Notes under the pieces: model-generated
Databases searched by the model: none
What the model was told of the DNA's origin: nothing
The model's input: only the letters and a program-made list of their open reading frames with translations
Made by a program: the position numbers and the translations under genes
DNA from: a virus
Lineage: Duplodnaviria > Heunggongvirae > Uroviricota > Caudoviricetes
Virus record (IMG/VR): IMGVR_UViG_2703718809_000006
Reading direction: 5' to 3' (one strand)
DNA: 59,084 nt
Part shown: in pieces, positions 1 through 59,084 of the stretch
Position numbering within the stretch: position 1 is the first letter of the stretch
How the letters are laid out: every line of letters starts with the position of its first letter

Positions 1-12957: not shown

Positions 12958-13044
12958 ATGAACACGGCATTCAAAATCATTATGGCCGCGATCTATTTCT
13001 GGCTGTTCTCTATCACTTTTGGCGGCATCGTCGCACATGGGTAA
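12958..13044 (+). CDS. Small hydrophobic peptide (28 aa, MNTAFKIIMAAIYFWLFSITFGGIVAHG), not in the ORF track
   Basis: ATG preceded by AGGAG and the CCAATCAATCA leader module; single predicted TM segment. Confidence 0.35.
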   Translation: MNTAFKIIMAAIYFWLFSITFGGIVAHG

Positions 13045-13053
13045 GGGGGATGC

Positions 13054-13635
13054 ATGAAAGGCGAAGTGAAAGAGCGCGGCATGATTTTTAACGATGAGAT
13101 GGTCCGGGCAATTCTTGGCGGGAATAAAACACAGACTCGCAGGATTGTTGAAGAAAAATTCTATGGACGGGCAGTGGCCGCAGAGTTGCTTGCCAAGCAT
13201 TGTCCATATGGTCAACCGGGCGATCGTATTTGGGTTCGCGAAACCTACCGGGTACATGGCAAAGCGACGGACGTCGCAACGCTGGTTTATCGCGCAAGCG
13301 TGCGTAACTCCTGGACAGAACAAACGCACCGGGTTCCGGTCGAGGTTTGTAATAAACCAGTATCAGAAAAGTGGACGCCATCAATTCACATGCCGCGCTG
13401 GGCATCGCGCATTCTTCTGGAAATTACCAACGTGCGCGTTGAGCGGTTGAACGATATCAGCGAATGCGATGCAAGGGCTGAGGGCGCACCAACAGAATCG
13501 ACCCTCATTGGCGATAAGCATTACCCAGGGTTCCGTAGCCTATGGAAATCAATTTATGGCGAAGATAGTTGGAACGCTAATCCTTGGGTGTGGGTAATAG
13601 AGTTTGAGCGTATTCAGGGGGCAACCAGTGAGTGA
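13054..13635 (+). CDS. Hypothetical protein (possibly ASCH-like)
   Basis: N-terminal 'MIFNDEMVRAILGGNKTQTRR' motif common in small phage proteins. Confidence 0.4.
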   Translation: MKGEVKERGMIFNDEMVRAILGGNKTQTRRIVEEKFYGRAVAAELLAKHCPYGQPGDRIWVRETYRVHGKATDVATLVYRASVRNSWTEQTHRVPVEVCNKPVSEKWTPSIHMPRWASRILLEITNVRVERLNDISECDARAEGAPTESTLIGDKHYPGFRSLWKSIYGEDSWNANPWVWVIEFERIQGATSE

Positions 13636-13888
13636 GTCAAAATGCCAAATTAATGGCAACAAGATAGAACCGTGCGCGGCGTTGGCACAATCCCTGGAGC
13701 ATGACGCTGAATACACGACGCGAAAAGGTCTGCTGAAATACAAAATCTATAACCATGAATTAATTCATTCACAAGACCTGATCATGCTGCGGTCTGGTGA
13801 ATTTTCTAAATCGCCTATTCGAGTTTCATTTTGCCCGTTCTGTGGTGAAAGTCTGAAAACGTGGGAAGCGGAGGCAACCAGTGAATAA
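13625..13888 (+). CDS. Small Cys-containing protein
   Basis: GTG start overlapping the upstream stop within the GGGGCAACCAGTGA junction module; 'CPFCGESL' motif. Confidence 0.4.
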   Translation, partial: PVSESKCQINGNKIEPCAALAQSLEHDAEYTTRKGLLKYKIYNHELIHSQDLIMLRSGEFSKSPIRVSFCPFCGESLKTWEAEATSE

Positions 13889-14525
13889 CCGCTTTTACAT
13901 GATGTGCTTGCGTGAAACTGTGGGTAATAACGCCTCATTCCATTGCCATAACGGCAATGGTTACAGTTCTGATATCGATCGCGCTCATGTTTACACGCTG
14001 GAAGAAGCCCAAAAAGCCTGGAATTGTGGACGAGATATCGATCAGCCTGTTTGCGCTGATAGCGTGGATGCAATGGCTGTGTGGCACGTTGATTGCCAGT
14101 ACATCCCCACAGAAAGCCTGATTGAGTCAGATTGCACTGCGTATGTGGCCTACAAAAAAGGTAGCTGGAACGGCAACGATGTTTACTGGCTTCAACACGG
14201 TGGATTGCCAACAGATGACTTCAGTAAAGCGACCATCTTTAGCGTCGCCAACAAAAACGAACCAGGAATAGTTTGGTTGCCATTTTCCATTGCTGATGCA
14301 GCAAAGCGTCGGACGTTCAATATCAATAACTTTAACCGCAGAACAATGGTTCAGGGCGCAGGTTTGGTCATGCCTGACTGGTTGAAAGAGCAGAACAGAA
14401 GAAAGAAGTCGCGAAGCGGGAAGGTGCGTTGGAATTGTCCGCATTGCGGAAAAATAACCTGGCAGTACAGCCCATATGATTTTGAAGGCTGTAGTGATTA
14501 CAACTGTGAAGGATGGCGAGAATGA
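13881..14525 (+). CDS. Cys-rich protein with C-terminal zinc-ribbon-like motif
   Basis: GTG start inside the GGAGGCAACCAGTGA junction; 'CPHCG...C..C' near the C-terminus. Confidence 0.45.
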   Translation: MNNRFYMMCLRETVGNNASFHCHNGNGYSSDIDRAHVYTLEEAQKAWNCGRDIDQPVCADSVDAMAVWHVDCQYIPTESLIESDCTAYVAYKKGSWNGNDVYWLQHGGLPTDDFSKATIFSVANKNEPGIVWLPFSIADAAKRRTFNINNFNRRTMVQGAGLVMPDWLKEQNRRKKSRSGKVRWNCPHCGKITWQYSPYDFEGCSDYNCEGWRE

Positions 14526-15109
14526 CAATTGACTATCAGGCACTGCGTGAGGCGGCAGTTGCAGTAGAAACAGAACCTATGCATCAAAATTTTGTGGCGT
14601 TTCGTATGGCGTTCACGCCATCGGTGGCACTGGCACTACTGGATGAAATTAAGCGGCTGGAAGACACAAATATTGATGCTATGTGCCGTATTGCAGAGCT
14701 TGAGACTAATCTCGCGGCGCTGGTGGCAGAGAACGCCGGACTGAAACACGCAATGGCCGTAACTCATGAGCATGTGTCGGTCACGGATGCAGGGCAGGCC
14801 GGAGTTGCTGCAATGATTATCAACGATGCCCTGCACCACAGCGAAACTCCAGCTACCGATGCTTTTCTAGCTGAAGTGAAGACTGAAGCACGCAAGGAAG
14901 GCGCTTATTTTGTGGCGAACAGAATGCTGGCTGCCTGGGAAGCTGGTTTTATTGATGATACTGCGAAGAACGCCGCGGATATTGCCCGGATGATTCTTAC
15001 CTCTACTGAGTTTATGGCTAATGCGCCGGAAGGCGATTTTGACCGCTCATTCTCTGATGGCGTTCTCGAAGATATCGCCGACCAGCTTCGAAAAGGAGGC
15101 AACCAGTGA
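14513..15109 (+). CDS. Hypothetical protein, tandem paralog 1
   Basis: Shares the N-terminal 'IDYQALREAA' block and an identical ~29-nt DNA stretch with the next gene. Confidence 0.45.
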   Translation: MARMTIDYQALREAAVAVETEPMHQNFVAFRMAFTPSVALALLDEIKRLEDTNIDAMCRIAELETNLAALVAENAGLKHAMAVTHEHVSVTDAGQAGVAAMIINDALHHSETPATDAFLAEVKTEARKEGAYFVANRMLAAWEAGFIDDTAKNAADIARMILTSTEFMANAPEGDFDRSFSDGVLEDIADQLRKGGNQ

Positions 15110-15804
15110 GCAAGATTGACTATCAGGCACTGCGTGAGGCGGCGGAACGTGCAATTCCAGCAATGGAACGCCTGTTAATGTTGCCAGCTGATGATGATTT
15201 GTTAAGTGAACAGGAACTTAAAGATTACGGTGTGGATATTGATGCGCTCAACGCCTTCAAATTTCTGGCCGGACCAGAAACCGTGCTGGCACTACTGGAT
15301 GAACGGGAAAGAAACCAGCAATACATCAAACGCCGCGACCAGGAGAACGAGGATATTGCGCTAACGGTAGGGAAGCTGCGTGTTGAGCTTGAGGAGACAA
15401 AATCAAAACTCAACGAGCAGCGTGAGTATTACGAAGGTGTTATCTCGGATGGAAGTAAGCGTATTGCTGAACTGGAGAAAAGCGAAGAGCAACTCATTAA
15501 CGAGCGTGACCATGCTGAGTCTGCTTTAGCTGATATGTATTTTGCAGCAACCGGGGATAGGCCTGAGTGGAGTAACTGGTTCGGTTTTTCAGATGCAGTA
15601 GATGCCGTAGTTGACAGAATTGCTGATTTAGAAGCTAAACAGCCATCGCCAGTAGTACCTGAAGGACTGATTAAAGCGGTGCGTTTTTATGAGCAGGTAA
15701 AACGTGAGAACCCGCCAGTCGAAACCGGAGCATGGAAAGACGCTGTTGACTGGGTGCTCAGAGAAGCTTGCCAGACTGTAAACATTGGTATCAAAGGAGA
15801 GTGA
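15106..15804 (+). CDS. Hypothetical protein, tandem paralog 2 (coiled-coil)
   Basis: GTG start inside the GGAGGCAACCAGTGA junction; N-terminus homologous to the previous ORF. Confidence 0.45.
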   Translation: MSKIDYQALREAAERAIPAMERLLMLPADDDLLSEQELKDYGVDIDALNAFKFLAGPETVLALLDERERNQQYIKRRDQENEDIALTVGKLRVELEETKSKLNEQREYYEGVISDGSKRIAELEKSEEQLINERDHAESALADMYFAATGDRPEWSNWFGFSDAVDAVVDRIADLEAKQPSPVVPEGLIKAVRFYEQVKRENPPVETGAWKDAVDWVLREACQTVNIGIKGE

Positions 15805-16298
15805 GAGTGCAGATTTCACCGGTTACTCTTCGTGTTGCGAAGGCATTTATATCCAGACATCACCGACACAATAAACCCCCGGTGGGGCATAAATTCAGCA
15901 TTGGTCTGAGAAATGATGCCGGAGAATTGATAGGTGTGGCGACAGCCGGTCGACCTGTTGCACGACATTTGGACGATGGATTAACGCTTGAAGTAAATCG
16001 CACATGTACCACAGGAGAACGCAACGCTAACAGCGCGCTTTATGGTGCTGTCTGGCGGGCAGCAAAAGCTATGGGTTATCAACGTTGTATTACGTACACC
16101 CGGGCAGATGAATCAGGAGCATCTCTTCGCGCAGCTGGTTTTGTTCGTGTGAAAGAGCTTCCTCCAAGAAAAAGCTGGGCGGAATCAAGCGTCGCCCTGC
16201 GGAGTAAACGCGATCCGGTCGGAAACGGTGGTGTTCCTCGTGTGCTCTGGGAAATCAGGAGAATGAGTACCACTGGCATTCGCATCAAAGGAGAGTGA
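15804..16298 (+). CDS. Hypothetical protein
   Basis: GTG start after the ATCAAAGGAGAGTGA junction module; 164 codons; no motif I can place. Confidence 0.4.
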   Translation, partial: RVQISPVTLRVAKAFISRHHRHNKPPVGHKFSIGLRNDAGELIGVATAGRPVARHLDDGLTLEVNRTCTTGERNANSALYGAVWRAAKAMGYQRCITYTRADESGASLRAAGFVRVKELPPRKSWAESSVALRSKRDPVGNGGVPRVLWEIRRMSTTGIRIKGE

Positions 16299-16299
16299 T

Positions 16300-16563
16300 A
16301 TGGCAACTTTAACAAAAAAAGAACGGGCATGGTTGAATGAATTACAGGACGTTCTTGATCGCTGCCCATCACCGAAAAAAATTGGTTTTTACACCATTGG
16401 CGATAAAAGCATTTACCTGTATGACCTGCGCCGCATGGATGAAATCATGGAGGCTCTTGATAATCGTTCGTCGATGGATTGGTGTGTTGCTGTTCATGAT
16501 ATGAATGCAGGGTTTGATGAAAAGATTTTGTTCCCCTCATCAGTTGAAAGCACTGCGGGTTAA
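16300..16563 (+). CDS. Small hypothetical protein
   Basis: ATG after a second copy of the ATCAAAGGAGAGTGA junction module. Confidence 0.4.
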   Translation: MATLTKKERAWLNELQDVLDRCPSPKKIGFYTIGDKSIYLYDLRRMDEIMEALDNRSSMDWCVAVHDMNAGFDEKILFPSSVESTAG

Positions 16564-16573
16564 GGAGTAACAC

Positions 16574-17437
16574 ATGACCACTATTACCAAAGAACGTATT
16601 GAATTGTTCATTAAAAATCCGCTTGAAAACGGGCTTACCCGTGGTGAACAAATGGAACTGGCACGGATTGCGCTGGCATCGCTGGAAGCAGAGCCGGCGG
16701 CAAAGATTATAGCTCATTACCCATTAGGGGTTGACGTAGGCAAACAAAAATTCGTACAGGCCATTAGAGAGCTTCCTGACTTTGGCGGATATCTATTTGC
16801 CGCCCCTCCAGCGCCGATAGTGCCGGAAGAAATGTATTGGCAGGATGCGCCAGTTGAAGGCAGCAGCAAAGCGGCTGCATACGCTACAGGCTGGAACGAT
16901 TGCCGCGAAGCCATGCTTCAGTCCGGAAACTTTCGGGAAAACAAGAATTCGTCAACCAATAATTTTCGGGAAATCGCGGAAACGTCAACCAACTATCCGG
17001 TAATTCCTAGTGAGGTGTTGTCCGCAATCTTGAAGGTTGCCAAGATTCGTGCCGATTTCGATGATTTTGACGGTGACAGGCGAGGTATCGGTGATTGTCT
17101 GGATGAGGCTGAGCAAGAGCTTATCGTTACCATTAACAAATATGCCAGTCAGTTGGCAGCAGAACCTATAGCGCCTAATGACGTTCGAGAGCAGACAGCC
17201 ATTCCGCAAGTTCCGGTAACTCCGGATGGTTGGATAAGCTGTAGTGAGCGAATGCCGGATACCAAAACAGCCGTTCTTGTTGCCAGGGAGTTTGACAGGA
17301 AAGGTGACTGGCGAATGAAATGGGCGACTTACATCCCGGGGCATCCTGACGCTAATGATGGGTGGGTAATACCTGGTGCGTCGTGGATTCCATCACACTG
17401 GATGCCGCTACCAGAACCGCCGCAGGAGGCGAAATGA
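16574..17437 (+). CDS. Phage protein with DUF551-like C-terminal domain
   Basis: C-terminal 'W...VLVA...W...HWMPLPEPP' pattern; imperfect intragenic tandem repeat at about 16921-16990. Confidence 0.5.
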   Translation: MTTITKERIELFIKNPLENGLTRGEQMELARIALASLEAEPAAKIIAHYPLGVDVGKQKFVQAIRELPDFGGYLFAAPPAPIVPEEMYWQDAPVEGSSKAAAYATGWNDCREAMLQSGNFRENKNSSTNNFREIAETSTNYPVIPSEVLSAILKVAKIRADFDDFDGDRRGIGDCLDEAEQELIVTINKYASQLAAEPIAPNDVREQTAIPQVPVTPDGWISCSERMPDTKTAVLVAREFDRKGDWRMKWATYIPGHPDANDGWVIPGASWIPSHWMPLPEPPQEAK

Positions 17438-17694
17438 TGGATGTAAAAGAGAAGGTTTTGCAGGTGATGCGTTCCCGTGCTGCCCTACAAGAGAAAGCTC
17501 TCGGCGGTGAATATCCATTCACGATAGCAACCTGGAATCTGCGGTTGGCAATGGAGAAGGAATTTCCTGATGAAGAATGGCGCTCGGCAGATTTGCGCAA
17601 AATTCTTATGGAGCTGGCTAAAGACGGAACAGTATCCAAAGATACCCATGCCAGCCGGATTGGTCAGGCGGTATGGAGACTTGAGGTGCGGTAA
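17434..17694 (+). CDS. Small hypothetical protein
   Basis: ATG overlapping the upstream stop; 86 codons. Confidence 0.4.
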   Translation: MMDVKEKVLQVMRSRAALQEKALGGEYPFTIATWNLRLAMEKEFPDEEWRSADLRKILMELAKDGTVSKDTHASRIGQAVWRLEVR

Positions 17695-17768
17695 TGAGCT
17701 GGCCTGAAGCATTTGCGATTGTAGGCGTAGCTATGGCGATTGCCGCTATTTTTATCTTCTGGGGGTAA
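17694..17768 (+). CDS. Small hydrophobic peptide (24 aa, MSWPEAFAIVGVAMAIAAIFIFWG), not in the ORF track
   Basis: ATG overlaps the upstream TAA; one TM-like segment. Confidence 0.3.
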   Translation: MSWPEAFAIVGVAMAIAAIFIFWG

Positions 17769-17770
17769 CG

Positions 17771-18004
17771 ATGGGAAAATTAACTTTTGTTGTCGAATTT
17801 GAGGATGGCAAAGAGCCACCTGTTAGCGCCAATCTTGATGTTGCTGGTGGCAGGCTGGTTTCGGTTCTATTTGGTGATTACCGCGACGACTTCTTTCAGC
17901 CTGAAGAAGTTGATGTAGTGCGAGAAGCATTAAACGAGCTAAGTGTTGATAACGATGATGCTCATGCGGAAATCATCAAAAAAATGGAACTGCTAACTCA
18001 CTAA
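17771..18004 (+). CDS. Small acidic hypothetical protein
   Basis: 77-aa ORF in operon context. Confidence 0.4.
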   Translation: MGKLTFVVEFEDGKEPPVSANLDVAGGRLVSVLFGDYRDDFFQPEEVDVVREALNELSVDNDDAHAEIIKKMELLTH

Positions 18005-18052
18005 ATTATCAATTATGGTGCTATCACCTACGACACCGAGAGAAAATTTATA

Positions 18053-18175
18053 ATGTCAAAAGTAAATGTTTTGATTTTTTCAGCAATTGTTGGCTTTGGT
18101 TTTACTGCCGGAGTGCAGATTTATATTGCGTGGGAAAAAATCATCAACTACGCATGGAGTTGTTTTATTAAGTGA
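18053..18175 (+). CDS. Small hydrophobic peptide (40 aa, MSKVNVLIFSAIVGFGFTAGVQIYIAWEKIINYAWSCFIK), not in the ORF track
   Basis: ATG-initiated ORF with one TM-like segment upstream of the 18183 gene. Confidence 0.3.
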   Translation: MSKVNVLIFSAIVGFGFTAGVQIYIAWEKIINYAWSCFIK

Positions 18176-18182
18176 GGTAAGT

Positions 18183-18476
18183 ATGTGGAGAGGTAATAGT
18201 CATGGCAAAAGCCAGATGATACTTACCGAATATCAGTTTGACCATAAAACCAATAAATCACGTTCAGTATATTTGCTTCGGCACAATAGCCGCGTAAGGA
18301 ATACCGTGCTGGAGCAAAATCTGACTGTTGAAATGGATAATTACGGTGGCTTCAAGCCAACAATTTCGCTTGATGATTTTCCTCGTGGTTTAAGCGAAAG
18401 AGAAGCAATGCTGAAATTAGCAGAATGGCTACAAAGATTAAGCATTGCTATTGAAGATAACTGGTCTGAACCTTAA
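18183..18476 (+). CDS. Hypothetical protein
   Basis: Probable ATG start at 18183 (MWRGNSHGK...) within track ORF 18087-18476. Confidence 0.4.
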   Translation: MWRGNSHGKSQMILTEYQFDHKTNKSRSVYLLRHNSRVRNTVLEQNLTVEMDNYGGFKPTISLDDFPRGLSEREAMLKLAEWLQRLSIAIEDNWSEP

Positions 18477-18482
18477 ATTTAT

Positions 18483-18857
18483 ATGATGACACTAAAACAT
18501 TTTCTTGACCGCCCATTATGGGCGGCAGCCGCAGGCTATGACTTTAATTATATGGATTGCATGTCTTATACTGCCAATGCATACGACCATTCGTTCAGCC
18601 TGCTGTTTAATTCTTTAAGAATATTGCCGGAAACAGAAGTTGGAGAGCTTCATTTATGGCTATTGGGCTTTATCGCGGCTGTCGTTGGTATTGCTGTATG
18701 GCCTTTTATTTTCTGGCTGGTGGCTGTTGTAGTGTGGTTTAAGTGCAAGACGTACCGGAGAAAGTATTTCTTAGGTGATGGAATGACTGATATTGCCAAA
18801 ATGAACATTGAAAAATGGACTAAGGAATGTGAAAAGAAATGGCGCAAAAAGAAATGA
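18483..18857 (+). CDS. Membrane protein
   Basis: Hydrophobic segment 'LWLLGFIAAVVGIAVWPFIFWLVAVVVWF' followed by a basic tail. Confidence 0.45.
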   Translation: MMTLKHFLDRPLWAAAAGYDFNYMDCMSYTANAYDHSFSLLFNSLRILPETEVGELHLWLLGFIAAVVGIAVWPFIFWLVAVVVWFKCKTYRRKYFLGDGMTDIAKMNIEKWTKECEKKWRKKK

Positions 18858-19771
18858 CCAGAATCACTGAAGAGCGTATATCAGAGATTATTTCCCGTAT
18901 CGAAATGTATGGTCACGGTGCTGGATATACGGCAGATGAAGTATTGGCACTTGCCCAAATGGTTTTGGCGGCTTGCAAAGATGATAAAAAAATGAAGTTT
19001 ATCGACTTGTTAGTGAAGGAGCTGCCTAAGTGCGGCGGGTGGCCTGATGGAATGAGTTATTGTTACCTACCCAGTGTCAATTTAATGGCACCATGCGCGA
19101 CTTTTGCTTTTGGCTCAGACCACAAAAAAGACACTTTCTTTGGGCGCAATTTTTGTTGTGATATTGAGCTTCCAATTGGTGACCTTGATAGCGATGAATA
19201 CCAGTCAGTTGTCACTCGCGAACAATACGAATCAGCTCTCATAGCGTCGCAGAAAGTCGAGTTCAATGGTGATGAACTTGAAAGTAAGACTTACAGGTTG
19301 GATTTTGGGCAATGGCTGGAACAGCAACGCGGGAAAATCGATGTGGACTGTGGTTGTGTGTCCACTGAAACATTCATGCACTGGCTGCGGGTAGCTTACG
19401 AGGCTGGCAACTATCCGGATATTCCGGATAGTTCGGTGCCAGCGCCAGGAAAGGGCGTCACCGGTGAACGTATCCGCATTAAGCCGCATGTTTATCGCGA
19501 ACTGGTTAACCGTCTCCACGATACAGCGATCAAGTGTGCTGGCACCCAGCAATTACGAGAAAGAATTAGCCGTGTTTTGGGCGACGTTATTACGCCATAT
19601 CATCATAAACAAGCCGAGAAAAGCGGTCTGGAAAGGTGTCATCTTGAGGCAGCATTAAACATTAAGCCGGGGCATACGCTTGGCATTATTGATGCACTGT
19701 TGGTTCATAAGATGGCCATGGCTTTATTGTCGTTGGTGGACGCTGGTGATACAAGCGAGGGTGAAGTATGA
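18839..19771 (+). CDS. Hypothetical protein
   Basis: 310-aa ORF overlapping both neighbours. Confidence 0.45.
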   Translation: MAQKEMTRITEERISEIISRIEMYGHGAGYTADEVLALAQMVLAACKDDKKMKFIDLLVKELPKCGGWPDGMSYCYLPSVNLMAPCATFAFGSDHKKDTFFGRNFCCDIELPIGDLDSDEYQSVVTREQYESALIASQKVEFNGDELESKTYRLDFGQWLEQQRGKIDVDCGCVSTETFMHWLRVAYEAGNYPDIPDSSVPAPGKGVTGERIRIKPHVYRELVNRLHDTAIKCAGTQQLRERISRVLGDVITPYHHKQAEKSGLERCHLEAALNIKPGHTLGIIDALLVHKMAMALLSLVDAGDTSEGEV

Positions 19772-20130
19772 GAGTTGCAGATCACATCAAACACCTTGAA
19801 AGAATTATCGAAAACGGTGAACTCTTAAGAGATCAGATGAGACGCACGGCAGAAGCCAGGGAGGCGATAATCCGCAGTCAGGCTGGTAAATTAAAGCAAT
19901 TGTCAGAGATTAACACGCTATACAAGAACAGACGTAACCGGGCGGTGATGCGGCTTCAGAAAGCACGTAATGAAATTAAATTGGTGGAGGCAAAACTGAA
20001 AAAACAGATCCAGCGTTACGATCAGCAAGATGCTTTTTATGCCGCCATCAAGGCGGCTGCTAATGAAATAGGCATCTGGAAGTTGCTGGTGGAGAAAGCA
20101 AAGACGAAGTTAAATGCCAACGAAAGCTGA
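19768..20130 (+). CDS. Coiled-coil protein
   Basis: ATGA overlap with the upstream gene; K/E/R-rich heptad-like sequence. Confidence 0.45.
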   Translation: MRVADHIKHLERIIENGELLRDQMRRTAEAREAIIRSQAGKLKQLSEINTLYKNRRNRAVMRLQKARNEIKLVEAKLKKQIQRYDQQDAFYAAIKAAANEIGIWKLLVEKAKTKLNANES

Positions 20131-20205
20131 ACTACAGGTGCCCACCAGCACATACAGAAAATGATTGTTTCCACATCAAGGAGATTTTAATGTTTCACTG
20201 AAACA

Positions 20206-20343
20206 TTAAGTAAGCCAGTGCATAATTCCATTTTTTACTGACCTTAAAAGCAAAATCAAAACGATGATGAGGATAATAGCCAGAATCTGGCTAATAATAG
20301 GCGCATCTAAAAATGCACTCAGGAACTGAAAAAAAGCGTTCAT
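20206..20343 (-). CDS. Small hydrophobic peptide (45 aa, MNAFFQFLSAFLDAPIISQILAIILIIVLILLLRSVKNGIMHWLT); candidate type I toxin-like or membrane peptide
   Basis: Minus-strand ATG-to-TAA ORF inside an otherwise ORF-poor region; stop lies in the perfect palindrome TTAATGTTTCA/CTGAAACATTAA. Confidence 0.3.
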   Translation of the reverse strand: MNAFFQFLSAFLDAPIISQILAIILIIVLILLLRSVKNGIMHWLT

Positions 20344-21205
20344 TCAGGTGGTTCCTTGTCAAATGTAAAGGTGCACTTGCTCACGTTGACGTAGAAACCC
20401 AACCCCTATATAGTTGGATTCGGTGAATGAAAGTCGTTAACGTGAGCTTACGGCACATGTTTTCGGAAAAACATCAGGGAACGGCTAATTCCTTGATGCG
20501 GGTGGGGTCTGTAATGCAGACCCTATCTATTAACGTCATGATTGCATCTCAAATTTTCTCCTTATCTTCAATTAATCTACATTCATTTCATCTGTTAGCC
20601 ACCACAATATGTAGAAAATGGCCCTCTTGCAAGTGCATAACTTTGTGGATAACTCAGGAAGGAAAAAGTGGCTTTCGCGCACCTTCGGTCAGACAAGGTG
20701 TCCGGGAAAGTCAACGCAAAGAAAAAAATTGTTAAAAATAACGTTTGTTGGAATTGTATATTTCTATCCCCTTCAATGGTTAGCATTCTATTAACATCTT
20801 TTTTTAGAGACAGAAAAACATATCGTAACAACATATATACAGTATTAAGAGGCGAGTATTATCCTGCGGTGGGAATTCTGGGTGCTGTTAGATTCGACTT
20901 TCTCAGCAGGATTACATCGTCAACTTGCGACGTTGCCGTATGACTTTCGTGTAATAGGTGACAATGATGCGGCTAGTGAGTTACTTGTGAAGTTTTTCGG
21001 AAAAGGTTTTGTGGCCTCGGATCTTGATGAGCTACAGCAACATGAAGTGTCTAATTTGATTTTTAGCCATAGCCAATAAGCCTCCCTCCTCCATCAAGGC
21101 CACAATTTGTGACCTTAAACAATTTGTTTTCTGCTTTTTCTTATTTGAGGAAATAACGTTGTTGACAGCTAATAGGCTCGTTGTTGTTATACATGCCTGT
21201 ATAGA

Positions 21206-21562
21206 TTATGACCGTAAATTATTAGCGGATTTTAAGCCATATTCACCGTTGTAGAAATTACTCATGTTCCATTCATTAGGAAGTTCTTTTCTGTCCAATG
21301 TATAGTGGCGCACGATATAACGATCTTCATCTTCTTCGATGGACAGGCGGACATAGCCAATGTGAATCACCGATACGGGCGGTGTTCGTATTGCATAGAT
21401 GTCGCGGAGATATACCGGCAGCTCGACAAATGCATCAGGTGCATCTGTGATGCTCGTTTTTTCACAGTATTCATATAACGCATCGTTGATATCGTTAAGA
21501 GATTCATGATCGTATATTTCCAGGTAATTACCGCGATCACGATGGTACTCGATTTTAGCCAT
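21206..21562 (-). CDS. Hypothetical protein
   Basis: 118-aa ORF, distal gene of the leftward two-gene unit that starts next to the LexA box. Confidence 0.45.
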   Translation of the reverse strand: MAKIEYHRDRGNYLEIYDHESLNDINDALYEYCEKTSITDAPDAFVELPVYLRDIYAIRTPPVSVIHIGYVRLSIEEDEDRYIVRHYTLDRKELPNEWNMSNFYNGEYGLKSANNLRS

Positions 21563-22147
21563 TCAAAATCCCCTGTTATCGTTTTGCATTTCTCTAATCC
21601 GGTTCAGAACTACTTCGTGCTGGACTTGGATAGCGGCTTTTTCGTTTTCAAGCCGGGCAATAGACATCTCTAATTCTTTGCTGTACCAGGCGAGCTGGGC
21701 CAGGTTCATCCGGTTGTGGTCGAGAGTTGGAGACACTTCGACGCGATCCCTTTCTTCCTGCTTTAATGAGAAGAGATTTATCTCATCCCTTGAGGAAAAT
21801 TCAGCAACAATTTCTTGTTGATGATCCGGTCGCTGCGGCATCCTCGCCAGTATAAATGGCGGTTCTTTTGAAAACATGAATGTCGGTTCAGACCGTGTTT
21901 TTACCCAGCTTGCCTGCTGTCTTTCGGCAAGTTCACAGGCTTCATCATAGTTATCTGCCAAACAAAGCACGGATGGACGGTCCCACGCCCCACCATTCAG
22001 ACAATAAACTACAATTTTCCCGTCAGGTTGTGTAACCCCATATGGATGGTCCCACCAGGCGTCCAGCTGAGCTTTAGAGCGTTTCTCGTTAGGAGTGCAG
22101 TCAAAATTTTTGGGCAATACAGGATCGAGAGGAATGCGATTAGGCAT
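21563..22147 (-). CDS. Hypothetical protein, transcribed divergently from humD
   Basis: 194-aa ORF whose start lies about 135 bp from the LexA box at 22283-22302. Confidence 0.45.
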   Translation of the reverse strand: MPNRIPLDPVLPKNFDCTPNEKRSKAQLDAWWDHPYGVTQPDGKIVVYCLNGGAWDRPSVLCLADNYDEACELAERQQASWVKTRSEPTFMFSKEPPFILARMPQRPDHQQEIVAEFSSRDEINLFSLKQEERDRVEVSPTLDHNRMNLAQLAWYSKELEMSIARLENEKAAIQVQHEVVLNRIREMQNDNRGF

Positions 22148-22282
22148 AGCTAATTCCTTATTAACTGATTGGCAACGAGGTTACGCTGATCCGTTGGTGA
22201 TGAATAGTAGCAAAGAGCACAAAATCATCAGCGGTGGTTGATGTACGTAACGCGTTTGCACCAAAGGTGTCTCTTTAATGTA

Positions 22283-22302
22283 TACTGTATAAATGAACAG
22301 TA
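22283..22302. promoter_or_regulatory. LexA (SOS) box
   Basis: TACTGTATAAATGAACAGTA fits CTGT-N8-ACAG; sits between the divergent humD and 22147 starts. Confidence 0.75.
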
Positions 22303-22321
22303 TTATTGAGGTGAAAACGCT

Positions 22322-22711
22322 ATGGGCTTCCCTTCTCCTGCGGCGGATTATGTTGAAAGCCGAATTTCTCTTGATCAGCAACTAATCAGGCATCCATCAG
22401 CAACCTACTTCATGCGGGCAGCTGATAGCCATCACCGTGAGGGAATATTGCAGGGTGCTTTGCTGGTGGTTGATTCCTCGCTTACTCCGGTTGATGGTTC
22501 TCTGCTTGTGTGCGCTATGGAGGGTGAATATCGCATAAAGAGATACAGGAAGTATCCGCGCCAGCACCTGGAGGATTTAAGCACCGGGAAGAAAGAGGCG
22601 TTACCAGTAGATGACGATGGATACACGGGCAGTAATGCTGTTTTTGGTGTGATCACTCATGTCATCAATGATGCCCGAAGTGGGGAATTTGATGATTGTC
22701 CGGTTATTTAA
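22322..22711 (+). CDS. humD: UmuD'-like SOS mutagenesis protein (HumD)
   Basis: S24 peptidase/UmuD-like core; short N-terminus consistent with a pre-processed UmuD' form; LexA box upstream. Confidence 0.8.
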   Translation: MGFPSPAADYVESRISLDQQLIRHPSATYFMRAADSHHREGILQGALLVVDSSLTPVDGSLLVCAMEGEYRIKRYRKYPRQHLEDLSTGKKEALPVDDDGYTGSNAVFGVITHVINDARSGEFDDCPVI

Positions 22712-22752
22712 GCTGCAAAGTGCTGGTGCTTTATGCCTGTGAAGTTTATAAT

Positions 22753-22775
22753 TGTGTACACATAACGAGTACACG
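22753..22775. promoter_or_regulatory. phd-doc promoter/operator palindromes
   Basis: TGTGTACACA and GAGTACAC palindromes immediately upstream of the phd start. Confidence 0.6.
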
Positions 22776-22783
22776 AGGTGTTT

Positions 22784-23005
22784 ATGCAATCCATTAACTT
22801 CCGTACCGCGCGTGGCAACCTTTCTGAAGTGCTCAACAATGTTGAAGCCGGGGAAGAGGTTGAAATCACCCGCAGAGGCCGTGAGCCAGCAGTAATTGTC
22901 AGCAAGGCTACTTTCGAAGCCTACAAAAAAGCGGCGCTGGATGCTGAATTTGCATCCCTGTTTGACACCCTGGACTCCACCAACAAGGAACTGGTTAACC
23001 GATAA
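22784..23005 (+). CDS. phd: Phd antitoxin
   Basis: 73-aa product [19 protein letters not shown]... matches P1 Phd as I recall it. Confidence 0.9.
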
Positions 23006-23385
23006 TGAGGCATATATCACCGGAAGAACTTATTGCGCTTCATGATGCGAATATAAGCCGCTACGGCGGCCTGCCGGGAATGTCTGATCCGGGTAGGGCA
23101 GAGGCCATTATCGGGAGAGTTCAGGCCAGAGTTGCCTACGAAGAGATCACCGACCTTTTCGAAGTCTCCGCCACCTACCTGGTGGCTACAGCGAGAGGGC
23201 ATATATTCAATGATGCCAATAAGCGTACCGCGCTAAACAGTGCGCTGTTATTTCTACGCCGTAACGGGGTGCAGGTATTTGATTCACCTGAACTGGCAGA
23301 CCTTACCGTAGGGGCTGCGACCGGAGAGATATCTGTATCTTCTGTCGCCGACACGTTACGTAGATTGTATGGTTCCGCAGAGTAG
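23005..23385 (+). CDS. doc: Doc toxin (Fic-fold kinase)
   Basis: 126 aa; ATGA overlap with phd; matches P1 Doc as recalled. Confidence 0.9.
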
Positions 23386-23389
23386 ATTA

Positions 23390-23569
23390 ATGGCACGTAA
23401 ATACAACAAATTGTCCCGTGAAGCGTTAAAGATGCTTCTTGATGGCGTGAGTCGCCGCGAGGTAAAGCAATACCTGGTTGGTAAGCAAATTGGTGCCAGG
23501 ACCGCTATTGCTGTGTTATGCCGTCAGGAAATGGTTGTGCTTAAACAGAGAATGCCGGGCAGCAGATAA
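23390..23569 (+). CDS. Small basic protein in the pdcA position
   Basis: ATG 5 nt after the doc stop; 59 codons. Confidence 0.4.
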   Translation: MARKYNKLSREALKMLLDGVSRREVKQYLVGKQIGARTAIAVLCRQEMVVLKQRMPGSR

Positions 23570-23596
23570 AGCCCAATCAGTGATGAAAGGTGTGAT

Positions 23597-24640
23597 GTGA
23601 AAGCCGTAATTACTCCCTTTGTACAAAAAGAGCTTGGCGTCGCCACATTCAAAGTGGATCAGGAAGTCAGAAAGCTGGTGGAGGCTGGCCGTAAATTTAT
23701 TATGGAGCCGGTGCCGCGTGAGTTAATCGAGCACATGGACGACGGCCTCGTTGTTTCCGAGCAGACTATGGCAACAAATGAGGCGTTGCAGCCGTTTTTT
23801 AACAGCGATGAACTGTTTCGCCGTATTGGTGGAATTGACGCGCTGGTGGCGTGGTTGCGTAGGAAAGAGGGTCAATGCCAGGCCGCAGATCGTAGTTGGT
23901 GTGACAACCATATTGTCCACGCTGAACGAGACAATAGCGCGGTGTTGTTGTGCTGGCATCACGATAACCATTACCGGATGCGTGGTTTTAATGAGCTGAA
24001 AGAAACGCTGCATAATAATCGCGTTAACTGGATACTGGATGTCGCCCGTCAGGAAATGGGGCTTTCAGATGGCCATGATTTAAGTATTCAGGAACTGTGC
24101 TGGTGGGCTTTCATGCGCAACATGATGCACCTGATGCCGGAAGAAGTTTGCCGTATATCAATAAATAAGATGAAAGCCGCAACGCAGGATAGCGGACCTC
24201 TGAAAGAGGCGGATATTCGCCCGTATGACGATCGCGCTACAGCATATGTTCAGATGATGGAAGAACGCGCCGCGCCGATGCGTGCAAAAGTATGCCCTGT
24301 GGATGTTGACTCCGACCCTGGCATGGCGCATTTCAAAATACCAAAACTTCAATCGCTAAAATTGCCCGAGTACATGGATTTTGTGGCTTCCCGTCCATGC
24401 TGTGGCTGTGGAGCTGCGGGAGCTGGCGCTCACATTACGCCTTATATCGTTCGTCATAGTCGATTATGCGCGCATGACATTTATGCTATTCCTCTGTGCC
24501 AGTCATGCCAGCGTGATATTGAGCGTGACCGCGATAATTGGGAGAAGACGCACGGTAGGCTGGCGATGCATCAACGATTGTTCTTTGATTACGCGCTTGG
24601 AGTCGGCGCTATCACAAGTCATTCGTCGAGCGTTAGATAA
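23597..24640 (+). CDS. Cys-rich DUF968-like protein in the pdcB position
   Basis: GTG start after AAAGGTG; C-terminal '[17 protein letters not shown]...CQSCQRD' cysteine cluster. Confidence 0.5.
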
Positions 24641-24641
24641 A

Positions 24642-24658
24642 ATTGCTCTAATGTATTG
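24642..24658 (+). promoter_or_regulatory. C1-operator-like 17-mer upstream of lpa
   Basis: ATTGCTCTAATGTATTG, followed by a second overlapping ATTGCT repeat. Confidence 0.55.
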
Positions 24659-24728
24659 CTATTTCTTTAATCGAGGGTATTATATTCGACGTTGATTAGT
24701 TGACATGGGCTAATCAGTAGGTGACAGG

Positions 24729-25181
24729 ATGTTACTTAACTGGCAGGGACGCCACTTCATGGAAATAAATCACTCACGAATAACATCGTACGAGATTGCG
24801 GATTACATGATCCGCACTAAATCTCTTCTATCAGCGAAAGAACTCGCAGCAATTCTTGAAAAGGAATACCCGCATCTGGATGTCGATAAGCGCGATGTTT
24901 ATCTGCGCTTAAAGGCTATCGCTGTGTCTAAGTATTCGTCTGTTTTGATTGATGACAGTACACGCCCACGTAGATTTCAGATCCACTCTCTGAATCCTGA
25001 ATTCTTTCGCCGCAGCCGCGCTCCGCGCCGGTTTGATGAAAAACTCCAGAACGAACTCTATATGACGCAGGACGAAAAGGAACGCCGGGAGCACCAGCCT
25101 TGGGTGATGGCGCGTCAACTTTTCAATAAGGTGGTCCGTCAGCACCGTCATTACGGTAATGCCACATCCGCACGTATCTGA
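24729..25181 (+). CDS. lpa: Late promoter activator (Lpa-like)
   Basis: Position between the pdcB-like gene and pacA with an operator upstream, matching the P1 order; start may be the ATG at 24759. Confidence 0.55.
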   Translation: MLLNWQGRHFMEINHSRITSYEIADYMIRTKSLLSAKELAAILEKEYPHLDVDKRDVYLRLKAIAVSKYSSVLIDDSTRPRRFQIHSLNPEFFRRSRAPRRFDEKLQNELYMTQDEKERREHQPWVMARQLFNKVVRQHRHYGNATSARI

Positions 25182-25267
25182 TTGATTGCTTGCCCGTTCC
25201 GGGCCTTTTGACATGTGACTTTCGTTACCCTCGCGTCAAAAAGAGTTTTATACGAAAGGAAGCATAA

Positions 25268-26461
25268 GTGACCTGGGACGATCACAAGAAGAATTTTGCT
25301 CGCCTGGCGCGAGATGGTGGTTACACCATCGCACAGTATGCCGCCGAGTTTAATCTTAACCCTAATACCGCACGTCGTTATCTCCGTGCCTTCAAAGAAG
25401 ACACCAGGACAGCGGACAGCCGCAAGCCAAATAAGCCAGTCAGGAAGCCTCTAAAAAGCATGATCATTGATCACGCTAATGATCAACGTGCAGGTGATCA
25501 CATTGTGGCTGAAATGGCTGAAAAACAAAGAGTTAATGCTGTTGTCAGTGCCGCAGTCGAGAACGCTAAGCGCCAAAATAAGCGCATAAATGATCGTTCT
25601 GATGATCATGACGTGATCACCCGCGCCCACCGTACCTTACGTGATCGCCTGGAACGCGACACCCTGGATGATGATGGTGAACGCTTTGAATTCGAAGCTG
25701 GCGATTACCTGATAGATAACGTTGAAGCGCGGAAGGCCGCGCGCGCTATGTTGCGTCGGTCCGGGGCCGATGTTCTGGAAACCACTCTTCTGGAAAAGTC
25801 TCTTTCTCATCTCCTTATGCTGGAGAACGCCAGGGATACGTGTATTCGTCTGGTGCAGGAAATGCGCGATCAGCAAAAAGACGATGATGAAGGTACTCCG
25901 CCTGAATACCGTATCGCGAGCATGCTAAACAGCTGTTCCGCGCAGATAAGCAGCCTGATCAACACCATTTACAGCATCCGGAATAACTATCGAAAAGAAA
26001 GCCGGGAGGCGGAAAAGCACGCTTTGTCTATGGGGCAAGCTGGCATTGTTAAGCTGGCATACGAACGAAAGCGTGAAAATAACTGGTCAGTGCTGGAAGC
26101 AGCTGAATTCATCGAGGCGCATGGCGGGAAAGTGCCGCCCCTGATGCTGGAGCAAATCAAAGCCGATCTGCGTGCTCCGAAGACCAATACCGATGATGAG
26201 GAAAGGCAAACAGCCGTCGGTGGCCCTTCTCTTGAAGATCTGGACAAAGTTGCGCGAGAACGGGCCGCCAACCGCCGCGCCGATGCCGCATTGTGGATTG
26301 AGCAGCGTAGGGAAGAAATCGCCGATATCGTTGATACAGGCGGTTATGGAGATGTTGATACTGAAGGTGTATCAAACGAACCATGGCTGGAACAAGACCT
26401 GGACGAAGACGAGGAGGAAGACGAAGAAGTTACCCGCAAGCTATACGGGGATGATGATTAA
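25268..26461 (+). CDS. pacA: Terminase (pacase) small subunit PacA
   Basis: 397 aa; contains the pac site internally; acidic C-terminus. Confidence 0.85.
25461..25619. other. pac packaging site: seven GATC-containing hexamers in two clusters
   Basis: Four TGATCA at 25461-25500 and TGATCG/TGATCA/TGATCA at 25591-25619; matches the P1 pac 4+3 architecture. Confidence 0.8.
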
Positions 26462-27945
26462 TGGCCAGAAGTTGCGTAACGGATCCACGTTGGCGCGAGC
26501 TGGTGGCGCTATATCGTTATGACTGGATTGCGGCCGCTGATGTTTTGTTCGGCAAAACACCTACCTGGCAGCAGGATCTGATTATTGAGTCTGTGCAGGA
26601 ACAGGGTAGCAAGACATCTGTTTCGTCTGGCCACGGTACCGGGAAATCAGACATGACTTCTATCATGATCATGTTGTTCATAATCATGTATCCCGGTGCC
26701 CGAGCCATTATCGTTGCGAACAAAATTCAGCAGGTAATGACCGGTATATTCAAGTACATCAAGATAAACTGGGCTACTGCCACCAGCCGTTTTCCATGGC
26801 TTGCTGATTATTTTGTTCTGACAGAAACCGCTTTCTATGAGGTTACTGGTAAAGGTGTATGGACTGTAGTACCGAAGGGCTTTCGTCTGGGAAGTGAAGA
26901 AGCTCTCGCCGGTGAACACGCAGATCATCTTCTGTATATTATCGATGAAGCCTCCGGTGTCAGTGATAGAGCTTTCGGTATCATCACCGGTGCTCTTACC
27001 GGACAGGATAACCGCATCTTATTGCTGTCACAGCCTACACGCCCAAGCGGCTATTTCTACGATACACACCATAAACTGGCCAAGCGTCCTGGTAACCCTG
27101 ATGGCGTTTATACGGCGATCACGCTTAACAGTGAGGAATCACCGCTGGTAACGCCAGCATTTATCAAAATGAAGCTGGCGGAGTACGGCGGGCGCGATAA
27201 CCCTATGTACATGATTAAGGTACGCGGCCTATTCCCTAAATCACAGGATGGCTTCCTTCTTGGACGTGATGAGGTTGAACGTGCAACGCGGCGGAAAGTC
27301 AAGATTGCCAAAGGATGGGGCTGGCTTGCATGTGTGGACGTTGCTGGTGGTACGGGAAGGGATAAGTCCGTTATCAATATCATGATGGTGTCCGGCCAGC
27401 GAAACAAACGCCGTGTAATCAACTATCGAATGCTGGAATACACAGACGTTACAGAAACGCAGCTTGCCGCCAAAATTTTCGCAGAATGTAATCCTGAGCG
27501 ATTCCCAAATATCACCATAGCGATAGACGGCGATGGCCTGGGTAAAGCAACAGCGGATCTGATGTACGAGTATTATGGTATTACCGTACAGCGTATACGC
27601 TGGGGTAAAAAGATGCATAGCCGTGAAGATAAGAGCCTGTACTTTGATAAACGTGCTTATGCCAATGTTCAAGCCGCAGAGGCCGTAAAATCTGGTCGTA
27701 TGAGACTGGATAAGGGTAATGAAACTATTGAGGAAGCGTCGAAAATCCCTGTAGGGATTAACTCCGCAGGTCAATGGAAGGTGATGAGTAAGGAGGATAT
27801 GAAGAAAAAACTCAACCTGCACTCACCAGACCATTGGGATACATATTGTTTCGCTATGCTGGCGGATTATGTTCCCCAGGATGAAGTGCTTAGCGTCGAA
27901 GACGAAGCGCAGGTTGATGAAGCTCTGGCATGGCTTAATGAATAA
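26461..27945 (+). CDS. pacB: Terminase (pacase) large subunit PacB
   Basis: 494 aa; ATG overlaps the pacA stop. Confidence 0.85.
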
Positions 27946-27969
27946 CTCATTGACCATGCCGGATGGAAA

Positions 27970-28821
27970 CTATTGCGCGCTTTCGGGGTTGTCGTTTACT
28001 GGCTGCCCTTTCTTAGTTTTACGGCTGCGCGTAACTGATGCGGCTGATTTGACCTTTTTCTCTTCGCGAGTGATGGCAATTTGTTTTTTTACATTTTCAA
28101 TATCTGCCAGGCGATATATTTTTGCCTGCGGCCAGCGGTCGCAGATGATCGGTTCTATAGAGTCATAAAGGCTAAATTTTGCTTTCTCGAATTCACCGTT
28201 GATGATAATTCCATCACGGAGAGTTTCATCGCAGATAAACACACCACATAGCGGCACATGGTAACTAACTGATTTACCATCATTGTAGTTAGGGCTACTA
28301 GAAATGTAATGGACGCGCAGCATTGTTTCGCTAAAGCCGTGTACGCGCATACGGAATTTTTCATCCTCCGGGTACTGCTTCATTAGCTCTTTTGTTGCTT
28401 CCAGGTTCTCTATGTATTTCGCACTGTGCTCATTGATCCCTGCGCTTTTCTGGATGCGAATGTCCTTATCAATCAGATGAATAATGCGGCCAGCGGTCAT
28501 GTTGACGCTGTTCACAGCTTCTGTCTGATAAGTCGTAACCTTACGCACACCGCGAAGGATGTTAGGCACTGGATATAAAATAGTCTTTGGGATATTGAGG
28601 TCTGGGTACTGTTCCAGTTCCCGCGCCATTAAAGTCCATTTATCAATTTCAGCCTGAATGCTGTCAGTTTCTTTGAACGGCAGAACGACAACCGGGCGTA
28701 CAGGACGACCGTCGCTGGCGGCATCAACGTGTTGGGCGCGTGCAACAGCTTTTTTTAGAAAGAGATCCCTGAAGCTGACGAACTCCTGGTACAGTTGTTC
28801 GCCGTAGACATAATTTATCAT
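27970..28821 (-). CDS. c1: C1 immunity repressor
   Basis: 283 aa; position downstream of coi; operator-like sites nearby. Confidence 0.85.
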   Translation of the reverse strand: MINYVYGEQLYQEFVSFRDLFLKKAVARAQHVDAASDGRPVRPVVVLPFKETDSIQAEIDKWTLMARELEQYPDLNIPKTILYPVPNILRGVRKVTTYQTEAVNSVNMTAGRIIHLIDKDIRIQKSAGINEHSAKYIENLEATKELMKQYPEDEKFRMRVHGFSETMLRVHYISSSPNYNDGKSVSYHVPLCGVFICDETLRDGIIINGEFEKAKFSLYDSIEPIICDRWPQAKIYRLADIENVKKQIAITREEKKVKSAASVTRSRKTKKGQPVNDNPESAQ

Positions 28822-28915
28822 TGATCCTCCTCCAGAATTGACATGGCCAACAACTCACAGCGGATTACACTGGGAGTTGTTGGCCACCATTATAGAAGGA
28901 TCCAACGAAAATAAT

Positions 28916-28932
28916 AGATTTATTAGTGCATT
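28916..28932 (-). promoter_or_regulatory. C1-operator-like 17-mer between c1 and coi
   Basis: AGATTTATTAGTGCATT (14/17 to the consensus on the minus strand). Confidence 0.45.
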
Positions 28933-29141
28933 TATTGTGAGTCTGGCTGGTTAGTGGCCATGAGATATTCGATTGTGTCAGTGAGATCATCCAGGTCGTC
29001 TTGGGTGATGCGGTACTCCTGATTGGATATCTTTGAGTAGTGTTCAGCAATGGCGCGGGCAGCGTCGGTTTCGGCGGGGTCTACAGATAAAGCGTTAGAG
29101 CAATGTCTAACGTCGTCGATGGTTGGTGGAATGAAAGCCAT
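28932..29141 (-). CDS. coi: Coi, C1 inactivator
   Basis: 69-aa acidic protein immediately upstream of c1 on the same strand. Confidence 0.8.
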   Translation of the reverse strand: MAFIPPTIDDVRHCSNALSVDPAETDAARAIAEHYSKISNQEYRITQDDLDDLTDTIEYLMATNQPDSQ

Positions 29142-29379
29142 AATTATGCCTCACTGTATTGACAACACAGAGCCTGAAGCTCTGACCTACTGTTTCACCC
29201 ATGATCCATGCTGGGGTAATCTAACAACATTGCGCTGTGTGTAAGATGAGCAATGCATAGCTGTAATGCCGTTGTATAAGGTTTCCCTGTTTGCTCATTT
29301 CCTTCTGAGCCGCTCTACAACGCTGAAGACACATTAAATAGTGAATCCAAAGTCGTATTACGAAACGGCGGCAAAACTA

Positions 29380-29396
29380 TAATTTATTAGAGCAAT
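29380..29396 (-). promoter_or_regulatory. C1-operator-like 17-mer
   Basis: TAATTTATTAGAGCAAT (minus-strand ATTGCTCTAATAAATTA, 16/17). Confidence 0.55.
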
Positions 29397-29462
29397 TGTC
29401 AAACAACTATGAAAAACAATCCAGTTTTTGGCTGGTGGAGTGGGATTTTTCTCTCAAAAATT

Positions 29463-29479
29463 ATTGCTCTAATAATTCT
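29463..29479 (+). promoter_or_regulatory. C1-operator-like 17-mer
   Basis: ATTGCTCTAATAATTCT. Confidence 0.55.
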
Positions 29480-29522
29480 TGATTTTTATGCGCAGCTGGA
29501 CGTAAACTCCTCTTCGGACCTA

Positions 29523-29556
29523 ATAACTTCGTATAGCATACATTATACGAAGTTAT
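29523..29556. other. loxP site
   Basis: Exact 34-bp ATAACTTCGTATA-GCATACAT-TATACGAAGTTAT. Confidence 0.97.
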
Positions 29557-29575
29557 CTTAAGGGTTATTGAACAT

Positions 29576-29648
29576 GATCAATTTACCTGTAAATCCATAC
29601 AGTTCAATACCTTATCAGGTCAAATAGTGATCACTTGATCATTTGATC
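29576..29648. promoter_or_regulatory. Cluster of four Dam GATC sites in the cre upstream region
   Basis: GATC at about 29576, 29629, 29637 and 29645; P1 cre promoters are Dam-sensitive (established knowledge). Confidence 0.55.
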
Positions 29649-29745
29649 AAGGTTGCGCTACGTAAAATCTGCGAAATGTTGGCAGTGTTAGTGCTCCAGA
29701 TTTCGCGTAGCGCACTTAGCACCACCAATCAATCAGAGGTGAAAA

Positions 29746-29967
29746 ATGGGATATTCAGCTGCTAAAGTGTCCACTCATCTTGAGCTTGAGAAAAACCGTG
29801 GTTACTGGCGGGCAAAAGGGTTTGATCGTGATAGTTGTCAACTGTCATTATCGCGCGGTGAAGAGAAAATAGAACGCACGCGCGGTCGCTGGCGTTTCTA
29901 TGACGAGAACCATAAACAGGTAAAGGCAGAGCCGATCCTGTACACTTTACTTAAAACCATTATCTGA
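29746..29967 (+). CDS. cra: Cra-like small protein upstream of cre
   Basis: 73-aa ORF ending 7 nt before cre; leader carries the CCAATCAATCA module. Confidence 0.6.
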   Translation: MGYSAAKVSTHLELEKNRGYWRAKGFDRDSCQLSLSRGEEKIERTRGRWRFYDENHKQVKAEPILYTLLKTII

Positions 29968-29974
29968 GTGTTAA

Positions 29975-31006
29975 ATGTCCAATTTACTGACCGTACACCA
30001 AAATTTGCCTGCATTACCGGTCGATGCAACGAGTGATGAGGTTCGCAAGAACCTGATGGACATGTTCAGGGATCGCCAGGCGTTTTCTGAGCATACCTGG
30101 AAAATGCTTCTGTCCGTTTGCCGGTCGTGGGCGGCATGGTGCAAGTTGAATAACCGGAAATGGTTTCCCGCAGAACCTGAAGATGTTCGCGATTATCTTC
30201 TATATCTTCAGGCGCGCGGTCTGGCAGTAAAAACTATCCAGCAACATTTGGGCCAGCTAAACATGCTTCATCGTCGGTCCGGGCTGCCACGACCAAGTGA
30301 CAGCAATGCTGTTTCACTGGTTATGCGGCGGATTCGAAAAGAAAACGTTGATGCCGGTGAACGTGCAAAACAGGCATTGGCGTTCGAACGCACTGATTTC
30401 GACCAGGTTCGTTCACTCATGGGAAATAGCGATCGCTGCCAGGATATACGGAATCTGGCATTTCTGGGGATTGCTTATAACACCCTGTTACGTATAGCCG
30501 AAATTGCCAGGATCAGGGTTAAAGATATCTCACGTACTGACGGTGGGAGAATGTTAATCCATATTGGCAGAACGAAAACGCTGGTTAGCACCGCAGGTGT
30601 AGAGAAGGCACTTAGCCTGGGGGTAACTAAACTGGTCGAGCGATGGATTTCCGTCTCTGGTGTGGCTGATGATCCGAATAACTACTTGTTTTGCCGGGTC
30701 AGAAAAAATGGTGTTGCCTCGCCATCATCCACCAGCCAGCTATCAACTCGCGCCCTGGAAGGGATTTTTGAAGCAACTCACCGATTGATTTACGGGGCTA
30801 AGGATGACTCTGGTCAGAGGTACCTGGCCTGGTCTGGACACAGTGCCCGTGTCGGAGCCGCGCGAGATATGGCCCGCGCCGGAGTTTCAATACCGGAGAT
30901 CATGCAAGCTGGTGGCTGGACCAACGTAAATATTGTCATGAACTATATCCGTAACCTGGATAGTGAAACAGGGGCAATGGTGCGCCTGCTGGAAGATGGC
31001 GATTAG
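29975..31006 (+). CDS. cre: Cre tyrosine recombinase
   Basis: 343 aa, MSNLLTVHQNLPALPVDATSDEVRKNLMDMFRDRQAFSEHTWKMLLSVCRSWAAWCKLNNRKWFPAEPEDVRDYLLYLQARGLAVKTIQQHLGQLNMLHRRSGLPRPSDSNAVSLVMRRIRKENVDAGERAKQALAFERTDFDQVRSLM..., matches Cre as I recall it. Confidence 0.97.
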   Translation: MSNLLTVHQNLPALPVDATSDEVRKNLMDMFRDRQAFSEHTWKMLLSVCRSWAAWCKLNNRKWFPAEPEDVRDYLLYLQARGLAVKTIQQHLGQLNMLHRRSGLPRPSDSNAVSLVMRRIRKENVDAGERAKQALAFERTDFDQVRSLMGNSDRCQDIRNLAFLGIAYNTLLRIAEIARIRVKDISRTDGGRMLIHIGRTKTLVSTAGVEKALSLGVTKLVERWISVSGVADDPNNYLFCRVRKNGVASPSSTSQLSTRALEGIFEATHRLIYGAKDDSGQRYLAWSGHSARVGAARDMARAGVSIPEIMQAGGWTNVNIVMNYIRNLDSETGAMVRLLEDGD

Positions 31007-31023
31007 CCATTAACGCGTAAATG

Positions 31024-31040
31024 ATTGCTCTAATTCTTTG
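31024..31040 (+). promoter_or_regulatory. C1-operator-like 17-mer upstream of c8
   Basis: ATTGCTCTAATTCTTTG. Confidence 0.5.
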
Positions 31041-31056
31041 ATATTTATGGTGACAT

Positions 31057-31368
31057 ATGAGAAAGAATTTCAACATCGACGGAAAATATGTAGTGCTGTC
31101 AGTGAGCACTAATATTCAGTCGCCAGCCGTCATTGTCACTGTAAAGCTGAGCGATAGAATGCCTGATATTGACTCAATATCCGTTGCGTTCCCTGTCAGA
31201 AGTATGCGTAGTGCTGAACATTTCGTGATGAATGCCACCGAGGAAGAAGCACGGCGCGGTTTTGCTAAAGTGATGTCTGAGTTTGGCGAATTTTTGGGGC
31301 ACGTTGACAAAGCCCTCTCAATCAGTTCAGCAAGGTCCAAAGCATTAACAGCTTCCATGATGAAATAA
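31057..31368 (+). CDS. c8: Small protein in the P1 c8 position
   Basis: 103-aa ORF between cre and ref. Confidence 0.5.
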   Translation: MRKNFNIDGKYVVLSVSTNIQSPAVIVTVKLSDRMPDIDSISVAFPVRSMRSAEHFVMNATEEEARRGFAKVMSEFGEFLGHVDKALSISSARSKALTASMMK

Positions 31369-31498
31369 AAAAAGCCTGGCAAGGAGCCAGGCTGCACAAA
31401 AGAGCGGGTTTGTATTCCGCATCCAATCAATCAAGAAGGAGTATAGCACACAGGTACTGAAGTGAAAAAATGTGATTCGCGATAAACAAAATCTCTAC

Positions 31499-31528
31499 CA
31501 TTGCTCTAATTGATTGCTATAATTGAGC
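31499..31528 (+). promoter_or_regulatory. Two overlapping C1-operator-like 17-mers with a -10 TATAAT (ref promoter/operator)
   Basis: ATTGCTCTAATTGATTG and ATTGCTATAATTGAGCC. Confidence 0.6.
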
Positions 31529-31584
31529 CGCAGTTTTTGTCAACTACGAAGACGTTGCCATTACTTAACTCCTTGACATCATTG

Positions 31585-31609
31585 GCGGCCATCAGGCCGC
31601 CTTTTTTTT
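31585..31609 (+). terminator. Terminator-like hairpin immediately upstream of the ref start codon (possible attenuator)
   Basis: GGCGGCC-atca-GGCCGCC followed by TTTTTTTT, ending about 5 nt before the ATG. Confidence 0.5.
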
Positions 31610-31614
31610 GCCAT

Positions 31615-32175
31615 ATGAAAACAATCGAACAAAAAATTGAACAGCACCGTAAGTGGCAGAAGGCAGCCAGAGAACGAGCGATCGCTCGGCAACGGGAGAA
31701 GTTGGCTGATCCGGCCTGGCGAGAATCTCAATATCAGAAAATGCGGAATACTATCGACCGCCGTATCGCTAAACAGAAAGAGCGCCCACCAGCCAGCAAA
31801 ACGCGGAAAAGCGCGGTAAAAATAAAATCTCGTGGCTTGAAGGGACGAACACCGACGGCGGAGGAGCGGCGCATAGCCAATGCTCTTGGCGCTCTCCCCT
31901 GCATTGCCTGCTATATGCATGGAGTAATATCTGAAGAGGTGTCTCTGCACCATATCTCCGGTCGTACCGCGCCTGGTTGTCACAAAAAGCAATTGCCACT
32001 TTGTAGATGGCACCACCAGCATGCAGCACCGGCTGAAGTAAGAGAAAAATACCCCTGGCTGGTCCCTGTTCATGCCGATGGTGTGGTTGGAGGCAAGAAA
32101 GAATTCACCTTGCTGAACAAGTCAGAGATGGAGTTGCTGGCTGACGCCTATGAGATGGCAAACAGCATACACTAA
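31615..32175 (+). CDS. ref: Ref recombination-enhancement HNH endonuclease
   Basis: 186 aa from the ATG at 31615; Cys/His cluster 'CIACYMHG...HHISG...CRWHH'; basic N-terminal region. Confidence 0.8.
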   Translation: MKTIEQKIEQHRKWQKAARERAIARQREKLADPAWRESQYQKMRNTIDRRIAKQKERPPASKTRKSAVKIKSRGLKGRTPTAEERRIANALGALPCIACYMHGVISEEVSLHHISGRTAPGCHKKQLPLCRWHHQHAAPAEVREKYPWLVPVHADGVVGGKKEFTLLNKSEMELLADAYEMANSIH

Positions 32176-32322
32176 TAAATATATTATTTTTAATCTGAAA
32201 TAATTGACAACTGACAAGTGACTTCAGTCAGAATCATCACATGCCCGGTACGGATGGATCCCTTTTCAAATATTCCATGGACGGCACAGTCTGAGTACCG
32301 GGCGCTACCTTCAGTTGTATTG

Positions 32323-32352
32323 CTAAGCCGCCGCTGGTGGCTTTTCTTTTTT
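32323..32352 (+). terminator. Terminator-like hairpin plus T-run just upstream of mat
   Basis: AGCCGCC-gctg-GGTGGCT followed by TTTCTTTTTT. Confidence 0.45.
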
Positions 32353-32364
32353 ATAAGGGGCGCT

Positions 32365-33006
32365 ATGGATAAGAAAATATGCGTTGTTTCGATGAGCGTC
32401 GGCAAACCGGCGTCAATGACTGCCGCATGGATCAACAATGAGCTGATAATGGCTGAGCGGACCAGCTACCCTGAACGCCGCCGCGATATGGAACTCCAGC
32501 TGCTGCGCGAATTGCGAGAAAAAGAGGAAAAGGGTTTTATCGTGCTGGTGGAAGAGGAAAACAGCTTTATTACGGGTCGAGTTGGCCAGCGTGTAAGGTT
32601 GCGCGATCCCTTCATGAACGGCAGGCCGGTACTAATTGAAGCAATGCAGATTTACAAGGAGCTGGAACGCCAGAAAGCGATCAAGTTACCGCGCAAAGAA
32701 TCCGGCAAATACATCCTCCACCAAAGCATCTTCGATTCCGAACACGACAAAAAAGGCGATGAATTTTTCAACATCAACTGGAGCGAAATAACGACAGAGC
32801 ACGTTCTGTCGTTGTTATGCTGCTTCGCAACGGAATATAACAACGTTGCAAGCGCCGACTACATCAGGGCAATGGCTGGAGAAGTTGAGGCCCGCCAGGA
32901 ACCATCGTTACTAAGCCCTCTGATTAACATAATTCGCGGAACCCAATGTCTAGCCGACAAGCGAGTTCCTCAAGGCTTACTTACCGGCAAAGAAAACTAT
33001 TTATAA
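32365..33006 (+). CDS. mat: Mat-like protein (particle maturation)
   Basis: Position after ref as in P1; probable start at ATG 32365 (AAGGGG upstream); the track ORF opens at 32218. Confidence 0.5.
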   Translation: MDKKICVVSMSVGKPASMTAAWINNELIMAERTSYPERRRDMELQLLRELREKEEKGFIVLVEEENSFITGRVGQRVRLRDPFMNGRPVLIEAMQIYKELERQKAIKLPRKESGKYILHQSIFDSEHDKKGDEFFNINWSEITTEHVLSLLCCFATEYNNVASADYIRAMAGEVEARQEPSLLSPLINIIRGTQCLADKRVPQGLLTGKENYL

Positions 33007-33096
33007 TTAATTACGTCAGTAGCCAATAGAGATTTTTGTTGTGGAACAAAAATATATATTTTACAATCTAGTAACTTTGGGTGGAGGATTATTACA

Positions 33097-34137
33097 ATGA
33101 TGAATATTAAGCCGCTGAAAATTAGGAACAAGGTCATGAAGCCTCATAAAGCATCATTAAACCCTGACCTAACCGCAAGGAATGTACTTACATACAGTCA
33201 TTGGGATTTTGTCGAACTCTGGTTAAAGCGAAACGAAAAAGATGAGGCTCTTTTTTATTGGGAGCAAGCAAAAGTATTTAATCAGGCGGCCAATGGTTTA
33301 CCCAACCAATCAGCCCCACTTTTGCACTATTATTCATTCATGAATGCAGTAAAGGCGTTACTTTCATCTCGCAATATAAACTTCAAACAGCATCATGGTG
33401 TTGCTAGGGGTGAAAATGCAGCCCAAATTGATAACTTATCTGATATAAAAGTAAAAATAAAAAATGAGGGTATACTTCCGTCTTTTTCAAAATATATTGA
33501 CGGCACCTCTCATGAGGGGGTGTACAATATAAAAAACCTTTTTTCTGGATTGCCATATATTCATCGTACATATTGCCTTACTTATGATGTAACTGATGAT
33601 ATATTTATTCCACTGATCGATGCTGAGTTCGTTTTGAATGAGTCAGACAATAGCCTGTTTTTCACTGCGATTTTATCCAAGGATTTTCGGTTCGACACAG
33701 TTTTCGACATTCTACCGCCAGCGTTCGAATTGTTTGAAAGAGAAAAGTACAAAATAAAATCAGTAGAATCATTACTTGATTTTAATGAAAATCAATCGTC
33801 CAACATGCCGCAATTAACTGAATTTCATCAAAAAATAAGAAGAAATCTTTACTATATCAATGGCGCAGAGACTCTTTGGTATCTCAAACGTAAAAACAAT
33901 CAATCTGAGCATACTTCTGTTTCAATATCGCCATTGGTTATAACCCTAGCAGCTATGCATCGATTAAGTGAGCTATGTCGGTATGACCCACTTAAGCTAA
34001 GACAGTTACTAAATGAAAAAGAAAACTGGATTATTGCTGAATTTATTCAACAATCTCCGTCACAGTTTATAGATGCAATTTCATCTGAAATTACTGGACA
34101 CCAATTTCTTATCCCAAACGTAAGGTCTGCTTCTTAA
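33097..34137 (+). CDS. Unknown 346-aa protein, first gene of the AT-rich cassette (candidate defence component)
   Basis: AT-rich coding sequence unlike its flanks; GGTGGAGG 8 nt upstream of ATGATG; only an R-x6-H (RNINFKQH) motif noted. Confidence 0.6.
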   Translation: MMNIKPLKIRNKVMKPHKASLNPDLTARNVLTYSHWDFVELWLKRNEKDEALFYWEQAKVFNQAANGLPNQSAPLLHYYSFMNAVKALLSSRNINFKQHHGVARGENAAQIDNLSDIKVKIKNEGILPSFSKYIDGTSHEGVYNIKNLFSGLPYIHRTYCLTYDVTDDIFIPLIDAEFVLNESDNSLFFTAILSKDFRFDTVFDILPPAFELFEREKYKIKSVESLLDFNENQSSNMPQLTEFHQKIRRNLYYINGAETLWYLKRKNNQSEHTSVSISPLVITLAAMHRLSELCRYDPLKLRQLLNEKENWIIAEFIQQSPSQFIDAISSEITGHQFLIPNVRSAS

Positions 34138-34646
34138 TGAATATATATATCGCATGCGCTTTAACTCATGTTCCAAGGGAAATTTTCCATGAGTACAGTA
34201 ATTGGATTCACAGCCTTGCAAAAGGTTTATCTCAAAATAACAACGTAAAATATGCTTTGATAAATAGTGACCCAGAATTATCAAAGCGCCCTGAAAGTAA
34301 CAAATCTAGACTTTGTTACATTTGGGACAGAGATATGGTTGAGAAATCTGATGTAATAATTGCAGAATGTAGTTTTCCATCAACAGGGCTAGGAATAGAG
34401 TTGCAGATTGCTGAACAGAAGAACATTCCTGTAATCATCTGTTATAAAGATTATGGGATAAATAAAACTAAAACCATTGAATACGTGAATCCAGATGAGA
34501 CTACCCATAATCTACAAGTTGGCGAGGGTTTCATTTCTCATATGGTATTAGGACTACCAAACATCCTTGATGTCATATTATGTAAAGATATTGATAACAC
34601 ATGCAGGAAGCTAAAAATACTGTTAGATATGATTAACCATAATTAA
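34137..34646 (+). CDS. Nucleoside 2-deoxyribosyltransferase / DNPH1(Rcl)-like protein, second gene of the cassette
   Basis: TAATG coupling to the upstream ORF; '...DVIIAECSFPSTGLGIELQIAEQKNIPVIICY' matches the catalytic-Glu core of the NDT/DNPH1 fold. Confidence 0.6.
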   Translation: MNIYIACALTHVPREIFHEYSNWIHSLAKGLSQNNNVKYALINSDPELSKRPESNKSRLCYIWDRDMVEKSDVIIAECSFPSTGLGIELQIAEQKNIPVIICYKDYGINKTKTIEYVNPDETTHNLQVGEGFISHMVLGLPNILDVILCKDIDNTCRKLKILLDMINHN

Positions 34647-34667
34647 AAATTAACACCCACTTAAGAT

Positions 34668-34700
34668 GTCTAAACCAGCCCGGTATTAACCGGGCTAGAC
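34668..34700. other. Hairpin at the cassette/lxc junction (weak bidirectional terminator candidate)
   Basis: GTCTAaaccaGCCCGG-tattaa-CCGGGCTAGAC; no strong T-run. Confidence 0.4.
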
Positions 34701-34704
34701 AAAC

Positions 34705-34953
34705 TTAATCAGCATTCAGGAGCAATGCATTATCTATGATGATTTGCTCCCATTCTTCGAATGCCCGGTCGCGGACGCCCTGGGGAACGCTGTTAGTTTT
34801 GAAATCGACGACCGTACGCCATTTCCCGTCCGGGCGGTACATGCGCAGAGCTTTACTTCCCCCTTCCCTGCGCACCTCAACGTTATGCTTATCAGCAAAC
34901 TCTTGTAATGCTCGTAGCGTCCCATGCTTTACTGTGTAGTATCGCTTTTTCAA
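34705..34953 (-). CDS. lxc: Lxc/Bof-like C1 co-repressor
   Basis: 82 aa; position immediately downstream of ulx and darB on the same strand, as in P1. Confidence 0.6.
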   Translation of the reverse strand: MKKRYYTVKHGTLRALQEFADKHNVEVRREGGSKALRMYRPDGKWRTVVDFKTNSVPQGVRDRAFEEWEQIIIDNALLLNAD

Positions 34954-35390
34954 GTTTTCTCTCCAGCCTGTGCCAAGGCTTCAACTTCCAAATCGTAAGA
35001 CTCAAACTCATAGTCCTGGTCGTCAACTTCTTCAGGCACTGGCAGTAAATGCCAGGCTGAGTATATCTGACCATTATCAAAACGCTCCTGGCTGTAGAGC
35101 GTCGCGGCTATGAGTGTTAGCGCCGGGCGGTCATAACGGTAAATTTTGCGAACGTCACGGTCAACGAGACGACCGAAATTACCATAACCGCGCTCCAGTA
35201 ATAATTTTTTAATTTCCGGCCAGTATGGACCATAGCTGCGGTACAGGCGGGGATTTTTCAGTAATCGCCCGCGTAGCCCTGACAGGAAGAAATCAACGTA
35301 TTCGTCTTCTGTCTTTCCTAACAACGCTGTACGGAGTACCGCCTCAAGATATGTTTTATTCGGTTTTATTGTATCAGATAGTGTGGCCAT
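34950..35390 (-). CDS. ulx: Ulx-like protein
   Basis: 146-aa ORF between darB and lxc with overlapping termini. Confidence 0.55.
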   Translation of the reverse strand: MATLSDTIKPNKTYLEAVLRTALLGKTEDEYVDFFLSGLRGRLLKNPRLYRSYGPYWPEIKKLLLERGYGNFGRLVDRDVRKIYRYDRPALTLIAATLYSQERFDNGQIYSAWHLLPVPEEVDDQDYEFESYDLEVEALAQAGEKT

Positions 35391-35423
35391 ATTATGCGAC
35401 GCCCGGCGAACCGGGCGCTCCTG

Positions 35424-38400
35424 TTATGCGTATTGTTGGATGACGGCCAGAACGTCCGCCACGTTGTGTTTTGTCTCGATAATCCACCAGTTACCCGGGA
35501 AATCGCTGTTCTTCGCCTTCGCTGGCAGCCAGCGAGCGCCGAATTTCGCCTTGATTGCGTCTTTCGCACGGAAAAGAACGCCTTTCATGCCTGAGGCTTC
35601 CTGAAGCCCAAATACCTCGCCAGCGGCGAATTTTGGTGCGTACATCATCTTCAGGTCGGCGGTGGATACGCGATAATTCAGACCAAGAGACTGAGCTATG
35701 CTGGTGGCATCACCCTGTATTGATGATAACTCTTCTTGTTTCTCGTTTCTGGCGGCAATCTCTTCCTCCGTGATGTTGCCAAGGGCTAGGTTTATCCGAT
35801 CAGCGTCGGCCTGTTTCTCTTCATCGGTGCGCCCGGCAAGAACCGTGTTAATTCTCTGCAATATCTCCACATGATTCTTGCGCATGCTGAGCAATTCCGG
35901 CGTAACCTCGTTAAGATCCACCAGCCCAAGGATGGCAAGGTCGGAAAACATTGATACCAGGTTGTAGGTCATGCGATAGCTGAGTTGACCATAGGCTGAT
36001 GGCAACTTCACCGCATCCATTTGATAGGCATCCATAAATTTAGAGCCGTCGTTTACGACATCCGCTATTGCAGGTGTGATTTTCCCTGTGGTGGCGGCCT
36101 CCCTGATTGCTGTTACCCACGATTGAGTCAGCGCGGCGACTGCATGATTCAGATTGGCTTCCCGTTCTGCTGCGATGCGCGCGCTTGCTGCGTCCATTGC
36201 CTGCTTGATCTCGGCTTTATTGCTGTAAATGCCAATGGTGCCAAACTGTGCTGTGGTGATCTCATAATCTGACGCCCGGAACTCATTGGTACCGAAAATG
36301 GCATTGGTGACTTCAAGTTCAGAATCCCCGTTACGAGTAGCCCCCTGGCTTGTTTTTTCCGGCATTCTGGCGATCGCATCCGCTATTTTCTCCTGAATTG
36401 CTTCAGGGGATAGCGTATCTCCGTATGACGCGATTACATCGCCATAATTGGAGCCAAACAGTTCAACCAGGAATGTTTCTGCCGAACGGATCTGGCGGTT
36501 ATTCCCTTCCGACATCATACCAAGCACCCATTTTGCAATTGACGACTTCAGCGCGCCGTCACGGCGATCCGGGTAAACCGCATGCTTCAGTGGGTCCGTA
36601 TAGGTACCAACAAAATCGATGCTATAGCCTGACTCTGTAGTCTGAACGCCGTATGAGTCAGTGATTTTGATCATGCCGCGCTGCTGGAAACGGTAGAAAT
36701 CGTCACAGGAAATGATGTCGTTAATCCCGGCGATGGAGACGCCACCACTGATTTTCTGCATAACAGCATCTTCATCGGGAGTTACATCAACCTGTTTATC
36801 CAGCGTCTTCACATCCCAGTTACCCGATTTGGTGCCTTTGAAGGTAAAGATGATCTCCACGTCTGCGCGCTGGCTGTCGAAGTCCAGCGACTTAATGCGA
36901 ACGATATCACCGGCACAATCATAGTATTGGCCTACACGCCATGAGCGATCGCCGATAACAAGGAACTCATTCGCATGGTTAACCAGATCAGGATCAACAT
37001 CCAGAATGCCTTTATTTATTGCATCCTCCACCAGCGGGCGCAGGCGTTTGATATCCGTCGCGGCCTTCTGAGTACGGTTCAATAATTTCTCATAGCGGGA
37101 GATGGCCTGAGAGATATTAGCCTTGCGCTGAATGGCGCTTTTCAACGACGCGCGATACTGTGCTAACAACGTACGGTCTGTGTGATGGACGCTACCCCAG
37201 CGGGCTTTCCAGTCTGCGTTATCAGCTGCTTTGGCCATTACCGCCTGTTTGAATTTGGCGACGTCGGCGGTGGTCTTTTCAAGTTCCGCTTTGCTTCGCT
37301 CTAATTCAGCGGTAAGCACCTCCACATCCTCACCAGCTGCGTGCTGCGCCTTGATGTAGTTCTGAAGGTCGATAGTAGCCTGTTCTTTCTGGCGAGCGCG
37401 TTGCGCGGCTTTCGCCTTATCCATTTGAACCTGCATCATTGCCAGACGTTCGCCATCATCCTTAGCGGTATACATCTGCATTTCGATCATATCGTTGGCG
37501 TCGGCGTTCTCCATTTCTGACTTATCTGAACGGAGGATATCGGAGATCCAGCCTGCTTTACGCTTCAGCGTCTTCAGTCGGTATTCATCGAAAGAACCCT
37601 TGCCGCAGTAGTAGTGAACGCGAACGCTTGCACGGTTGGAGCCAACTCGGGCACCGCGACCGTTTCGTTGCGCAATACTGGCTGGAGTCCATGGCAACGT
37701 CAGATGATGGATGTCAGTCGTTCCTCGATGCAGGTTGATACCCACCTCTGCCTTTTTGTTGCAGATGATGATCGGAGTCCGGCCCTCCTGGAAGTCGGCT
37801 GCAATCTTTTCCAGACCGCCCAACGACATTTCATTTTGCTGCGCGATATAGGCGTCATACAGAGCCATTTGCTCGTTGTATTTCGCTATCTGTGCATCTG
37901 TTGGTTCATCCGGTAACTCTTTCGGCGGTTTAACCGCTTTCAGTTTCTTACCGGTTTTACCTGCCTCGGCAACCGTCTGAGCATTCAGTATCCCCACCTT
38001 TGAAGGTTCAAGGTTAAGAGCATTGCAGATAATGCGCTTGAGCTTCTGGTGCTGCGTTTTTTCATCGGTGAAGATGATTTGCTTACCTTCCGGGAAAAAC
38101 TCCTTCAGCGTGGCAATCAGCTTCGCGTATTTGGGCGTAACGGGGTGAGTTACGGTCTGTTCGTCAATGCCAAACCTGGCCAGGCGCTTATTCACTTCCT
38201 GCTCGAACGCTTCCGGAACCTGCAACTGAATAAACTCGCCCTTATCTATCAGGGAGTATTGCGATTGCTGCGTGATTGAATCATCACTGTCGTCGTCTTC
38301 GCTGGTGGCTTGTTTAGGCAAACTGTCTGCCAGCTGCTGCACCGCATCGGCGTACTCCGGCAGGAAACGATAGGTGATCCGGCGATAGTACAGGTCCATG

Positions 38401-41400
38401 TCAGTACATACGCGGTCCATATCCCTGATTATTGAGAAGATCGGACGGGCTTTCTCGTGCTCAATCACGCCGTCTTCATTGACCGAGGTCGTTACACCAT
38501 TGTTGGCTTTGGCCGCCGCTTCCGCCTGCTGACGCAATTCTTCATACGCCGCCAGTTGTTCTTCAGTAAGTGGTGCATCCTGCTGGTGTTCGTCCAGTTC
38601 CGGGATCTCCACGGTATCCTTAACGTCTTCCGCTGTTTTAAGCGTTGTCCAGCGATGGAATATGCCGCGCAGCGCATCAAGGTTTTCAAAACCCACCAGC
38701 GCCATTTTTTCTTCAACTTCGCCGCTGATTTTCTGTACCGTTTCCAGCCTGGTCTTGCCGAAGAATTTTACGAAGTCATCAGGACTGTAGATCCCCATCT
38801 TCTGCCAGTATTCCTTCGGCAGAACATGAGAAAGCATGTTGTATGCATCGATCGGGGTGTTAACGACTGGTGTTGCAGTCAGGAGAACCGGTCCGCGCCC
38901 GCCATTCTTTTTCATCAAGTACGCGTTTTTGATTGCCATATCTCGCGCCGATTGCGCCACCGCGCTGGTGGGCAGATAGGCCAGCTGTGACGCTTCGCGA
39001 CCATTTTTATAGCTATTGCGGTAGTTGTGGCCTTCGTCAGCAATCACGCTGTCGAAGCCCATATCCTCAAAGTACGGATACTTCTCTGCTTTTTCGGTAC
39101 CGGTATCTGAATACTCCGACAATACCCGGCGACGCGCCGCCTCTTTGCGGTGGGAGTCGGAGTCCATTGCGCTGGCTACGCGCCCGGCGGCAACGAAGTC
39201 ATAAAGCATGTCTTGTGCATGCTCATCTACGGTGTCATCACGTAGCGGAATGCGGGCGTATTGTTCTTTGGTAAACACGACTGCACGGTAATTTGAGTGC
39301 GGGATCGCGTTCATCCGCGCCGTGATAGTGGCTTCATCTGCCAGCTTAAGAGCATCGCGCATAACTGGAGTGCCATCAGTACCAAGAACAGGTTTACCGT
39401 TCTCATTGAGCACCGGCACCTGGCGAATCTGATCGCCATCCATCAGCACATCAAGACCGACGAACAAGTAGTTACTGAATGCCTCTTCACTCAGGAATTC
39501 TTTTGCTTCGTAATACCAATTTTCCAGCACTGATTTAGGCACTACATACGCAGTACGGGTGGAGCGACCGTTCTCATAGTTGAACGCCTCAAGCGCCAGC
39601 GCGGTCGTGGTTTTACCCAGCCCGGTGCCGAAGCCCAGGATGCCGCGCCCATCTTCGGACAGTCGGCGCACCTCGCTATTCTGGTAATCAAATGGCTGGC
39701 GCTTACCGCTTAATCCCTTCAACCCAAGCGGATCGCCAGAGTGTTCATACGGGATATTGCTATTGAACACATCGTTGTATTTGGCAACCAGCTCATCGTA
39801 GCGATCGTGCGTCTTGATCCACTTATTGAACTGGTCCTCAAGCAGTGCCATCTGCTCGCGGTAGCCGTTCGCCGTCGCGCTATCTTTGCCACCGATACGC
39901 GCACCATTGAGATACTTTTCCAGCTGTGCCGGGAACCCGGTCGCGTTTTCACCTGATTTACGGTCCCACTCGTAGCGAATCTCACCTGTTTCTTTATCCT
40001 TGCGCTGGACGACACCGTATCGGTGCCCGACGAACAGACCATCACCACCGTGATAGGTGTCAGAAACCATTTCGTCGCCTTCCAGCTGCACTGACTGCAC
40101 ATAGCGCAGATCCGGATAGCCGTTTTCCTGCAAAAATTCCAGAATGACGGAACGGTCGAACCAACGGCTATTGAGCTTAAACCGGATATTCTCTGCTGGC
40201 GTCTTGATGCGCTTCTCTTCGATAGCTGCCAGCTGATTAAGGACGTTGTTCTTTACTGGACCGTCGGGGAGTGTGGCGAGGAATTCCTGTTTTGGAGCCA
40301 CTATCTCGTTAATGTCGCCGCTGGTGGCGCGGGCGAACGGAACAATCCCGCCATACGGTGAAACCGCAATACCAGGGGTGCTGGCCAATAAATTAAGCAA
40401 CTCTTCATCACTGGCTGGCAGTTCGCCGGTAAACGCAAGGCGGAAATCATCGAGCTGGATTGGATCGCGGGTGAGATCGCTATAGAGATAACGCAGGGTG
40501 TCCTGATAGCTGGTGGAGTCATAACTTGCGCTGGAATCATGCGTAACCAGCTTCCCTGTCAGCTCGTCAGAAATAGTGCCATCCAGCTTAATTGCACCAC
40601 GGAAAGCAAACCAGGCGCGCGCACCGCTCCCCGACAATTTCGCTATCGGACCGCGACCGGGGTTACCAAAACGGTCAATCTCTGCCTGCAAACGGGATAC
40701 CAGAGAAAGGCGCTGCTGTTCGATTTGTTCAGCACTATGCCCGGCGGCCTTCATGTCCTGATATTCAATTAACATCCGGCCAATCATCGCCCCGCGATAC
40801 AAGCGTTCACGGTATTTTTCAGGCTGGCTGTTAATCCAGTCCACCAGCTGCACCATATCGTCGCTGATTGATGTGGTGTACTTATCGCGGACATTTGCCA
40901 TCTGGGTAAATGTCATGCCGAGACGGCCTTCTGTTGTAGTCAGGTTACGCTGAAGAGCCTCCCAGCTATCCGCGCCATAACTGGCAGCATCGATCTTAAG
41001 TTCCTTCCCGGCATCAGCTTCAATCCAGCGACCACCAGCATATTTTTGCCATACGCCATTAATCAGGCGCATTTCCCCTTCACCAACAACGTCTGCGGTC
41101 GGTGACGGTTCAGCCATATCGAGCAAAGACCAGTCGATACGGCTTTCGAAACGATGAATCAGCTTCGCTTTAAGAGCCTGGTTATCAATCTGACCGTCGG
41201 CACGAACCTCAATACGCCCCTGGAAGCCCTTTTCCTGGGTGCCATGAACAAACCGGCGGCCGTCCTTTTCAAACCACTTGCCAGAAATAAACGTTGGCCA
41301 AAGCACATTTGCCGATTCGAGAGTGCTTTCATCCACCAGGGGGATTTTCTCAGCCATCTCTGCCGGATGTTTGCGCATCAGCACCACATCAACAACTGTA

Positions 41401-42191
41401 CTGGTCCCGTTTGCGTCAAAAGTACCGGTAGGCAAGCGGTGGGCACCAAGAAATTCAGCTTTCCGTGATAGGCGCAGGCGTAACCGCTTCATGTTTGAAC
41501 CTGAAACAATGGACGGCGGCACAATCACGCACATGAATCCGCCTGGCTTTATCTTGTCCAGCATGCGGAGCATGAAGTAAGAACCCATGTCCGTTTCTTC
41601 TGCGTAAGGCTTATCGATGTTGCGTGTGTTATCACGACCACCGAACGGAACGTTACCCACAACATGGTCGAATGAATCGTTAGGCGTGCTTACAGCCAGT
41701 TGTTCGAACGGAGAAATCTGTACGCTGTCTTCCGGGTGCAACAGCTGGTTTATACGACCGGAAACACTGCTGATCTCAGTCGCGGTCATCACCGTACCAA
41801 CCGGTTTTGTCTCATTAAAAACGCCGGTTCCCGCCGATGGTTCCAGAGTGTTACCTACGTCCGCGCCGTAGAGCTTCATGATCTCCCAGACACCTTCAGC
41901 GATCGGCTTTGGTGTGTAATATTCGGAGACGGACCCGCCAATGCCGCCTTCGCCGGTGTACCCAGCCAGGATCTGGCGCTGTTCATCTGTCAGTGTCGCG
42001 CCGTCCACCAGCGAATTAAGCAAATCTATCGCCTTCTGATTCGCCTCCCGGCGTAGTCGGTCATAGCTTTTGCCTTCCACCTTTTCCACGCCGTATCTAA
42101 TCGGCGCTCGGTGAGATGTTATTGCACTAATGTATTTCAATATTTCGCTGACACTTGAACAGCGAAACACCCCCATAGATAGCTTGTTCAT
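35424..42191 (-). CDS. darB: DarB antirestriction protein (N6-adenine methyltransferase fused to a DExH helicase)
   Basis: 2255 aa; 'VGNVPFGG' MTase motif IV-like; helicase Walker A 'GFGTGLGKTT' and 'VIADEGHNYRN'. Confidence 0.9.
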   Translation of the reverse strand: MNKLSMGVFRCSSVSEILKYISAITSHRAPIRYGVEKVEGKSYDRLRREANQKAIDLLNSLVDGATLTDEQRQILAGYTGEGGIGGSVSEYYTPKPIAEGVWEIMKLYGADVGNTLEPSAGTGVFNETKPVGTVMTATEISSVSGRINQLLHPEDSVQISPFEQLAVSTPNDSFDHVVGNVPFGGRDNTRNIDKPYAEETDMGSYFMLRMLDKIKPGGFMCVIVPPSIVSGSNMKRLRLRLSRKAEFLGAHRLPTGTFDANGTSTVVDVVLMRKHPAEMAEKIPLVDESTLESANVLWPTFISGKWFEKDGRRFVHGTQEKGFQGRIEVRADGQIDNQALKAKLIHRFESRIDWSLLDMAEPSPTADVVGEGEMRLINGVWQKYAGGRWIEADAGKELKIDAASYGADSWEALQRNLTTTEGRLGMTFTQMANVRDKYTTSISDDMVQLVDWINSQPEKYRERLYRGAMIGRMLIEYQDMKAAGHSAEQIEQQRLSLVSRLQAEIDRFGNPGRGPIAKLSGSGARAWFAFRGAIKLDGTISDELTGKLVTHDSSASYDSTSYQDTLRYLYSDLTRDPIQLDDFRLAFTGELPASDEELLNLLASTPGIAVSPYGGIVPFARATSGDINEIVAPKQEFLATLPDGPVKNNVLNQLAAIEEKRIKTPAENIRFKLNSRWFDRSVILEFLQENGYPDLRYVQSVQLEGDEMVSDTYHGGDGLFVGHRYGVVQRKDKETGEIRYEWDRKSGENATGFPAQLEKYLNGARIGGKDSATANGYREQMALLEDQFNKWIKTHDRYDELVAKYNDVFNSNIPYEHSGDPLGLKGLSGKRQPFDYQNSEVRRLSEDGRGILGFGTGLGKTTTALALEAFNYENGRSTRTAYVVPKSVLENWYYEAKEFLSEEAFSNYLFVGLDVLMDGDQIRQVPVLNENGKPVLGTDGTPVMRDALKLADEATITARMNAIPHSNYRAVVFTKEQYARIPLRDDTVDEHAQDMLYDFVAAGRVASAMDSDSHRKEAARRRVLSEYSDTGTEKAEKYPYFEDMGFDSVIADEGHNYRNSYKNGREASQLAYLPTSAVAQSARDMAIKNAYLMKKNGGRGPVLLTATPVVNTPIDAYNMLSHVLPKEYWQKMGIYSPDDFVKFFGKTRLETVQKISGEVEEKMALVGFENLDALRGIFHRWTTLKTAEDVKDTVEIPELDEHQQDAPLTEEQLAAYEELRQQAEAAAKANNGVTTSVNEDGVIEHEKARPIFSIIRDMDRVCTDMDLYYRRITYRFLPEYADAVQQLADSLPKQATSEDDDSDDSITQQSQYSLIDKGEFIQLQVPEAFEQEVNKRLARFGIDEQTVTHPVTPKYAKLIATLKEFFPEGKQIIFTDEKTQHQKLKRIICNALNLEPSKVGILNAQTVAEAGKTGKKLKAVKPPKELPDEPTDAQIAKYNEQMALYDAYIAQQNEMSLGGLEKIAADFQEGRTPIIICNKKAEVGINLHRGTTDIHHLTLPWTPASIAQRNGRGARVGSNRASVRVHYYCGKGSFDEYRLKTLKRKAGWISDILRSDKSEMENADANDMIEMQMYTAKDDGERLAMMQVQMDKAKAAQRARQKEQATIDLQNYIKAQHAAGEDVEVLTAELERSKAELEKTTADVAKFKQAVMAKAADNADWKARWGSVHHTDRTLLAQYRASLKSAIQRKANISQAISRYEKLLNRTQKAATDIKRLRPLVEDAINKGILDVDPDLVNHANEFLVIGDRSWRVGQYYDCAGDIVRIKSLDFDSQRADVEIIFTFKGTKSGNWDVKTLDKQVDVTPDEDAVMQKISGGVSIAGINDIISCDDFYRFQQRGMIKITDSYGVQTTESGYSIDFVGTYTDPLKHAVYPDRRDGALKSSIAKWVLGMMSEGNNRQIRSAETFLVELFGSNYGDVIASYGDTLSPEAIQEKIADAIARMPEKTSQGATRNGDSELEVTNAIFGTNEFRASDYEITTAQFGTIGIYSNKAEIKQAMDAASARIAAEREANLNHAVAALTQSWVTAIREAATTGKITPAIADVVNDGSKFMDAYQMDAVKLPSAYGQLSYRMTYNLVSMFSDLAILGLVDLNEVTPELLSMRKNHVEILQRINTVLAGRTDEEKQADADRINLALGNITEEEIAARNEKQEELSSIQGDATSIAQSLGLNYRVSTADLKMMYAPKFAAGEVFGLQEASGMKGVLFRAKDAIKAKFGARWLPAKAKNSDFPGNWWIIETKHNVADVLAVIQQYA

Positions 42192-42258
42192 TGGTAATCC
42201 TTAACAAGTGACTAGTGTTAAATTTCCGTTCAAACACGATGCGAATTATTCTAATTAA

Positions 42259-44989
<2,731 letters not shown>

Positions 44990-44994
44990 CCACC

Positions 44995-45027
44995 AAAAAT
45001 AACCCCGGCAGCTGCCGGGGTTCTCGT
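44995..45027. terminator. Bidirectional rho-independent terminator
   Basis: AACCCCGGCAGCTGCCGGGGTT flanked by A-run and T-rich sequence. Confidence 0.7.
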
Positions 45028-45033
45028 TAACTA

Positions 45034-45288
45034 TTATCGCCTTCGTGCCATATATTTGCGCACCGCGCGGCGTGGACAATCTGAAGCGGTTTCTTTCTGC
45101 TGCATCAATCTCGCAGCCATGCTCAAAAATGTCAGGCACAGCCGAAGCCCGGCATACAATAGCGGTTCCAGTGGCCACGTCTCATTGAGCACATATACCG
45201 CCATGAAAATCGAGTCAAAAACTATCGCCGCCAGCGATAACTTCATTGTCGAAAGTCGGCGGAGCTGCCGGAGTTTATTCATTGACAA
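45034..45288 (-). CDS. Two-TM small membrane protein downstream of lyz (holin/antiholin-like, LydD-like)
   Basis: 84 aa with two hydrophobic segments; overlaps the lyz 3' end. Confidence 0.4.
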   Translation of the reverse strand: MSMNKLRQLRRLSTMKLSLAAIVFDSIFMAVYVLNETWPLEPLLYAGLRLCLTFLSMAARLMQQKETASDCPRRAVRKYMARRR

Positions 45289-45832
45289 GCCCCGTCAGGC
45301 AAAGCTGGCGTTCTTTTTCACGGCGAATCTTTAAACCTCGCAGGGGCACGCCGTTACTGTTCACGAAATCAGGGAGATGGTTACACATATTCACCCATTC
45401 CCCTTTCTGCGCCCACTTGTGGATGGACGTTTCTACTCGCATGCCTCGCGCTTTGCTGTAGTAGGTCCGTAAGCTATTGCATCCCATATTGAATGCCGCG
45501 CTTGTCATTGCACTGAAGGCATTATCGGGCATGTCTTTGCCCCGGAAGTGCTGATTAATACAGCGTTCAGCGATCAGGATATTCTTTTCCCAATCAGCGG
45601 CGATTTGCTGGTCGGTTTTTCGCACACCCGGCGTTACCCCGTGTGTATTACCGATCCCGTCAGTCCATACCCCCGCCGGGCACATGTATGGATCACGTCG
45701 GCAACCTTCAGCGTTACCAATCAGCTCAAGCCCCGCCTGGTTGGTTCGCACATTGCCATTACCCATCACGATGGTAATCATCACCGCGATAGCGCAAATT
45801 GCACCGCCTCCTGCGGCTGTTTTTCCCTTCAT
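45275..45832 (-). CDS. lyz: SAR endolysin (P1 Lyz-type lysozyme)
   Basis: 185 aa from the internal ATG; N-terminal Gly/Ala-rich signal-anchor 'MKGKTAAGGGAICAIAVMITIVMG'. Confidence 0.85.
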   Translation of the reverse strand: MKGKTAAGGGAICAIAVMITIVMGNGNVRTNQAGLELIGNAEGCRRDPYMCPAGVWTDGIGNTHGVTPGVRKTDQQIAADWEKNILIAERCINQHFRGKDMPDNAFSAMTSAAFNMGCNSLRTYYSKARGMRVETSIHKWAQKGEWVNMCNHLPDFVNSNGVPLRGLKIRREKERQLCLTGLVNE

Positions 45833-45965
45833 AAAGACCTCATAAGCGAATTTTTTACGCTCCAGGACAAACACCCATTCACAGCCAATACCGACTGACT
45901 CGATCCCTTTAGAAGGCACAGGATAATGCAAATCACTTGTTAGCTACGTTTCAAAGATATACATT

Positions 45966-45982
45966 ATTGCTCTAATTAATTT
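45966..45982 (+). promoter_or_regulatory. C1-operator-like 17-mer upstream of ssb
   Basis: ATTGCTCTAATTAATTT (16/17). Confidence 0.5.
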
Positions 45983-46001
45983 ATTTTATTAGGTAAGATA
46001 A

Positions 46002-46490
46002 GTGGCACAACGCGGTGTAAACAAAGTCATCCTGATTGGTACCCTGGGGCAAGACCCGGAGATCAGGTATATACCAAATGGCGGAGCGGTCGGAAGACTC
46101 AGCATCGCAACGAATGAATCATGGCGCGACAAGCAAACGGGCCAACAGAAAGAGCAAACAGAATGGCATAGAGTCGTTTTGTTCGGGAAACTTGCTGAAA
46201 TTGCGAGTGAGTATTTACGAAAAGGTTCTCAGGTCTACATCGAAGGGAAACTTAAAACCCGTAAGTGGACAGATGACGCCGGTGTAGAACGTTACACGAC
46301 GGAAATTATCGTCAGCCAGGGCGGAACTATGCAAATGATCGGCGCCCGCCGCGACGATTCACAGTCCTCAAATGGCTGGGGGCAATCAAACCAACCTCAA
46401 AACCACCAGCAATACAGCGGTGGCGGCAAACCTCAGAGCAGCGCCAATAACGAACCTCCAATGGACTTTGACGACGATATTCCGTTTTAG
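46002..46490 (+). CDS. ssb: Single-stranded DNA-binding protein
   Basis: GTG start; OB-fold core near-identical to E. coli SSB; acidic tail 'MDFDDDIPF'. Confidence 0.92.
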
Positions 46491-46738
46491 AGTTAACTTG
46501 TGAGTTATTTGTAAATAGTTCATACACAGGCCCATGTTAATACAGGGGATTTTTATTTCTAGTAACTATAAGAGGTGTTAATTATTAATTGACAATCTTT
46601 AGTGTTTCGCGCACCTTGCAAGTATCCAATATTTACTGATTGTGGACGCATAAAGAAGATCCACAGCGTTACAAATTTGTATTTCTTTCTTCAGCAATTA
46701 AGCAGGCGACTTGCTCTATCCTGCCCAAAGGAACACGT

Positions 46739-48094
46739 ATGACACACTGCAAAGAAAATACTTGGTATGAGCGTCAAGGGTACAATACCACCCGCCCGAA
46801 TGAGATAAGGTCGGAGTATGAACGTGATCTTTCCCGGTTAATCCACTCTTCCGCTTTTAGGAGATTACAATCGAAGACGCAGGTGTTGGGATTGGGCGAA
46901 AGCGATTTCTACCGTACGCGGCTAACTCACTCTATGGAAGTAGCGCAAATTGGCGGCGGTATCTTGTCTCAGTTGTCTAAGCGCGATACAGATGAGGGGG
47001 GTAAATTCTTACCTGACCCAAGCCTGATGCAGGCTATCTGCCTTGCTCATGATATAGGACATCCCCCCTTCGGTCATGGTGGTGAGGTCGCACTAAACTA
47101 CTGCATGAGATCCTATGGCGGCTTTGAAGGTAACGGGCAGACACTGCGTATACTCTCCAAACTGGATAAGTACACCGAAACCAATGGGCTGGATCCCACC
47201 CGTAGACTTATTTTAGGCGTACTGAAATATCCAGCAAGCTATTCAGAGGTCGTCAATGAGAGGGCTTACAGCCAGTTACAGCCAAGAAGCAATGAGTGGT
47301 TGTTTAAATCATCCGAATTTAAGCCCCCGAAATGTTACCTGGACTCTGAGGAGAACACTGTTAGATTCGCACTCCAACCTTTTGATAGTGATGATGTTAA
47401 GTTATTCAAAACGGTAAAAACTACCGCGTTGAATAAGCACAAGGAAACAATATATAAAGCACTGGATACAACGATTATGGACTTGGCTGATGAGATATCC
47501 TACTCACTCCATGATCTTGAAGACGCAATTTCTCTGAAGATGATCGACAAAAAAATGTGGGAGGAGCACTTCGAGGACAAATCCCATTTATTTGCAGCTT
47601 GCCAATGCGACTCGTTTAATCTAAAAGCCGATGATGTAGCTGAAAAACTGTTCGGCGAAAGTTATCTACGCAAGGAGTGCATAGGGACACTTGTTCATCT
47701 GATGATCACTAGCGTTAAGCTTGAAGTGCAGAACTCTGATTTCAAAAGTAAAATTTTACGCTATAAAGTAGCACTTCCTGCCGCGGTAGAAGAGTTACGT
47801 AAAGCCATTTTTGAGCTGGTTAGGAACAAAGTTATTCAGCACGAAAACGTCCAACTATTAGAGTTCAAAGGTCAGAAACTGATTGTGGAACTATTCAATG
47901 TACTGGCAAATGACCCAATACGTTTTCTCCCGACAGAAACTCGAAAGAAATATAATCAAGAGGAAGCAAAAGGTGATGATAAAAAAATGCGCGTCATTTG
48001 CGACTATGTTTCAGGCATGACAGATGATTACGCTACTCGACTGTATGAGAAAATATTTGTACCGAGAAAAGGCTCTATTTTTGATAGACTCTGA
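46739..48094 (+). CDS. Dgt-family dNTP triphosphohydrolase (dGTPase-like, HD domain)
   Basis: 'FRRLQSKTQV...RTRLTHSMEVAQIG' and 'HDIGHPPFGH' match the Dgt N-terminal/HD motifs; AAGGA 7 nt upstream of the ATG; AT-rich. Confidence 0.8.
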   Translation: MTHCKENTWYERQGYNTTRPNEIRSEYERDLSRLIHSSAFRRLQSKTQVLGLGESDFYRTRLTHSMEVAQIGGGILSQLSKRDTDEGGKFLPDPSLMQAICLAHDIGHPPFGHGGEVALNYCMRSYGGFEGNGQTLRILSKLDKYTETNGLDPTRRLILGVLKYPASYSEVVNERAYSQLQPRSNEWLFKSSEFKPPKCYLDSEENTVRFALQPFDSDDVKLFKTVKTTALNKHKETIYKALDTTIMDLADEISYSLHDLEDAISLKMIDKKMWEEHFEDKSHLFAACQCDSFNLKADDVAEKLFGESYLRKECIGTLVHLMITSVKLEVQNSDFKSKILRYKVALPAAVEELRKAIFELVRNKVIQHENVQLLEFKGQKLIVELFNVLANDPIRFLPTETRKKYNQEEAKGDDKKMRVICDYVSGMTDDYATRLYEKIFVPRKGSIFDRL

Positions 48095-48258
48095 TTTTTT
48101 TCTATTATATAGTACGTAGCCGGGTTCCAGAACCGCATAAAATTAGATCTGGATATAATTCATTTAATTATCTGTTATATGCCAAACATAACGATATATA
48201 ATAGTGGATTAGATGTTACAACTTGACGCAGAATAAATAGCTTTTATTGGCGCATGAT

Positions 48259-48286
48259 GCAAACCCCGCAATGAAGCGGGGTTTTA
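48259..48286. terminator. Bidirectional rho-independent terminator between convergent genes
   Basis: AAACCCCGC-aatgaa-GCGGGGTTTT. Confidence 0.65.
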
Positions 48287-48301
48287 ACTGTGGTAAATGA
48301 G

Positions 48302-48670
48302 TTATAATCTTTTAATCAGGCTCTCAATATTAGTTGGTTCAAAGTAATGCTTATTAACCTCTCCATTTATGAGGAAACCGTCTTTTAGTAGTCGGTCTAG
48401 CTCACGCTCTGCTTCTTTGTTGAACATACCTGGATATATTCTCTTGTACAACTGAAACGTACCATTCATATTCCTGTAAGCATTCTCAGCAATTTCAATG
48501 GAGATTTCATTTCCGGCGTTAAATACAGGAATGAATATCTCAAGAATATCATTCTTTAACTTCTGTTTAAGTTTCTTTTTTTCAACAATATTAGAATAAA
48601 AGATACCTAAAAAAAATGTGCAGATACCAGGAAGCCAATTATTAACGAAAACCTCAGACAAAGCGTCCAC
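48302..48670 (-). CDS. AT-rich hypothetical protein with N-terminal hydrophobic segment
   Basis: 122-aa ORF convergent with the dGTPase-like gene. Confidence 0.45.
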   Translation of the reverse strand: MDALSEVFVNNWLPGICTFFLGIFYSNIVEKKKLKQKLKNDILEIFIPVFNAGNEISIEIAENAYRNMNGTFQLYKRIYPGMFNKEAERELDRLLKDGFLINGEVNKHYFEPTNIESLIKRL

Positions 48671-48876
48671 TATCTTACTCCAGAGTTAAGATTGATTCTC
48701 ATAACGCACAAACTCCGTTCAAGGCGATTTTTATATTACAAACTATACATAAACGCTGATCAATATCTCCAGATTTTGTGTGCCTGTGCATGAATATGCA
48801 CTAATCATAATCGACCAGAACTTCCGTTAATCGCTAAACTCGAACGATTCTAGCCACATAGACGATCTGTTAGTAT

Positions 48877-49185
48877 CTAATATACAAACTGATCCACATG
48901 ATCACCCAAATCATCGTCGTCGTCCTCATCGCCACCATCTACTGCTGGCCAATCAACAAACCAGCCAGCGTAAAGATGCAGCGTTCGGAGAACATCACTT
49001 GCGGGAGCATCAAGGGTGTTAACGAATCCCATATAGCTATTGGGATTTGCTCCAGCTATGGCTTCAGCGATCATGTCCTCGGTAATGTCACCGGAGATAA
49101 TGCTTAAACGCCCGGAAACTTCTTCATTATCATCAAATTCGATAATGGCATCTCCACCTAATGGCGCTGCGATTTTAATCTGCAT
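48877..49185 (-). CDS. Acidic hypothetical protein (P1 hxr position)
   Basis: 102-aa ORF with a poly-Asp tail, downstream of the ddrB-like gene. Confidence 0.4.
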   Translation of the reverse strand: MQIKIAAPLGGDAIIEFDDNEEVSGRLSIISGDITEDMIAEAIAGANPNSYMGFVNTLDAPASDVLRTLHLYAGWFVDWPAVDGGDEDDDDDLGDHVDQFVY

Positions 49186-52162
49186 TATTTAGCTCCTTTG
49201 CCACACCTAATAACAGTTCCAGCAATCCGTCACCATTCATCAGTGATGCGGCAGCGGCCTCTTTGTCATGATACAACTGAAGAGCCATAGAGAATACTTC
49301 CGTTGCTGACGTTTTGGAAATAGTCGGTGATTTCTGCCGAATTTTCCCGGTGTTACTTACTGAGGCTGGCGGGTATACCTTCGCCATATAAATATTACTC
49401 AATCGAGATCTGAAGCACCATTCAGGCTTGCCACGCCCACCGATATTGACGAAAGATGGCTTATCCCCTTCAACATTGGCCTTCAGGAATGACCGGGCTT
49501 TCTCTAACAAACCAGGGTTACTGTACTCAAGATGATGACCCAGCTCGTGCCACAGTGCACTTGCATTTTCATCGTTCAAATTGACAGCAACAACACCATT
49601 TAGATTTGCATATGCCCTTCCCTGGTGGTGAACTACCTTTGATAAGGTCGATATTTTCCCGCCGGTCAGGCGATAAATATCAGCAAGTTCCTTGCGCAGG
49701 TCTATCCCACCATTCTGTCCAGCGCGGGCTTCTTCCACTTCTTCTGTGATAAAAGAGTCGGCCCACTCAAGAGCTTTTTCTTCAGATACGGATGAGTTTG
49801 CGATCGCACTGTTCATGGCAGATAACACTTTCTCGTGGACCGAACCCATACTTCGCTGATTCATTTGCCAGCGTGTCTGCGGGTTATATGAGAATCGCTT
49901 AAGTAGTTGGTCAAGCTGCTCAAGTTCTTCTTCACTGACATACTTTTTAGCCTCACCAATAATGCCAGGGAGAATATTGCCGTTAGGATTAAACGCTCGC
50001 GAAAGGAAGAGTTTCAGCGCCCCCATGCCCTCCGATGCTTCAATATCACCAATAACCCGGTTAACAATGGCCGCACTCTTCGGATTAGCATCCGCCAACG
50101 CTCTGGCTACGATTTGCAGGGACGATACGACCTCACGCTGCATATCAGTCCTGATCTCATCAATAAACTCTGGCGTTATGCCGTGCTCTTTAAGGATATC
50201 CCGGCCTTCCGCCGTTACCCCATAGATATCACCGACATGTTTATTAACACGACTTTGCAATGCCTTAAATGCCTTCAGAATTCCACGGGCATCATCCGCT
50301 TTACTAACGGCCTTCCTGAATGCTGGCAAGAAGTCTGAGTTAACCTCATTTTGTTGATCGGCCCACTGAATGGAGGCTTCTTTCATCTCGTCCAGAGTCA
50401 GATCACCCAACGCGGTATGGTCTGTGAATATGAGCGACAACCTCTGAACCATTTCTGCCAATGGTGATGCCGAATGCGCCGCGCTAAGGAATGCTTTCAC
50501 CCTGGTTGGGCGAATGGAAAACCAGTCAATAGCTGGTGGCATATCTCCGTTTTTTATCGCCTGCGCTATCTCGTCAAAGCCATCGCGCCCAAGGGAAGAT
50601 GCGTGATTTAACAAGCCGCGAAGTAACGAATTGCTGATACCGAATAATCGGCACCATTTTTTCACGTCGGCAACAGGCATTCGAACAAAATGCGCAAGCA
50701 CTTGAACAAGCTGTTCATCCTGGGGATCTGTACGGGAAAGCAGCCTGATCAGATGAATAATGTCTTTGATGCCGGATGCCCGATGTAATAGCAAGCTGGT
50801 ATATGGAGCAACACCGTTGTAACTACCGCCAGAAGCTGACTCGAAAAGACCGCCAGATATCCCTTGCATACCTTCGTTTTCCAGTTCCTGAGATACTTGG
50901 CGAAGGATATCCTGTAACGACACATCGCCGCCGCCAAACATATCCCCGAGCGCCTGGCCCTGGTGCTGTAACTCATCATTGATACGTTGCGCCATCAACT
51001 TAAAGGCGGTGGCCATACGCTTCGCGCTACGGTTATTCGCGACGATGAACAACGCGAGTGCTTTCACCTCCGGGGCCGTTTCGCTGAACATATCCCCCTG
51101 AGCAATAACATCGGTAATATGCTGGCCTGACTCCTTCGATTGCCTTACCAGGTCTACCGCATCTTTCAATGCCGCCAGCGCCTTTTTATCGAGGCTATCC
51201 GCTGTCTCAATGCCATCAACAATAGTTGTCACAGCCTGCTTGTGCGCTTCTCCTGATAAAGCCTGCATCTGGACAAAATCATTGGCTGCCGCATTAAGCG
51301 CCGTCAGAACATTACGCATATCCGGATCAGGTTCTTCTGCAACCATCCTTACCAGGCGCGCATCCTTATATGCCTTGGCAAAGATCGCGTTTTGTATACG
51401 GTCAACAAGTTGCCGTGTTGGTCGCCCATCTTCAGTTACAAGGCCAGCCGCCTGTGTGGCACCAACTTGCGTCATAAATCCGCGAATAAACGCGTCATTA
51501 CTGCGGCTAAGCAGATCTCCGCTTTCTGACGGGTTAAAAAGCGCCATCATCGCCGGTGTTATGCTGTCGGCATCAACAAAAGCCTTTTCACTGGCTGCCA
51601 TTTCCTGGAGATCAGAAATATTTGAGTCCTTGGCAAACTGAACACGGTCAACCGTCGTTAACCGGCGGCGCACCAGTACCGGAGCCGTCATTGATTCAAC
51701 CTTTTCAGGCCGTATGCCGAATTCGGTCGCATGTTCAATCAGGTACTCCCGATACCGATCCGCATTACCGTCCTGATAGGCTTTAATGATCCCCATGGTC
51801 CGCCCATTACCTGACTCAACGGCATTGTCCTCACCAATTATTGGCGCGCCATGGCTGGATAAACCGGAATCGGTAAGCTGGGCAGGACGCAAATCCTTGG
51901 ATATCTGGTTGACCTGAAGAAGGCTGGATGCGCGGGTCCGGTCGCGCGGCTGAAGTTCCTGGGGATAGTCTGGATTAATTTTCCCATCCAGAGTATTGGA
52001 TACCAAAAGAGCTGAGGCATCGACGATATCAAACGCTGTTTTTACCTCGTCTCCCTTCGCTGTCACCACATACGAAACCCGCCCATAATCGGGCAGGTTC
52101 TTTAGCAGCTCGATCAGCGTTTCTATGCTGGTGGCCATTACCACCTGATCGCTTAAGCTCAT
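49175..52162 (-). CDS. ddrB: Large darA-operon protein (DdrB-like)
   Basis: 995-aa ORF downstream of darA on the same strand; assigned by position only. Confidence 0.5.
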   Translation of the reverse strand: MSLSDQVVMATSIETLIELLKNLPDYGRVSYVVTAKGDEVKTAFDIVDASALLVSNTLDGKINPDYPQELQPRDRTRASSLLQVNQISKDLRPAQLTDSGLSSHGAPIIGEDNAVESGNGRTMGIIKAYQDGNADRYREYLIEHATEFGIRPEKVESMTAPVLVRRRLTTVDRVQFAKDSNISDLQEMAASEKAFVDADSITPAMMALFNPSESGDLLSRSNDAFIRGFMTQVGATQAAGLVTEDGRPTRQLVDRIQNAIFAKAYKDARLVRMVAEEPDPDMRNVLTALNAAANDFVQMQALSGEAHKQAVTTIVDGIETADSLDKKALAALKDAVDLVRQSKESGQHITDVIAQGDMFSETAPEVKALALFIVANNRSAKRMATAFKLMAQRINDELQHQGQALGDMFGGGDVSLQDILRQVSQELENEGMQGISGGLFESASGGSYNGVAPYTSLLLHRASGIKDIIHLIRLLSRTDPQDEQLVQVLAHFVRMPVADVKKWCRLFGISNSLLRGLLNHASSLGRDGFDEIAQAIKNGDMPPAIDWFSIRPTRVKAFLSAAHSASPLAEMVQRLSLIFTDHTALGDLTLDEMKEASIQWADQQNEVNSDFLPAFRKAVSKADDARGILKAFKALQSRVNKHVGDIYGVTAEGRDILKEHGITPEFIDEIRTDMQREVVSSLQIVARALADANPKSAAIVNRVIGDIEASEGMGALKLFLSRAFNPNGNILPGIIGEAKKYVSEEELEQLDQLLKRFSYNPQTRWQMNQRSMGSVHEKVLSAMNSAIANSSVSEEKALEWADSFITEEVEEARAGQNGGIDLRKELADIYRLTGGKISTLSKVVHHQGRAYANLNGVVAVNLNDENASALWHELGHHLEYSNPGLLEKARSFLKANVEGDKPSFVNIGGRGKPEWCFRSRLSNIYMAKVYPPASVSNTGKIRQKSPTISKTSATEVFSMALQLYHDKEAAAASLMNGDGLLELLLGVAKELNNAD

Positions 52163-53509
52163 CCCTGTTACGCCTTATCCAATGTGCCGCCCCCTACGCT
52201 CCTCATAGTGGGGATATAAGGCACAGTTTTCCTCCCGGCTATTTTTGCTTAAAATAGTGACATGAAACAACAGGTGTCATTCAAATTCCGGTTAAAACCA
52301 GATGGTCAACAGGAGTGTCAAATGAGGCGCTTTGCCGGAGCTTGTCGTTTCGTTTTCAACCGTGCTCTGGCGCTTCAGAATGAGAATCATGAGGCCGGTA
52401 AAAAATACATCCCTTACACGAAAATGGCTTCCTGGTTGGTTGAGTGGAAAAAAGACACTGAAACCGAATGGCTTATAGATTCTCCCTCACAGCCATTGCA
52501 ACAGTCACTGAAAGACCTTGAGCGGGCTTACAAAAACTTCTTCCAGAATCGGGCTGCTTTTCCCCGATTCAAAAAGCGGGGACAGAATGATGCATTTCGC
52601 TACCCGCAGGGCGTTAAGCTCGATCAGGAAAACAGCCGTATTTTTCTGCCGAAACTGGGCTGGATGCGCTACCGGAATAGCCGTCAGGTCACGGGAGTTG
52701 TGAAAAATGTCACTGTCAGCCAGTCCTGCGGTAAGTGGTACATCAGTATTCAGACAGAAAGTGAAATATCCACTCCGGTTCACCCTTCAGCATCAATGAT
52801 CGGGCTGGATGCTGGCGTGGCTAAACTCGCCACGCTGTCAGATGGCACAGTCTTTGAGCCTGTAAACAGTTTTCAGAAAAACCAGAAGAAGCTGGCGAGA
52901 CTTCAGCGACAGTTAAGCCGCAAGGTCAAATTCAGCAACAACTGGCAGAAGCAGAAACGCAAAATACAGCGACTGCATTTTCGTATCGCAAATATCCGCA
53001 GAGACTACCTTCATAAAGTCACAACGATCATCAGCAAAAACCACGCAATGATTGTCATTGAGGATTTGAAGGTTAAATACATGTCAAAGTCAGCGGCGGG
53101 AACGATAAGTCATCCGGGTCGCAATGTCCGGGCAAAATCAGGTTTAAACCGTTCGATACTGGATCAGGGCTGGTATGAAATGCGCCGCCAGCTTGAGTAC
53201 AAGCAGCTCTGGCGTGGCGGTCAGGTGCTTGCTGTTCCGCCAGCGTACACAAGCCAGCGTTGCGCGTGCTGTGGTCATACAGCGAAAGAAAATCGCCTGT
53301 CACAAAGTAAATTCAGATGCCAGGTATGTGGATATACAGCGAACGCCGATGTAAACGGCGCTCGTAACATTTTAGCGGCGGGGCACGCCGTACTTGCCTG
53401 TGGAGGGATGGTGCAGTCAGGCCGCCCGTTGAAGCAGGAACCCACCGAAATGATTCAGGCGACAGCCTGAACGTAGCAGGAATCCACGCCCCGAAGGGCG
53501 TGGAGGATG
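52163..53509 (+). mobile_element. IS200/IS605-family tnpB-only insertion element (IS1341-like)
   Basis: About 1.35 kb exactly filling the gap between the ddrA-like stop and the ddrB-like start; TnpB ORF plus 3' hairpin CCACGCCC-cgaa-GGGCGTGG. Confidence 0.7.
52262..53470 (+). CDS. tnpB: TnpB (OrfB) RNA-guided nuclease/transposase accessory protein
   Basis: 402 aa; RuvC-like 'GLDAGV' and 'MIVIEDLKV'; C-terminal zinc finger 'CACCGH...CQVCGY'; '[10 protein letters not shown]'. Confidence 0.85.
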
Positions 53510-53875
53510 TCACGCTGCCTCTTTAATGTTGGCGGCTATCCATGCCGCCGTGTGCTGTTTAACTTGGTCCAGGTCGATGTATGTGCCAACATATTGACTC
53601 AAGTCCTGTAACGTACCGATAAATGCATCAGTGCTCTGATCGACGAATTTATCAGCCAGGAAATCAGCAATCAGTTTTGGCACACCATCATGTTCCGAAG
53701 GTTGTTTTTCCTCGTCACTACTGCCGCCGGACACGCCGTACCCCATCTGTTGCATGATCTGGTCAATTTCATCGCTGATATCCAGCAACTCCATGCCACT
53801 CGCGGTAGCCGCTTTGGACATCAGAGCATCCAACTTATCGCTGAGATCCATTAACTCAATAGCTGATAGTGTCAT
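53510..53875 (-). CDS. Small acidic darA-operon protein (DdrA-like)
   Basis: 121-aa ORF directly downstream of darA. Confidence 0.45.
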   Translation of the reverse strand: MTLSAIELMDLSDKLDALMSKAATASGMELLDISDEIDQIMQQMGYGVSGGSSDEEKQPSEHDGVPKLIADFLADKFVDQSTDAFIGTLQDLSQYVGTYIDLDQVKQHTAAWIAANIKEAA

Positions 53876-55791
53876 GCCGCTACCCCCGCTTTCTGGATTG
53901 CTACCAGCAGATCAGCCAGGTGGCGAGCAGCGCCATTAACCAGCTCTTCGTTTTCCTCAAAACGCCCGGCAGCCTGAAGGGCTGCAATCGCTTCCCGGAC
54001 ATTACCCCGGGCGTTACGGATCTCCGCCATGTCAGTGCTTTGCATATCCATCACGTTATTGAGATATTCAATGGCTTTATTAGCCTCTGCATCTGCTTCG
54101 CTAACCGTTTCATCAGGCTGTGCCGGGGCAGGTTCTGGCTGAGTAATCTCACCGACTTCGGCCTGCAATGCATTGATCATGCTCTGCACCATTTTCTCGG
54201 TGCCAGCGCCCCCCGGATACGCAATATTGGGGAAAGTTTTTTGAAACTGAGTTTTCAGCATTACGCGGAACTCGTCTGGTGAGCTGGTGGCCAGCTCCAG
54301 AGCTTTTTGTGCATATTTGCCAAACGGACCATTAGTAAGTGTCTTCGCCAGGAAGTCGAAAGAATCCTCGCGAGGCAATAACTTCAGGTCGTACTCACTC
54401 ATTTGCTGATCAGAAAGCGGGGTATCGTAAGTAGCAATGCCGTAGCGTGCATATTCATAATACGGGTCACCTTCATCAGGGCGCGGCAGAATTGCTTTGT
54501 TACCTTCAGGTATTGCGCCAGGGGCCGCCGGACGCATTTGCAGGGCATATCGATATGCACCTACAGAGACTTCTGGTTCAGGCGAAGAGCTACCGGTATC
54601 CTCCGCTGGTTCAGGTTCGACGTTTTCCGGTTTATGTTCTTCTGGTTGGACCAGGTATTCCGATACATTACCCGCTTTATAGGCTTTAAACAGCTTGCCG
54701 ATCGCATCTGCCATGTCCACACCCTGTATGGATTTAGCCTTGATCATGTACACGCTGCCATCCGAATCGGTTAACTGGATATACCCTTCGCCGTCCTCAA
54801 TGAATTGCTTCATTGATGCACCATTACTGAGCGTCACTTCCCCGTTCATATGCATACGATTTTTGATACTGGCAAGGCGATCCGTCATCGCGCGAGAGTG
54901 TCCACCAGTCATCCCCGCAGGAGCAATGGTATCGCGCCCACCAGTGCGATTGAGCTGATCAATCTCCGTCTGTAAACGCTCATTCTCTTCATAAAGAGAA
55001 TCCGCTTCCGATGCAACAGCGTTAATTTTCTGCTCCAGATCTACCTTCTGCCCTTCTACCGCTGCCACCTGATCCACGAGGTCGCTCATGGCATCCTCTT
55101 TCTGGTCACTGTCAGCCTGTAGTTGGGTTATTTCATCAACAAGGGCTTTTTTCTTCTTCTGCGCACGCTGAAATTTTGCCGAGTTTTTCTCTGCAAGGTT
55201 GGCAAGTTTCATGGTGACCTGCGCCAGCGTCATATCACGTCCACTCATCGGAGCAACGGTGTGAGTAACGTCTTTTTTATTCAGTAAGAACTGGAAAGCA
55301 ACCAGCGTATCGCTATTGGTGATCCGGTTTTCCGCTGTCGGGCTATGAAACAGAATGCTGATAGTCTGACCATCACTGAGCGGAATAATGGCTGGCAGGA
55401 CCGGCAGCCCGTTAACGTTACGTGCCCGGCCAATTTCAGCACCGCCGATCGCGCGCGCGCCGCTCTGGGCCACATCCCCCGTTTTATCACTCCCCGCAGA
55501 GATTCCGGTACCATTCAGCTTCTGGTTCAATGCCCGGACAAATGCCTGCATGGTCCGGTGTAACTGCAAACGAGTAGAACTAATCGCCTCCAGTAAATCC
55601 GTAGCACACCAGTGGATCGGCGTGTCATAGAAGAACGTAGCCTCGATTTCCTCCAGGGTGTTGGATTCCGTCATCAGATAGCGGTCCTCACCGGCCATTA
55701 ATGCGCGATATTCATCATCAGTCACTGGCGGGGGAAGCACGTCAAGCCCAGGCTTGATCGTCACCCCTTTATTGATATTGAACTGTTCCAT
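53872..55791 (-). CDS. darA: DarA antirestriction/head protein
   Basis: 639-aa ORF; shares the 'KNSAKFQ' segment with the upstream Hdf-like ORF; operon position. Confidence 0.6.
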   Translation of the reverse strand: MEQFNINKGVTIKPGLDVLPPPVTDDEYRALMAGEDRYLMTESNTLEEIEATFFYDTPIHWCATDLLEAISSTRLQLHRTMQAFVRALNQKLNGTGISAGSDKTGDVAQSGARAIGGAEIGRARNVNGLPVLPAIIPLSDGQTISILFHSPTAENRITNSDTLVAFQFLLNKKDVTHTVAPMSGRDMTLAQVTMKLANLAEKNSAKFQRAQKKKKALVDEITQLQADSDQKEDAMSDLVDQVAAVEGQKVDLEQKINAVASEADSLYEENERLQTEIDQLNRTGGRDTIAPAGMTGGHSRAMTDRLASIKNRMHMNGEVTLSNGASMKQFIEDGEGYIQLTDSDGSVYMIKAKSIQGVDMADAIGKLFKAYKAGNVSEYLVQPEEHKPENVEPEPAEDTGSSSPEPEVSVGAYRYALQMRPAAPGAIPEGNKAILPRPDEGDPYYEYARYGIATYDTPLSDQQMSEYDLKLLPREDSFDFLAKTLTNGPFGKYAQKALELATSSPDEFRVMLKTQFQKTFPNIAYPGGAGTEKMVQSMINALQAEVGEITQPEPAPAQPDETVSEADAEANKAIEYLNNVMDMQSTDMAEIRNARGNVREAIAALQAAGRFEENEELVNGAARHLADLLVAIQKAGVAA

Positions 55792-55792
55792 G

Positions 55793-56404
55793 TTAATTTC
55801 CTGCTTTCAGTTGCTTAAGACGGCGTTTGAGTTCGCCATTTCGGGCCTTTTCGTTATTGAGTCGGCCTGTCTCCTTATCCAGCTTCGCCCGCAAATCAGT
55901 GATCTGCTGTTGATTGAAAGACACCGAGTTCTGCGCTGATTTATAAGCGGCAACCACCTGAGCATTCCGCTGTTTTGCCTCTTGCAGGCGCTGAAAGTTG
56001 GATTTTACTGCCGGTTTCTTGTCTACCGGATTGGCAACACGTTTCGCTTTGGCGATCAGTGATTTCTGGAATTTTGCGGAGTTTTTGCGGGCCGCTTGCC
56101 CCATGACGGTACCAAGCGTCTTGATATCCGGCGACAGAGCGTTAGGAATAGCTTTTCCATTCAGCCTCACAGACGATATATCGCCAGTATCGTTTACCTG
56201 TATGGCAAGAATTTGTCCGTCGTTAAGAACCAGCTTTGCGGTTTTAACTTTAACGCCATCTTTCGTTGTTGCGCGGTTGCTGGAGTCAACCTCAATTACC
56301 GTAACACCGGTTTTATTGATCGCCGCGATAAGGGATTTCAGCCCCTTTTCATTAACCTGGTCAAAATCGACCGTTGCATACTTATTTTTCGTCATCTGAC
56401 ACAT
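55793..56404 (-). CDS. hdf: Hdf (homolog of a DarA fragment)
   Basis: 203 aa; local similarity to DarA (LNDGQILAIQ / KNSAKFQ blocks). Confidence 0.55.
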   Translation of the reverse strand: MCQMTKNKYATVDFDQVNEKGLKSLIAAINKTGVTVIEVDSSNRATTKDGVKVKTAKLVLNDGQILAIQVNDTGDISSVRLNGKAIPNALSPDIKTLGTVMGQAARKNSAKFQKSLIAKAKRVANPVDKKPAVKSNFQRLQEAKQRNAQVVAAYKSAQNSVSFNQQQITDLRAKLDKETGRLNNEKARNGELKRRLKQLKAGN

Positions 56405-56825
56405 CCTGTGCGAGATTTATTACGTAACTTCTGCGGATTTGCTGAGTAACAGGGAAAATCCGATACAACGGGTTAATGAACGAGTCGCCATGCGTAACCA
56501 TGACGTTGAAATGCCACAGTCGCTCTCCTTTACCCATATATTCAGTGGGTATGTACAACCATTCACTGTTTTCGCCCTGTTCAGCCGACGTCAAACAACG
56601 TTGTTCGCCTTCAATCACTGTCGTCGGCTTCTGAACATCGCGGATCCAATATCTGACCGTTGCGCCGCGCAAAAACGGGAATTTAGACCGGTATTTGAAC
56701 GGCACCCGGATGAAACCCGGTTTAATTTCCACATCACCAAGTTCTAAATGCGTGATGTCCTTGCGTTTTAGCAAATAGCGATCGGCTAAGGCTAACGCAA
56801 GAACGCATACACCCCAGCCAATCAT
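56382..56825 (-). CDS. lydB: LydB-like antiholin
   Basis: 147 aa downstream of the holin-like gene; size and order as in P1. Confidence 0.5.
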   Translation of the reverse strand: MIGWGVCVLALALADRYLLKRKDITHLELGDVEIKPGFIRVPFKYRSKFPFLRGATVRYWIRDVQKPTTVIEGEQRCLTSAEQGENSEWLYIPTEYMGKGERLWHFNVMVTHGDSFINPLYRIFPVTQQIRRSYVINLAQDVSDDEK

Positions 56826-57151
56826 TTCCCGCCTCCCTTTTTCACCAAACTTGTAAGAACATTCAGAATGCTATCGATATTCACTCGTTTCATCCCTGAA
56901 ATCACCTCATGACCGTTATTGCTGGCTATCGTTACCATTAAGTACGTAATTGATAACTCCCAGCCCTCGTGTTGCCCCAATAGGTACGCCACCGCGCCAG
57001 CTGTCACTGCAACAAAGATCTCCGTAACCAATCCCAACAAATTGCCAGACTGGCGACCGTCTCGGACATCCATCAGGAACGTGCCTATCCCACCAATTAC
57101 TGAAAGCAGGAGCGCAATAGCAACTGGAGCTAATTCCTGTGTGTCAAGCAC
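56822..57151 (-). CDS. lydA: LydA-like holin
   Basis: 109 aa with hydrophobic TM segments. Confidence 0.55.
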   Translation of the reverse strand: MLDTQELAPVAIALLLSVIGGIGTFLMDVRDGRQSGNLLGLVTEIFVAVTAGAVAYLLGQHEGWELSITYLMVTIASNNGHEVISGMKRVNIDSILNVLTSLVKKGGGK

Positions 57152-57225
57152 AAGTTCCCTCCTACGTTGTCAGGAGGTAATGGTATGCAAAGTAACTTCT
57201 CAACCGGTTATGTTGCATAAGAGAC

Positions 57226-57489
57226 TTACCTATTCAACCGACTTTTGGAACCTTCAATAATAAGCCTGCTATTGGCGCTGAAAATAAGAACCATGCAGCT
57301 CTGAAGGCTTTCATTCATGTCCTTATATTCCGCGAGATACATGCCAATAAAGCCAGCAAGTACGGCGGAAATACATTCGGCCAGCAATTTCTTGCATGAA
57401 GACTCGTAACGGTTTTCACATAGCCCACTCAAATACGAATACACCCCACCAAGAAGGGATAACATCACGATATGTACATAAAATGTCAT
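57226..57489 (-). CDS. Small membrane protein (holin-like, LydC-like)
   Basis: 87 aa with TM-like segments, upstream of lydA. Confidence 0.4.
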   Translation of the reverse strand: MTFYVHIVMLSLLGGVYSYLSGLCENRYESSCKKLLAECISAVLAGFIGMYLAEYKDMNESLQSCMVLIFSANSRLIIEGSKSRLNR

Positions 57490-57616
57490 TTTTTACCTAT
57501 ACAACAGTAAGTTGAACAACATTTGAGAACGGTATGCACTTTGTGATTTCCACACACACTGGTTTTGTTAATTAAAACCTGTAGCTTGCAATAAATAACG
57601 ATAGTGGGCAGAAAAT

Positions 57617-57793
57617 ATGCTAATAGGCTATGTACGCATATAGACAAATGAACAAAACACAGCTATGCAGTGAAAAGCACTTGAAAGCGCAGGATGTGAG
57701 CTAATTTTTGCGAATAAGGCGAGCAGCAAAAAAGCTGGGCACCCTGGGTTAAAAAAGGTTCTGCGTATGCTTTCCAGAGGTGATACCCTAGTC
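57617..57793 (+). pseudogene. Disrupted 5' fragment of a second serine invertase gene (Pin/Gin/Hin-like)
   Basis: Translates as MLIGYVRI*TNEQNTAMQ*KALESAGCELIF...GDTLV with two in-frame stops, ending at the palindrome CCCTAGTC-tcg-GACTAGGG. Confidence 0.6.
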
Positions 57794-57924
57794 TCGGACT
57801 AGGGACAACATTTCGAGAACAGTTTTCATTAGCGGTCAGCAGGCGCTAGATACATCGAATTGATGTGCCGCGCGATAAATGTACCTATTCTATCAAGATA
57901 AATTACACCGACGCGGCATTAGAA

Positions 57925-58497
57925 TTACAGCTCAGATTGAGTTTGGCGCTTCTCTACAGGATGATAACGATAAATCGTCGATACACCGATATCGTAAATA
58001 ATTGCCAACTGTTTCCTGCTGTAGCCATTTTCGATCAACCTCGCTATTTGCTCATGTTGTTCTTTTGTCAACTTCGGGCGACGTCCGCCAATGCGTCCCT
58101 GTTCGCGTGCAGCTGCCAGTCCGGCCAGTGTTCTCTCAACAATTAATTCACGTTCCATTTCTGCTAAAGCACCCATGACATGAAAAAAGAAACGCCCCAT
58201 GGGTGTTGATGTGTCAATACTGTCTGTCAGACTACGGAAATTAACACCTTTTTCCCGCAACTCCTCTATAAGCGTGATAAGGTGTTTCATACTTCTGCCA
58301 AGCCTATCCAGCTTCCAGACAACCAGCGTATCTCCTTCTGATAACGTTCTGAGCAGCTTTTTCAAGCCTGGTCTGGCTGACTTTGTTCCGCTTATTTTAT
58401 CTTCAAAAATCAGTTCACATCCTGCGCAGTTCAGTGCATTTCTTTGTAAATCTGTGTTTTGGTCATTTGTTGACACACGAATGTAGCCAATTTGCAT
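57925..58497 (-). CDS. cin: Cin DNA invertase (serine recombinase)
   Basis: MQIGYIRVSTNDQNTDLQRNAL...; resolvase catalytic domain plus C-terminal HTH; track ORF has 3 extra N-terminal codons. Confidence 0.85.
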   Translation of the reverse strand: MQIGYIRVSTNDQNTDLQRNALNCAGCELIFEDKISGTKSARPGLKKLLRTLSEGDTLVVWKLDRLGRSMKHLITLIEELREKGVNFRSLTDSIDTSTPMGRFFFHVMGALAEMERELIVERTLAGLAAAREQGRIGGRRPKLTKEQHEQIARLIENGYSRKQLAIIYDIGVSTIYRYHPVEKRQTQSEL

Positions 58498-58552
58498 GAA
58501 AAACAACCTCTTTGTTTAGTTAAAAATACATCGTTGGTATAGGTAGGGATTA

Positions 58553-58575
58553 AGACTAAAACGTTGGTTTGGGGG
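58553..58575. other. cix-like inversion crossover site
   Basis: ...CTAAACGTTGGTTTGGG... resembles the gix/hix/cix core (AAAACC..GGTTT) and lies at the 5' edge of the fibre segment. Confidence 0.5.
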
Positions 58576-59072
58576 AAGGCTCTGCACTGCCTGTTGGTGT
58601 GCCCGTTCCGTGGCCCTCAGCCACACCGCCAACGGGGTGGCTGAAATGTAACGGAGCAGCATTTTCTTCTGAAAAGTACCCAAATCTGGCAAAGGTTTAC
58701 CCAACGTTAAAATTACCTGATTTACGCGGTGAGTTTATCCGTGGTTGGGATGATTCGAGAGGGATTGATACAGGGCGTTCATTGCTAAGTGGTCAGACTG
58801 CAACATTTATTCGTACAGCTTTGCAGGATTATTACGGTTACGATCTGAATACTAATGTCAAAGTAGGTATCGCTTATGCTACTGCTGATTCTGTTATAAC
58901 TGTTGGAAACCCTGCTAATCCTAAAGCAGGAAATAATAGCGATTATGTTCCAGCATCATCAGATAACTCCATAACAGGCACTCAAAGGACGGCAGAGGAT
59001 AATTTTACCGGGGCATGGATATCAATGCGCCCCCGCAACGTTGCTTTTAATTACATTGTAAGGGCCACATAA
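58569..59072 (+). CDS. Tail-fibre variable C-terminal segment (Sv/Sv'-like, tail-collar fibre domain) inside the invertible region
   Basis: 'PWPSATPPTGWLKCNGAAFSSEKYPNLAKVYP...LPDLRGEFIRGWDD' is the conserved tail-fibre C-terminal module; no canonical start (promoterless segment). Confidence 0.6.
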   Translation: MGEGSALPVGVPVPWPSATPPTGWLKCNGAAFSSEKYPNLAKVYPTLKLPDLRGEFIRGWDDSRGIDTGRSLLSGQTATFIRTALQDYYGYDLNTNVKVGIAYATADSVITVGNPANPKAGNNSDYVPASSDNSITGTQRTAEDNFTGAWISMRPRNVAFNYIVRAT

Positions 59073-59084
59073 AAACGTTGGTTT
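59066..59084. other. Second cix-like site immediately after the fibre segment stop
   Basis: ACATAAAAACGTTGGTTT shares the 12-bp AAACGTTGGTTT core with the site at about 58558; truncated by the window edge. Confidence 0.45.

Follow-up and report, generated by a model that had tools for sequence, protein, structure and literature searches.

Gene content and flanks of the ssb-hxr interval

The window, by which we mean the whole stretch of 59,084 nucleotides analysed here, contains between ssb and hxr of a P1-like phage-plasmid an interval (46491-48876) that runs exactly from the stop codon of the one gene to the stop codon of the other. This island contains an intact gene for a 451-aa HD-domain dGTPase (46739-48094, + strand) and a convergent 122-aa open reading frame, here called orf122 (48302-48670, - strand), both of which had been placed correctly in an earlier, sequence-only reading of this DNA. 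On the left lies a P1-type ssb gene (46002-46490, + strand; Pfam SSB, 3.6e-40; 97.8% identical to P1 ssb), with the C1 operator Ossb upstream of it (45966-45982). On the right lies hxr (48877-49185, - strand; 97.6% identical to P1 and named after the P1 annotation), and next to it ddrB (49175-52162), which belongs to the dar operon. These flanks are 97-98% identical to P1, P7 and SJ46 as far as the stop codon of ssb (46488-46490) and again from the hxr stop codon (48877), so that the right-hand junction between the island and the P1 backbone falls exactly at the latter; nothing in P1, P7 or SJ46 matches between the two stop codons.

The sequence-only reading had described the island as AT-rich. 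Its G+C content is indeed 39.7%, whereas the window averages 47.9%; this places it in the 2nd percentile of 2386-bp windows, but the composition is not even: the 5′ half of the dGTPase gene has 47.6% G+C, its 3′ half 39.3%, and orf122 33.6%. Only chance-size matches of 12-15 nt were found as repeats at the island ends, and the search of the island for RNA families returned only a chance-level GIR1 match (16.9 bits, where the gathering score is 100). Eleven C1 operators occur elsewhere in the window and none inside the island.

The interval is the site at which the sequence-only reading had placed the IS1 region of P1, and the P1 annotation does show isaA-IS1-isaB between ssb and hxr. That region and the nmpC porin region of P7 occupy the same slot, are similar in size (1.7-2.7 kb) and are non-essential; their gene content is wholly different from that of the window, which has no IS1. 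SJ46 likewise holds other cargo here. By CRISPRi, all P1 genes of the interval are non-essential, as is hxr itself (PMC10695390). The island was found in 64 of the 479 E. coli genomes with a P1-like hxr-ddrB flank and in one of 20 matching phage records. In P1-like elements, the slot between ssb and hxr is accessory and its cargo exchangeable.

A dGTPase of the anti-phage clade

The dGTPase gene starts with ATG at 46739, and its homologues begin with MTHSKE or MTRSKE. Ahead of it, positions 46681-46738 (+ strand) hold a 5′ untranslated region with the ribosome-binding site AAGGA (46728-46732); this region shares about 77-79% identity with the one ahead of a chromosomal E. coli dGTPase gene. 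The protein is identical to WP_000148486.1, which RefSeq names "anti-phage deoxyguanosine triphosphatase". The three Dgt/HD motifs that had been quoted from the translation are present, at residues 40, 59 and 104. NCBIfam NF041026 matches over its full length (1-425/425) with 571.4 bits (cut-off 400), NF003701 with 562.2 bits (cut-off 383) and the PADLOC dGTPase model with 1.7e-148. Pfam finds an HD domain (4.5e-08) and a C-terminal HD_assoc domain (6.6e-21), and the protein accordingly has the architecture of the anti-phage family, an HD domain with a C-terminal HD-associated domain in about 440-460 aa. In contrast, the E. coli Dgt model (NF003429) reaches 142.8 bits against a cut-off of 405, and, among the matches listed, the plain dGTPase and deoxyguanosinetriphosphate triphosphohydrolase models (housekeeping equivalogs) all remain below their cut-offs.

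How close is this protein to enzymes of established function? Residues 19-451 align end to end with the Sp-dGTPase of Shewanella putrefaciens CN-32 (PDB 9P8W; Tal et al. 2022) at 59% identity (E 3e-158), which is above the limit of at least 45% identity over at least 90% of the length by which Tal et al. (2022) defined their set associated with defence islands. The two proteins share architecture, length and catalytic HD and H/E residues: of the key residues H64, the HD motif H104-D105 and the catalytic dyad H113/E116, residues H104-D105, H113 and E116 align with H100-D101, H109 and E112 of Sp-dGTPase, in which the D101A substitution abolishes defence. The protein is also 80% identical to the chromosomal E. 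coli protein WP_001514832.1 (dN/dS 0.12), which is in turn 98.5% identical, over the 133 residues available, to the validated enzyme of E. coli G177. Like this Ec-dGTPase and the other members of the family that PADLOC and DefenseFinder list as 'dGTPase', the window protein is encoded by a lone gene within a variable or defence region of a mobile element. When a closer donor was sought, the best species-representative match was that of Yersinia vastinensis, at 80% equal to the E. coli chromosomal homologue. The characterised anti-phage dGTPases lie in chromosomal defence islands, whereas the copy in the window is carried by a P1-like phage-plasmid.

The likeness to the housekeeping enzyme is much more limited. 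E. coli Dgt (NF003429/PRK04926; PDB 4X9E) belongs to the same HD-domain superfamily and presumably has the same chemistry, but only residues 13-124 of the window protein, its N-terminal ~110, align with it (E 6e-24). Moreover, Dgt is a core chromosomal gene product of ~505 aa, whereas the 451-aa protein is accessory and plasmid-borne. Judged by its sequence, then, the gene encodes a dNTP triphosphohydrolase of the Dgt superfamily that groups with the anti-phage clade and not with housekeeping Dgt; NF041026, PADLOC and the identity to Sp-dGTPase agree in this, as the sequence-only reading had proposed. A position among housekeeping Dgt proteins and conservation of the region in all P1-like genomes would each have told against that proposal, and neither was found, because the protein falls in the anti-phage clade and the content of the slot is not conserved among P1-like genomes.

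We considered whether the enzyme might instead serve the physiology of the phage-plasmid, by balancing or sanitising dNTP pools or by tuning plasmid or lytic replication or the mutation rate. The gene lies directly downstream of the replication-associated ssb on the same strand, and E. coli Dgt has a role in genome integrity (Tal et al. 2022). Such a role is nevertheless very improbable: the protein fails the housekeeping models as described above, the gene is missing from 87% of P1-like elements, it was imported on an island family whose other cargos are Avs4/AbiGi, and its slot is non-essential.

The gene is therefore not a new system but ordinary cargo, a defence gene already catalogued; a 2025 preprint counts dGTPase among the defences commonly found on P1-like phage-plasmids of E. 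coli. The cassette at 33.1-34.6 kb had been thought to supply the element with a second candidate aimed at the nucleotide pool. It encodes a YaaC-like protein and a match to nucleoside 2-deoxyribosyltransferases that is below threshold (22 bits, cut-off 28.8), and PADLOC gave no match to it; that idea is not established.

orf122 and the spacers around it

The second gene, orf122 (WP_000339558.1), encodes a small, helical protein and lies on the strand of hxr and the dar operon; it starts with GTG at 48670, with GGAG ahead of the start. A dN/dS of 0.08 marks it as a real gene under purifying selection. It has no match in Pfam, NCBIfam or PADLOC and only an unknown-function family in PHROGs, and a profile search of 1.84 billion representatives gathered 14 members and no remote relatives. 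Its N-terminal helix, with a Kyte-Doolittle peak of 1.39 (below the usual 1.6), is a possible membrane anchor. The contexts of its homologues vary, from integrative elements, a Mu-like phage region and a Rep3 plasmid to an Mrr/HNH island and a locus with a 5′-nucleotidase neighbour, and no shared partner emerged among their neighbours.

Between the two genes lies an AT-rich spacer (48095-48198) that has no blastn match in E. coli genomes outside the island and none to the comparison locus L015, and a G+C-rich hairpin, AAACCCCGC-AATGAA-GCGGGGTTT (48261-48284), which lies 17 nt past the orf122 stop codon and 167 nt past that of the dGTPase gene. The sequence-only reading had taken this structure for a bidirectional terminator. 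The hairpin is stable on both strands (9 bp; dG -21 and -18 kcal/mol; z -3.4 and -3.3), but its U runs are short (four on the + strand, three on the - strand), the consensus terminator scan reported none at this position, and it belongs to a module (48199-48726) that is conserved with chromosomal orf122 loci. It is plausible that the hairpin terminates orf122 and the leftward dar/hxr transcription, and it possibly acts in both directions. Upstream of orf122, the spacer that abuts the hxr stop codon (48671-48876, - strand) contains one promoter-like site (48771 to 48742) with a consensus of only 9/12, and no relatives of the spacer sequence were found beyond 48726-48730.

The 122-aa protein had also been suggested as a partner of the dGTPase, and a two-gene system, in which orf122 would be a sensor, regulator or membrane effector, has some attraction. 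The genes are adjacent, they travel together at at least 99% identity in at least 52 plasmids, orf122 is under selection, and partners are known from some dNTPase defences. In Clover, a Pol-beta-type nucleotidyltransferase (CloB) encoded next to the dGTPase CloA regulates the dNTPase; Clover and the octameric Vdg-type dGTPases are, like the enzyme discussed here, nucleotide-depleting defence effectors, although the window protein resembles CloA (E 2e-24) and Vdg-type chains (E 1e-44) far less than Sp-dGTPase, and its sole neighbour, orf122, has no domain match. Several observations speak against the pairing. First, the two genes are convergent with a hairpin between them. Second, the two are never seen together elsewhere: among 80 dGTPase loci of other species, no orf122 homologue occurs within 6 kb, and no dGTPase occurs at any of 17 orf122-homologue loci. 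Third, each gene has chromosomal homologues of its own in unlike contexts, and the two derive from different source modules. Fourth, the validated dGTPase relatives act alone as single genes. Clonal inheritance of a single island accounts for the joint travel. We consequently give the two-gene system little credence; on the sequence evidence, orf122 appears to be an accessory gene independent of the dGTPase. As a rare, conserved family without known relatives, it might itself be a new single-gene exclusion or defence factor, a smaller possibility.

A probable remnant of a GInt-type island at ssb

How did the dGTPase gene reach this position? A new point of this analysis is that the left 190 nt of the island appear, from their similarity to intact elements, to form the left end of a GInt-type island that targets ssb and has lost its recombinase genes by deletion. 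The first part (46489-46561, + strand), an attL-side end with a weak hairpin that folds no better than shuffled sequences (z -0.05), is 88.7% identical to sequence found just after the ssb stop codon. Several hundred E. coli chromosomes carry a relative of it (as many as 357 records at 80-90% identity), as do an F-like and a P1-like plasmid, and every time tyrosine recombinases follow it. The second part (46562-46680, + strand) is a degenerate version of the region upstream of ginA followed by ~30 nt of the ginA 5′ end; window positions 46438-46680 are 69.8% identical to L015 positions 11225-11467, and the ginA start codon has been mutated from ATG to ATA (46650-46652). Near 46680, the residue-level alignment switches to dGTPase upstream sequence, and this marks the junction of an internal deletion.

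The attachment site used by the island is formed by the last codons of ssb (ATTCCGTTTTAG). The stop codon of the window gene is TAG, as in ssb genes occupied by GInts, whereas P1, SJ46 and K-12 have TGA. Intact elements on a chromosome, on an F-like plasmid, where the element follows ssb, and on a P1-like plasmid have exactly this junction at the stop codon of ssb; in the last of these (NZ_CP090337), the intact element lies at the same P1 ssb junction with attL CCGTTTTAG and attR CCGTTCTGA. The att core agrees with the published ...CCGTTCT, and insertion at the end of ssb is a known preference of GInts (PMC5385486). Among the genes of the intact relatives, gene 1 matches Phage_integrase (8.8e-17) and gene 2 matches NF041502 (8e-193), while genes 3 and 4 have no matches, which would be consistent with GinC and GinD. 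Acquisition by homologous recombination anywhere in ssb was rejected, since the junction falls on the stop codon, where GInts integrate site-specifically.

Compared with the GInt islands of Bardaji et al. (2017; PMC5385486), the window shares the left-end sequence and ginA leader of intact elements, with the cargo downstream, and shows a site-specific insertion at the ssb 3′ end, where attL overlaps the gene. It differs in that the ginABCD operon expected at the 5′ end (three tyrosine-recombinase-like genes and the small ginD) is deleted except for ~30 nt, in that the imperfect direct repeat (attR) and the AT-rich 3′ end are missing, and in that the ssb is the paralogue of a phage-plasmid rather than the chromosomal gene. 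Neither an attR-like CCsTTyTrr on the + strand nor any similarity to a GInt right end was found in 48095-48876. Because ginABCD is deleted and attR was not found, the island is regarded as an immobile remnant.

The remnant state raises the question of whether the dGTPase gene is simply a silent hitch-hiker, intact but not usefully expressed and kept because the island is recent. No convincing sigma-70 promoter was found upstream of the gene by a consensus scan, which weakens the case for expression in the lysogen; the island is the product of a decayed mobile element; and the island copies are 99.1-100% identical, so that selection on the gene within the lineage is not measurable. In phage vB_EcoM-673R5, furthermore, the gene is annotated as two CDS, which suggests that it is dispensable for phage survival. 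Against this, the gene is full length in nearly all of at least 64 copies, PGAP annotates it as intact, the former ginA operon leader has been kept and GInt transcription is reported to continue into the cargo (PMC5385486), and active defences are common in such slots of P1-like elements (2025 preprint). We consider a silent relic unlikely, if marginally less so than the two alternatives discussed above.

Proposed model and implications

Taken together, the most probable explanation, in which we place good confidence, is that the interval serves a P1-like phage-plasmid as a slot for accessory cargo and now contains a single-gene anti-phage dGTPase, left behind by a decayed GInt island, and the unrelated orf122. 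The sporadic, horizontally transferred distribution expected of an anti-phage dGTPase is seen here in its low frequency, the alternative cargos of the slot and its delivery as GInt cargo. In this model, the gene would have arrived as cargo of a GInt-type island that integrated site-specifically at the ssb stop codon; later, a deletion would have removed the ginABCD recombinase operon and most of the cargo, fusing the former ginA leader to the dGTPase gene and, with the recombinases lost, fixing the copy in place. A dGTPase of the Sp-dGTPase/Ec-dGTPase clade would be made in the lysogen, and its HD-domain metal centre would split dGTP into deoxyguanosine and triphosphate. Upon infection by a foreign lytic phage, dGTP would be exhausted and phage DNA synthesis would stall, protecting the host population and the resident prophage with it. 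The independently mobile orf122, which closes the leftward dar/hxr transcription unit at its 3′ end, would not be required by the dGTPase. For lysogen expression, enzymatic activity, defence phenotype and trigger, we infer from characterised relatives; as a counterpoint, two of the six dGTPases that Tal et al. cloned did not protect. The model also raises the question of how P1 replicates lytically while encoding a dGTP-depleting enzyme.

For the dGTPase itself, these results add no new biology, since the gene is catalogued and the element type has already been reported as a carrier. Their use lies in correction: the enzyme is not a housekeeping Dgt, it has no partner, and its slot is exchangeable. 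A by-product is that a GInt-type island appears to recognise the conserved 3′ end of ssb wherever ssb occurs. We see an even chance that the ssb paralogues of P1-like phage-plasmids and F-like plasmids act as GInt landing pads, such that one island family would carry defence genes (dGTPase, Avs4/AbiGi) back and forth among chromosomes, conjugative plasmids and a transducing phage, and that the window holds a domesticated island in which the recombinases are gone and the ginA leader drives the dGTPase gene. If confirmed, this would provide a concrete route by which defence genes move among chromosomes, conjugative plasmids and phage-plasmids.

The ssb-hxr interval of a P1-like phage-plasmid

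We identify the window as a P1-like phage-plasmid (genus Punavirus), because it contains pro, lyz, ssb, hxr, ddrB and darB together with 11 sites within 7094-45982 that match the P1 C1 operator consensus ATTGCTCTAATAAATTT with at most 3 mismatches, where 0.23 would be expected. The island considered here (46491-48876) lies between the stop codons of ssb (46002-46490, + strand) and hxr (48877-49185, - strand). In a megablast search of 45900-49300 against phage records, P1, P7, SJ46 and others were 97-98% identical to 45900-46488 and 48878-49300 only; the backbone identity to these phages ends at the ssb stop codon and resumes from the hxr stop codon. A single phage record, that of vB_EcoM-673R5, covered the whole query, at 99.8%. 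In that record (ON470615.2; L001, 3839-5192), the dGTPase gene of the island is split into a pair of annotated CDS, of 288 and 990 nt, the result of a frameshift or else of a sequencing error.

The ssb-hxr interval contains isaA-IS1-isaB in P1, the porin gene nmpC in P7 and a hypothetical gene with isaA in SJ46, and ssb, isaA, insAB, isaB, hxr and ddrB were found by CRISPRi mapping to be non-essential in P1 (PMC10695390). For these reasons, the sequence-only reading was correct to place the island in the IS1-associated variable region of P1. The full-length 2386-bp island occurs at an identity of at least 99% in 52 PLSDB plasmids from E. coli, E. albertii, E. fergusonii and one Cronobacter. 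Of 5426 complete E. coli genomes, 64 contain it, virtually always on a plasmid of ~95 kb, and the hxr-ddrB backbone is found in 479 genomes; therefore, about 13% of E. coli P1-like elements bear the island, which is a variable locus, as had been proposed, rather than fixed backbone. In plasmid pTET-GZEC065 (NZ_CP048027; L107, 5195-5892), and also in NZ_CP083586, IS1 lies directly upstream of the start of orf122, the second gene of the island, and hxr and the dar genes have been lost. IS1 therefore also strikes the AT-rich slot of dGTPase-bearing elements, as in P1.

Both ORFs of the island, a 451-aa dGTPase gene (46739-48094, +) and the 122-aa orf122 (48302-48670, -), were confirmed at the coordinates first reported, and the three Dgt/HD motifs quoted for the former are all present in its translation. 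The dGTPase starts at ATG 46739, six bases 3′ of AAGGA, a start shared by its homologues (MTHSKE/MTRSKE) and by PGAP; orf122 starts at GTG 48670, preceded by GGAG. The description as AT-rich holds for the island as a whole (39.7% GC, in the 2nd percentile among equal-sized windows, vs a window mean of 47.9%), but not for the 5′ half of the dGTPase gene (47.6%). The hairpin at 48261-48284, previously read as a bidirectional terminator, is strong whichever strand is folded (z about -3.4 and -3.3). Its U tracts are short, however, and it was not called by a consensus scan. Taken as a whole, the observation was confirmed.

A dGTPase of the antiphage type

The dGTPase contains the Pfam domains HD and HD_assoc, and its proposed class, a Dgt-family enzyme of the antiphage type, proved right. 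First, the NCBIfam profile NF041026 ('anti-phage deoxyguanosine triphosphatase') was covered over its whole length at 571 bits vs a cut-off of 400. Second, the housekeeping dGTPase equivalogs of NCBIfam all fell under their own cut-offs (E. coli Dgt, 143 vs 405). Third, the PADLOC dGTPase model matched the protein at 1.7e-148. The closest solved structure is 9P8W (E 3e-158, 59% identity end to end), that of the Shewanella putrefaciens enzyme (Sp-dGTPase), which is the reference defensive dGTPase and whose homologues of at least 45% identity preferentially adjoin defence systems (Tal et al.). Residue D101 of Sp-dGTPase, at which the D101A substitution abolishes protection (Tal et al.), aligns with D105 of the window protein, and H113/E116 align with the H/E dyad of CloA, a related enzyme. 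A chromosomal E. coli protein, WP_001514832.1, is 80% identical to the window dGTPase and, in the 133-residue stretch given in the supplement of Tal et al., 98.5% identical to their validated E. coli G177 dGTPase; dN/dS for the P1-borne gene against the chromosomal one is 0.12.

Two other classes were ruled out: Clover, in which CloA has a nucleotidyltransferase partner, whereas the window dGTPase has no such neighbour and matches the CloA chains only at E 2e-24; and the octameric Vdg class, with a match of E 1e-44 vs E 3e-158 for 9P8W. The identical RefSeq protein, WP_000148486.1, is already named 'anti-phage deoxyguanosine triphosphatase', and E. coli P1-like elements commonly bear CapRel or dGTPase systems (2025 phage-plasmid preprint, 10.1101/2025.09.12.675607). 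This defence gene had thus been catalogued before, and dGTPase had been reported from elements of this type; we found no report in the literature of an experimental test of this particular enzyme.

By homology, the dGTPase would hydrolyse dGTP to deoxyguanosine and triphosphate, and superinfecting phages would be starved of dGTP as a result. During T7 infection, Sp-dGTPase removes dGTP and produces deoxyguanosine, and the mutations by which T7 escapes lie in gp5.7 and gp0.7, modifiers of the host RNA polymerase (Tal et al.). The ssb gene is under the C1 operator Ossb (45966-45982), one of the 11 matches, and none of these matches lies in either low-GC cargo island of the window, which is consistent with dGTPase expression being independent of prophage repression. 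No convincing promoter was found upstream of the dGTPase gene.

The other low-GC island comprises two overlapping genes between mat and lxc (33097-34646, +), the lowest-GC stretch of the window (38.6%), in a slot occupied by res/mod in P1 and by a RelA/SpoT gene in SJ46 and 673R5. The 346-aa product is YaaC-like (PF14175, 5.9e-46), the 169-aa product has a sub-threshold nucleoside 2-deoxyribosyltransferase match (22 bits vs 28.8), neither has a PADLOC match, and no phage record of the collection carries the cassette. The suggestion of a second nucleotide-targeting cassette is therefore unproven; these genes are possibly an uncharacterised two-gene defence cargo.

orf122 as an independent accessory gene

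The product of orf122 (WP_000339558.1, hypothetical in RefSeq) has no match in Pfam, NCBIfam or PADLOC, belongs only to a family of unknown function in PHROGs, and has an N-terminal helix of only moderate hydrophobicity. It has 34 homologues in a large protein collection, with a sharp conserved core, KLKQKLKNDILEIFIPVFN.G, common to Escherichia, Yersinia, Vibrio, Marinomonas and Rheinheimera; an exhaustive profile search yielded 14 cluster representatives in total and no distant relatives. Because dN/dS against its chromosomal relative is 0.08, orf122 is a real gene. Its homologues occupy varied sites: islands that carry an integrase and lie close to restriction-modification genes, a position next to a 1589-aa helicase, a Mu-like region in which the homologue lies 3′ of a polyvalent-protein gene, a Rep3 plasmid and a position next to Mrr/HNH genes. 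In Marinomonas sp. BSi20584 (L020, 5889-7396), the homologue lies directly 3′ of a 5′-nucleotidase (PF06189) gene on the same strand, the sole nucleotide-related neighbour among the contexts examined.

The earlier idea that orf122 is a partner of the dGTPase is wrong: in other species, 80 dGTPase loci were covered and no orf122 homologue lay within 6 kb of any of them, and none of the orf122-homologue loci examined had a dGTPase. Across E. coli genomes, the island splits into separately conserved pieces with different sets of relatives, one being the dGTPase with 58 nt upstream and the other the orf122 module with the hairpin (48199-48726). Because hxr, the dar operon and orf122 are all encoded on one strand, orf122 is more aptly called the final gene of the leftward unit than a 'convergent partner', and we conclude that it is an independent accessory gene.

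Probable origin of the dGTPase from an ssb-targeting genomic island

Where might the dGTPase have come from? Immediately 3′ of the ssb stop codon, the window has 71 nt that are 88.7% identical to sequence directly 3′ of ssb in some E. coli chromosomes (the 80-90% identity band contained up to 357 records, every sampled row being the 71-nt match), in which it leads into two tyrosine recombinases; it is absent from K-12 and P1. In E. coli 1332KP, an 18-kb island begins exactly at the ssb stop codon, after which the K-12 sequence TTTGTCATTAAAAC resumes. It encodes integrases of 415 and 519 aa, hypothetical proteins of 677 and 139 aa and cargo, the last gene being the 80%-identical dGTPase. Both this ginABCD-plus-cargo architecture, with the third and fourth genes as putative ginC and ginD, and the insertion at the end of ssb match the published GInt islands, which prefer this site; their attL overlaps the gene, and their att core ends in CCGTTCT (PMC5385486). 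Next to the dGTPase in the 1332KP cargo (L015, 22452-26628), a cluster of PfkB kinase, 7-cyano-7-deazaguanine synthase and nitroreductase genes also holds an 8-oxoguanine glycosylase and a Dam-like methylase, which suggests a module of DNA modification or defence linked to guanine or deazaguanine.

Positions 46438-46680 of the window align with the left end of the 1332KP island and extend ~30 nt into its first integrase gene, the start codon of which has become ATA in the window (46650-46652). Because the alignment jumps 15.6 kb at ~46680, from this left end to the region upstream of the 1332KP dGTPase, and continues to the stop codon of that gene, the window bears an internally deleted GInt; no right end (attR) is recognisable in it. 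The retained ginA leader is a candidate promoter region for the dGTPase, because transcription of the gin operon in GInts reportedly extends into the cargo (PMC5385486). Because the junction lies at the stop codon, site-specific integration into P1 ssb is favoured as the route of acquisition over general recombination within ssb.

Abutting the hxr stop codon in P1 (L017, 3727-3743) and P7 (L104, ~2762-2778) is a 17-nt match to the chromosomal GInt right end TTTCCACTATCAGGTAA, a motif absent from the window. This match (94%; E 0.04, from a search of small size) may be due to chance, but it is a hint of possible older GInt relics beside hxr in both phages.

Intact elements of the family are found on plasmids. 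In the P1-like plasmid NZ_CP090337, one occupies the identical ssb junction between clean repeats, in the order attL CCGTTTTAG, ginABCD-like genes, Avs4 and AbiGi, and attR CCGTTCTGA, with the ancestral P1 sequence ATGTGTAAAAAACG immediately after it. In the F-like plasmid NZ_CP133918, an intact GInt-like island lies directly at the stop codon of the plasmid's own ssb. Both encode two integrases, then 677-aa and 139-aa proteins, with Avs4 and AbiGi as cargo. The GInt-derived origin, which was absent from the sequence-only reading, and this evidence that the island family uses the ssb genes of phage-plasmids and conjugative plasmids are the only parts that might merit follow-up.

Follow-up and report, generated by a model that had tools for sequence, protein, structure and literature searches.

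The darA operon studied here is interrupted between its ddrA-like and ddrB-like genes, which raises three questions: what has been inserted, whether it can still move, and what has kept it in place. The locus lies in a stretch of 59,084 nucleotides (the window) from IMG/VR record IMGVR_UViG_2703718809_000006, in which a first-pass annotation had pointed to an IS200/IS605-family tnpB-only element, oriented against the operon. We confirmed that an IS609-like tnpB-only element is inserted in a darA operon of the P1 type, where it separates ddrA from ddrB. The explanation that we consider fairly probable is that this is an IS609-like tnpB-only insertion with an intact nuclease, probably immobile, which persists as an old polymorphism among P1-like genomes. 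The features discussed below are collected in Table 1.

Table 1. Features of the interrupted darA operon, with positions in the window and the evidence or remark attached to each.
Feature	Position	Strand	Evidence or remark
ddrB-like gene, 995 aa	49175..52162	-	ddrB-ParB domain; operon-downstream of the insertion
TTAT target tetranucleotide (left cleavage site)	52175..52178	+	P1 intergenic sequence, retained beside the left end
IS609-like tnpB-only element, 1335 bp	52179..53513	+	base-exact alignment with phage P1
Left end	52179..52261	+	alignment with IS609-like copies L005, L006 and L012-L015
tnpB, 402 aa, RNA-guided endonuclease (predicted)	52262..53470	+	Pfam; ISDra2 TnpB alignment
Predicted omega-RNA scaffold over the tnpB 3' end and right end	53367..53513	+	5' limit approximate
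Right-end guide tetranucleotide GAAT	53480-53483	+	canonical in IS609
Right-end hairpin CCACGCCC-CGAA-GGGCGTGG	53484-53503	+	
Right cleavage motif TCAC	53510..53513	+	TCAA is canonical in IS609
ddrA-like gene, 121 aa	53510..53875	-	length and C-terminal Ala kept despite the insertion
Predicted omega-RNA guide flank GCTGCCTCTTTAATGTTGGC	53514..53533	+	ddrA 3' end, antisense; family rule
darA, 639 aa, upstream operon gene	53872..55791	-	Pfam DarA_N and DarA_C; P1 synteny

Identity and extent of the insertion

The gene order hdf-darA-ddrA-ddrB is that of P1 and the flanks are 97-98% identical to P1. The ends of the element were set from the alignment to P1, whose empty site reads ...CGCCTTAT/GCTGCCTCTTTAATG... 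(the slash marks the insertion point), so that an empty TTAT/GCTGCC in P1 corresponds to an occupied TTAT/CCAATG...GTCAC/GCTGCC. The element sits 3' of TTAT, and the comparison with P1 reveals neither a target duplication nor terminal inverted repeats. The uninterrupted site was found in P1, P7, JL22, Ro157, Ec-20Lar and Z1323; this comparison with P1-like genomes, which had been suggested at the outset, defines the insertion site to the base. It also corrects the earlier description, according to which the element exactly filled the intergenic gap: the 16 nt at 52163..52178, TTAT included, are native P1 intergenic sequence, the left edge of the element moving by 16 nt and the right edge by 4 nt. 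The remainder of that description holds, with tnpB on the plus strand, between the 121-aa ddrA-like and 995-aa ddrB-like genes, and ddrA, ddrB and darA all on the minus strand.

The left cleavage site of IS609 was given as TTAT by Venturini 2019 (PMC6906374), and the same tetranucleotide flanks the left side of the IS609-like copies L005, L006, L012 and L014, which occupy other sites. We infer that the TTAT of the window is also the target-adjacent motif (TAM) of the encoded nuclease. The element is 100% identical to the copy in the E. coli MBT-5 plasmid NZ_CP058684, where the identity extends over 2901 nt and the TnpB gene is annotated, while chromosomal insQ copies of E. coli share ~95% DNA identity with it from element position 100 onward (94.7% for K-12 insQ over element positions 100-1334). 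Because of its protein domains and catalytic residues, along with insertion at a tetranucleotide without duplication, the assignment to the tnpB-only elements of IS200/IS605 stands, and judging from its sequence the element is an IS609-like member of that family, a kind already known. It entered a P1-like phage-plasmid once, through 'peel-and-paste' transposition of a single strand, and the TTAT on whose 3' side it landed shares bases with the ddrA stop codon TAA.

Effect on the darA operon

The insertion point lies inside the last codon of ddrA, and for this reason the stop codon of ddrA is now drawn from the right end of the element: read on the minus strand, TCAC supplies the stop TGA and the third base of the last Ala codon. 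As this sequence restores the Ala codon together with a stop, the insertion is harmless to DdrA. On the other side, the 16 nt upstream of ddrB are native, and TAAGG in the ribosome-binding region is among them. A promoter and terminator scan predicted no convincing terminator on the operon strand; it returned a minus-strand promoter-like site at 52280..52251 and a weak terminator-like site at 52896..52881, but as the counts of such sites equal the shuffle expectation, they are no evidence either way on polarity. The element does part ddrB from the operon promoter by 1.3 kb, and the anti-restriction phenotype could change in the ~15% of P1-like elements concerned. Annotations should place the element at 52179..53513 and record that the stop codon of ddrA is borrowed from it.

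The TnpB protein

The 402-aa protein, correctly recognized in the first-pass annotation by its RuvC-like and zinc-finger motifs, contains HTH, RuvC-like and zinc-ribbon domains, matched by the Pfam families HTH_OrfB_IS605 (E 4e-15), OrfB_IS605 (E 4e-33) and Cas12f1-like_TNB (E 2e-24), all exceeding their gathering cut-offs. The RuvC triad D183, E267 and D363 is present, as are the zinc-finger cysteines C334, C337, C353 and C356, and over residues 5-376 the protein aligns to the ISDra2 TnpB structures 8bf8/8exa (E 6e-51) with the D-E-D triad and the CxxC...CxxC pattern conserved. By analogy, then, tnpB appears to encode an intact RuvC-type RNA-guided nuclease, although some TnpBs, e.g. HpyTnpB of IS608, are inactive in interference assays (10.1101/2023.03.14.532601). 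Domestication as a nuclease-dead regulator of the TldR type was considered and dismissed, every catalytic residue being intact.

The open reading frame of 402 aa and its catalytic residues are also intact in 16/16 same-site copies that were read through, which represent eight distinct proteins, with dN/dS of 0.14-0.24 (~0.2). The only frameshifted copy is that of 813R1, which has lost one base at each of two places, including the A-run at 52448. There is in addition a sign of gene conversion, in that 25 of the 66 variable sites have both alleles also in paralogous IS609 copies. The low dN/dS is weakened as proof of selection in place, since part of the variation was imported from paralogs by this route.

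Predicted omega RNA and its target

The first-pass annotation had expected the 3' end of tnpB together with the right end to encode an omega RNA, and for this the support is indirect. An RNAalifold consensus of 11 IS609-like copies gave 8 helices with 48 pairs, 4 of them with compensatory changes, in an alignment of close relatives that is partly coding; 98% of the cells were paired in the consensus fold, compared with 36-47% when the partners were slid. The single-sequence z-score of the scaffold is -1.9. A search of Rfam returned sub-threshold matches only (RAGATH-18, E 0.018, 28 bits against a cut-off of 44.9; HgcC, E 0.2, 19 against 50), and in E. coli K-12 transcripts overlapping the tnpB 3' end have been described (PMC4615843). 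By the rule of the family, the DNA that follows the right end on its 3' side serves as the guide (PMC8612924; 10.1101/2023.03.14.532601). We infer from these analogies that an omega RNA would span the 3' end of tnpB and the right end, with the adjacent 16-20 nt of ddrA as its guide.

The guide flank is identical to the sequence that follows TTAT in P1, and TTAT plus the first 17 nt of the guide is matched perfectly in 55/66 of the empty sites in IMG/VR. A complex of TnpB and omega RNA with TTAT as its TAM would therefore cut the uninterrupted ddrA-ddrB junction, and would spare its own locus, since GTCAC replaces the TAM there. Among the 11 variant empty sites, 7 differ at protospacer positions 1-2, which adjoin the TAM; G1T and T11C are among the natural variants. 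Those two positions also fall in the last codon of DdrA, which is probably weakly constrained.

Ends of the element and its probable immobility

At the right end, the 3' hairpin with a cgaa loop described in the first-pass annotation was found, with the canonical GAAT guide at its foot; folded as DNA it reaches -12 kcal/mol (z -5.0), and the right cleavage falls 10 nt 3' of the hairpin foot, a geometry as in IS608 (PMC3201880). The terminus reads GTCAC in 16/16 same-site copies, and GTCAA in 9/9 of the other-site copies examined. The left end departs from the family. It is homologous to that of canonical IS609 over its first 11 nt and again over its last ~48 nt, but at 52190..52213 an unrelated 24 nt stands in place of the canonical TAAAA guide and 8-bp hairpin. 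The TAAAA guide, complementary to the target, is missing, and the hairpin there is a weak substitute, the left end folding as DNA at -5.5 kcal/mol (z -0.5) vs -11.6 to -16 kcal/mol (z -3.6 to -5.0) for canonical ends. What the left end keeps is an outer stem, in which one change is compensatory, and an inner hairpin that is weak here and stronger in the SJ46-type copies. In IS608, no synaptic complex forms once the left guide is mutated (PMC3201880).

No tnpA was found by tblastn with an IS609-type TnpA over the whole window. One match, at 42607..42738 (E 0.005), was taken as chance level because it is antisense to a portal-like 569-aa ORF (42268..43977) and lies in no ORF of at least 80 aa. 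The tnpA upstream of the K-12 insQ copy is a divergent pseudogene. A relative on Xylella pXF27-J1 does carry a tnpA, of which a part was read. Given that the left guide and hairpin are replaced, that TCAC stands for TCAA, that tnpA is lacking and that all copies found occupy one site, this lineage of copies is probably no longer transposable. The first-pass annotation had called the element non-autonomous for want of tnpA; the absence of tnpA from the window stands, while the atypical ends and the single site suggest that its condition is probably worse than that.

Distribution and divergence

The locus is occupied in 64 of the ~452 E. coli genomes that carry it (about one in seven, ~15%), the left end and the left junction each being found in these 64. 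The whole junction-spanning query of 2901 nt was present in 72 PLSDB plasmids, though there is overlap between the E. coli and PLSDB collections, both of which lean towards clinical material. In IMG/VR, 12/12 left-end matches share the same flanks, and a pattern scan found 66 empty loci. Every copy with this left end in the three collections thus belongs to a single site, and the left end was not found in 185,579 species-representative genomes, which shows only that no other-site copy surfaced there. The alternative that this is an old domesticated gene, for which tnpB would be expected at this position in all relatives, is at odds with the ~85% of relatives that are without the element; on the same ground we regard it as an insertion, not an ancestral gene. 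Outside the collections counted here, pSvP1 (MN510446) has been reported to carry an 'IS609-like sequence'.

Copies of the element diverge by 2.0-3.75%, similar to the 1.7-2.5% of their flanks. In distance matrices of the flanks the occupied copies form no cluster, and linkage disequilibrium is low (SNP-SNP r2 of 0.15 at 51-100 nt), occupancy behaving like any other polymorphism. Because the region recombines so much, the flank and linkage tests cannot separate homing from ordinary recombination or vertical descent. These comparisons point to an old polymorphism in ~15% of P1-like elements, apparently kept by vertical inheritance and homologous recombination, and its persistence was perhaps aided by TnpB cutting of empty sites.

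Alternative explanations for the persistence of the element

Two other explanations, each of them unlikely in our view, deserve to be weighed against that of an immobile insertion with an intact nuclease. It could be argued that the element is still a mobile, non-autonomous IS that an IS609-type TnpA moves in trans, with TnpB doing no more than restoring the element after excision. In favour of this, about 75% of tnpB genes have no tnpA close by, and mobilisation in trans is assumed for them (10.1101/2023.03.14.532601). The right end has the hairpin and GAAT guide of canonical IS609, the left end retains its first 11 nt, outer stem and weak hairpin, and canonical IS609 has entered P1-like plasmids elsewhere, between pro and lyz (L006; PMC6906374). 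The left end may still be usable, and the one altered base of the right cleavage motif may matter little. Against this, one site accounts for the 64 E. coli genomes, the 72 PLSDB plasmids and the 12 IMG/VR contigs, with none in the species-representative genomes, and the TAAAA guide that pairs with TTAT is missing, the right motif is TCAC and the K-12 tnpA is a pseudogene.

An equally doubtful explanation makes the element an inert relic, hitch-hiking on a successful P1-like lineage while its tnpB is patched by gene conversion from chromosomal insQ. Conversion donors would be abundant, IS609/insQ being present in 5015/5426 E. coli genomes at a median of 2 copies; the differences between copies are clustered, besides sharing alleles with paralogs at the 25 sites mentioned, and the linkage of occupancy to flanking SNPs is like background. 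An inert relic fits poorly, however, with a dN/dS of ~0.2 and a sole frameshifted copy (813R1). Reading frame and catalytic residues are kept in 16/16 copies although these diverge by 2-3.75%, and each copy has 14-22 alleles that are absent from the four paralogs compared.

That the TnpB-omega-RNA has been domesticated as a weapon or gene drive, kept since the lysogen cuts incoming or co-resident P1-like genomes without the insertion and so excludes or converts them, is very improbable. In its favour, guide and TAM are exact in 55/66 empty sites and in P1, the own locus lacks a TAM, an intact nuclease accompanies degraded-looking transposition signals, and 7/11 variant empty sites are changed next to the TAM. 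Against it, the frequency is only ~15% with no sign of a sweep, the changes at positions 1-2 also alter the last codon of DdrA, which is probably under weak constraint, and linkage decays around the element no faster than elsewhere.

Returning to the explanation that we prefer, an intact nuclease on a probably immobile insertion, homing or the cutting of competitors is possible as an activity. The fixed guide and TTAT match the junction in ~85% of relatives, so that relatives entering a lysogen, or already resident in it, would be cut and either excluded or converted; that the stranded TnpB-omega-RNA is in fact an RNA-guided homing drive or an anti-competitor nuclease among P1-like phage-plasmids is a speculative proposal to which we give little credence at present. 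Were it true, lysogens would exclude or convert relatives with an uninterrupted ddrA-ddrB junction, and the P1-like phage-plasmids concerned are also vehicles by which resistance genes spread. Most P1 relatives have the site that the predicted guide would target, which makes this a simple, testable system for RNA-guided homing or exclusion. As a natural case of a tnpB element with degraded-looking transposition signals and an intact nuclease, it bears on the persistence of tnpB-only elements.

Comparison with known systems

A close relative is IS609/insQ of Escherichia coli, which has the same 402-aa TnpB, catalytic residues, right-end hairpin, GAAT guide, GGAGGATGTCA terminus and TTAT target. 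It differs in its canonical left guide and hairpin and in its last base, A in place of the C found here; the K-12 insQ has a tnpA pseudogene upstream, whereas the element in the window has none. The insertion itself is already annotated in public P1-like records: the phages RCS47 (FO818745) and SJ46 (KU760857) carry the same 1335-bp insertion at the same base position, labelled 'insQ / transposase IS605'. Relative to the copy in the window, the RCS47-type differs by 2.0% and the SJ46-type by 3.75%; in RCS47 the loop at the right end is TTCG instead of CGAA.

On pJIE250-3 (Venturini 2019, PMC6906374) and pE148-2 (the copy L006), a tnpB-only IS609 of ~1340 bp is likewise found in a P1-like backbone with TTAT as its left site, and it too gives a stop codon to a convergent neighbouring gene. 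In contrast to the copy described here, it lies between pro and lyz, and has the canonical left-end hairpin and the TCAA right end. IS608 of H. pylori and ISDra2 of D. radiodurans, the paradigms for the mechanism, share the subterminal hairpins, the guide tetranucleotide 5' of the foot by which cleavage sites are recognised, and the absence of target duplication (PMC3201880), but they carry tnpA and their targets are TTAC and TTGAT rather than TTAT. The TnpB of this group is an omega-RNA-guided nuclease whose TAM is the target motif (PMC8612924), as is predicted for the copy in the window. Finally, there is an analogy, of function only, with phage homing endonuclease genes, the product of which would cut the allele without the gene and spread it by recombinational repair. 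Homing endonucleases recognise DNA by protein and TnpB by an RNA guide, and for the element in the darA operon homing is hypothetical.

Identity and boundaries of the insertion

The 402-aa protein encoded between ddrB and ddrA matches the Pfam families HTH_OrfB_IS605, OrfB_IS605 and Cas12f1-like_TNB, all far above cut-offs. Its residues 5-376 align with ISDra2 TnpB structures (E 6e-51), and in this alignment the RuvC residues D183, E267 and D363 and the cysteines C334, C337, C353 and C356 are conserved. With these domains and catalytic residues present and no tnpA found anywhere in the window, the first-pass annotation, which had proposed a tnpB-only element of the IS200/IS605 family, was correct in both its observation and its main interpretation; the TnpB, its 3' hairpin and the flanking ddrA-like and ddrB-like genes that it had described are all found in the sequence (ORF list, Pfam). 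To this the present analysis adds the base-exact boundaries together with the stop codon borrowed by ddrA, the single-site distribution, the atypical ends alongside a conserved nuclease, and a guide predicted to match most relatives.

Positions 100-1334 of the element have matches of ~95% identity in 4,868 of 5,426 complete E. coli genomes, annotated as insQ or RNA-guided endonuclease TnpB and lying at conserved chromosomal sites by ydcO, yedK, yfaV and yfeD; a tnpA pseudogene adjoins the K-12 copy. On sequence similarity, the element is assigned to the IS609 lineage. IS609 is 1,340 bp long with left site TTAT and right site TCAA; in pJIE250-3, a P1-like plasmid, it is inserted between pro and lyz, and pSvP1 was reported with an "IS609-like sequence" (Venturini et al. 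2019, PMC6906374). Canonical tnpB-only IS609 elements are found elsewhere on plasmids, in pE148-2, which is P1-like, between lyz and pro (L006 2500-3804) and among phage-like genes of the ~92-kb p1_000837 (L005 2469-3804). The element studied here is already known from public records, as "insQ, transposase IS605" in RCS47 and SJ46 and as TnpB in RefSeq MBT-5.

By megablast, the whole 51400..54300 query was covered in five phage records (RCS47 and SJ46, two accessions each, and vB_EcoM-813R1), and the records of P1, P7, JL22, phi456 and Ro157c2YLVW matched in two pieces that left out ~1.3 kb. The suggested comparison with P1-like genomes defines the uninterrupted junction to the base: the P1 empty site reads ...CATCCGTGTTACGCCTTAT/GCTGCCTCTTTAATG... 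(slash, insertion point), with zero duplicated bases. Native P1 sequence accounts for the 16 nt from the ddrB start to the element, TTAT included, and the putative ddrB ribosome-binding region (TAAGG) remains joined to ddrB. P1 ddrA ends in GCA-TAA, and the insertion splits the GCA codon between its second and third bases; since the reverse complement of the element's terminal GTCAC supplies GCG-TGA, DdrA still has 121 residues with a terminal Ala. The right end supplies the TGA stop of the convergent neighbour in four independent IS609-type insertions. On the opposite strand TTAT reads A-TAA and ...GTCAA reads T-TGA-C, so that hits on TAA stops in this register regenerate a stop immediately.

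Coordinates of the insertion, its neighbours and related features
Feature	Sequence	Position	Strand	Basis
Element, 1335 bp	window	52179..53513		P1 (L001) alignment to window
tnpB ORF, 402 aa	window	52262..53470	+	ORF list
Right-end hairpin CCACGCCC-CGAA-GGGCGTGG	window	53484..53503
995-aa ORF (ddrB)	window	49175..52162	-	ORF list; Pfam ddrB-ParB
121-aa ORF (ddrA)	window	53510..53875	-	ORF list
639-aa ORF (darA)	window	53872..55791	-	ORF list; Pfam DarA_N + DarA_C
Borrowed TGA stop, ddrA	window	53510-53513
Borrowed TGA stop, ydcO	K-12 (L003)	3733-3736
Borrowed TGA stop, pro	pE148-2 (L006)	3801-3804
Borrowed TGA stop, relaxase	Xylella pXF27 (L017)	1631-1634
484-aa HD + HD_assoc (dGTPase-like) gene and 122-aa ORF, by hxr-like gene	window	46640-48670
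2255-aa ORF, upstream of portal-like gene	window	35424-42191	-

Distribution and history

The first 112 nt of the element are present at ≥95% identity in 64 E. coli genomes, every one on a plasmid, and 64 genomes also cover a query across the left junction; 388 genomes have the P1 junction without interruption. In IMG/VR, 12 contigs have the left end, all 12 between the same flanks, and 66 have the empty site. The entire 2901-nt junction-spanning query is covered in 72 PLSDB plasmids, and the left end has 0 matches in 185,579 species-representative genomes. No copies at any other site were found in the E. coli genomes, PLSDB, IMG/VR or the species-representative genomes. About 14-15% of P1-like elements are occupied; tnpB is not at this position in all relatives, the finding that would have counted against the proposal, and so the element is an insertion.

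Each of 16 same-site copies read through, encoding 8 distinct proteins, has a complete 402-aa ORF and every catalytic residue; the 813R1 copy has two single-base deletions. Differences among same-site copies occur in clusters, and 25 of the 66 variable sites have both of their alleles represented in paralogous IS609 copies as well, so gene conversion has brought in patches; the pairwise dN/dS of 0.14-0.24 has to be read with these patches in mind. Clusters at 52333-52342, 53227-53236 and 53315-53326 carry alleles of IS609 paralogs from the K-12 chromosome and Salmonella plasmids. The pattern indicates patchy gene conversion between phage-plasmid and host copies.

Same-site copies diverge by 2.0-3.75%, close to the 1.7-2.5% of the flanks, and flank similarity does not group the occupied copies together: the left flank of the window has 2 differences to the empty plasmid Ec-20Lar versus 17-23 to the occupied RCS47 and 813R1. 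Linkage of occupancy to nearby SNPs is low (r2 ≤0.27), comparable to the SNP-SNP background, and the insertion is therefore a polymorphism of long standing in a gene pool with extensive recombination. These divergence and linkage data are compatible with nuclease-driven homing but do not call for it.

Predicted omega RNA and target

Across 11 IS609-like copies, the final 160 nt share an 8-helix fold, including a long-range helix in which ACAUUU within the ORF pairs with GGAUGU shortly before the element end. Compensatory changes occur at 4 pairs, and 98% of cells are paired versus 36-47% with partners slid. Rfam gave sub-threshold matches only, to RAGATH-18 and HgcC, two families described in the literature as guide RNAs associated with tnpB or RNAs overlapping its 3' end (PMC11061315; PMC4615843), and 3' tnpB transcripts have been reported in E. 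coli K-12 (PMC4615843). The tnpB 3' end and the right end thus likely form the predicted omega RNA.

In the TnpB family, the guide sequence comes from the DNA that follows the right end on its 3' side, and the target motif serves as the TAM (PMC8612924; 10.1101/2023.03.14.532601). By this rule the predicted complex would recognise TTAT+GCTGCCTCTTTAATGTTGGC, which is exactly the P1 empty site. Of 66 IMG/VR empty sites, 55 agree with the TAM and the first 17 target bases; at the occupied locus GTCAC stands where the TAM would be, and the window holds just one further near-match, with 2 mismatches. Variant empty sites make up the other 11 of 66 (L035-L100), 7 of them at protospacer positions 1-2 (one with the TAM TTAC as well), where they change the last DdrA residue; these may represent escape, or neutral variation in a weakly constrained last ddrA codon. 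The observation also concerns the empty sites of JL22 (L019) and Z1323 (L022).

Operon context

As the first-pass annotation stated, tnpB is oriented against the operon, convergent with the minus-strand ddrA, ddrB and darA, so that ddrB expression requires 1.3 kb of read-through. Pattern scans of the region for promoter and terminator signals returned nothing over chance. The full 995-aa ddrB ORF is kept in the window, RCS47, MBT-5, JS01 and MINF_9A, and annotated ddrB has an equal 2988-nt span in SJ46 and p2_11899A. DdrB is one of six packaged Dar proteins (PMC12810830). A TAAAAT box 6 nt upstream of the tnpB ATG (52250-52261) is conserved without a Shine-Dalgarno sequence, likewise in other IS609-like copies, pointing to a tnpB mRNA that is leaderless; the box was not among the calls of the promoter scan.

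Elsewhere in the window, Pfam gives no match for the 122-aa ORF beside the HD + HD_assoc gene. In the MBT-5 plasmid, whose tnpB region is identical, a HipA-like yjjJ is present there instead; the locus resembles a variable hotspot for cargo, perhaps of defence genes. From its size and position, the 2255-aa ORF is read as putatively darB-like.

Element ends and mobility

The canonical left end, common to the IS609-like copies at other sites L005, L006 and L012-L015, reads TTAT/CCAGTGCGCCG-TAAAA-CCCCGTCC-TTCA-GGGCGGGG-ATATAAGG (slash, element boundary), and all nine other-site copies (L003, L005, L006, L012-L017) terminate in ...GGAAT-CCACGYCC-TTCA-GGGCGTGG-AGGATGTCAA/. The window right end has the canonical hairpin and GAAT guide, but its cleavage motif is TCAC, as in 16/16 same-site and 0/9 other-site copies. 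At the left end, CCCCCTACGCTCCTCATAGTGGGG takes the place of the TAAAA guide and 8-bp hairpin, and the fold is weak (-5.5 kcal/mol, z -0.5, versus -11.6 to -16 kcal/mol, z -3.6 to -5.0, for canonical left ends), the SJ46-type being intermediate at -8.2 kcal/mol. The left end cannot be called dead, because the outer stem is kept with one compensatory change (GTGCC/GGCAC versus GCGCC/GGCGC). The loop of the right-end hairpin (53492-53495) is flipped between copies with the stem unchanged, being CGAA in the window and SJ46-type and its reverse complement TTCG in the RCS47-type (L002); Gomes-Filho 2015 noted a UUCA tetraloop in canonical IS609.

The atypical ends, the lack of a tnpA gene and the restriction of all copies found to one site are most economically explained by immobility of the element. 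IS609-like ends have the architecture of IS608. In that element TnpA binds the hairpins, and each cleavage motif is recognised by base pairing with a guide tetranucleotide located 5' of the foot of a hairpin; cleavage on the right occurs 10 nt past the hairpin, and no synaptic complex forms once the left guide is mutated (PMC3201880).

Follow-up and report, generated by a model that had tools for sequence, protein, structure and literature searches.

In P1, the lydC gene (− strand) and the DNA invertase gene cin (+ strand; AF234172, 31660-32220) are divergent, and cin is followed by the C segment, with the cixL site overlapping its 3' end. In D6, too, cin reads toward the C segment and its 3' end is overlapped by cixL. 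In the annotations of Mu and e14, the invertase gene (gin and pin, respectively) lies beside the invertible segment, reading away from it. A further system, Min, was described in plasmid p15B; Sandmeier et al. reportedly found in 1991 (Nucleic Acids Res 19:5831) a truncated 5' region of an invertase gene adjoining min, named psi-win or psi-cin, and the same group is said to have concluded in 1992 (J Bacteriol 174:3936) that Min arose when Pin-like DNA took the place of a Cin-like system. Our search of literature text gave no match for the name of this pseudogene. Among P1-like plasmids, truncated or reverse-oriented invertase genes have been reported in pSvP1, pTZ20_1P and pJIE250-3, including partial ORFs for an "N-catalytic domain of Cin" and a Min-like gene in reverse orientation that shares 98.5% identity with p15B Min, and a common "region of difference" was found to begin at cin (PMC6906374). 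Moreover, the inversion region of the plasmid MF510496 is 99% identical to p15B min (PMC5786510).

The window analysed here is a whole stretch of 59,084 nucleotides from a Caudoviricetes virus (IMG/VR record IMGVR_UViG_2703718809_000006), and its last 7 kb follow the P1 gene order, with darA, hdf, lydB, lydA and lydC all on the − strand. The lydC-like holin gene (57226-57489, −; Pfam Phage_holin_3_3, E 1.2e-9; annotated LydC in ON470617.2) is followed by a relic of the lydC-cin intergenic region (57490-57616, +), recognized by alignment to the annotated P1 record, and then by a truncated invertase gene, referred to below as psi-cin (57617-57793, +), which corresponds to the first 59 codons of cin (nt 1-177). 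Beyond lydC and psi-cin lie an intact invertase gene on the − strand and the tail-fibre gene segments. We propose, with a probability of roughly 0.88, that psi-cin is a non-functional relic of a resident P1-type cin gene, left behind when a Min cassette was substituted for the rest of the Cin system.

The conceptual translation of 57617-57793, MLIGYVRI*TNEQNTAMQ*KALESAGCELIFANKASSKKAGHPGLKKVLRMLSRGDTLV, had been noticed in a first-pass annotation of the sequence as an invertase N-terminus with two in-frame stops, and both points held. The similarity is far beyond chance: psi-cin matches the Resolvase N-terminal profile PF00239 with 37.1 bits, above the cut-off of 23.3 (E 4.3e-9), over positions 2-68 of its 145, an nhmmer search of the whole 59-kb window with a DNA model built from six invertase genes aligned model nt 1-177 to 57617-57793 (E 1.8e-38), and megablast to P1 returned 89.5% identity across 57528-57793 (E 3e-90). 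When the DNA-level alignment suggested in that annotation was carried out against cin, gin, pin and min, cin was clearly the best match, with an ungapped alignment to P1 cin nt 1-177 containing 20 differences (88.7% identity), compared with 68.8% for the first 177 nt of min, 66.1% for e14 pin and 63.3% for Mu gin. P1 homology already begins 5' of the ATG, at about 57503-57528, so that intergenic sequence between lydC and cin forms part of the relic. Judged from its sequence, psi-cin is the resident cin gene, placed and oriented beside lydC as in P1 and with its own upstream region, a reading that follows from the cin-best DNA identity and from the P1 homology running through the lydC-cin intergenic region; the proposal that the fragment was a second, incoming gene was consequently abandoned. 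In P1, too, the left neighbour of the gene is lydC. Compared with P1 cin, psi-cin shares the place beside lydC, the orientation and a homologous upstream region, but its truncation after codon 59 removes the larger part of the catalytic domain together with the HTH domain and cixL.

The invertase homology stops at 57793, which corresponds to nt 177 of the 573 nt of the model and is the last base of the left arm of a palindrome, CCCTAGTC-TCG-GACTAGGG (57786-57804, no strand assigned), detected by inverted-repeat search; the end of the similarity had been correctly placed at this palindrome. Neither tblastn, nor nhmmer, nor Smith-Waterman comparisons with shuffled controls revealed C-terminal invertase homology for psi-cin, which, with its two stops, offers no open frame holding a complete catalytic domain together with a C-terminal HTH_7 domain. 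Besides psi-cin and the intact gene (58497-57926), nhmmer found no significant invertase match in the whole window; neither there nor in locus L003 (12.4 kb, covering the whole Min region) did it reveal a further invertase fragment or a 3' part of cin.

The intact gene that converges on psi-cin (57925-58497, −) encodes a Min-type (Pin-like) serine DNA invertase of 190 aa with Resolvase (E 2e-51) and HTH_7 (E 3.4e-15) Pfam domains, 74.7% identical in amino acids to P1 Cin and 81.5% to e14 Pin, and an exact member of the UniRef cluster represented by Q05517_ECOLX ("DNA-invertase"). On this comparison of sequences it is a Pin-like Min invertase and not cin, as it had been called; since the fragment is closest to cin and the intact gene is the Pin-like Min, the two labels had been exchanged. 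The underlying idea of the first-pass annotation, that a pseudogene had arisen through recombination between two inversion systems, was nonetheless borne out, with a cin stub standing next to a Pin-like Min gene. In its layout min follows the Gin and Pin cassettes, with the invertase reading away from the segment and a crossover site upstream of the gene: min is directed away from the invertible tail-fibre region, toward psi-cin, the 3' sides of the two being about 130 nt apart. The Gin (Mu) and Pin (e14) cassettes have no second, dead invertase stub at their 3' side, and they serve as models for the neighbouring min, not for psi-cin. The first mix crossover site (58552-58577, treated as unstranded; − strand sequence TTCCCCCAAACC AA CGTTTTAGTCTT), located with a position weight matrix (PWM), borders the invertible region upstream of the min start and scores +17.1 bits with a PWM built from six sites of L003. 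A degenerate copy of the mix region with 75% identity (58520-58543 compared with 58550-58573) precedes the real mix site by 30 bp, in the stretch that separates the start codon of min from the invertible segment; either a crossover site that has decayed or a piece of the min promoter may be represented here. A separate observation concerns the record ON470617.2 (L002, phage vB_EcoM-813R1), where the annotation divides the min-type gene at 3436-4007 into two overlapping CDSs, "Hin1" and "Hin2"; this record therefore contains a frameshift or a sequencing error in the functional invertase.

The sequence behind the min stop codon (57858-57924, −) travels with min. About 60 nt of it (57858-57920, −) are weakly conserved behind the min-like invertase gene of a chromosomal, aroA-adjacent prophage remnant (L037, 1601-1660), and this min 3' flank folds into a long but imperfect hairpin (GCCGCG...CGCGGC), in which one change from T-A to C-G may be compensatory, and contains a weak terminator-like site at 57919-57905. 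It is this combination of conservation and hairpin that associates the flank with min, and the hairpin may serve min-type genes as a terminator or as a stabilising 3' element.

A relation to p15B could be established through the P1 GenBank record, which quotes four p15B (X62121) intervals as matching P1: 7728-8294 (lydA/B), 7483-7638 (lydC), 7147-7408 (P1 31570-31832, comprising the cin promoter and cin nt 1-173; 89% identity with one gap) and 6463-6533 (P1 31684-31754, the cin enhancer; 83% identical). A single offset, window + p15B = 64936, places all four on the corresponding window features, at 56642-57208, 57298-57453, 57528-57789 and 58403-58473, respectively. The last of these (−) corresponds to min nt 25-95 and locates the enhancer region of min itself. 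Because one offset fits lydA/B, lydC, psi-cin and the min enhancer, the window is laid out like the Min region of p15B; compared in this way, via the coordinates of the P1 record, p15B carries the fragment at the same position, with the same spacing and orientation and the same degree of identity to P1, and no difference was detectable. The plasmid MF510496, identical to the window over 57490-57925, adds to the link through its inversion region, reported as 99% identical to p15B min. Presumably, therefore, psi-cin is the psi-invertase gene of p15B. The stub is thus already known, from the p15B homology in the P1 record and, reportedly, from the 1991 description, and what is new here is comparative detail only, namely several truncation classes and a D6-type counterpart with a shared spacer.

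According to the proposed substitution, a Pin/Gin-style cassette, with min placed beside the invertible tail-fibre segments and reading away from them, would have replaced everything from cin nt 178 onward in an ancestor of the plasmid. The tail-fibre operon would have kept its orientation when this cassette replaced the Cin cassette, which would explain why min converges on the cin stub. The stub would have lost its function at the moment of truncation and would have drifted since. The joining event, in turn, would have left the 11-nt filler found at the junction, the last 8 nt of which would be an inverted copy of the adjacent cin sequence produced by fold-back or template-switch synthesis. 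The truncations reported in pSvP1, pTZ20_1P and pJIE250-3 are mostly IS-mediated and lineage-specific, whereas the one described here has a short filler of palindromic character at its junction and has become fixed across a large clade.

The coding sequence of psi-cin is visibly decayed. The first stop results from a TCA to TAG change in codon 9, that of the catalytic serine (57641-57643), and the second from a CGA to TGA change in codon 19, an arginine codon (57671-57673). Including these two, ten codons differ non-synonymously from P1 cin, and nine of the ten residues concerned (V8, S9, L17, R19, N20, E32, D33, G37 and R42) are identical across Cin, Min, Pin and Gin; given this invariance in four functional invertases, parsimony indicates that the nine replacements arose on the lineage of the stub. 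The pairwise pN/pS between psi-cin and P1 cin is 0.33 and not 1, a value whose path takes in the functional cin lineage as well. The substitution pattern and the damage to expression signals described below look like relaxed constraint, and psi-cin is probably without function, as far as can be judged from its sequence.

An alternative would be that the stub is not inert, either because it acts in cis together with the 53-nt spacer that follows the filler, or because both mark the left end of a mobile Min host-range cassette. We consider this improbable. Were the stub active in cis, it could take part in lydC control, in the insulation of convergent transcription or in Fis binding; were it the end of a mobile cassette, Min would have entered cin genes repeatedly and the palindromic filler would record the mechanism of joining. 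A related proposal, likewise improbable, is that a part of the stub continues to work in cis as a second Fis enhancer, as an antisense promoter directed into the min 3' end, or as a promoter or operator of lydC. Indeed, the stub spans the region annotated in P1 as the recombinational enhancer (cin nt 19-90; 57635-57706, +, mapped from P1 31678-31749). Enhancers were judged here by the presence of two Fis sites about 48 bp apart, and both sites are required for enhancer activity in the Hin and Gin systems. The predicted site-II-like 15-mer, GCGCAGGATGTGAGC (nt 71-85), is intact in psi-cin, but the predicted site-I-like 15-mer has changed from GTATCAACAAATGAA to ATATAGACAAATGAA, with the loss of G(-7); the 15-mer at nt 22-36 reads GT[A/G]TCAACAAATGAC in min, pin and gin, and its first G is gone in psi-cin. 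Moreover, the enhancer part has accumulated more substitutions per site (10 in 72 nt) than the rest of psi-cin (10 in 105 nt), and min owns an enhancer.

Expression signals give a similar picture. The -35 hexamer of the predicted P1cin promoter (TTTCCA, 57547-57552, by the P1 alignment) is kept, which would favour a residual promoter, but the -10 hexamer has lost its invariant T (TAAAAT to TAAAAC, 57573-57578), and a consensus scan found no sigma-70-like promoter on the + strand. The ribosome binding site of cin has changed from GAG to GGG (57606-57608), and the P2cin hexamers are not conserved upstream of psi-cin. A role in lydC regulation would draw on P7, in which a lydC operator for C1 is annotated 5-21 nt upstream of the cin ATG; such a control region would, however, explain the first tens of bases at most, and not 177 nt. 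The same proposal would be consistent with the retention of at least cin nt 1-53 in every truncated variant and with the presence of the stub in both P1-type and D6-type lineages, although the truncation classes number only five and the 53-nt minimum may be due to chance. An Rfam scan of 57150-58700 returned one sub-threshold chance match and nothing else.

The junction itself consists of an 8-bp inverted repeat with a 3-nt loop, the arms of which occupy 57786-57793 and 57797-57804. The left arm is cin nt 170-177, and the right arm lies within the 11-nt filler TCGGACTAGGG (57794-57804, unstranded), delimited by comparison with cin and with D6-type relatives; eight bases of the filler are the reverse complement of the eight cin bases that precede it, and the filler as such is homologous neither to cin nor to the D6-type relatives. 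As RNA, the palindrome would fold into a hairpin of -12.8 kcal/mol (z -3.4). The first-pass annotation had called the palindrome perfect, which is exact for the window; among 22 IMG/VR contigs that share the junction, an A57798G change breaks the DNA palindrome in 11. The haplotype with the ancestral states at 57523, 57733 and 57818 (polarised with P1 and with the D6-type loci L007 and L008) carries A at 57798, so that the perfect palindrome is probably ancestral and is now being lost. The two roles that the first-pass annotation had named for checking, recombination site and terminator, were both rejected. As an intrinsic terminator it would have the hairpin but no T run on either strand, and the terminator scan was negative. 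As a cix, mix or gix site it scores -8.1 bits with the mix PWM and -6.6 bits with a PWM of 17 sites, matrices for which nearly all of the pattern-selected sites used in building them score +15 to +27 bits.

These scores also bear on the possibility that an invertase made the junction at a quasi-cix site inside cin, with the palindrome as a hybrid crossover site, which we regard as very unlikely. Cin reportedly uses quasi-sites at low frequency, according to work of Iida and Hiestand-Nauer, which would speak for such an origin. Taking two 12-bp half-sites (consensus TTCTCCAAAACC) around a 2-bp core as the definition of a Din crossover site, cin nt 160-185 (AGAGGTGATACC CT GGTCGTATGGAA) rank eighth among 525 positions of P1 cin with the Din half-site PWM, and the outer bases of the palindrome (CCCTA...TAGGG) match those of a mix half-site. 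However, the cin segment scores -3.7 bits and the junction -6.6 to -8.1, far from the range of nearly all model sites, the inner motif AAACC/GGTTT is absent, and the spacing falls short by one base. The second junction, that of the D6 type at nt 308, scores -5.9 bits and ranks 11th of 523. That psi-cin is an inverted partial duplication of the adjacent invertase, or the 5' half of a single gene split by inversion, is hardly credible in spite of the two inverted copies facing each other with their 3' sides, since psi-cin is far closer to P1 cin than to min, its upstream region is that of P1 cin, min is complete and the absence of a cin 3' part from the window and the Min region argues for substitution or deletion. 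Under the favoured substitution, the palindrome is most likely, from its sequence, the scar of an illegitimate joining at the junction. Fold-back and template-switch events are known for quasi-palindromes, and a template switch would be a plausible reading of the 8-bp inverted copy.

The spacer that follows (57805-57857, no strand assigned) is shared at about 81% identity by D6-type plasmids, in which a longer cin stub precedes it. No invertase homology was detectable in it. A possible origin as decayed 3' cin was considered, as a "PRAIN" motif in the translation of 57794-57924 resembles by eye the GGRPRAIN of Hin, but the tests were unsupportive: tblastn, nhmmer --max and shuffled Smith-Waterman comparisons of 57794-57924 with invertases were negative, with one test of nine at p = 0.02. 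A 19-nt deletion between GTC repeats, by which cin would extend past 57793, was also discarded, as 8 of the first 12 bases match and then none, which is not significant. An origin of the spacer from e14-like chromosomal prophages was likewise set aside, as homology in the sampled chromosomal matches starts at the min stop codon or inside the gene (at 57921 or 57954). Finally, a direct repeat, ACAACATTTGAGAACGG at 57516 and ACAACATTTCGAGAACAG at 57805, was considered as the sign of a target duplication or of unequal crossing-over and was treated as chance; it is weaker in other haplotypes and absent from P1 and L007.

Positions 57490-57925 are 100% identical to several complete P1-like plasmids, among them MF510496 (pMCR_SCKP-LL83), and 147 complete plasmids in PLSDB hold at least 80% of this interval. 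Both stops, including TAG at codon 9, are present in all 22 sampled IMG/VR contigs that share the junction, and in three of these an additional invariant residue is altered (P43L or G44S). Among the same 22 contigs, stub and junction segregate as three linked haplotypes (57523, 57733, 57798 and 57818), which could serve as a lineage marker for p15B-type phage-plasmids. About 147 of 148 p15B-type right flanks come with the stub, and none among these approximately 148 showed a min cassette without it. There has been little time for loss of the stub, given that the plasmids are at least 98.6% identical.

Other stubs were located next to lydC or lydA with the six-gene nhmmer model, and cin was found to end at nt 53 in locus L012, at nt 177 in the window and in L002, L004 and L005, at nt 213 in L011, at nt 237 in L006 and at nt 307/308 in the D6-type loci L007 and L008. 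The stub of L006 (NZ_CP053046.1, an Escherichia fergusonii P1-like plasmid; 2629-3647) is an independent one, comprising cin nt 1-237 with a TAT to TAA stop of its own at codon 5, and in this plasmid unrelated DNA with a DapH/DapD/GlmU-type acetyltransferase gene replaces the inversion cassette. The backbone of L007 and L008 is of the D6 type and has no lydC, and a D6-type cin remnant has stayed in place there. Their stubs are 85% (L007) and 77% (L008) identical to D6, with the identity extending through the upstream region, and contain several stops and frameshifts. In both, the stub is followed by 17 unrelated nucleotides and then by the spacer of the window, with 81% identity from 57805 onward; beyond the spacer, L007 encodes a Min protein identical to that of the window. 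In L008 (CP042620.1, 3187-4400), an IS3-family element occupies the place of the invertase gene while the cin stub and the spacer remain, so that the tail-fibre switch has probably been lost. The shared spacer and Min would fit one substitution that was spread by homologous recombination and was followed by a nested deletion (nt 178 to about 330) later in the p15B lineage, and would fit equally two independent captures of one cassette. The D6-type stub with the shared spacer could likewise reflect retention or repeated acquisition.

The stub marks the left breakpoint at which P1-like phage-plasmids swap host-range (tail-fibre inversion) cassettes, and, on the proposed origin, it would show that the Min cassette displaced a Cin cassette and did not evolve from one. 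Its value is mainly for annotation and as an evolutionary marker, and no new mechanism is opened by it. In practical terms, about 150 sequenced plasmids, which include mcr-1 carriers such as pMCR_SCKP-LL83, have a 435-bp "intergenic" stretch separating lydC from the invertase gene that should be annotated as a cin pseudogene, and the adjoining invertase gene should be named min or pin-like, not cin. Elsewhere in the window, a TnpB-like ORF of the IS200/IS605 family (402 aa; 52262-53470, +), with HTH_OrfB_IS605, OrfB_IS605 and Cas12f1-like TNB Pfam domains, lies between a darB-like gene and a ddrA-like ORF (53510-53875); no gene is annotated there in MF510496, a plasmid that is otherwise identical.

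What the first reader, a model, noticed from the sequence alone, without database searches (positions are those of the whole stretch)
58540..59084. cix-like sites flank a single 167-codon tail-fibre segment, suggesting a multi-site (Min/shufflon-like) inversion system
The same 12-bp core AAACGTTGGTTT occurs just before the fibre-segment ORF (about 58558) and just after its stop (59073-59084, window end). In classical P1 two cix sites bound one 4.2-kb C segment; sites spaced about 0.5 kb apart around one variable fibre C-terminus are more like the multiple-inversion Min system of p15B (established knowledge). That would allow combinatorial host-range switching.
Basis: partly seen in the sequence, partly recalled or inferred. 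Interest (0 to 1): 0.6.

Follow-up and report, generated by a model that had tools for sequence, protein, structure and literature searches.

The report
Min-type tail-fibre multi-inversion array, edge

Summary
AAACGTTGGTTT (as a 13-mer, AAAACGTTGGTTT) occurs exactly twice, at 58558-58570 and 59072-59084, with none expected by chance. The copies bracket a 169-codon Collar-domain tail-fibre cassette. Both copies are on the + strand, so they are direct repeats and cannot invert that 0.5-kb segment by themselves. The adjacent recombinase is not Cin. It is a 190-aa serine invertase (72% identical to Cin, 78% to e14 Pin) reading away from the cassettes, next to a dead cin 5' remnant. This is the arrangement reported for plasmid p15B. 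Eighteen related loci (P1-like plasmids, phages and draft contigs) carry the same invertase followed by 2-12 such 26-bp sites. The (+) sites lie on the invertase side and the (-) sites on the tail-fibre-gene side, converging on one tail-fibre-assembly gene. The constant fibre gene enters the array in frame through a hix/cix-like site. Nine recurrent cassette families, including the window's, occur in both orientations and at different ranks among these loci, as expected of inversion isomers. The window therefore holds the invertase-proximal edge of a Min-type multiple-inversion array. Its inverted partner sites lie beyond 59084.

The parts
58552..58577 (+). Site 1: complete 26-bp crossover site AAGACTAAAACG-TT-GGTTTGGGGGAA (central TT at 58564-58565). 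It is the invertase-proximal outer site of the array.
   Evidence: The core matches P1 cixL (CAATCCTAAACC-TT-GGTTTAAGAGAA) at 11 of 12 positions. The same left half, AAGACTAAAACG, occupies this position in 18 related loci. That left half is non-coding, so its conservation is not explained by coding constraint.
59066..59084 (+). Site 2: interior crossover site CACATAAAAACG-TT-GGTTT, truncated by the window end (19 of 26 nt; central TT at 59078-59079). Same orientation as site 1.
   Evidence: In relatives the full site reads CACATAAAAACGTTGGTTT[G/A]GGGGAA and always follows this cassette type. Its left half contains the cassette's last codons and the TAA stop.
58563..59072 (+). Cassette c1: a promoterless 3' coding cassette for a tail-fibre tip (169 codons plus TAA), silent in this position. 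It has a conserved N-terminal Collar domain, a variable middle and a conserved C-terminal ...RPRNVAFNYIVRAT.
   Evidence: The exact 157-aa core protein is on record in 175 blocks of the collection, at ranks 1-4 after the invertase. A near-identical copy is fused in frame to the constant tail-fibre gene in L003.
57925..58497 (-). min-type serine DNA invertase gene (190 aa), transcribed away from the cassettes.
   Evidence: Resolvase PF00239 E=2e-51 and HTH_7 PF02796 E=3e-15. It is 72% identical to P1 Cin and 78% to e14 PinE. The exact sequence is in UniRef as Q05517_ECOLX 'DNA-invertase' and on at least 1000 contigs.
58408..58479 (-). Candidate recombinational (Fis-dependent) enhancer inside the 5' end of the invertase gene.
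   Evidence: It aligns at about 80% to the 72-bp enhancer annotated in P1 cin (L005 679-750). Its position matches the P1 GenBank note for p15B nt 6463-6533. Function was not tested.
57528..57793 (+). psi-cin: dead remnant of a P1-type cin promoter and 5' coding region, with in-frame stops.
   Evidence: It is 89.5% identical to P1 31570-31836 with one gap. The translation is MLIGYVRI*TNEQNTAMQ*KALES.... The P1 record notes the same 89%, 1-gap match to p15B nt 7147-7408.

Best explanation
The 545 bases are the invertase-proximal edge of a Min-type multiple DNA inversion array of a P1-like phage-plasmid. A small serine invertase (57925-58497, minus strand) acts on 26-bp sites. Each site has two imperfect 12-bp half-sites around a TT crossover dinucleotide. 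Every cassette begins in the right half of a site and ends with its own stop codon in the left half of the next site. Sites on the invertase side point one way. Sites on the tail-fibre-gene side, beyond the window, point the other way. The outermost of those is a site inside the constant tail-fibre gene S, with left half TTCTTGATTACC. Inversion between any oppositely oriented pair flips everything between them and places a different cassette in frame behind the constant gene, so one of n receptor-binding tips is made at a time. Direct repeats such as the two in the window are not resolved, because invertases of this family act only on inverted sites within an enhancer-dependent synapse; this lets the array persist. 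Shown here: the sites, their orientation, the cassette, the invertase, the psi-cin remnant, and the array architecture with permuted cassettes in relatives. Inferred: that this molecule continues in the same way beyond 59084, that the invertase is active, and that the enhancer works.
For: Two exact 13-mers with none expected by chance. The core matches P1 cixL at 11 of 12 positions. The invertase is of the Cin/Pin family. The psi-cin remnant and reversed invertase have the identities and spacing that the P1 GenBank record reports for p15B. The 18 related loci examined have 2-12 sites, always (+) on the invertase side and (-) on the S side, converging on a centre of about 1.57 kb holding c2, tfa and c3. 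The same pattern appears in many of the 71 stretches recovered from IMG/VR viral contigs. S enters the array in frame through TTCTTGATTACC-TT-GGTTTAGGGGAA (...VLDYLGLGEG...). Cassette families c1-c10 each occur on both strands and at different ranks in different plasmids. The same cassette c1 is found behind three unrelated left contexts (invertase leader, S constant, other cassette ends), and homology among those contexts is limited to the half-site. A search over a model with these site orientations gives (n-1)!x2 isomers and n alternative fusions. For n=6 this is 240 and 6, which are the numbers I recall as published for p15B. PacBio-proven inversion at near-identical 26-bp sites is reported for E. 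coli EC958 prophage Phi2 (PMC4134206). The Min shufflon of p15B is described in PMC6109161.
Against: The window contains no oppositely oriented site and no constant tail-fibre gene, so inversion cannot be demonstrated for this molecule. No read-level data were available. The comparisons are between different plasmids, so they show that rearrangements happened in the lineage, not that this copy switches. The 5' 64 nt of the window's cassette is a mosaic shared with other cassette families, which shows that homologous exchange also reshuffles these repeats. The original p15B papers are not in the held library, so the six-site and 240-isomer figures rest on my memory.
Confidence: 0.87

Rival explanations
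1. The array in this particular element is a remnant. The molecule may have lost the S-side sites, or may hold only direct repeats, so nothing inverts and the cassette is a dead spare.
For: No inverted partner lies within the 59 kb. Some P1-like plasmids have degraded tail-fibre regions (PMC6906374). Relative L002 has only two sites.
Against: The invertase is intact and identical to a protein found on at least 1000 contigs. The cassette ORF is intact. All 18 relatives examined have at least one oppositely oriented site. The window stops exactly at the site, which looks like an assembly break and not a biological end.
Confidence: 0.07
2. The permuted arrangements among relatives arise mainly from RecA-dependent homologous recombination between the roughly 40 + 220-bp conserved ends of the cassettes. 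On this view the short cix-like core is only conserved coding sequence (..NVGLGEG..).
For: All cassettes share a long conserved 5' part and a conserved 3' end. Seven of the 10 mismatches between the window's c1 and L003's c1 lie in the first 64 nt, and that tract is identical to the one heading c3/c6 cassettes elsewhere.
Against: The half-site AAAACG is conserved at the invertase-proximal site, where nothing is encoded. At that site and at the S junction the left-flank homology ends within about 6 nt of the TT. A dedicated invertase with an enhancer-like sequence is always adjacent. Site-specific inversion at such sites has experimental precedent.
Confidence: 0.05
3. It is a classical two-site P1 Cin C-segment, with the second 12-mer a chance or quasi site.
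For: The backbone is P1-like and the core resembles cix.
Against: The two sites are direct and 514 bp apart. The enzyme is not Cin and cin is a pseudogene. There is no Sv'/U' pair. Relatives have up to 12 sites.
Confidence: 0.01

Closest known systems
Min multiple DNA inversion system of plasmid p15B (E. coli 15T-; Sandmeier, Iida, Arber 1990-1992)
   Same: P1-like backbone. A psi-cin remnant sits next to a reversed Pin-like invertase gene, with the same identities and spacing to P1 that the P1 GenBank notes give for p15B. Several crossover sites are spaced about 0.5 kb apart. Short alternative 3' cassettes of one tail-fibre gene each carry their own stop. A model built from the observed site orientations gives 240 isomers and 6 variants for six sites.
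   Different: Nothing essential in the part visible here. Relatives carry more sites than the six I recall for p15B, up to 12. The p15B sequence itself (X62121) could not be aligned with these tools.
Cin/cix C-segment of phage P1
   Same: Same enzyme family (72% identity), a near-identical 12-bp core, an enhancer inside the 5' end of the invertase gene, and control of the tail-fibre gene S C-terminus.
   Different: P1 has two sites bounding a 4.2-kb segment with two Sv/U modules, and cin reads towards cixL. Here cin is dead, the invertase reads away from the sites, cassettes are about 0.5 kb, and the sites form a direct series.
Pin/pix P-segment of the e14 element (E. coli K-12)
   Same: The invertase is closest to PinE (78%) and is transcribed away from the invertible DNA, as pinE is. 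It uses stf/tfa-type fibre modules.
   Different: e14 has a single two-site segment with two tfa genes.
Prophage Phi2 tail-fibre switch of E. coli EC958 (PMC4134206)
   Same: The 26-bp sites are TCCTCAATTACCTT-GGTTTAGGAGAA and GAGAGATAAACGTT-GGTTTGGGGGAA. These are almost the same as the S-junction and interior sites here, and inversion was seen in PacBio reads.
   Different: It is a two-site, chromosomal prophage system.
R64 shufflon (Rci/sfx, pilV) and the Rin shufflon of Bifidobacterium prophages
   Same: Multiple overlapping invertible segments select one of several C-termini of an adhesin or receptor-binding protein.
   Different: R64 uses a tyrosine recombinase (Rci) and asymmetric sfx sites. 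Here the enzyme is a serine invertase with Resolvase and HTH_7 domains. The resemblance is functional only.

Membership tests
Hin/Gin/Cin/Pin/Min (Din) serine DNA invertase systems | Invertase of about 190 aa with an N-terminal resolvase catalytic domain (Ser near residue 9-10) and a C-terminal HTH | tested here: met
   PF00239 E=2e-51 and PF02796 E=3e-15. The N-terminus MQIGYIRVSTNDQ carries the conserved serine. Identity is 72% to Cin and 78% to PinE.
Hin/Gin/Cin/Pin/Min (Din) serine DNA invertase systems | 26-bp crossover sites: two imperfect inverted 12-bp half-sites around a 2-bp core | tested here: met
   Site 1 is AAGACTAAAACG-TT-GGTTTGGGGGAA, against cixL CAATCCTAAACC-TT-GGTTTAAGAGAA. 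In 132 full sites from relatives, positions 10-11 and 13-19 are invariant. Site 2 is only partly inside the window.
Hin/Gin/Cin/Pin/Min (Din) serine DNA invertase systems | Recombining sites in inverted orientation on the same molecule | tested here: not met
   Within the window both sites are on the + strand and no (-) site exists. The feature is met in all 18 related loci, so the failure reflects where the window ends.
Hin/Gin/Cin/Pin/Min (Din) serine DNA invertase systems | Fis-dependent recombinational enhancer in cis, within the 5' part of the invertase gene | tested here: inconclusive
   Window 58408-58479 aligns at about 80% to the enhancer annotated in P1 cin. Fis binding and function cannot be tested here.
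Min system of p15B | psi-cin remnant adjacent to a min gene in the opposite orientation | tested here: met
   psi-cin lies at 57528-57793 (+) and the invertase at 57925-58497 (-). Identities (89%, one gap) and spacing agree with the p15B notes in the P1 record.
Min system of p15B | More than two crossover sites forming overlapping invertible segments | tested here: inconclusive
   Two sites are present in the window, both in one orientation. At least one more is needed and must lie beyond 59084. Relatives have 2-12.
Min system of p15B | Alternative 3' cassettes fused in frame to one constant tail-fibre 5' part | tested here: inconclusive
   The constant gene is not in the window. In relatives S reads ...VLDYLGLGEG... 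through the junction site, and a near-identical copy of the window's cassette is fused to S in L003.
Min system of p15B | Sequence identity to the p15B min gene and region (X62121) | not testable with these tools
   X62121 is not in the searchable collections. The only indirect evidence is an exact protein match to the old UniProt entry Q05517_ECOLX, together with PMC6906374 reporting a similarly placed reversed invertase 98.5% identical to Min.
R64-type shufflon | Rci tyrosine recombinase acting on sfx sites | tested here: not met
   The adjacent recombinase is a serine invertase, and no tyrosine recombinase is next to the array.

The most novel reading that the evidence does not exclude
Natural P1-like phage-plasmids carry Min arrays larger and more open than the six-site p15B prototype. 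Arrays reach 12 sites and cassettes, drawn from at least 10 recurrent Collar-domain cassette families plus rare ones. A single tail-fibre-assembly gene is tied to one cassette and is antisense to the fibre operon in about half of the isomers. Homologous exchange in the conserved 5' tract creates hybrid cassettes. Recent surveys of P1-like plasmids that I could read treat this region only as 'highly variable', so a systematic description of repertoire and host-range consequences may still be missing.
Probability: 0.35. Interest if true: 0.35.

Novelty: already known. Interest (0 to 1): 0.2.

Why it matters
The array decides which receptor-binding tip a P1-like phage-plasmid displays. It therefore decides which enterobacterial strains the element can infect, transduce or lysogenise, and this includes elements that carry resistance genes. 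Recognising the array matters in practice for three reasons. It breaks short-read assemblies at the sites. Annotation pipelines label it as a row of separate 'phage tail protein' genes or pseudogenes. Plasmid comparisons read it as hypervariability. As biology it is a correct rediscovery of the Min system, not a new mechanism.

Tried and rejected
Reading the primary p15B papers (PMC53420, PMC206102), the P1 genome paper (PMC523184) and Johnson's review (PMC4384473) failed; none is held. The p15B figures of six sites and 240 isomers therefore come from memory, supported only by the model.

A first site scan with AAAC[CG]NNGGT[TA]T missed the S-junction site (TTACC instead of AAACC). That wrongly suggested S stops at a site without any fusion. 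Translating S and locating the GLGEGSALPVG motif fixed this.

Protein-level clustering of cassettes failed because several assemblies contain frameshifts. It was replaced by nucleotide clustering.

The promoter and terminator scan of 57400-59084 gave no more hits than shuffles and no clear invertase promoter.

Site-like matches elsewhere in the window were judged chance matches inside coding sequence. These were 50868 (-), 13433 (-) and 5250 (-), plus the 2-mismatch hits, whose count of 12 was reached in 2 of 100 shuffles.

The classical two-site Cin model and R64-type shufflon membership were considered and rejected.

Full report
**1. The observation**

The 12-mer AAACGTTGGTTT is present exactly at 58559-58570 and 59073-59084, both on the + strand. 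The shared stretch is really 13 nt (AAAACGTTGGTTT, spacing 514 nt). None of 100 dinucleotide-preserving shuffles of the window contained it. Between the copies lies ORF 58569..59072 (167 aa from a TTG). Read from the crossover codon at 58563 it is 169 codons and has a Phage Tail Collar domain (PF07484, E=6e-15). Its TAA abuts the second core.

The copies are direct repeats. The second site is cut by the window end, so 19 of its 26 nt are present.

**2. What the sites are**

- P1's annotated sites read CAATCCTAAACC-TT-GGTTTAAGAGAA (cixL) and TTCTCTTAAACC-AA-GGTATTGGATAA (cixR).
- Site 1 here is AAGACTAAAACG-TT-GGTTTGGGGGAA (58552-58577, central TT at 58564-58565). It matches the cixL core at 11 of 12 positions, in the same orientation relative to the neighbouring recombinase gene.
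- Site 2 is CACATAAAAACG-TT-GGTTT| (59066-59084).
- The cassette's reading frame runs through the right half-site (..AAC GTT GGT TTG GGG GAA..).
- The left half of site 2 contains the last codons and the stop of the cassette, in a different frame.

**3. The neighbourhood**

The window is a P1-like phage-plasmid. It has the darA, hdf, lydB, lydA and lydC homologues, and its best matches are Punavirus phages and E. coli plasmids of about 95 kb.

The recombinase next to site 1 (57925-58497, minus strand) has these properties:

- It is a 190-aa serine invertase with Resolvase and HTH_7 domains.
- It is only 72% identical to P1 Cin and 78% identical to e14 PinE.
- It is transcribed away from the cassettes, whereas cin in P1 reads towards cixL.

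Upstream, at 57528-57793 on the + strand, lies a dead copy of the cin promoter and 5' end. It is 89.5% identical to P1 with one gap, and has in-frame stops.

The P1 GenBank record notes this same 89%, one-gap match to p15B nt 7147-7408. It also notes an 83% match of the cin enhancer to p15B nt 6463-6533. In the window the enhancer-like stretch (58408-58479, about 80% to the P1 enhancer) sits at the corresponding distance.

The exact invertase protein is in UniRef as Q05517_ECOLX and is seen on at least 1000 contigs. Venturini et al. found a similarly reversed invertase, 98.5% identical to Min of p15B, in a P1-like plasmid (PMC6906374). From memory, psi-cin next to min is exactly what Sandmeier et al. 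(NAR 1991) described for p15B. I could not read that paper.

**4. What lies beyond the window, judged from relatives**

I fetched 18 related loci that carry the same invertase. Ten of them encode the identical 157-aa cassette core.

*Site counts and layout*

- Scanning for the site gave 2-12 sites per locus.
- The (+) sites always lie on the invertase side and the (-) sites on the tail-fibre-gene side.
- The two groups converge on a centre of about 1.57 kb that holds cassette c2, a single tail-fibre-assembly gene (Caudo_TAP) and cassette c3.
- An exact-pattern scan of IMG/VR recovered 71 stretches with the site. Many show the same + + + - - - pattern with 440-520-bp spacing.

*The junction with the constant gene*

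My first scan missed the site that matters most. Its left half is TTACC, not AAACG, so it did not fit the pattern. The constant tail-fibre gene S enters the array in frame through TTCTTGATTACC-TT-GGTTTAGGGGAA (..VLDYLGLGEGSALPVG..). This left half is close to the hix/cix consensus as I recall it.

*Site composition*

- Interior sites have left halves made of the preceding cassette's end plus its stop (GGCATAA, AGCATGA or CACATAA, followed by AAACG).
- In 132 full sites, positions 10-11 and 13-19 are invariant.

**5. Evidence that the arrays actually invert**

- Nucleotide clustering gave 23 cassette families. Each of c1-c10 occurs on both strands and at different ranks in different plasmids.
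- The window's cassette c1 is first after the invertase in the window and in seven relatives (L003, L004, L006, L007, L012, L014, L015).
- In others c1 is second, third or fourth.
- In L003 a near-identical copy of c1 is fused to S on the opposite strand.
- The centre is found in both orientations, about 8 times each.
- Aligning c1 copies in their different contexts shows three unrelated left flanks: the invertase leader, the S constant part, and other cassette ends. These flanks share only the half-site, so the junctions fall within about 6 nt of the TT.
- Inversion at nearly identical 26-bp sites was seen directly in PacBio reads of E. coli EC958 prophage Phi2 (PMC4134206).
- The Min shufflon of p15B is summarised in PMC6109161.

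**6. Mechanism**

With all (+) sites on one side and all (-) sites on the other, every permitted inversion spans the centre. It moves cassettes from one side to the other and keeps the orientation rule intact.

A breadth-first search over this model gives (n-1)!x2 arrangements and exactly n different cassettes that can abut S. For n=6 this is 240 and 6, which are the numbers I remember for p15B. Because each cassette ends with its own stop, switching at the protein level is one-of-n and not combinatorial.

Direct repeats such as the two in the window are not substrates. Enhancer-dependent serine invertases recombine only inverted sites in a defined synapse (established knowledge for Hin, Gin and Cin). 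That is why long direct series are stable. The window therefore shows only the silent storage side of the system.

**7. Complications and rivals**

- All cassettes share about 75 conserved N-terminal residues and a conserved C-terminal RPRNxAFNYIVRA, so each interior site sits within a repeat of about 260 bp.
- Seven of the 10 mismatches between the window's c1 and L003's c1 fall in the first 64 nt after the crossover. That tract is identical to the one heading c3/c6 cassettes elsewhere. Homologous exchange therefore also reshuffles these repeats.
- I still rate homologous recombination as a minor rival for the inversions themselves. The half-site is conserved where nothing is encoded, and a dedicated invertase is always adjacent.
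- The other rival is that this particular molecule has lost its partner sites. This cannot be excluded, because the window stops at site 2.

**8. The window end**

The window ends at the last base that is invariant among all sites; the next base is G or A in relatives. Draft contigs L016 and L019 end exactly at the central dinucleotide of a site. Several IMG/VR contigs end within 30 nt of one.

The context before site 2 is the cassette-specific 3' end. A graph branch at that point would therefore need either two copies of c1 with different successors or a mixed population of isomers. This is suggestive only, because I do not know how the window was cut.

**9. Comparison and verdict**

It works like the Min system of p15B, and by every feature I could test it belongs to that system: a Pin-like invertase with multiple cix-like sites in a P1-like plasmid. 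It is not the two-site Cin system of P1. It is a shufflon only in the functional sense, because it uses a serine recombinase, not a tyrosine one.

The finding is already known biology. The only mildly new aspect is that natural arrays are larger (up to 12 sites) than the prototype and that recent surveys label the region merely 'highly variable'.

Noticed in passing
window 57528-57793 (+): Dead remnant of a P1-type cin gene (promoter region and first ~60 codons, with two in-frame stops). It includes a copy of the cin enhancer region and lies back to back with the functional Min/Pin-type invertase gene.
   Followed up: yes
window 52163-53509; ORF 52262..53470 (+): A ~1.35-kb IS200/IS605-family insertion that carries only a tnpB-like gene (402 aa; OrfB_IS605, Cas12f1-like TNB and HTH_OrfB_IS605 domains). 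It sits between the 995-aa ddrB-ParB gene and the 121-aa gene. Relatives L003 and L004 have just a 12-nt gap there, and phage L002 has an annotated IS609 at the same place.
   Followed up: partly
window 59084 (end); L016 and L019 ends; IMG/VR loci L025, L031, L043, L075, L076: The window stops at the last base invariant among all crossover sites. Independent draft and viral contigs also end at or within 30 nt of such sites, which suggests these arrays routinely break assemblies and may reflect mixed isomer populations.
   Followed up: partly
relatives, e.g. L008 10679-11290, L011 10943-11554: Each array has only one tail-fibre-assembly (Caudo_TAP) gene, always directly after cassette c3. It flips with every inversion, so in about half of the arrangements it is antisense to the tail-fibre operon. 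Whether the other Collar-domain cassettes need it is unexplained.
   Followed up: partly
window 58566-58630: The first ~64 nt of the window's cassette differ at 7 positions from other c1 copies. They are identical to the 5' tract that heads other cassette families (c3, c6) elsewhere, a sign of patchy homologous exchange or gene conversion next to the crossover site.
   Followed up: partly
window 58529-58544: A site-like sequence, ACATCGTTGGTATAGG, lies about 20 nt upstream of site 1 in the invertase leader and is conserved in L003. It could be a quasi-site or a regulatory element.
   Followed up: no
L003 10767-13691, L006 12724-15105 and L009 8834-11215 (S genes of relatives): The constant part of the tail-fibre gene consists of long tandem repeats (YTAQDA..KGIVQLSS..TPKAVKAAYDLA units) whose copy number differs between plasmids (S of 793 vs 974 aa).
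   Followed up: no
window 50868 (-); L003 2304 (-): A relaxed match to the site core (AACTGGAAAACGAAGGTATGCAAGGG) lies inside the 995-aa ddrB-ParB gene and is conserved with the gene in relatives. It is probably a chance resemblance in coding sequence.
   Followed up: no
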